Of a DNA stretch of 28,660 nt, positions 1 through 28,660 are shown in pieces. The notes under the pieces were generated by a model that was not told the DNA's origin, ran no database searches, and worked only from the letters and a program-made list of their open reading frames with translations. Location of the stretch: contig NW_021833519.1 of NCBI RefSeq assembly GCF_006345805.1, positions 1 through 28,660 of the forward strand, written 5' to 3'. The stretch is from Octopus sinensis. Taxonomy: Eukaryota. Made by a program: the position numbers and the translations under genes. The first letter of the stretch is position 1; each line of letters starts with the position of its first letter.

Positions 1-696
1 TATTGAATAAAAAAGAAAATATAAGTTAATTAAGGTTGCTTAAGAGCAGAAAGGATAGCGTGGCTATTACCCCTGACAACGGTTGTTGAAAGGCGTTGAA
101 ACAGCCATTCGGTCTCCCTTCTATCTTTCGTCTGAACCGAGATCAGGGATCCAAGTTTCCTGATGAAAGAGATTGATTCCGGACCGAAGACTCCAGATGA
201 CTCCACAATAATCGGTTGCGGTGTTAAAGGTGGCTGCGAAGCCACTGTCCACGCCGTGAGGGATTTTACAGAGTTTTCACACTCGGCTTATAACGACTGT
301 ATTCTTGCTAAATTGGACATGAAAAATGCTTTTAATTGCATCGACCGCTCATACTTCCTTAAAGAATGCAGCAAACATAACATTCCATTACTCCCGATGG
401 CCAGCATGTGCTACTAATGATAGACGGACACACGATCTTGTCCTCCTCTGGGGTCCAACAAGGTGACCCCCTTGGTCCATTACTCTTCTCCATGGGCGTT
501 AACCCAACACCACGCGCCGTAAAATCACCGCTCAACGTTTGGTATCTGGATGACATTACTATTGGTGGTCCTGCTCACCAAGTCATCTTGGATATCGAAT
601 CAATCGCTGTAAGTCTGAACAAAATTGGATTACAGTTGAACCCTTCAAAATGTGAGATCATAAACCTCAACGCCAACGAGGAAGATTTCGCGACTA

Positions 697-2434
697 CAGT
701 CCGACCCCAAAATGGGGCAGACCCCAGGGGTGGGGCACCCTCGGATTTTGGGGCACCCCCGCAATTTGGGGCACTTTATTCCAAAAGTACATTTTGGCAG
801 AAAAAAAATAAAAATCGATAAAAAATTATGGAATTTTTGGGGCACCATAAAATCATTTATAAGGAATTAAAAATAAAATAAAATTATAATAAATTAATTA
901 TTTTTTGTTTTATTTTCAATTTATATTTTTATTGCTGTGGTTATGGATTACGAAACTAAATTGAAGATTGCTAAAGAAATTTTGAAGAAAAATTTATCTG
1001 AGAGGCAACTAATGAAAAAGTACAACACAAGTAAAGGAACAATATCAATAATAAAACGAAATATTGTACCTTTCTTGCAACACGGCAATACTATTTCTGA
1101 GGAATATGACACATTTAAAGCCGATAAAGATAAATTTGATGATCAAGTCTTTGAAATATTTCAAAGACTACGCGTAGATAAAATTCCGATTTCAGGCCCT
1201 ATTTTGAAAAAAATTGCCTTAGTTACAGCTTCAAAAATTGGATTTACTTCTTTTAAAGCTTCCAATGGGTGGCTTGATAGATTTAAATTGCGGCATGAAC
1301 TTCAATTCAAGTCAATATGTGGTGAAAAGCTTCATGTGATTTATCTTATGTGAAAAATTATTTTGAAAAATATGACCAGAAAGTATTAAAATATGGACCT
1401 GAGAATATATTTAATTGTGATGAAACTGCGCTTTTTATAAAAAGAACTCCTCAAAAATCATTTGTTGAACAAGGCGAACCGTGTTTTGGTTATAAACAAG
1501 GGAAAGAAAGACTCACTGTTCTTCTATGCTGCAGTTTAATCGGGGAAAAACTTAATCCATTGATTATTGGAAAATATAAAAAACCTCGGTGTCTAAAAAA
1601 TTTTGATGTTCAAGATTTTGGGTTATTGTATTCATCTTCTCAAAATGCATGGATGACTGGAAAGATTTTTATGAGTTGGCTTACACTTATAAATGAATCG
1701 TTTTGCAAAAACAACAGAAAAATATTATTAATACTTGACAATGCGGGATGCCATAAAACTGCCGAATGTTCGAACATCGAATTTTTATTTTTGCCGAAAA
1801 ATACAACGCCCTATTTACAACCTTTGGATATGGGAATAATCAAGATTTTTAAAGATTATTATTCCTCTTTCTTAATGGAATTTTTATGTTTTCAAGATTT
1901 CGAAAACGATTTTACACATTCTATTGGTAAATTAAATTTGCGTCAGGTTATGATGCTAATTTCAAAAGGATGGGAGAAAATAGATGCTAAAAGTATTGTT
2001 AATTGTTGGAAGAAAATCGACAGGAACCGTGATTCTTATGCAAAAAAACTGTCTAACAGATAAACATTTAGATCAAGTTGTTAACGAAACAATTGATGGA
2101 GAATGCGAAGACATGACAATAATGTTTATGATACATATTCAGAAACCGAAAATAGTGAAAATGTCGTAGCAAAACAAAAGATCTGCTTAACAATTTAGAA
2201 GAAAAAATTTCTAATGTTGCACCAAGTATGCTCCGAGATTTTTTTGATTTTCGGCTGAAATTGACGAACAATATCAGACAAAACTCTACAAATAAAAAGA
2301 AAATAACTGAATATTTTAGTAAAAATGTTTTTTGATGTTTATTAATGGTTTAATTTTTAAAAAAATAACAACCCCTGTTTTTGGGGCACCCCCGCATTTT
2401 GGGGCACTTGGTGCCCCATTTGGGGGTCGGACTG
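697..2434 (+). mobile_element. pogo/Tigger DNA transposon (1738 bp), full length with both TIRs
   Basis: 23-bp TIRs CAGTCCGACCCCAAAATGGGGCA (697-719) and its complement (2412-2434), 22/23 identical. TA duplication at 695-696 and 2435-2436. Removing the element plus one TA restores the RT frame (ACT ATA GTG = T-I-V). Confidence 0.95.
943..2335 (+). pseudogene. pogo-family transposase (CENP-B-type HTH + DDE_1), frameshifted
   Basis: HTH region ASNGWLDRFKLRH; catalytic motifs FNCDET, ILDNAGCH, QPLDMG (29 residues between 2nd and 3rd Asp). One A is missing in the run at 1325-1328 (GE-KASCD). Further frameshifts lie at about 2010-2165. The tail KKKITEYF before TGA at 2333-2335 resembles a PIP box. 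Confidence 0.88.
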
Positions 2435-3546
2435 TATAGTGGAAAAATATCACTCAGTCTTACCGGGTGGTATTATAACCAGGAAAGGGTCGCTTGAAGT
2501 CTTAGGATCTCCCATTTTCTCGGAAGGAATCGAGAAACTACTGTCCGGAAAATTATCCACTTTTGAGTTGATGTCAAACAGGCTATCCATCCTGGACGCT
2601 CACGAAGGGTTTTTCTTGTTGAAAAACTTCATATCACTCCCCAAGCTACAACACGTTCTCCGCTCTGCCCCCTGCTTTATAAACCCTGAACTTCTCAAAG
2701 AACTGGAAACAGGGCTGAAAAACAGTGCCGAAAATCTCTGCAACATTCGTTTTGACGAAGCCTCGTGGACCCAAGCCACGCTTCCAATACGATTCGGAGG
2801 CATTGGTCTCCGCTCCCCAGCAGATATTGCATTACCCGCTTTCCTCTCTTCTCGATTGTCGTGTGACTCACTGGTGGTTGCTGTTCTCCCCCTTTCCACT
2901 GAACGTAACGCATCCTCCTGGTATCAGATGGCAATCGAAATTTGGTCGAACAAAGGCCTCAAGACACCTGCTAACTCATTCTCACAGAGATGTTGGGACG
3001 ACCTGCATTCTATGTCAATTTACCACCACTTGGAAGAGGTCTCTGATCAATCTCGTCTTGCATGCCTTAGAAGCGCTTCACAAAAACAATCCGGAGCGTG
3101 GCTCAATGCATGTCCTATCCCTTCAGTCGGAAACAAACTGGACGACGAGACATTGCGAATTGCAATCTCCTTACGCCTTTGCATGAAGATCTGTCGCCAG
3201 CACCGCTGTAGTTGCGGGGCTTCCGTTGACGAATTCGGACGGTACGCTCTCTCATGCAGACGCAGTGCAGGCCGGTTTCCAAGACATCATGCAATGAACC
3301 TAATTGTCAAGAACGCTTTGCATGCAGCTGGTTTCCCGGCACAGCTGGAGCCTCCTGGTCTCATCCGTACAGACGGAAAAAGGCCGGATGGGATAACAAT
3401 TTTCCCGTACACCAACGGGAAGTGCCTTGTTTGGGACTGCGCCTGCACCGACACCTACTCGGAGACAAACCTGATCGCCTCAGCCTCCTCTCCAGGATAT
3501 GCTTCATAATTAATTTAATTGCAATGATTTCTAATCAATAATCGTT

Positions 3547-4252
3547 TCAACAATAAAAATTTATTAAAATAAAGCGTCTACGTTTTTTTAACTTGATTCA
3601 TATTAACTATTTTAGACTTCCCTGAACTTGTTTTAATCTGTTAAATAAAATAATAATAAAATAGACCTCTAGTCGATTGTTTGACAAAATTTGAACTTCA
3701 GCAGGTTCTCCATATGGGGATTCAAATCGGTTTAGCCTTAGGGAAGGATTTGTCCCAAAATCCTTTAGAACTCTAACCTAACAATTATTCACAAAAAATA
3801 CTCCGCTCCCAATTGAAAAATCGTATTTCGATTGATGAACATTCATTTTTCTATTCATGCGTTTAAAATATGGTGAATTTAAATTAGGTGGAAAAAAATT
3901 CAATAAAATCACTAGCATCCAAGTTGTCTAGCATATGTTATTCAAAATTTACCTGAAACATCTAAAATATTTTCTACATCCATATCCTCTGATGATACAT
4001 GATAAAAATCATCCGAACACTCACTTCTTTGAAATTAAAAAAATTAAAAAAACTTTTATCATCATGAATGACGGTGGTTATACCAGAAACTCTCTTAGTT
4101 TTTAAATGGTGTTTCATTTATAGAAGAATGAATAGTCGTGTATATGTAGAAGTGCTTCGTTTAATAAATTGGATCCAGTTTTTAGTTGATTCTTCACTCA
4201 TCAGCTTTGAAAGATTTCGTGTTAAAGTTTGATTAAATCTTTCCACGATACC
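3547..4252 (-). pseudogene. 3' half of a Ginger/KRBA2-like DDE integrase carrying micro-introns
   Basis: Reads GIVERFNQTL...NW...Y(N)TTIHSSINETPF, then HQSKYDFSIG..V.KDFGTNP...ESPY and IKTSSGKSKIVNMNQVKK. GT-AG introns at 4027-4053 (27 nt), 3928-3952 (25), 3778-3801 (24) and 3638-3666 (29). Several frameshifts; no TIR found. Confidence 0.72.
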
Positions 4253-4819
4253 CTAAAACAGAGGTCATGAAACTAAATAGTGATAATGGAGAAATTAAAA
4301 ATGTACATTTTTCTCGAATAAAAAAAATTTTATAAGCTAAAAAAATGTTTTATGTAAATTCAATTTCAAAAAATAATCTGAAATCCCTTTCCACTAAGTT
4401 GAGTTTAAGTAGTCCCGTGACAAAGTTACGCACAACATTCCCATTTGAGTTGATAAGGACATTAATCTTCTCCACAACGTCCAAATAGCACATGTTGTTG
4501 GAGTACTAGTGTCATTCAAGAGACGGAATCTCTCACGGAAGTGGAGACTTTAGTAATCCGAGGTTTATTGAAAATCAATTACTGGAATTTTGAAATTGGT
4601 TTTATAGAAGGATCCCGGGGTCAGTGATTTGGGGGATCCCCAACGAGTTCCTCTATTAGTTCATATATCAATTGGCAGTTATCAATTTCTGGAATGTAGG
4701 TAAAATCACAGAAATAGTGTTAGAATACACATATTATAGGAATTCAAAGCACTGTATTTGTGTTGGTGTGGATGAGAACGACAACTAAAGTAATAATTAT
4801 TGTTTTTTATATATAAATA

Positions 4820-4940
4820 ATATATGTCCTCGTCTACGAATATGGGAGAATTGTGTCCTTCCTCCTCGAACAGTAAAAGGTGGAATGATCTGATGGACTT
4901 TGGGGATATATTGGGGATGTATTAACGACATATTAATGGC
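4820..4940 (+). pseudogene. Small Tc1-like transposase remnant
   Basis: Degenerate RTVKGG...IYWGCI resembling the Tc1 motif TVKxGG..VWGC; contains an in-frame stop. Confidence 0.3.
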
Positions 4941-5061
4941 TAGAGAAGGTTTGGTTACACTTTATGGTTACACTTTTTTTTATATTCAATTATTAATACA
5001 TTATTTTTACTTTTTTTATTAAGGTTTTCGGGATCAAAAAAACAAAAATTAATATTAATGT

Positions 5062-5132
5062 TATACTCCTTTGTGGATTTGAACCCACGACGTCTGAGAA
5101 CTGTTCTCGTTGTCCGAATGATTCATCACACC
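5062..5132 (-). other. tRNA-derived remnant (tRNA pseudogene or SINE head)
   Basis: Minus strand has a B-box/T-arm-like CGTGGGTTCAAATCCAC and a GAGAA-CAG-TTCTC hairpin. No complete cloverleaf could be built. Confidence 0.25.
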
Positions 5133-5859
5133 TTAAAAATGAGTTTTCTTAGTTGCCTGTTACTACAACAGATCTACATTTTAAAAGTAATGTAACATTA
5201 AAAAATTATTAGTAATAACTTTAAACATTTATCATAAACTAATAAAGTAAAAACTTTATTCTAAATGAATAATAAAGCAATTAACATAGTCAATAAATGC
5301 ACGCCATTGATGATGGGTCCACAGCAGATAGAATATTTTAATGCATGTACAGCCTGTCCTACAAGTTGAGAACTAACCTAATTAGTAGTGACTTGATCAT
5401 CCTCCCCGGCTACATAGACTTTGTCGGAGACCAAGTGGTATGCTTAAAGTGTCATTTCAGAACTTGAAAACCAATTTAACCAAAAAATAGTTCTGAATTG
5501 CCCCTTCGTTTCAAGACACCGTGACTGAGTCCTGAATGGCAATTGCCATGGCGGTATTGCCTGAGTCTAGCTGGCTTTTTCAGCGCATAAGATAATACAA
5601 AATTAAATATCAAGTGCATTCAAAAAAACTTAATCAGTTACAGTATATTTTATATTGTTTTAGTTAAGTATTTTTTGAATTTTTATGTATCAATTACCGT
5701 GAATTAAGGCGGATTCTCGAATACGCACCTCGATTGATGTCCAGAACAAGAAACCCAACATTTGGATCCTCGATCACCTGTAAGACCCTCAATTTCATAT
5801 ACTCTCAATATCCTCAGAACACATCATCGTCACTCTTGCAGACCAATTGAAACCACTCT

Positions 5860-6030
5860 CAAAAATACCTTTTCCGAAAACGGATCAATTATGTCTAAAT
5901 AGATAAACAACCACATTTGCACTCAGCCCAAGCTGTTATTTTACCCATAACAAAATTATCATTTCTGAATGGGTATTCAACAGAGTGACTCACTGGGCCC
6001 ATTGCTCTCTATGTTGACCATATTGCACAC
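5860..6030 (+). pseudogene. Degenerate CRE-type RT fragment
   Basis: GIQQSDSLGPLLSML at about 5972-6016 matches the GVQQGDPLGPLLF motif of the two larger CRE elements in the window. Confidence 0.45.
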
Positions 6031-6179
6031 AACCTTACTTTTTAGTCAATTTTCTATATTTTCCTTCGACAATTCATATTTTATTTTAATTGGATTTATG
6101 TCCGGAGATTGTTCCTGCCAATCAAATAAATTAATTTTATTTACAGAAAAATATTCCATTGTTGCATTGGAAATATGAA

Positions 6180-6750
6180 ATAGGGCTTTGTCTTGCTAAA
6201 ATATGTGGCTTTTTAGCACCATTTTAATTGCTGATTTTTCAAGATTGTATGCCAGAATGTTTATATATTCACGAGAGTTAATTTTTTCATCAATAAGACA
6301 TAATGTACCCATGCCAAAATAAAAAAATCCCCAAAATATAATTTTGCCACCACACTTAACAACTGGGACAGAATTTGAATTTCATATTTTTAATTATGTT
6401 TTTTTACTTAAAAATGGTTTTTCCTTTGTATCCTTAGAAATAGACCATTCTTATTTAAATTGCAAATAATAGTTCGCGGGGAAATAACTTTTTTAGTAAT
6501 TTTTTCGTTTTCTAACGGCAGATCTTTTGCTGAATTTACACAATTAGCTTCAGTTCGACCAATATTTGGACTTCGTTTCCAGAAATGTTGTTCCTCCAGA
6601 TCTACTTTTTCTACAAATAATTCTCTCGTTGATGTATTTCCGAACAACATACAGTCGATTTTGGAACACCAAGGAAATCAGAAATTGTCTTGTAAGAAAA
6701 ATTTTGCTGATAGTAGGATATAATTTATCCCTTGAAAAAAGAATCCATTA
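6180..6750 (-). pseudogene. Tc1 transposase remnant, internally deleted; its terminal repeat probably lies at 8606-8638
   Basis: HTH SYKTISDFLGVPKSTV, linker KSRSG, SPRTI..L.KNGL..R..RK, and core PVVKCGG..FWG.F...G.L.LIDEKINSREYINIL. A Tc1-type end TGTCCGGTTTTTTTGTCGAGGGGTG followed by TA is at 8614-8640. Confidence 0.75.
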
Positions 6751-6955
6751 GTATTTTCTAAAATAATTAAAAAAATTGACTCTTTTAACTATAACAGCAA
6801 AAGTGTTCAAATTTTTACGCCACTAAATACACGTTTTATGCTTTTAATTATTGTTTTTAAAAACTTTAGCAAATAAATTTTTTAAATATAAATATAAAAA
6901 TTTTTAATTTGATAATTTTTTTAGATTTTTTTAATGGTAAATTGAATATTGACTA

Positions 6956-8587
6956 AAATTGTAGATTACCTCTAGCTATTATGTAATGGCTCGCAGGATT
7001 GAAAAACAATTTCCGCGTAAAACAGCCAGCGAGATCCTCTGAATAAGGAATATAAATTCCTTGGGATCTCTGAAGCAGTAGGAGCACAGGCGGCCAAGTT
7101 TCTCAGGATATAAACAATTTTTGGGATCAAAAGATAGTTCTTGAGGATGTACAATGAAGGATGAGGATCAATGACAGAAAGTTTTTCACAGAGATGCTAT
7201 AAGATTTTTTTGGCAAGAAGGATTCGTGTAGCTAAGTCGGCGAGAATCGGTGACCCAGAATTTCCAGATCAGACAAAGATGTCTGTCTCAACTTAGGAAG
7301 GAGTCTGCAGAAAAAAGAGAAGGAGTTCTTAAACAGGGATGGCTCAACAGAGAGATTGACAATCTCGGACTTGCTGGAATTAATAACCCGACCAATGTCG
7401 GGTAAAGCCTGAATTAGACTGACTAAGTCCTTTAGCAAAATATCAGGCGGACCGCCCAGGCTGCAATCGTCGAGATACCAAAGATTAAGGGGTGATTCAT
7501 TAACCCGGGCAATGGCAAGAGCGAACAGTAATGGTTTCAAAGGATCACCTTGTTGGACGCCACAGGACGAAGAAATGAAAGAACCACCGATTAAAAGTGA
7601 CGGAAGCGAGTACAAGAGTGATATAAAGGGAAGCAAATGTGGAACACGGTCTTGACAGACCTCCAACAAATGCCCACGGTCCAGAGAATTGAAAGCATTT
7701 GTTACATCCAGTTTTAATAAGGCAAAGGGAATATTGGAACGAGAAGAAGCTTGAATAAAACAACGACAGGCATAAACAGAAGACTCGCACCCGCCAGGGA
7801 CACCCACACCCAACTGAATGGGCTGCAGTTGCTCGCCAATAGAAGGGATAACGGACTTGCAACAGACTTTCGCAAATAAACGACGAAAGACATTTCCAAC
7901 AACAATAGGGCTAATACCACCATCTTTCTTTCCCAAGGCAGTAAGATTCGCGGAAAAGAACAGAATTCTAGGATGGTCAGAAATTTTGCCGCTTAGGAAT
8001 AAATTGCACAAGTTAGTGAAAGCATTCAAGAGGCGATTCCCGGTATCACCAGTTGCGGAAATTAAGTCTCTCAAATGAATAGGGCGGAGACCGTCGATAC
8101 CTCCACTACTGTTGCCCCTAAAGGCGTTTAAGGCGTCCAGAAGTTGTTTGGAAGAAACAGAAAAGGGAAAGCAAGACGACTGGGCCACATCAAAAGTTAC
8201 TGATTTTCCAATAGGGTGCTTTTCCTTGAGAATGCGAACAACATCGGGGGTGATTGTACGGACAGAATCAGAAGATGACAAGAGACGAACAGCCGCGCTG
8301 ACATCATGCGACATTAAACAGGAGTTAATCCGAGACCGTAAAGCGTCCTTCGACGAGGGCTTAGCGGTAGATTTTAAATGAGAGGGAGACGGAGCGAGAG
8401 AGCCATTTATAAACTGACTCATATTCTTTTTCAAGAAAGAAACAAAGGAGCCACCGGCACCGGGGCGACGAGCAGGGGTGCCTAACGCAAAAGTTGGGAA
8501 AAGGAATAAACAATTCCAATTATGAATGGATGGATCGGAAATGACAGAATCAATGAAAGAAGAAAGGTTTTGGGCCCCCGAGATACG
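6956..8587 (-). mobile_element. Second CRE-type RLE non-LTR retrotransposon, 5'-truncated and internally deleted
   Basis: The 400-aa ORF has LKEKHP, GGIDGLRP, KKDGGI.P, QLGVGVPGG, KLDVTNAFN, GVQQGDPL and WYLDD. It continues with frameshifts to IPKIVYILR, then joins directly to the endonuclease tail KLGRLC...QRISLAVLRGNCFSIL (stop at 6979-6981). Degenerate flanking direct repeats at 6936-6955 and 8588-8605. Confidence 0.88.
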
Positions 8588-8751
8588 GGTAATAGAAAAT
8601 GACTATTTTTACATGTCCGGTTTTTTTGTCGAGGGGTGTATTATCGTTTTGAGCCTGACCATTTAAAAGGTTGAGGACCGCTGTTTCAGAGAATGTCAAG
8701 AGTAGCGCCAGTGACATAATCAGATCATAACAATCAAGATTTTCGATTCTA

Positions 8752-9582
8752 TACCATTTCTCATACTAAATGAAATTAACGCCAAACTAAGTGAAATCAA
8801 TAGAAAACTAAATGGGATTAATAACAAACAATTTGGGATTAATATCAAACTAAATGGGATTAACATTAACAAATTCTTTGTTCAAAATTTAATGCTAAAC
8901 ATATTTAGTGTGTCAGCGATATTTTGCTTTATTTCAATAATAAGGTTTATTCTATCTACAATTATTGATGTAATTGGTTTTATTTTATCTACAATTATTT
9001 TTCACGCATGTGTGTTTGTTACTCTTTAATTGACAAACCTTCTACTTGTTCAAATAAAATTTGGTTTTTCAAAAAAGAGATGTTTCTTTTCACATGAGCT
9101 TTTACTTTTGACCATTATTTTTTGATTGGGTTTAAGATCGGATTGTACGAACTGAGAAAAAGAATATGAAAAGCATTGTGTTATCGTCTTCGATGCATGA
9201 TATAAACAAGTTAACATGTTTTTAAACTTTTTTTAAATAAATTCCACTTTCTTTTTTTAAATAGTTTAATTCCAGTCCTTATTCAACAATATGCTATTGT
9301 CTCGAGATGCTGAGTATAATTGCTGTTTTTCAAATACCTACGTGCTTCTGAGGCTGAAATTAAATTTATTATATTTCTATACACTTGATTTTTCTTTTCC
9401 AATGATTTACGTAGCATTTTTGTTTTTTGTATCAAAACGTAATATTTACAATCATAAACGTTATCTTTTATTGATTAAATTTAGTTTGTTATTAATCCCA
9501 CTTAATTTACTGTTTTTCGCACTTAGTTATCTATTGATCCCATTTAGTTAAGAATAAATCACATATAGTGTCGGAAATGGTA
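8752..9582. mobile_element. Foldback-like non-autonomous IS630/Tc1-related element with long imperfect TIRs built of 21-bp repeats
   Basis: Both ends begin TACCATTTC and are flanked by TA (8750-8751, 9583-9584). Five 21-bp units at 8765-8869 and five inverted units at 9465-9569 start at the same 13-bp offset. An internal minus-strand DDE_3 remnant HILFLSSYNPILNPIK.*WSKVKAHVK is at about 9075-9165. Confidence 0.62.
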
Positions 9583-9979
9583 TAGAGTTAACTGCTAATC
9601 CTAATAATGTCCTTATTTTAGATGTTGAAATTTGCTAACTGTTCCGATATAGTCAAATCATAAGTAATTACTCACGACTTATTGTGATTGATTTTGATAG
9701 TTAAATTGATTTTTAAAATTAGTTCATAATAAATTTTTGTAATTTTTTAAATGACATTAAATTGTGTTAGCCTATAAAAATTGAAAATTGTCGAACTAAG
9801 TCGATTAATTGTTGAGGGATAATAAATTCATTGTCGACGCTTTGCTCGGTAAACACCAATAAGAAATGTTCCCTGTTTTAAAAAGTTATACTATTGAGAT
9901 ATGTGCCATTTAATATTAACCACAGTCAAAAATAGTGATTCCAATTAGAAAAGATTAATATTGAAAATTAATAATAAAA

Positions 9980-12727
9980 TCATCTCTTGAAACGCGGACG
10001 ACTAAAAATAATTTAAATAAACTTACGCTGGGAGTACAGGAGCATTTCTAATTTAATAAAAAACAGTTAAAACCCATTTTGATTTGTCTGACTTGGAGTC
10101 ATCGTAAATTTTTGGGAAGGAGAAATAGATAGACTATGGCAAATACGTTGGATATTATCATTGGCCTCTTTTGTGGTATTATACAGTCTCAAGACTTCCT
10201 CGTCATGGGCGACTTTTTCAGGAGGCAGTTGCAGGAGCTCTTCCTTACACATATTAATAAACACATACAATTGAAGTTTGAGAATACAATTCAGCAACCA
10301 AGTCATTTTTAGCAAAATTAAGAGCCTAAATGTATTTTAAAAAACATACTTTAGTTATAAAGCAAAGATAAATTATTTTTGGGACAATATCTAAAATTAT
10401 TTTCTCATACACTTTGGCATATGACTCAACACATTCTTTTACGTTGTTAACACCTTTTTCTAAATCATACATATTCTGAAATAAAATGAGAAATAAACTT
10501 GGTTTGCAGAATCGTTAGGTTTTACACCGATTTCAACGAGACCGAGCAACCATTCGTTGCATTCTTCAAAAGATGTGAACTGTAATTCCAGAGTTTTCAA
10601 ATCCTTGTATAAATTTCCTCTAAAAATTATTAGTCGGATAGAACTTGGAATCGGATCCAACAAGAATGATGATAAAATTGGTACTGAAATTTTCAGGTAT
10701 TTTATAACGAAGTTTGTTCCCAGATATCGATAGTTTCTTATCTTTTTCCTAAAATAAAAAAACAAAATATGAACGTCTTCGTCTTTGTATAAAATGAAAT
10801 TTTCGTTCACCAGAGTAGCAAAAAACAAATTTCCTTTACTTTTTGAAGTCAATAAATTCTTTAAAGTGACATATCCCTTTTTGCCTGAAAGCTATATAAT
10901 TTAATAAATTAAATAAAAAACCGAAACTGGATTTACAGATTTTTTATTTTTTTCACTTTAATATTAATATAAACTAAAACTTTGGAGTCCCAATAAAATC
11001 AGGATGATTTGTATTTATATAGTTTGCATGAAAATTGACTGTAAGTTCCAATTGTTGCCATGCTTCCTGATAATATGATTGAAGACCATTCATTACAAGA
11101 TCTTTAACTGAATTCTGTAAACATGGATAGTCTTTGAGCTAAATTTATTATATTAACTGAACAAAACCAAATCTATGCCACTCAAAAATGAATCGCTGAC
11201 ATGTCCGTATACTTCATCGAGACATGATTTTACAGGCGTAATGCTCTGTTCAATCTCCATCTTAACTATCATTTCAAATGCTAAATCAGGAGTATGTAGT
11301 CCAGTTCTTAAAAATAATTCATAAACATAATCACTTGACTCCATGAACGTTCTGAATAGCAACTCGAATATTTGTTAGAATATCCTTATTTCGTTCTTCC
11401 GATTGCTAAAACACGCTAAAATACAATTTAATAACCTTTCGGGATAATTGTGGAAAATGTTTAAAGAAACAACGATTTATTTTAGCACCAGTCGATAACT
11501 TTTGGGAAGATATTTGAGCAACTGTATTCGCTGATACTATATCGTGTTGTAGTAGAGATGTAAAAGCTCCGACTGATCTGATTTAATTTTAAAATTAATA
11601 AAATAAACTTCATCATTAATTTATGGGACATAACCCCTCCTCTGCTTTTTATGTCTCGCACTTGAGACTCCAATTCTGTTAGTTGTTCTGAGATTTTTTG
11701 ACTAAGTTGAGGCATCACTTTCATGATATGATCCATCAGTTGTGTATTTAGTGTTTTTTGTAAATATTTTGTCCCCATTTTGTCAGCCATATGTCTAAAA
11801 GAGTCGCTGGAATTTATTTCAACTTATATTCAGGGTGGTTTATAAAGAAACGATGTTCATTTTCTAGTGCTATTCCAATCGCTGTTTTTTGTTCAATTTC
11901 CCTTTGATTTCGGTTTATAACTCCAACATAACCTAAAATAATTTCAAGTCTAAAAAACCTCTTTTAAGTGGAAAAAGTTTATTTTCTAATATTTCACGAG
12001 CACTGGTCTCTTTATCCATCAAATCAAGCTTAGTGATGACTCCGATAGTGCGGATCCCCGAAGGATCGACTTCCTTTGCGATTTGAAGAGCGTCCGAATT
12101 TGCCAAATCCGTAGTAGCGGGACTTACAGCAAGAATCAGAGAATTTGGCTTCTCTATAAATTTGAGGACCATATTCCTTATTAATTCAACAATATCTTGA
12201 TCCTGACCTCCCACAGCAACCTTGGTAAGACCTGGCAAGTCCACCAAAGTCAAATCAATTACTGTTTTAAATCTTATTGAGAATTCTCACCATGTGGGGA
12301 ATATATTTTTAAATTTATACTGACGTCAGAAACGGATTTATTAGTTCCACATGTCCTATTTGTTTCTGCTTCAATTTCATTTCGAATTTCTTCAAAGTTA
12401 TAAAATTTTTTCGGAGTATGTATAAATTCCCCGTATTCTGCGTAAATTGAATATAATTGTGTCACCTTCTTTCGAACTATGTAATTGAAGAACTAACGGT
12501 CTCCTAGTCACAATTCCACTTCCTCGAGGTAAAAAGTCCCTAAAAATCAAATTGAGTTGAAACCTTCCCACAAAATTTTCTAATACACTGCTTTTTCCAG
12601 CGCTTTGGCAACCAACGACTACAATTTGTGGTAGGTCAAAGGAGCAGGGGATGGAAGAAGAAGCAAAGGAATCTTGGATTTTATTGATAACCGCAATTAA
12701 ATTTTCCATTCCGTTAGTTCTTGACAT
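9980..12727 (-). CDS. DNM: Classical dynamin (GTPase, middle, PH, GED, minimal PRD), 19 exons, 754 aa
   Basis: Motifs [56 protein letters not shown] domain NLYKD..LEL, GED and C-terminal PVLPARPR. GT-AG introns at 12540-12563, 12438-12465, 12262-12290, 11933-11958, 11795-11823, 11578-11608, 11406-11435, 11307-11334, 11139-11167, 10956-10980, 10892-10921, 10749-10774, 10620-10644, 10476-10498, 10326-10349, 10244-10268, 10048-10073 and 10002-10026. Total intron length 483 nt; the spliced CDS is 2265 nt, in frame with no internal stop. Confidence 0.96.
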
Positions 12728-13864
12728 TTTTATGATGATTTTTGCGAAATAAAATATTAACTGCAACAAACAACAAATAGAGCAACCTTATTAAATCAAA
12801 TTAAAAATACAATTACGCTTCTAATATTTTTATAATTTATTTAATATTTAAATATTAAATATTTGGTGATAAAATTATTTTTTTAATTAAATTGAATTTT
12901 CACTTTACTTAATTTGTTAACCAAATTGATTGGAATATAGAAATTCTCAAAATGTATGATAAAAATGTCAATTTTTAAACAATTTAATTGCCCTATCTTG
13001 ATAATTGTCAAAATATTAAAACCAATATTAATTGGAATTCTTTTGATTACATATCACAATGGTAAATCCACTAATTAATAGTTTTTTTCAGACTAGGAAT
13101 TGAGAATTTCTGAATGTAGAGGCTAGTGTTTCTACGTGTTTTGGTGCTATTCTGTGAGCAATATGTTTAATTAGATTCATTGAAAGAGATCTTTGAGCAC
13201 ATGACGTTTCATGGGAAAAAGTTTTTGCTTTCATTTTGTCAATTTTACTCATTTCCTAAGCTTGCAATATGCCCCAGATTCCGAAACAGACAATGCATGT
13301 AAGATATAAATTCCTGCACTTGTTCTGGACATTGTGTCATATAATTTTGCTTTACCGATACTTAAAATCGATTTATTGAAAATCTTTAGTTGCCTGTGTG
13401 ACAAACATGTTTATATAATTAATTTGATTAATAAAATTATTCAGGATTGATTAGTCACATGCCGGATACTAAATTTTTTACTTAGCGCTTTTTATATATC
13501 ACTACTAACAGGATTGATAAAATAAGCAATTTAAAGACGTTTTTACGAGCTTTTCAATTTTCAGAAAACTATTGGGGACGGCTAAATTTGACGTGAGTAA
13601 CAATTTGAGTATAAATAAGGCATTTATTTTCTATCTGGTCTAGTATTGAGAGATCTGGAAAATTTAGATCACTTAAAATAGTAATGTTTTTTTATTATTG
13701 TATTTATTTATTAATAAAAGGACAAGAGAAAAATCGTCATTGGCAGATAGCCAGAGTATTGTAAAGTTATTAAAAATTCACATAAAAAATAGATAGAGCT
13801 ATAATTTCAGACTTTTTAAATTGCTCTTATAGCTTCTTAAATAGAATTTGATTTAAAAGCTAAT

Positions 13865-14304
13865 TCACATTGTTAAGAAAAAAGCTTCGATTCCTTTTGA
13901 GCTTCGTCCAGAGAGCAAACATGTTCGAGAACCGTCGTATATGTGGCCAATATGCATTTTCAAAAGGTATCGGAATATGCAACATCCTAGACGAAAAACC
14001 TGCCTCCAAGGAAAAGAATATTGTATTCCATATAATTTTTTTCCTTTGGATCTGTTAAGTTCAGTATTGACGGGAAACCAATAGACCAGAGAGTCCTTTG
14101 TACTGTTACTAAAAGACGAGTTCGAAGGTTTTTACCCTACGCTTTTGACAGAGAGACTATCGGTTCGCTAACGTAAAATTTGATTCCCAGAATGGTAGCA
14201 AAAAATGGCACATTTGTATACCAAACATTAAACAAACACTGATCCGAACTAATTCGTGTTTAGTTTTTTGCATAAATTAACCCAGTAATTATTGGAAAAG
14301 ACAT
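13865..14304 (-). CDS. Candidate 3-exon orphan gene (124 aa, MSFPIITGSDQCLF...); strand uncertain
   Basis: ATG at 14304, GT-AG introns at 14249-14281 (33 nt) and 14109-14140 (32 nt), open to TGA at 13865-13867. The plus strand also has long open frames and intron-like segments. No homology recognised. Confidence 0.28.
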
Positions 14305-14685
14305 CTATTAATAGTCGCTTCCAGAGATCCCGAGCACTGTTCTCTTAAAAGTCAGGCAATGAAGCTGAAGAGAGTAAACCTGACGTATTCATATTTTAAT
14401 GAGGCACGGTTTGGATTCCAAAATTCAATTCTTATAGGTTAATTGTACGAATGAAGCTGAAGGTTAATTGTTCGAGTTTTTTTTATTTTTTAAGTGTGCT
14501 GAAATTTTTTACCATAAAAAATGATTTTAATTTCAAATTAACAGCTTAGTTCCACATTTTGATGTTAGTTCCTACCTATATTGATTAACTATTTTTTTGA
14601 AATTTCCCAAAAATAATTTTAAAGAACTAACTACAAAAATTAGTCTAAAATAGCCAAATAAATAATTTTTTAAGGAACGAAAACA

Positions 14686-15119
14686 TTATTCGCATCGATT
14701 TAAAATTTCGTATTTGGCTCGGTCTTGTTTGGTTAATTCTTTGGACGGTTTTTCAAGTTCAAAAACGAAATTTGTGCTCAAAGTCTCATCGTTTAAAAAG
14801 AATTCGAAGCGACCATAGAATTCATTGAATACAGGCACAGTCTAATGAATATCTACATTACAGTGAAATTACATTATAAAATTGTTTGAATTCTTTATAA
14901 TTGATGAATCGACGAAATTTAGGATCTTCGGGATTAACTTTCCAGAAATCGCCTTCTTCAAAATCGAAGAATAAAGAATGACATTTTCTCTTTTCTATAT
15001 CTGGCATGTAGGCAGAACTAAAAGCCACATCAGGTAGCTAGTAAGTTTTTATTATGTAAATATACAATTACTGAACAATCGTCAGAATCGCTTGAAGCAG
15101 AATACATATGATCAACCAT
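14686..15119 (-). CDS. Three-exon orphan gene, 124 aa (MVDHMYSASSDSDD...KYEILNRCE), absent from the ORF track
   Basis: Exons 15119-15066, 15037-14873 and 14841-14686. Phase-0 GT-AG introns of 28 and 31 nt match the host size class, and both change the frame correctly. All exons are open. No family recognised. Confidence 0.6.
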
Positions 15120-15379
15120 TTTAAAACGGCTGCTGGTATAATGTATTTTATTAATAAAAATAGGCTGTCCGAATTAAAATAAATTATTATAAATAAACAC
15201 TCATAATAATATATAAAAAAATCGTTAAAATTTATGATTAATTAAAATAAAAATTAATTTTATATTTATGATATTTAAATTCGTCATTACGTGGTCCCAA
15301 TCATATTTTTGGTACTCGTCTTTGACATCTTCTAGTTTGTTGTATCTTCAGGACAACTTTTGAACAAGTTCGAGCTTAC

Positions 15380-16290
15380 AAAAAACTAGTACAAACTATT
15401 CTTTTAGCATAATAAAATTTTCAATTCACTATCTAACAAGTCATACTTGTCTAACCACCTCAGTCTGTTTGAATGTTTTTCGACGTGATTCTAATTTCTA
15501 TAATCACGATCTCATTTTTCACTTTGTCATAAACGAAAATGTCTGATCTGTCTTCTATTTCAGCGGCAATTATACTTAAAGTGTCCACTTGGATTTTTGT
15601 CTTTTGTGTCGCAGCAATTGACCGAATGAGTGTGTCTTTAGACGTTTGGATATATAAATGCAGATGTATGCATCTAACACCTTCATTATGTCTTCTCATG
15701 CAGTCGCTGTTTAGGATTCTGTTAAATCGTGTTGCCAGATGATTAACAACATTTTTGGCCTTGTTACATTGATTGCATGTTGAATTTTGTTCATTTGAAA
15801 ATAAATTTCTTTCTGCAGAAAACTGTTATTTCCTTTACCTTTAGTAAGTCATTGAGAAAATTCAGGAATATCAATATTCTCATAACTGTTAGAGAAAATA
15901 GAATGGAGCGGTTTTCTTGCGATTGATTTTAAAAGACACTTTTTTATAGCTTTGATATTAACTTAAGTTGGATTCAATTTATACTTCAAAATAGAAATCT
16001 AGTGATCGTAGTCCTATATGTTCTTTTTTCTTTAAAGACCCGCAAAGTTCTATTTCGCCAATAGAAATGTCAGATTCTTTTTCCAAATTATTGATAAATT
16101 GAAACAGAATGTTCATGGTGATTAAAACTCCTTTCCAGCTTTATTAGAATAATATATTCTCTGCTCGTTAGCCAATTTCAGATGAATTTCATACTCAGAA
16201 AATACATGTCCAATTTCTAAATAGATTTTTTCAAACTCATTTTGTTCAATATTAACTAATCGAATATAAAATTTTGTTTCATTATATAAC
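15380..16290 (-). pseudogene. Degenerate 3' half of an R4/Dong-like RLE non-LTR retrotransposon
   Basis: EIHLKLANEQRIY (RT thumb), CNQC...NHLATRF..ILNSDCMRRHNEGVRCIH (CCHC knuckle), DRSDIFVYDK...IVIIEI.IT and KYDLL..EL (PD-(D/E)XK nuclease). Many stops and frameshifts. Confidence 0.75.
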
Positions 16291-17247
16291 TCTCTGTTTT
16301 CTATAATCAGAAATATTGATATCTGTTAGTTCATGATATCCGCATAGTTTTTTATTGCAGTCTTTAAACCAATCAGAGAATTCGTTCCGATGATCATCGC
16401 CGATAAATGTTTTCAGAGGTATTAAGTGTTTGGAAAGAAGCCGATATGATTCATTGTTCATACCAGGTGGTTCAATAAATCCTACTTTGGGTTGGATATC
16501 AACTTCTAACAATTTAGTAGGACGCCCAACAGTATTTATTTTCACATTTGAGGAAACAGAGACATACTATGTCACATCGACTTAGTTCCACATTTTAACT
16601 TCCTTCCTTTTTCTTTCCTTCCTTTTTAACCTGTTTATTGTTTAAATCTTCAAACAAATTTTATAAACAAAATATTAAAACAGCAGTAAATAAGAAATTA
16701 TTTTAGGCACAATGATTAGGCTTGGTTTATCACTTGGAAGTTTTCTAACTCCTCCTTTGTCATCTCTCTCGATTGACCGTGGAGGTCGACAACAAAATTG
16801 GTGTAGAAAATGTGATCATTGAGGTAATGCTCGAACCTCTCATAAACACTATTGAATACTGGAGTGATCTAATAAATATAAACGTTCAAATAAAATTACT
16901 TGAAAAAATTTTTTAAATTCAGGATGGTCAATGAAGTGGCGATAATCAGAATCATATGGATTTATAAACCATAATGACCCGTATTTAAAATTAAAGAAAA
17001 GATTAAAATCTTTTAAGTTTTCTTTATTTGTTGCATAAGCAGAAGAAGATAAAACATCCTGGATCTAAGGATCATTTATTAAAAAAATATAAACGTCATC
17101 GATCCTTCAGATCTATAATAATAATCAAACTCGGAACTATCACTGTCAGAAAAAAACATTTTAACAACATTTTTTAAAATGTATTCGATTAGGAATAATT
17201 GGCTTTCCTGATTAAAATAAATTATATTAAATATAAATATTATAATA

Positions 17248-18589
17248 TGTCACCGGCCACAACTGTTACTCCGCCAGATGTGTTACACCAACATCAAATT
17301 GTCAAGTTGGAAAAAATTAAAACATGAATCCTTTGGTAATTTCTATGAAATCAAAGAAAACTTATAAATTTTAAAAATATTGATGTTTTTGTATTCGTCA
17401 GCAGGACGCTTTCGCGGATGCAAAGATCAAGACTACTGAAATTAGCAAATAAATTTGATTTTTTGGATGGAGCTCCATATATCACTAAAGATGGACTTAA
17501 ATTAAGATTTTTTGCAGCGATGAAGCTGAACTTAAAGATAAATATATTGAAGTTTGCATAATAAATGTTTTTTCAATTGGCTGAACATAATTTGAATCAT
17601 TTTGGTCGAGACCGGTTGTTTTCAAAATTGGCGCGCTTATACCACGGAATATCACGTGCAGAGATCAATCGTGTCATAAAACGATGTATTCCTTGCCAGG
17701 TTTTAAGTTTTTTTATTAATTTTTTAGTCAAAAAAATCATTGGCTACTAAACCCCCAGTTACGCCGATCATTGCAAGGCGGAGTCGCGATCGGTATATCG
17801 CCGATTTAGTGGACCTAAGGAGATATTCAGATATTAATGATTCTTATAACTGGGTACTTTTGGCTATATAAAGATTAGATTCTTGTAATTGTCGATTCTT
17901 TTCGAAATTCGCGATAGTTGAGTTATCTTTTACCAAAAGAGCTCATGAAATGCTTCGTTATTTCAGAACATTGTTGGCAGCTGATAAAATGGCTCAGAGA
18001 AGAAAATGGAAGTATGACGAGGCTACTTTTAGTGTAGGAGAGATAGTAATCTTAAGGTATTTGGGATGTATAAACATGTAATTTAGGCAAGATAATGACG
18101 CTAACAAACGACAATATCCACTTTATGATGGATTAGAGATGGTGAAATACACAATTGTGGCAAAAGACGATTTTGTAGTAACAATACAAAGTGAGACAGG
18201 TGACATGTATGAGAAAATACATGTTTCACGCTTAATTAAATTGGGAATGATCCTTCTTTTTTGTGATTCCTTGATAGAAAACGTTTTAAACTAATAAGAG
18301 GCTTTTAAAATTTTTTTTATTAAAAAAAAAGATAATTATTTAATAAAAAAAAGATATGGATAAGCCAAAATTAAATAGATTGCTAAATAATTTAAAACTC
18401 ATATTTTACACGGTATTGGTTTTGGGAAAAAATTATGTTTCAGTCCAAATTTTTTCTATCAGAAAAGCATATTTTTGCGAACAATTAGGTTATGCTTTGT
18501 ATAAATTTTTATTTTAAAAGTTTTTATTTCTATTTATATGAATTTTTAGTGTAACATATCTGGCGGAGTAACAGTTGTGGCCTGTGACA
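17248..18589 (+). mobile_element. Ginger (Ginger2/TDD-like) DNA transposon, internally deleted, with intron-containing integrase
   Basis: 41-bp TIRs with TGT...ACA termini (17248-17288 and 18549-18589, 2 mismatches) and a 5-bp TSD TAATA. HHCC motif HNLNH...CIPC, core YIADLVD...ILVIVDSF.KF, C-terminal FSVGEIVIL. The second catalytic Asp and the Glu region are deleted. GT-AG introns at 17700-17727, 17854-17878 and 18057-18086. Confidence 0.88.
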
Positions 18590-18692
18590 TAATATAATAA
18601 AAAATAATAAAATTTATAATTAAATGTTTTCTAAAGTTTTATTACAAAAATTGTAATTATTTGAAACAATTGTAACAATAAGATAAGTTTAT

Positions 18693-18765
18693 TTTCGCAA
18701 AGGGATACCAGACATAAAGTGCTCACTCAAATTAATCCTAATATTGTCATTCAAAACAATGATAA
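18693..18765 (+). repeat. Left copy of a 73-bp direct repeat flanking the MULE
   Basis: TTTCGCAAAGGGATACC...CAATGATAA; 72/73 identical to 20416-20488. Confidence 0.95.
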
Positions 18766-18769
18766 CGTT

Positions 18770-20413
18770 GAGCGAAAACTCGTCTGTAGACGAGTTTTCG
18801 CCTAACTCGCCTAAATTTATTTGGCGACAACTCTTCTACGAAGAAAAATATTAAGGGTAAATAAAATAAAATTTTAAAACAATTACTTTTTATTCTGAAC
18901 TTTTAAAGCAAATCAAACCATCAATTAGCTTAAAATAGCAATCTACTTCAAATTCATGAAAATTTTCACATGCTATTCTCAGTTCAAGTTCCATTTTGCA
19001 GTCTGTCGCAGACACTTTAAGATACCTTCCTGACTTAATTTTTGTCATTTTCACAAAAAGTCTTTTTTCTTCCCTGGCCAAAACATTGACAAAGCTGCCA
19101 AATTTGGGTGCGCTCTATTAAAAGAACTGTTCAACAGCTTATGCCAACCTTCCAATGAATTGGTCGTCCTGGGCATTGAATTTAATACCCGATGAAAATA
19201 ACTCCAAAAACTGACATCATAAGATGGAGCAGAAATAAATTGTTTTTTAAATTAAATCAAAAAATTCATTATTTGTTGATTGTTTTCTTTTCCTGTCGCA
19301 TCAAGAGAAAATTTTTCAAATTCCAATAAAACATTTTCCACAGGGATGAAAGCTAAATGGTAGCATTTTCTCAATAATTTTCGTTCTCACGATGAAACGT
19401 CTCTGTAGGCTCTGCTCCCACAAGACCAAGACATTGTATTTTCCGCCATATGATTTGGCCGAAATAGAAATTGCAGCCAAATACATTAGACGACGAAAAA
19501 ACTGATTTTGTGGAGTTAATTAACCCCTTTTCAAAATCAATTAAAATACTTGCTGGTGAAGTAACAACAAGTGTCTTTATTTCTTCAAATAATGCACAGT
19601 AGGCATTTTCTGTTTGGTTGAGCAAAAAAGCGTGCGCAAGAGGCCAGAATTTACCTAAGTATTTTCCTTGTATTGTAATCATTTGTTCGAATTGATTAGG
19701 CTCGCTGATTTTCTCAAAATGTCAACCCAGACATCTGATTTTCTCAAAATGTCAACCTGATAATCCGAACAAAAAATGACGTAACGATTTACATCATTAA
19801 TTCCAGAACCTTGCGATAAAAAATTTCGCCCCGATCATTATAACACAAACTTTCAGGAATTTCAGGAATGGTCGAAACAAAATTTGGTATCAGTGTTTCT
19901 CTTTCCCGTTGAACGAGACGAGTCAATGAACGTTCCTTTGGCAAGATTTTAATGACGTCAACATTGGCTCCAATGAGGCTTCTTGACACCACATTCATAG
20001 TTCTGTCTTCTGACGCCTTTGCGGCATCTTTCAGGTCAGAAACTAGTTTCATGCTTTTTATCTCATGATCCTCAAAGGGGCCATGATTATGAGCATTTTT
20101 TGTGCTCAACTTGTTTTGAGCATCCACCGTGCACCTCGCCCTGCATTCTCGATTTCTGCACCTCCAATAGGTAAGACCGTCTTTTTTTCTACCTGTATTA
20201 TACAAATAGTTCCGGTGTAGTAAAAGTTTGCCACCTCTTTGGCTTTTAAGCAGTTCAAAGTCAGTCATAATAAGGATTAAAGTAAAAAAATTGTTGAAAT
20301 TTTAATTAATTAGATTTAATCTGGTAAAAATAAATTTTTTTTTTTTTTAAGTAGGCGAGTTGCCAAATAAATTTAGGCGAGTTAGGCGACAACTCGACTA
20401 TAGGCGAGTGCTC
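18770..20413 (-). mobile_element. Mutator-like (MULE) transposon with FLYWCH zinc finger; transposase pseudogene 18890-20268
   Basis: Imperfect ~70-bp TIRs starting GAGC with repeated ACTCGCCTA motifs. FLYWCH YLY...TYWRC...CRAR...HNH; MULE core ILIDFEKGL, GCNFYF, PRTTNSLEGWH. Frameshifts and deletions; no 9-bp TSD. Confidence 0.9.
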
Positions 20414-20415
20414 AC

Positions 20416-20488
20416 TTTCGCAAAGGGATACCAGACATAAAGTGCTCACTCAAATTAATCCTAACATTGTCATTCAAAACAATGATAA
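20416..20488 (+). repeat. Right copy of the 73-bp direct repeat
   Basis: Differs from 18693-18765 by one T/C substitution. Confidence 0.95.
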
Positions 20489-21170
20489 TGATACTCCACG
20501 TGAAACTTTATCACTTCATCTGACTATAAACAGACAAATACGTAGTGAAATACAACATACTATACAGCAACTGTTCTAAAGACAATAATTTCACGCAAAA
20601 TAAATGGCCCACTTTTTGCTCGAGTTCAGATTTCATGGGGAAACTAATAAGTTCCAAATGGAGCTTTATGAGCTGAAACCTTTCGGCTCGGATTGCCATC
20701 AAATACGACAGGTTAAACTACGTTCATCAGAGATCTTCTTAAAGAAAATCCCATATTGGCAAGTAATGATGAACTGGAAAAGTATCTCTGACGATACTCT
20801 CATCGGGATTTAAAGTGAAACGCTTCATGAAGGCTGGAATAAATTTACCAATAGCAAAGCTGACTATCCTCTCGAGAGGTGAGGCAAACTCATTAATCCG
20901 ACTGGGAACAAACATTAGCTTCAGAAAAATTGACTGCGAATGGTTTTGTTGTTACAAATGCCAATCCTACGGGCATATAGCACGTTATTGCTAAGCAGAA
21001 ATAAGATGCTTAACTTGTGGCGGTCCTCATCATAGAAAATAATGCCCAAATCCAAGAGTAAGCACGAAACTCTGTATCAATTGTGGATCCTCAGAACACT
21101 GGGCTACATACGGAGACTGCCCCTTAGCGAAAAATAACAAAACTACAGAAGCCAATCTGATTCCGGATTG
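20450..21170 (+). pseudogene. LINE ORF1 (gag-like, I/Jockey-type) remnant with three zinc knuckles
   Basis: CYKCQSYGHIARYC, CLTCGGPH...C and CINCGSSEHWATYGDCP at 20950-21123. In-frame stops and a frameshift; no intact ORF2 follows. Confidence 0.82.
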
Positions 21171-21635
21171 TACACGCTCTCTAAGAAAGCCCAAAGTGTG
21201 ACCTCAGCTTGGAAAAAACAGCAAACTATTAGCTCCAGTTTTGAAAAATCTGCCAACAGAAGTCCTTAAAAGCAGTGTATCTATTGGAACCCAAACGGGT
21301 GAACCTATGGACGCAAAATATAATGACAACTATACTCAGACCGAGAATTAATTTCGGAGAAAAAACTAACGAGGGACAGGCGACTTAAAATTGCAACACT
21401 CATAATCTAAGAAATATACAACTATTGTTTGGATTAGTTTAAGTAAATATACGTTCTTTACTTTTATTCAAGCAGGGATAATCAAAATTTTACATGCACA
21501 CACATTTAATAATAAAAAAATTAACAAACAATCAGCTAATTAATATCAACGTAATCATCCACCAAATCAATTATTTCTAATTAGGGCAAATTATATATAT
21601 TAAACTCTTCAGCTGATAGTTAATTTTCCGCCAAA

Positions 21636-23210
21636 ATGATATTAATGTTGATAATGAGTTCATTGAGGACTGGTATATTGAGAATATAATGGATAGACTG
21701 TTTGGAGTCATTGCGGATTCCCGCGGAGAAGAGGTTGCTGAACAAGCTGATATTGGGGTACGAAGAGCGGGGAATATACGGATCCCCAACTGTCAATTCA
21801 AGTGACATTGTGAAGGTCTCAATGGGCCTGTCACTAATCCAAGTTGTGGATTTGAATGAAATTGAAGGGACATTGACAACAAGCATTTGGGTGACTCTGG
21901 TATTTTTACACATTAACCTGCAGACTTGGAACGATGTCTACTTGAGGTGGAATCCGAAAGACTACGACAACATAACAAACGTCAAAATCAAGATCGGTCT
22001 CATCTGGTCACCTGACATTGTCCTTTATAACACGTGCTTTTAGTTGTGGCTAAATTAGAGCCGACGATCGACTGAATGAAAAAAGGGAAGCCTTGGCTGT
22101 AGTTGAGCATGACGGACAAGTGCAGTGGATGCCCCAATCGTTGTACAAAAGTTTGTGCGACTTTGATGTGACCTACTTCCCCTTCGACGTGCAAAACTGT
22201 TCCATGGAGTTTGGACCCTGGACGTATGATGACAGTCGAGTCGATTTTGATTTTTATTTGGGCATTCGTCGAGTTATATTAAGCAATTACGTGCCCAGCA
22301 ACGAGTGGGATATTATTGGAAATTCCGGAAGTCGTGTTCTCAAAAAGTACTTTTAGTATTTAAGTATTCAGTTATTCCTGCTGTCCTCAGTATAGATATA
22401 CAATTCTCCGATATTCCGTTCAAATGAGGAGGAAGGTCATGTTCCATTTTTTTACTTTGGTCATCCCTTGCATGCTTCTTTCACTTCTCACAGTCGTCAG
22501 TTTCTGGATTCCTCCGTGGTCTCCAGCCAAAATCATAATCGGTAATTTTATATTACTAGTTGTAGGTCTCAGTATATTCCTTGCTTTTATTCTTCTTTTG
22601 CTTCTCCTTGCTCAGAGTACTCCAAAATCAGCAGTCATCCCCATCATTGGTGTCCTCCTACTTTTATTTCAGGTGAGTTATTTGGGGCCACCATCACCAT
22701 GACTGCTCTTTCAACTCTAGTAGCGATATATATATCCAATATATATGTCACTAAAAATACTCCAGTCCATCCTGTTACTAGAAAAGTCCGATTTGATGTC
22801 ATTCCAACAGATTCTCTTTGAATACTGCGGTCCTTTTCTCGGAATGAGCAAAGAATTGAGCTCCGTTAGAGTTCATTCGAATAGTGAAACTACGAGGGAC
22901 ATAAATTATAGCCAGCAATTACAACAACCGAGACTAATCGTGGAAAATGGCAATTATTCTGACATATTACAGTGTAGATTTCAGGCAGAGCATAGTTAAC
23001 ATTCGAGACTATGCTTTATTCCTACGAAAAAAAACAAACAAGAAACGACAAGATGACTATTTTGTAACTGAACGGAAATATTCTGCTCTGGTTATCGACC
23101 GACTAATCTTTGTTTGCTATTTGTTCTGCATTGTTCTTATTGTCATCACCGATTTGATTAGTAAGATACGTGTTATTTATTTAGAAATTACATATTTTTA
23201 TCGTATGTGA
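21636..23210 (+). CDS. Nicotinic acetylcholine receptor alpha-type subunit (Cys-loop channel), predicted anion-selective, about 450 aa
   Basis: EKRLL..L, WND..L.WNP.DY, IWSPDIVLYN, Cys-loop CDFDVTYFPFDVQNC, loop B GPWTYD, loop C YSCC (vicinal cysteines), M1-M4 and KYSALVIDRL. Introns at 21673-21696, 21900-21923, 22034-22058, 22347-22371, 22542-22565, 22650-22672, 22786-22810 and 23161-23184. One further junction in the M3-M4 loop is unresolved (22974-22995 GT-AG or 22950-22977 GC-AG are candidates). Confidence 0.94.
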
Positions 23211-23268
23211 ATGTCGTCATGCAAATTTGTGATAAATATATTACACAACTCAAATATATAAATACTAT

Positions 23269-23704
23269 TTAACACCCACATAATAGCAAACCAAATGTAC
23301 TTTTCAAATCTTGTCCTCTTTCTATTTCAATAACAGGGTCGGCTTCCACGATGAGCATTCTATGCTTAGGATTGAGCCAAACACGTTTGTTACGAAAAAA
23401 ATCAAGCCGCATATAATGCTTTCTTCCTGATGTCGTTACACAATGAATGCCGTGAAAACCATCAAATACTATGTTTGCACGAAAGAGGGTGAAGACCACT
23501 TTTTTCAACTCTACGAGCCGTCCAATTATGAAACTAGCATATTTCCCAATCGAGCTTCATAAAGACTTTGATTCTTAGAGACTCATTATCTACAATACGA
23601 AACGTTCTCGATGACCTACTTCCTAGGCAAATAAAAGACCTCAATCTTTTTGCCAAAAAATTTCTTTTTTCAAACAAAATGCTGGAGACATGTTTTTTGC
23701 ACAC
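23269..23704 (-). CDS. Candidate unannotated gene convergent with the nAChR (3' exons only; a possible signal-peptide exon lies at 24068-24128)
   Basis: A 28-nt GT-AG intron (23555-23582) joins an open upstream exon in phase to a 286-nt final exon ending LLLCGC*. The stop is 58 bp from the nAChR stop. The 5' exons could not be assembled with normal-size introns. Confidence 0.35.
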
Positions 23705-24399
23705 CTCGCATACAGTAAGATAAACAAAAGAATTTACTCATGGCAAAACCAGCCAGGAAACGTTTATGCCATTACCTAAGCGAGGAACTCACCTTTTGCC
23801 AGATCGGAGTAGAGAATTGGCATCAAGTCAATATTTGGCCTAAAAAATCCGCATCTCGATCACTTCTTTAACGATTCGGAGATTTTACTGATTTTAGATA
23901 ATACAGTTTGCTTTAATACAAAAGTGCAACACGGAAACTCCCTCGATCTTTTTCTCTCCCCATGTCAATCGACAAAGTTGTATATTTTGTGGCCTCGCTA
24001 TTTTCCTGTAGTCAGCGATTCTCCTAATTCAATGTTTCTTCTAATTCAATTCTCAAAAACTATAGACCGAGTGTAAATGTAAACAAAACCAAAATTGGGA
24101 ACGTGATGTTTATCAAAGCCAACTTCATACTAATTTTCAGTCGAACCTGGACAATTTATCCGGTTTATTGATCACCAACGTTGTTCTGTTAATACTAATT
24201 TGACTGAAAACCTAAAATCATCTTTTTTGGAACCCGAAACAGTTATAAATTTGCTGAAAACCGTAGAATTGAGAAGTAAATTGTCAGATAGAAAAAACTT
24301 GTGTCAGGGAACTTTTGCACAAAATCTAAATAGAAAGACTGGAGGCTGCATGCAGAATATTATTAGAAACCAGTGGGAATATTGGCATTTTATTGAGAG

Positions 24400-24981
24400 A
24401 CTCTCTATCGCCATGGTCCGCAATAATGCCCTGGTTTTATATTTATTAAAATTATGACTCAAAAGGTTGAGAAATATCTAAGTTTGTCAAACCAGAATAA
24501 AAATGATATTATTAATTGTCACGTGTTGGATAATGTCCCTGGTTTGCGTCCGCGTCTAAATATAATGGAGAAGATCAAACTTTTTATTCGTATATGAAAA
24601 GAAAAATAGATGAAAAAACCCCAACATGTCACAATGACCTAAAAGAGGAAATTATCCAAATTTGGAGATCAATCCCGATAGAGTTCATACAAAAACTAAT
24701 TTTATCAATGAAGGATAGAAGCTACGCAGTGTATAATGCCAAAGGAGGCAATTCTAGATACTAATTTTTGATTATTTTTAACTGTCCGGTTTCTTTTGTC
24801 GCACCTCGTAATTATTTATGCTTTAAATTTAATGTACAATTGAAAAAAAGATTAAATTAAAAATGTAAAAAATTGTTTTTCGTGTAAATTAATGTACAAA
24901 GGGTGATTTATGTGAAAAAGTTTTAAAATGACTTAAAATAATGGAAATTTTGGCTTGTCCGGTTACTTTTGTCGTGCACTG
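24400..24981 (+). mobile_element. 3' part of a Tc1 element with IR-DR type right end
   Basis: DLKEEIIQIWRSIP...KLILSMKDR..AVYNAKGGNSRY* (stop at 24762-24764). Internal direct repeats TGTCCGGTT(T/A)CTTTTGTCG at 24783-24801 and 24956-24974. Terminus ...GTGCACTG followed by TA at 24982-24983. Left end not found. Confidence 0.82.
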
Positions 24982-25239
24982 TATCATTTCATTAATAATC
25001 CGAAAATGTCTATAGTCTCGTGTTTTGAGAAAATCTTTTAAACAAGTTTCTTAAAACTTTTGAAAATTCTTCATACTAATAAACAATTTTTAAGCATTTT
25101 AATAATTGATTGTAACAATTTAAATTGAACAATTCGAATTTTAAATATTAAGCTACCCTTCTGAGATGTTAAACAGCGATTACTTGTGTCGCCACAATGA
25201 GATGGTAAGGTGCATTTCATCAGGTGTATTTCTCCGATT

Positions 25240-25400
25240 TCTTCCATGTTTTCCAGCTCTGGCGTTCCAGTCACCAGCAATGAAGCACATGTATGAAGAA
25301 CTGAGGGTTTTATATAAATGTGTGAGGGTGGAATAGAATTCATCAAGTTCTTCCGGGTTGGAAAAGGCTCTGATACCAGTTGCGCATACACATTTGACTG
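25240..25400 (-). pseudogene. AP-like endonuclease fragment of an RTE-type LINE
   Basis: CAT....NPEELDEFYSTL...FIAGDWNARAG matches the YAPT..EE.D.FY..L....GDFNA.G motif. Confidence 0.7.
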
Positions 25401-25525
25401 TGACCTTGGGCCTTGGAGCACCGCTATCCTGGCCGAGACGGAGCACACCCGGGTACGTGCTTTTTTAATTTTCGGTTAATTGCAAATCCTAGGCTGTAGT
25501 GACGACAGATCTAATGAGTAATGAG

Positions 25526-28338
25526 TAGGGCAACCAAAAGTCATATAAGTCATATTATTTTTTATTGGTCATATTGATGTTATTTCTATAATTAATAAAC
25601 TATTATTATATTTTTTAATAGTTTTATTAATTTTTTTAGGTCTTATAGGTAATATTTTATGCCGTTAGGTCAGCGGTTCTCAACCTTTTTTAGACTGGGG
25701 ACCACTTTTGCACTATAAAATTTTGTGGGGACCACCTTAAATAAAATAAACATTTTTGGTATTAGCGCACAATTTTTGGCCTCGCCAGGGCCAGGTTTAG
25801 ACATGTTCGAATATTTATTATAAAAATAACATGAACATTATGAAAATAACAGAAAATTTAATAGTAATTTAGTAAGATTCTGATCTTGTTTGCTCAGAAT
25901 AATTTTACTTATATCAGGCTCTATGTTCGACAAAGCTACTCGCATATCATCTTGTACCCGTAGTCTATTTCTATATTTTGTTTTAGAAAAGTCAGACACG
26001 ACATCGCCATTTCACAGTGATAAGTAGTGGGGAATGCAAGTATTGATTCCAATGCAGTTTTACTCAAAATGGGGAATTCTTTCGCCATCTGACACCTAAC
26101 AATAAAAAGTAATTATTAATGAGAATACCAAAAATCTAATAATGAAGTACATTTGAAAATAATCTGAGCAGACTGATTACATTGAAGTTCAATCAAGCTC
26201 TGCTGAAAATTGAGTTCCTGATATTCTTTAAATGAGGTCAAGAAAGGTTGAACGATCCAGTTTGGAATTGGGTCTTCAACAGGAATTTTCTGGGTGTACA
26301 GACTCTTTGTGGGCCTAAGTTGAGAAGGTTTCAGTGAATTGTTTCCAAAATTTTATGGCAAATCATGCATTTTGCCTTTATTTCATTATTTGGGGCAATG
26401 AATTTAGTGAATCCAAATTGTACGTAAGAATCCGACCAAAGACGACGATTCTTGTTAACCATAACTAGAATGATAAACCACGCTAATCAAATCAGATTAA
26501 TTTCAATGTTTTTGATTTATACTTAATTGTACAATTAGTTTTAACTTTAATATATTTTTATTTTTCGAAAATTCCTGGGGACCACTAAAAATTTTCTGGG
26601 GACCACTAGTGGTCCCCGGGGACCACGGTTGAGAACCGCTGCGTTAGGTCATATAATTTTTTTAGGTCATATTTTTTTGTTAGGTCATATTTATATTTAT
26701 TAAATCATATATTTTTATTAATCTTTGTTTAAATTTTGACAATAACACGTTTTCACACGTTTTGGTAGTTGGCCGCTTAAATATTATAGATTACATGCCG
26801 AAACAAAAGCAATCTAACAATCAAAAGTTAAATAAAATAATTAAACGATACCCGTCTGAATTTCAGATTGATTCAGCTGGACGTTTATTTTGTTTGAAAT
26901 GCTCAGTTTTTGTTAATTTTACGAAAACGTTCAATGTGGTGCAGCACAGGGAAACTACCCGGCATAAAAAAGGAACAGACAAAATTTCAAACGCAACTCA
27001 ACACTCTTCCGAAACTTGAAGCAAAGAAAAATTTCGGAATTTGCTTAGTCGAAATGATGACGAAGGCGAATATACCTCTTTACAAAATAAGAAATGAACA
27101 CTTTATTAATTTTTTTAATAATCTCGGATTTACTGTTCCCAGCGAAAGTTGGTGCAGAAATATAGTTCCAGATTTGCAATATCAATTGATTGAAATGCTT
27201 AAAACAATTATTTCTGGAAAAGATATATTCATACTTGTTGATGAAACGGAAATCAATAAACAGAAATTTGCTAACGTTCTTTGTGGGACTATTGAAAGTC
27301 CTGAAAAAATTTATTTATTAAATTGTTTGGAAATTGAAATTTGTGATGCATCTGCAATTTGTAGAATTGTGGATGACACAATTCGAATTTATGATATAAA
27401 AGGGAAAATTTTTTATTATTTATTTCTGATGCTGCCCGTTATATGACTTTAGCAGCGAGTACATTGAAGGTAAAATGATTCATATGACTTGTTTTGCTCA
27501 TCTTCTGCACAATTGTGCATTAAAGATTAGAGCACATTATAAATATATTGACGACTTAATCTTGTCTATCAAAATGTCGATTGTAAAAAATCCCTCCCGG
27601 AGGAGTCTTTTTACAGTTATTGGACTTCCACCTGATGTTGTTCTAACAAGATGGGGCAGCTGGTTGGACGCAGCAAAATATTATAGTCAATATCTTTCAA
27701 GAGTTTGCGAAATTGTCTTATCCTATCCAAATTGTGGAAAGATTGTGATGAATGCGAAAAATACTGTTAGCTCTGAAAATTTGGAGAAAAATCTGGCAGA
27801 GTTAATGGCTTTACAACCCTATTATTGATGAAATCAGAAAATGCCAAGAAAAATTTTATACAATTAAAGATGCAATTGAATTCATTGATTCCGTTAATTT
27901 TGGTGAGGATAATTGTGACTTTAACAAGTATTTTTTAAAGCGGATAAGTATGTTACCATGACGAATATTAAAAATGCTAGAATTTCTAGTATTTCTCCAG
28001 AAACATTTATTTACTTATGGAAATGTCCTTCAACATCAATATCTGCAGAAAGAAGCTTTTCTATGCTGAATAAATTGCTCGAAAAGGATAGAAACTTCAA
28101 GCCAGAAAATATTAAATATTATATGATGCAATATTATAATAAATCATTGATTGAAATGTTTAATTTTTTATATTTTCAAATTCAGAATATCTAAAAATCA
28201 AAATTCGATAGGTCATATTTTGATTTTTTAGGTCATATTTTAATATTTTTAAGTTATATTTTAGAATTTTAAAGTCATAAAGTCATATTTTTTACGGTCA
28301 TATTTAACTTTTTTAAGGTCATATTTCTGGTTGCCCGA
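25526..28338 (+). mobile_element. hAT-related (CGGBP1/DUF659-like) transposon; frameshifted transposase at about 26795-28194
   Basis: Short TIRs TAGGGCAACCA / TGGTTGCCC(GA) and dense (A/G)GTCATA subterminal arrays at both ends. Protein motifs MPK...LFCLKC...QH..T.RH, VDETE, SDAARYM, TCFAH, TRWGSW and SISAERSFS. No TSD is preserved. Confidence 0.82.
25671..26641 (-). mobile_element. Internally deleted Buster-type hAT (971 bp) nested in the 5' end of the larger hAT
   Basis: Perfect 15-bp TIR CAGCGGTTCTCAACC, perfect 8-bp TSD CGTTAGGT (nnnTAnnn) and GGGGACCAC subterminal repeats. A zinc-finger N-terminus (YVQFGF...C.IC...SLKPSQL) is fused to the C-terminus (WIVQPF, LIELQ, FW, FPTTYHCE, KTKYRNRL). 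A 33-nt GT-AG intron is at 26096-26128. Confidence 0.93.
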
Positions 28339-28660
28339 AAACCCCAAAGAGAACGTAGGAAAATATCGATAACAATCAAAAAGAAAAATTTCAAGTACTT
28401 GAAAATTTTATTAAACACTCAAATATCAAAAGTTGAGATCTGAAGGATGGTGCACAGATGTACGCGGCCATCAGGTTACTGCATCGTCGACAGCAGAAAA
28501 CAAAACTGGTTGTACACGACGAACATGCAACAAAATTGAAAATTTAGTTGAAATGGTCTATGAAATTGCCAGCCACTTTGAAATAAAAATTAATGGCAAG
28601 ACCGATTCTCTCAATGAGATTGGAGAACGTTTTCTTAACAACAAAATAACGCATCTTGAA

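Follow-up and report, generated by a model that had tools for sequence, protein, structure and literature searches.

We identified, in the 28,660-nucleotide stretch of DNA analysed here (the window), an intact and fast-evolving gene that probably encodes a nicotinic acetylcholine receptor (nAChR) subunit of alpha type from the spiralian Pro-Ala branch of this family, a predicted anion channel, and that likely comes from a dicyemid. We give this reading a probability of roughly 0.66. The branch includes the anion-selective LnAChR subunits of Lymnaea and the SmACC channels of Schistosoma. Judged from its sequence, the receptor is genuine and owes its resemblance to common descent, not to a chance match. 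The features on which this reading is built are collected in Table 1.

Table 1. Positions in the window of the receptor gene, its exons, and the segments and residues discussed in the text.
Feature	Position	Strand	Remarks
Whole receptor gene	21636..23210	+	Nine exons, 460 codons and stop; model built from sequence
Exons 1-5	21636-21672, 21697-21899, 21924-22033, 22059-22346, 22372-22541	+	
Exons 6-9	22566-22649, 22673-22785, 22811-22973, 22996-23210	+	
Loop D Trp W77, complementary face	21888..21890	+	TSIWVTL aligned to TNVWxxx
Loop A Tyr Y115	22026..22028	+	PDIVLYN motif
Cys-loop, C150-x13-C164	22156..22200	+	Contains FPFD motif
Loop B Trp W171	22219..22221	+	GPWTYD aligned to GSWTYD
Loop C, Y214-S-C216-C217-P-Q-Y-R-Y222	22373..22399	+	Alpha-subunit YxCC signature (22373-22384) and distal Tyr (22397-22399)
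Trp at -4' (cytoplasmic ring position)	22517..22519	+	By alignment
Pro(-2') Ala(-1') Lys(0'), predicted charge-selectivity filter	22523..22531	+	Cytoplasmic end of M2; read directly
Phase-1 intron, 24 nt, within Gly 4' codon of M2	22542..22565	+	GT..AG
Remainder of M2 (5' to 20' and STP)	22566..22624	+	Leu 9' 22580-22582; Gln 20' 22613-22615
Last intron, 22 nt, in short M3-M4 loop	22974..22995	+	Putative; all frame-restoring GT..AG pairs listed
Pre-M4 and M4 segment KYSALVIDRLIFVCYLFCIVLIVITDL	23078..23158	+	Aligned to alpha4 WKYVAMVIDRIFLW

The frame is open across all nine exons and yields a Cys-loop receptor of 460 amino acids, the eight introns being all GT..AG and only 22-25 nt long. For the last intron, a 49-nt candidate (22940-22988) was provisionally set aside in favour of the 22-nt one, because the size of the latter agrees with the other introns of the gene; the pore region is the same under either choice. 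For five of the eight introns, the orthologue from the limpet Lottia has one at a corresponding position; one of these was checked base by base, and four were taken from the ends of tblastn blocks. The intron that matters most for the pore, gtaattttatattactagttgtag, interrupts M2. Its removal gives an M1-M2 region that reads FWIPPWSPAKIIIGLSIFLAFILLLLLLAQSTP. The raw open reading frame at 22424-22702 runs through this intron in frame and without a stop, so that a reading based on open frames only would place NFILLVVG into M2. Retention of the intron was nonetheless rejected: no gap is needed to align the spliced M1-M2 region with any of the 120 homologues or with human alpha4, and the Pro-Ala-type genes of Lottia gigantea (L002) and Dimorphilus gyrociliatus (L001) are interrupted at the identical codon and phase by an intron, with a junction reading ..CTT G/GTAAGT...AG/GT ATG.. 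(slashes mark the splice boundaries). This phase-1 intron at Gly 4' is thus a shared element of gene structure in the clade, and its conservation in the limpet and annelid orthologues supports the spliced reading independently of RNA data. The splice proposed in the first-pass annotation therefore stands, and so does the start of the feature it had delimited (22502-22620) at the Phe codon at 22502; at the other end the last Pro codon closes at 22624, a trivial offset.

The product has both a ligand-binding and a membrane domain (Pfam Neur_chan_LBD, 8.9e-57, residues 23-235; Neur_chan_memb, 3e-18), the architecture of a pentameric Cys-loop channel. Its best relative of solved structure is the human alpha4 nAChR (1.9e-75), and all 60 best solved relatives listed are acetylcholine-receptor subunits. 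The Cys-loop reads C150-DFDVTYFPFDVQN-C164 and is intact, with C150, F157, P158, D160 and C164 falling in invariant alignment columns. In loop C, HMMER and MAFFT agree on a single extra residue at the tip, which leaves Y222 paired with the conserved loop-C Tyr and rules out an Arg at that distal position. The earlier assignment to the alpha-type nAChR subunits is upheld by the Pfam matches, the solved relatives and the aligned YxCC; the alignment likewise confirms that the ligand-binding aromatics of loops A, B, C and D are all in place. The segment before and within M4 can also be aligned to the clade consensus EWRxVAxVxDRxFF.

At the same time, the protein is unusually divergent. Of 61 near-invariant family columns it keeps 48 (0.79; homologue median 0.96, 5th percentile 0.857), and the 13 changes include R42S, P103K, Y238H and the replacement of the pre-M4 Trp by Arg. 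The signal peptide is short and the N-terminal hydrophobic segment weak. Could the gene be silent or in decay, having turned only recently into a pseudogene after descent from a nervous ancestor, with a frame that is still open although no longer used? Fewer near-invariant residues are kept than in 95% of homologues, the protein databases searched returned neither a near-identical nor a transcript-derived protein, and besides the weak N-terminus there are transposon remnants around the gene. We nevertheless consider decay quite improbable, given 460 open codons in nine exons, eight GT..AG introns of which five have limpet counterparts, and the preservation of the hallmarks of the family: Cys-loop cysteines, FPFD, aromatic box, CC pair, Leu 9', and the Pro and Gly on either side of M2-M3. 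Moreover, the dynamin encoded next to the receptor is as divergent from its own orthologues, and the database search found no near-identical protein for it either. Divergence and absence from the databases are therefore a property of the genome and not of the receptor gene.

We placed this intact gene among its relatives with a neighbour-joining tree of 121 sequences (the receptor and its 120 best database matches) and 300 bootstrap replicates. The 44 Pro-Ala sequences, that of the window included, form one bipartition in 300/300 replicates when all columns are used, in 299/300 when the M1-M2 linker and M2 are left out, and in 284/300 with the extracellular domain alone. Membership in the spiralian Pro-Ala clade, as claimed before, is thus backed by bootstrap even when the pore region does not contribute. 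Within the clade, the receptor joins the flatworms weakly (144/300 in the extracellular-domain tree). PPESPAK is common to the 39 best database matches, which belong to molluscs, annelids, a brachiopod and flatworms; GEK-type subunits appear from rank 40 on. Residues diagnostic of the clade are found in the receptor at 14 of 23 positions (7 of 9 in the extracellular part), whereas only 2 fit the non-clade consensus. One clade member, P0011, shares 50% identity with the receptor over 67% of its length, and its 90% cluster includes the Lymnaea LnAChR subunit F (ABA60385.1). The 120 database relatives are without exception nicotinic-type, and neither among these nor among the 60 best solved relatives listed did we encounter a closer kinship to GABA or glycine receptors. 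The neighbour-joining tree hence puts the receptor among the Pro-Ala and not the GEK-type subunits.

The pore itself was read directly from the letters: the codons TCT CCA GCC AAA (22520-22531) give SPAK, which aligns without gaps to the SGEK of human alpha4, Pro-Ala standing opposite Gly-Glu. The Pro-Ala-Lys motif, its register against cation-selective subunits and the Gln at 20' were all correctly recognized by the first-pass annotation. Pro at -2' and Ala at -1' are present in 43/43 other clade members, while non-clade homologues have Gly in about 95% and Glu in 100% (77/77), respectively. The Pro-Ala motif is the defining feature of acetylcholine-gated chloride channels (PMC4055736), and its use as a mark of anion channels agrees with the literature on SmACC-1, a homomeric chloride channel (PMC4055736). 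Two further positions set the receptor apart. At -4', Glu occupies 43/43 Pro-Ala homologues and Asp or Glu 76/77 of the other nAChR homologues (Asn once), Trp being found only in the window's receptor among the 121 sequences; at 20', Glu or Asp is found in 41/43 clade members and in 77/77 of the others, against Gln here. Trp at -4', Ala at -1' and Gln at 20' leave none of the three classical negative rings charged, and the pore is the most charge-depleted among the 121 sequences compared. It offers a natural test case for the contribution of the -4' and 20' rings once the Glu at -1' is gone.

An ordinary excitatory, cation-permeable nicotinic receptor would fit the published scheme of dicyemid signalling, which proposes that such receptors cause depolarisation or let Ca2+ in (Zverkov et al., 2019; PMC6543705), and the ligand-binding domain is indeed typical of nicotinic receptors. 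The pore makes this very improbable: the intermediate-ring Glu shared by 77/77 non-clade homologues is here an Ala preceded by Pro, the acidic rings at -4' and 20' are missing as well, and the receptor nests in the Pro-Ala clade instead of with GEK-type subunits.

Food for debate is also the organism behind the contig. Thirteen introns of 22-29 nt are distributed over two genes of the window. A survey of 51 animal genomes met introns below 30 bp in D. japonicum and myxobolids only (PMC13644364), and the median intron length of Dicyema is 27 bp (PMC6543705). The window is about one-third G+C and full of LINE and DNA-transposon remnants; we counted this toward a dicyemid source, since the composition resembles that of the D. 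japonicum genome (36.7% GC, 49% repeats). An origin in the cephalopod (octopus) was ruled out, both by the identity of only 42-45% to octopus-type proteins and by the 22-25 nt introns of the gene. A myxozoan origin was judged unlikely, because the named members of the receptor's clade are all spiralian and the neighbouring dynamin is least like that of Myxobolus (57%, versus 59-64% to the eleven bilaterian sequences compared). From the intron sizes and the clade placement, the genome carrying the receptor gene is most likely that of a dicyemid, as had been guessed; the short introns of both genes and their published restriction (PMC13644364) fit that guess. Additionally, clade membership and the shared M2 intron provide a small independent character tying the source organism to Spiralia. 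The remark that the channel could be a drug target has little relevance, the presumed parasite being one of cephalopod kidneys.

How might such a channel work? Chloride selectivity and gating by acetylcholine are predicted from homology, and the stoichiometry, homomeric or mixed, is likewise inferred. Five subunits, either identical or mixed with other Pro-Ala subunits, would assemble into a pentamer. Acetylcholine would bind at the subunit interfaces, between a principal face formed by Y115, W171, Y214, C216-C217 and Y222 and a complementary face contributed by W77, and binding would open the M2-lined pore with its Leu at 9'. At the narrow cytoplasmic end, Pro(-2')-Ala(-1')-Lys(0') would take the place of Gly-Glu-Lys, and Trp at -4' and Gln at 20' would neutralise the other two classical negative rings. 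With these rings neutral next to Pro-Ala-Lys, chloride would be expected to pass in preference to cations.

Alternatively, the subunit may be functional and of the Pro-Ala type without forming a homomeric acetylcholine-gated chloride channel. It might work only as a partner in heteromers, respond to choline or another small amine, or have an altered conductance or selectivity owing to Trp at -4' and Gln at 20'. Partner subunits exist, given the eight nAChR-like Cys-loop genes reported from Dicyema sp. (PMC6543705), and several clade members have no CC pair or no loop C (for example Schistosoma P0039 and rotifer P0064), which implies heteromers within the clade. The one-residue insertion in loop C and the 13 changed near-invariant positions point in the same direction. 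Set against this, the receptor unites principal and complementary faces in one subunit, as homomer-forming alpha subunits do, and SmACC-1, an alpha-type member of the clade, functions as a homomer (PMC4055736). On balance, we regard these variants as unlikely and prefer the predicted acetylcholine-gated anion channel.

Such a channel would raise the question of what it is for. One tentative proposal is that an animal with neither nerves nor muscles keeps a working acetylcholine-gated anion channel, devoid of the three negative rings, for non-neuronal signalling. If true, the channel might control ciliary beating in the vermiform or infusoriform stages, or sense acetylcholine or choline of the cephalopod host, and the scheme published for cholinergic signalling in dicyemids, which is purely excitatory, would change. 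The kind of channel is not new, since chloride channels of nicotinic type are already known as a speciality of Spiralia and earlier work counted nicotinic-like genes in dicyemids (PMC6543705). What is new is that the inhibitory (Pro-Ala) branch has at least one member in a genome that most likely belongs to a dicyemid, whereas the sole model of cell-cell signalling published for dicyemids assumes a receptor that depolarises and raises Ca2+ (PMC6543705). The receptor gene also offers a practical way into the question of whether an animal without nerves makes any use of acetylcholine.

In 2005, van Nierop et al. reportedly described anion-selective nAChR subunits in Lymnaea stagnalis, the LnAChR type B/F/I/K group. 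With these the receptor shares a nicotinic-type extracellular domain, the PP-x-SPAK motif and the same clade (bootstrap 95-100%). The Lymnaea type differs in having Glu at -4', Glu or Asp at 20' and Val at 9', where the window's receptor has Trp, Gln and Leu; in the latter, moreover, loop C is longer by one residue and the M3-M4 loop much shorter. Functionally tested members of the clade are few, and all have Glu at -4' and Glu or Asp at 20', unlike the receptor. SmACC-1 and SmACC-2 of Schistosoma mansoni resemble it in carrying the Pro-Ala motif in a nicotinic-type subunit, and SmACC-1 is an alpha-type (YxCC) homomeric Cl- channel activated by acetylcholine and nicotine (MacDonald et al., 2014; PMC4055736). 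Three schistosome relatives (P0035, P0038 and P0039) fall in the receptor's clade; P0039 lacks the CC pair that the receptor has. The flatworm proteins are also much longer, with big inserts in loop C and in the M3-M4 loop, and have a role in the nervous system.

Vertebrate nAChR alpha4 and alpha7 (6ur8, 5kxi, 7koo) are the best solved relatives (1.9e-75 to 1e-65) and have the fold, Cys-loop, aromatic box, YxCC and Leu 9' in common with the receptor. Unlike it, they are cation-selective, with Gly-Glu-Lys occupying -2' to 0' and with both the -4' and the 20' ring acidic. Closer to the presumed source, Dicyema sp. has eight Cys-loop genes with PF02931 and PF02932, all nAChR-like (Zverkov et al., 2019; PMC6543705); compared by description only, they are probably of the same gene family. 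Their pore motifs were not analysed in that study, whereas here Pro-Ala-Lys could be read. Finally, the nematode ACC-1 family is acetylcholine-gated and anion-selective and has Pro-Ala in M2, as does the receptor's clade (PMC4055736). Those channels, however, are kin of GABA and glycine receptors and not nicotinic (PMC4055736), while the relatives of the receptor described here are nicotinic.

The receptor gene was modelled from the sequence as nine exons (21636-23210, + strand), separated by eight introns of 24, 24, 25, 25, 24, 23, 25 and 22 nt that all start with GT, end with AG and are richer in A+T than the exons (40% G+C). Its product has 460 residues, the last intron and the N-terminus of the model being uncertain, and matches the Pfam models Neur_chan_LBD (8.9e-57, whole model covered) and Neur_chan_memb (3e-18). 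All of the best 60 solved relatives listed are subunits of acetylcholine receptors, headed by human alpha4 (1.9e-75). A search of the protein collection returned no identical or near-identical protein. The best 39 matches, at 34-51% identity, are proteins of molluscs, annelids, a brachiopod and flatworms, schistosomes among them; PPESPAK is present in all 39, with the GEK type of cation-selective subunits first appearing at rank 40. Three lower-ranked rotifer sequences are also of the Pro-Ala type.

We built a neighbour-joining tree of the top 120 matches and the window protein, in which the 44 Pro-Ala sequences, the window protein included, formed a single bipartition (bootstrap 300/300, all columns). 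The motif both defines this group and sits in the tree; trees without it were therefore run to avoid circularity, and recovered the same bipartition without the M1-M2 linker and M2 (299/300) and from the extracellular domain alone (284/300). The first-pass annotation had proposed such a tree as a check, and the protein indeed falls in the Pro-Ala clade rather than among cation-selective subunits, with or without the pore region. At 23 clade-diagnostic positions it has the clade state in 14 (7/9 of the extracellular ones) and the non-clade consensus in 2. Within the clade it is basal with all columns and groups weakly with flatworms (144/300) on the extracellular domain, a shift that fits a long branch, as expected. 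Lymnaea stagnalis 'nicotinic acetylcholine receptor subunit type F' (ABA60385.1) belongs to the 90% cluster of one match (P0011), which links the clade with the subunits that van Nierop et al. (2005) described from Lymnaea.

The pore motif is read directly, CCA GCC AAA at 22523-22531 encoding Pro-Ala-Lys. A 24-nt intron (22542-22565) then interrupts the Gly 4' codon in phase 1, and the spliced M1-M2 reads FWIPPWSPAKIIIGLSIFLAFILLLLLLAQSTP; the sequence given earlier was the same, with only the end of its span slightly off (the final Pro codon ends at 22624). This stretch aligns with alpha4 over 33 residues without gaps (HMMER), so that Pro-Ala stands for Gly-Glu at -2'/-1'; Leu 9' is shared, and 20' is Gln, not Glu. 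Splicing needed argument because the raw ORF (22424-22702) crosses the intron without a stop. Retention of the intron is argued against by the homologues, 0/120 of which have an insertion at this site in the 121-sequence alignment, and by two genes of the Pro-Ala type, from the limpet Lottia gigantea and the annelid Dimorphilus gyrociliatus, each of which has an intron at the identical codon and phase (junctions ...CTT G/GTAAGT...TTTTAG/GT ATG AAT... and ...CTG G/GTAAGT...TTAAAG/GT ATG AAC...). The 24-nt intron 21900-21923 is likewise in frame, stop-free and crossed by an ORF (21702-22043); if retained, these two introns would each add 8 residues, beside loop D and within M2, respectively. Judged by tblastn block ends, Lottia has counterparts for four further intron positions (one after WVTL/WATY, one within the codon that follows LYN, one at IPxIG and one behind the post-M3 basic stretch). 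Neither the Lottia nor the Dimorphilus orthologue has a counterpart of introns 22347-22371 (before YSCC, loop C) and 22974-22995 (M3-M4 loop), which could have been gained in a genome whose intron positions are otherwise described as conserved. At the Dimorphilus locus (CAJFCJ010000008.1, 557-19834), a first intron of ~19 kb separates the signal-peptide exon from the remainder, which is striking in a genome known as compact; instead of being real, this intron may stem from a join made in the annotation.

Besides Pro-Ala, the window protein has Trp at -4' (22517-22519), which the first-pass annotation had not noted. Position -4' corresponds to the ring that classical nAChR work, reportedly that of Imoto et al. 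in 1988, named cytoplasmic. Among the 120 aligned homologues, all 43 other clade members have Glu there and 76/77 non-clade sequences have Asp/Glu; at 20', Glu/Asp stands in 41/43 and 77/77, respectively. With Trp -4', Ala -1' and Gln 20', the three negative rings are all neutral while Lys 0' is kept, a combination found in 0/120 homologues compared. Such a pore would favour anion over cation permeation, and its conductance and selectivity could be unusual, as the tested channels all have other pores. The ligand-binding aromatics listed earlier for loops A-D all lie in conserved columns of the 121-sequence alignment: W77 (loop D), Y115 (loop A), W171 (loop B), and Y214-x-C216-C217 with the distal Y222 (loop C). 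The loop-C tip has one additional residue (HMMER and MAFFT agree), and an intact Cys-loop is present (C150-x13-C164, including FPFD). Given the complete aromatic box, YxCC and W77, the protein is an alpha-type subunit that also bears the complementary-face Trp; this matches homomer-forming subunits, but is no proof of homomeric assembly.

Of 61 constrained columns (>=90% identical among homologues) the window protein retains 48 (0.79), against a median of 0.96 for homologues (5th percentile 0.86, minimum 0.68), making it a fast-evolving member. A frame open over nine exons, splice sites that are all canonical and hallmark residues retained without exception speak against an old pseudogene; a recent loss of function is possible. 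Rapid divergence extends to the nearby dynamin gene, whose N-terminal 316 residues share 57-64% identity with animal dynamins (among the few pairs of bilaterians listed, identity is mostly 74-86%) and for which the protein collection gave no near-identical match. With both genes diverged, fast evolution seems to be a trait of the genome, as PMC6543705 reports for dicyemids.

The host genome is very probably that of a dicyemid, as several indirect lines agree. The receptor and dynamin genes together have 13 introns of 22-29 nt (the first five of dynamin: 24, 28, 29, 26 and 29 nt); of 51 animal genomes, only those of myxobolid myxozoans and of Dicyema japonicum have introns of such size (PMC13644364), and the median intron is 27 bp in Dicyema sp. 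vs 57 bp in the orthonectid Intoshia (PMC6543705). Named members of the receptor's clade are spiralians throughout, and dynamin similarity is lowest to Myxobolus among the animals compared. About one-third of the window is G+C, and LINE reverse-transcriptase fragments crowd it together with remnants of DNA transposons; for D. japonicum, PMC6736024 gives a G+C of 36.7%, a repeat content of 49% and numerous copies of LINE ORF2. Two LINE-remnant ORFs match RVT_1 (2e-09, 5e-07) and one has an endonuclease-like motif, while a 356-aa ORF adjoining the first RT fragment and, at E<=0.01, the two longest hAT-like ORFs have no Pfam match. No functionally linked neighbour lies near the receptor gene in the window; LINE-endonuclease-like and hAT-like remnants follow it.

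Features located in the window
Feature	Coordinates	Strand	Remarks
LINE-type remnant	408-818	+	
pogo/Tc5-type DNA transposon	937-2060	+	HTH_Tnp_Tc5 (4e-12) then DDE_1 (1e-37), two adjacent ORFs
LINE-type remnant	2439-3506	+	
LINE-type remnant	7235-8434	-	
Dynamin gene, classical	10400-12730	-	GTPase domain, middle domain, PH-like segments; ~9 kb upstream of receptor gene
FLYWCH/MULE remnant	19374-20268	-	FLYWCH zinc finger (8e-13) then MULE transposase domain (7.5e-07); ~1.4 kb upstream of receptor gene
gag-like CCHC zinc-knuckle remnant	20815-21140	+	weak Pfam match (0.005), stops inside; ~500 bp upstream of receptor start codon
Receptor gene exons	21636-21672, 21697-21899, 21924-22033, 22059-22346, 22372-22541, 22566-22649, 22673-22785, 22811-22973, 22996-23210	+	
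LINE-type remnant	25180-25446	-	
hAT-like transposase ORF row	26762-28194	+	by eye: BED-like finger, CFAHLLHNC motif, C-terminal SAERSFSMLNKLL motif

The M2 Pro-Ala motif has been described as a defining feature of acetylcholine-gated chloride channels (MacDonald et al., 2014; PMC4055736). In that work, the schistosome Pro-Ala subunits and the Lymnaea nicotinic chloride channels form a clade inside the nicotinic family, to which, in contrast, the nematode ACC channels do not belong, and SmACC-1 is an alpha-type, homomeric chloride channel activated by acetylcholine and nicotine. Papers citing van Nierop et al. (2005) credit Lymnaea with both cation- and anion-selective nAChRs. For dicyemids, the scheme of Zverkov et al. 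(PMC6543705) has nicotinic-like receptors raise Ca2+ directly or via depolarisation, and does not discuss their pore motifs; in the literature searched, Dicyema and nicotinic receptors were linked nowhere else. The channel function proposed for the window protein would follow by analogy from a handful of tested relatives. Since the channel type (2005, 2014) and nicotinic-like genes in dicyemids (2019) were already known, the novelty lies in the placement of one such, probably dicyemid, gene in the anion-type branch and in its fully neutral pore rings.
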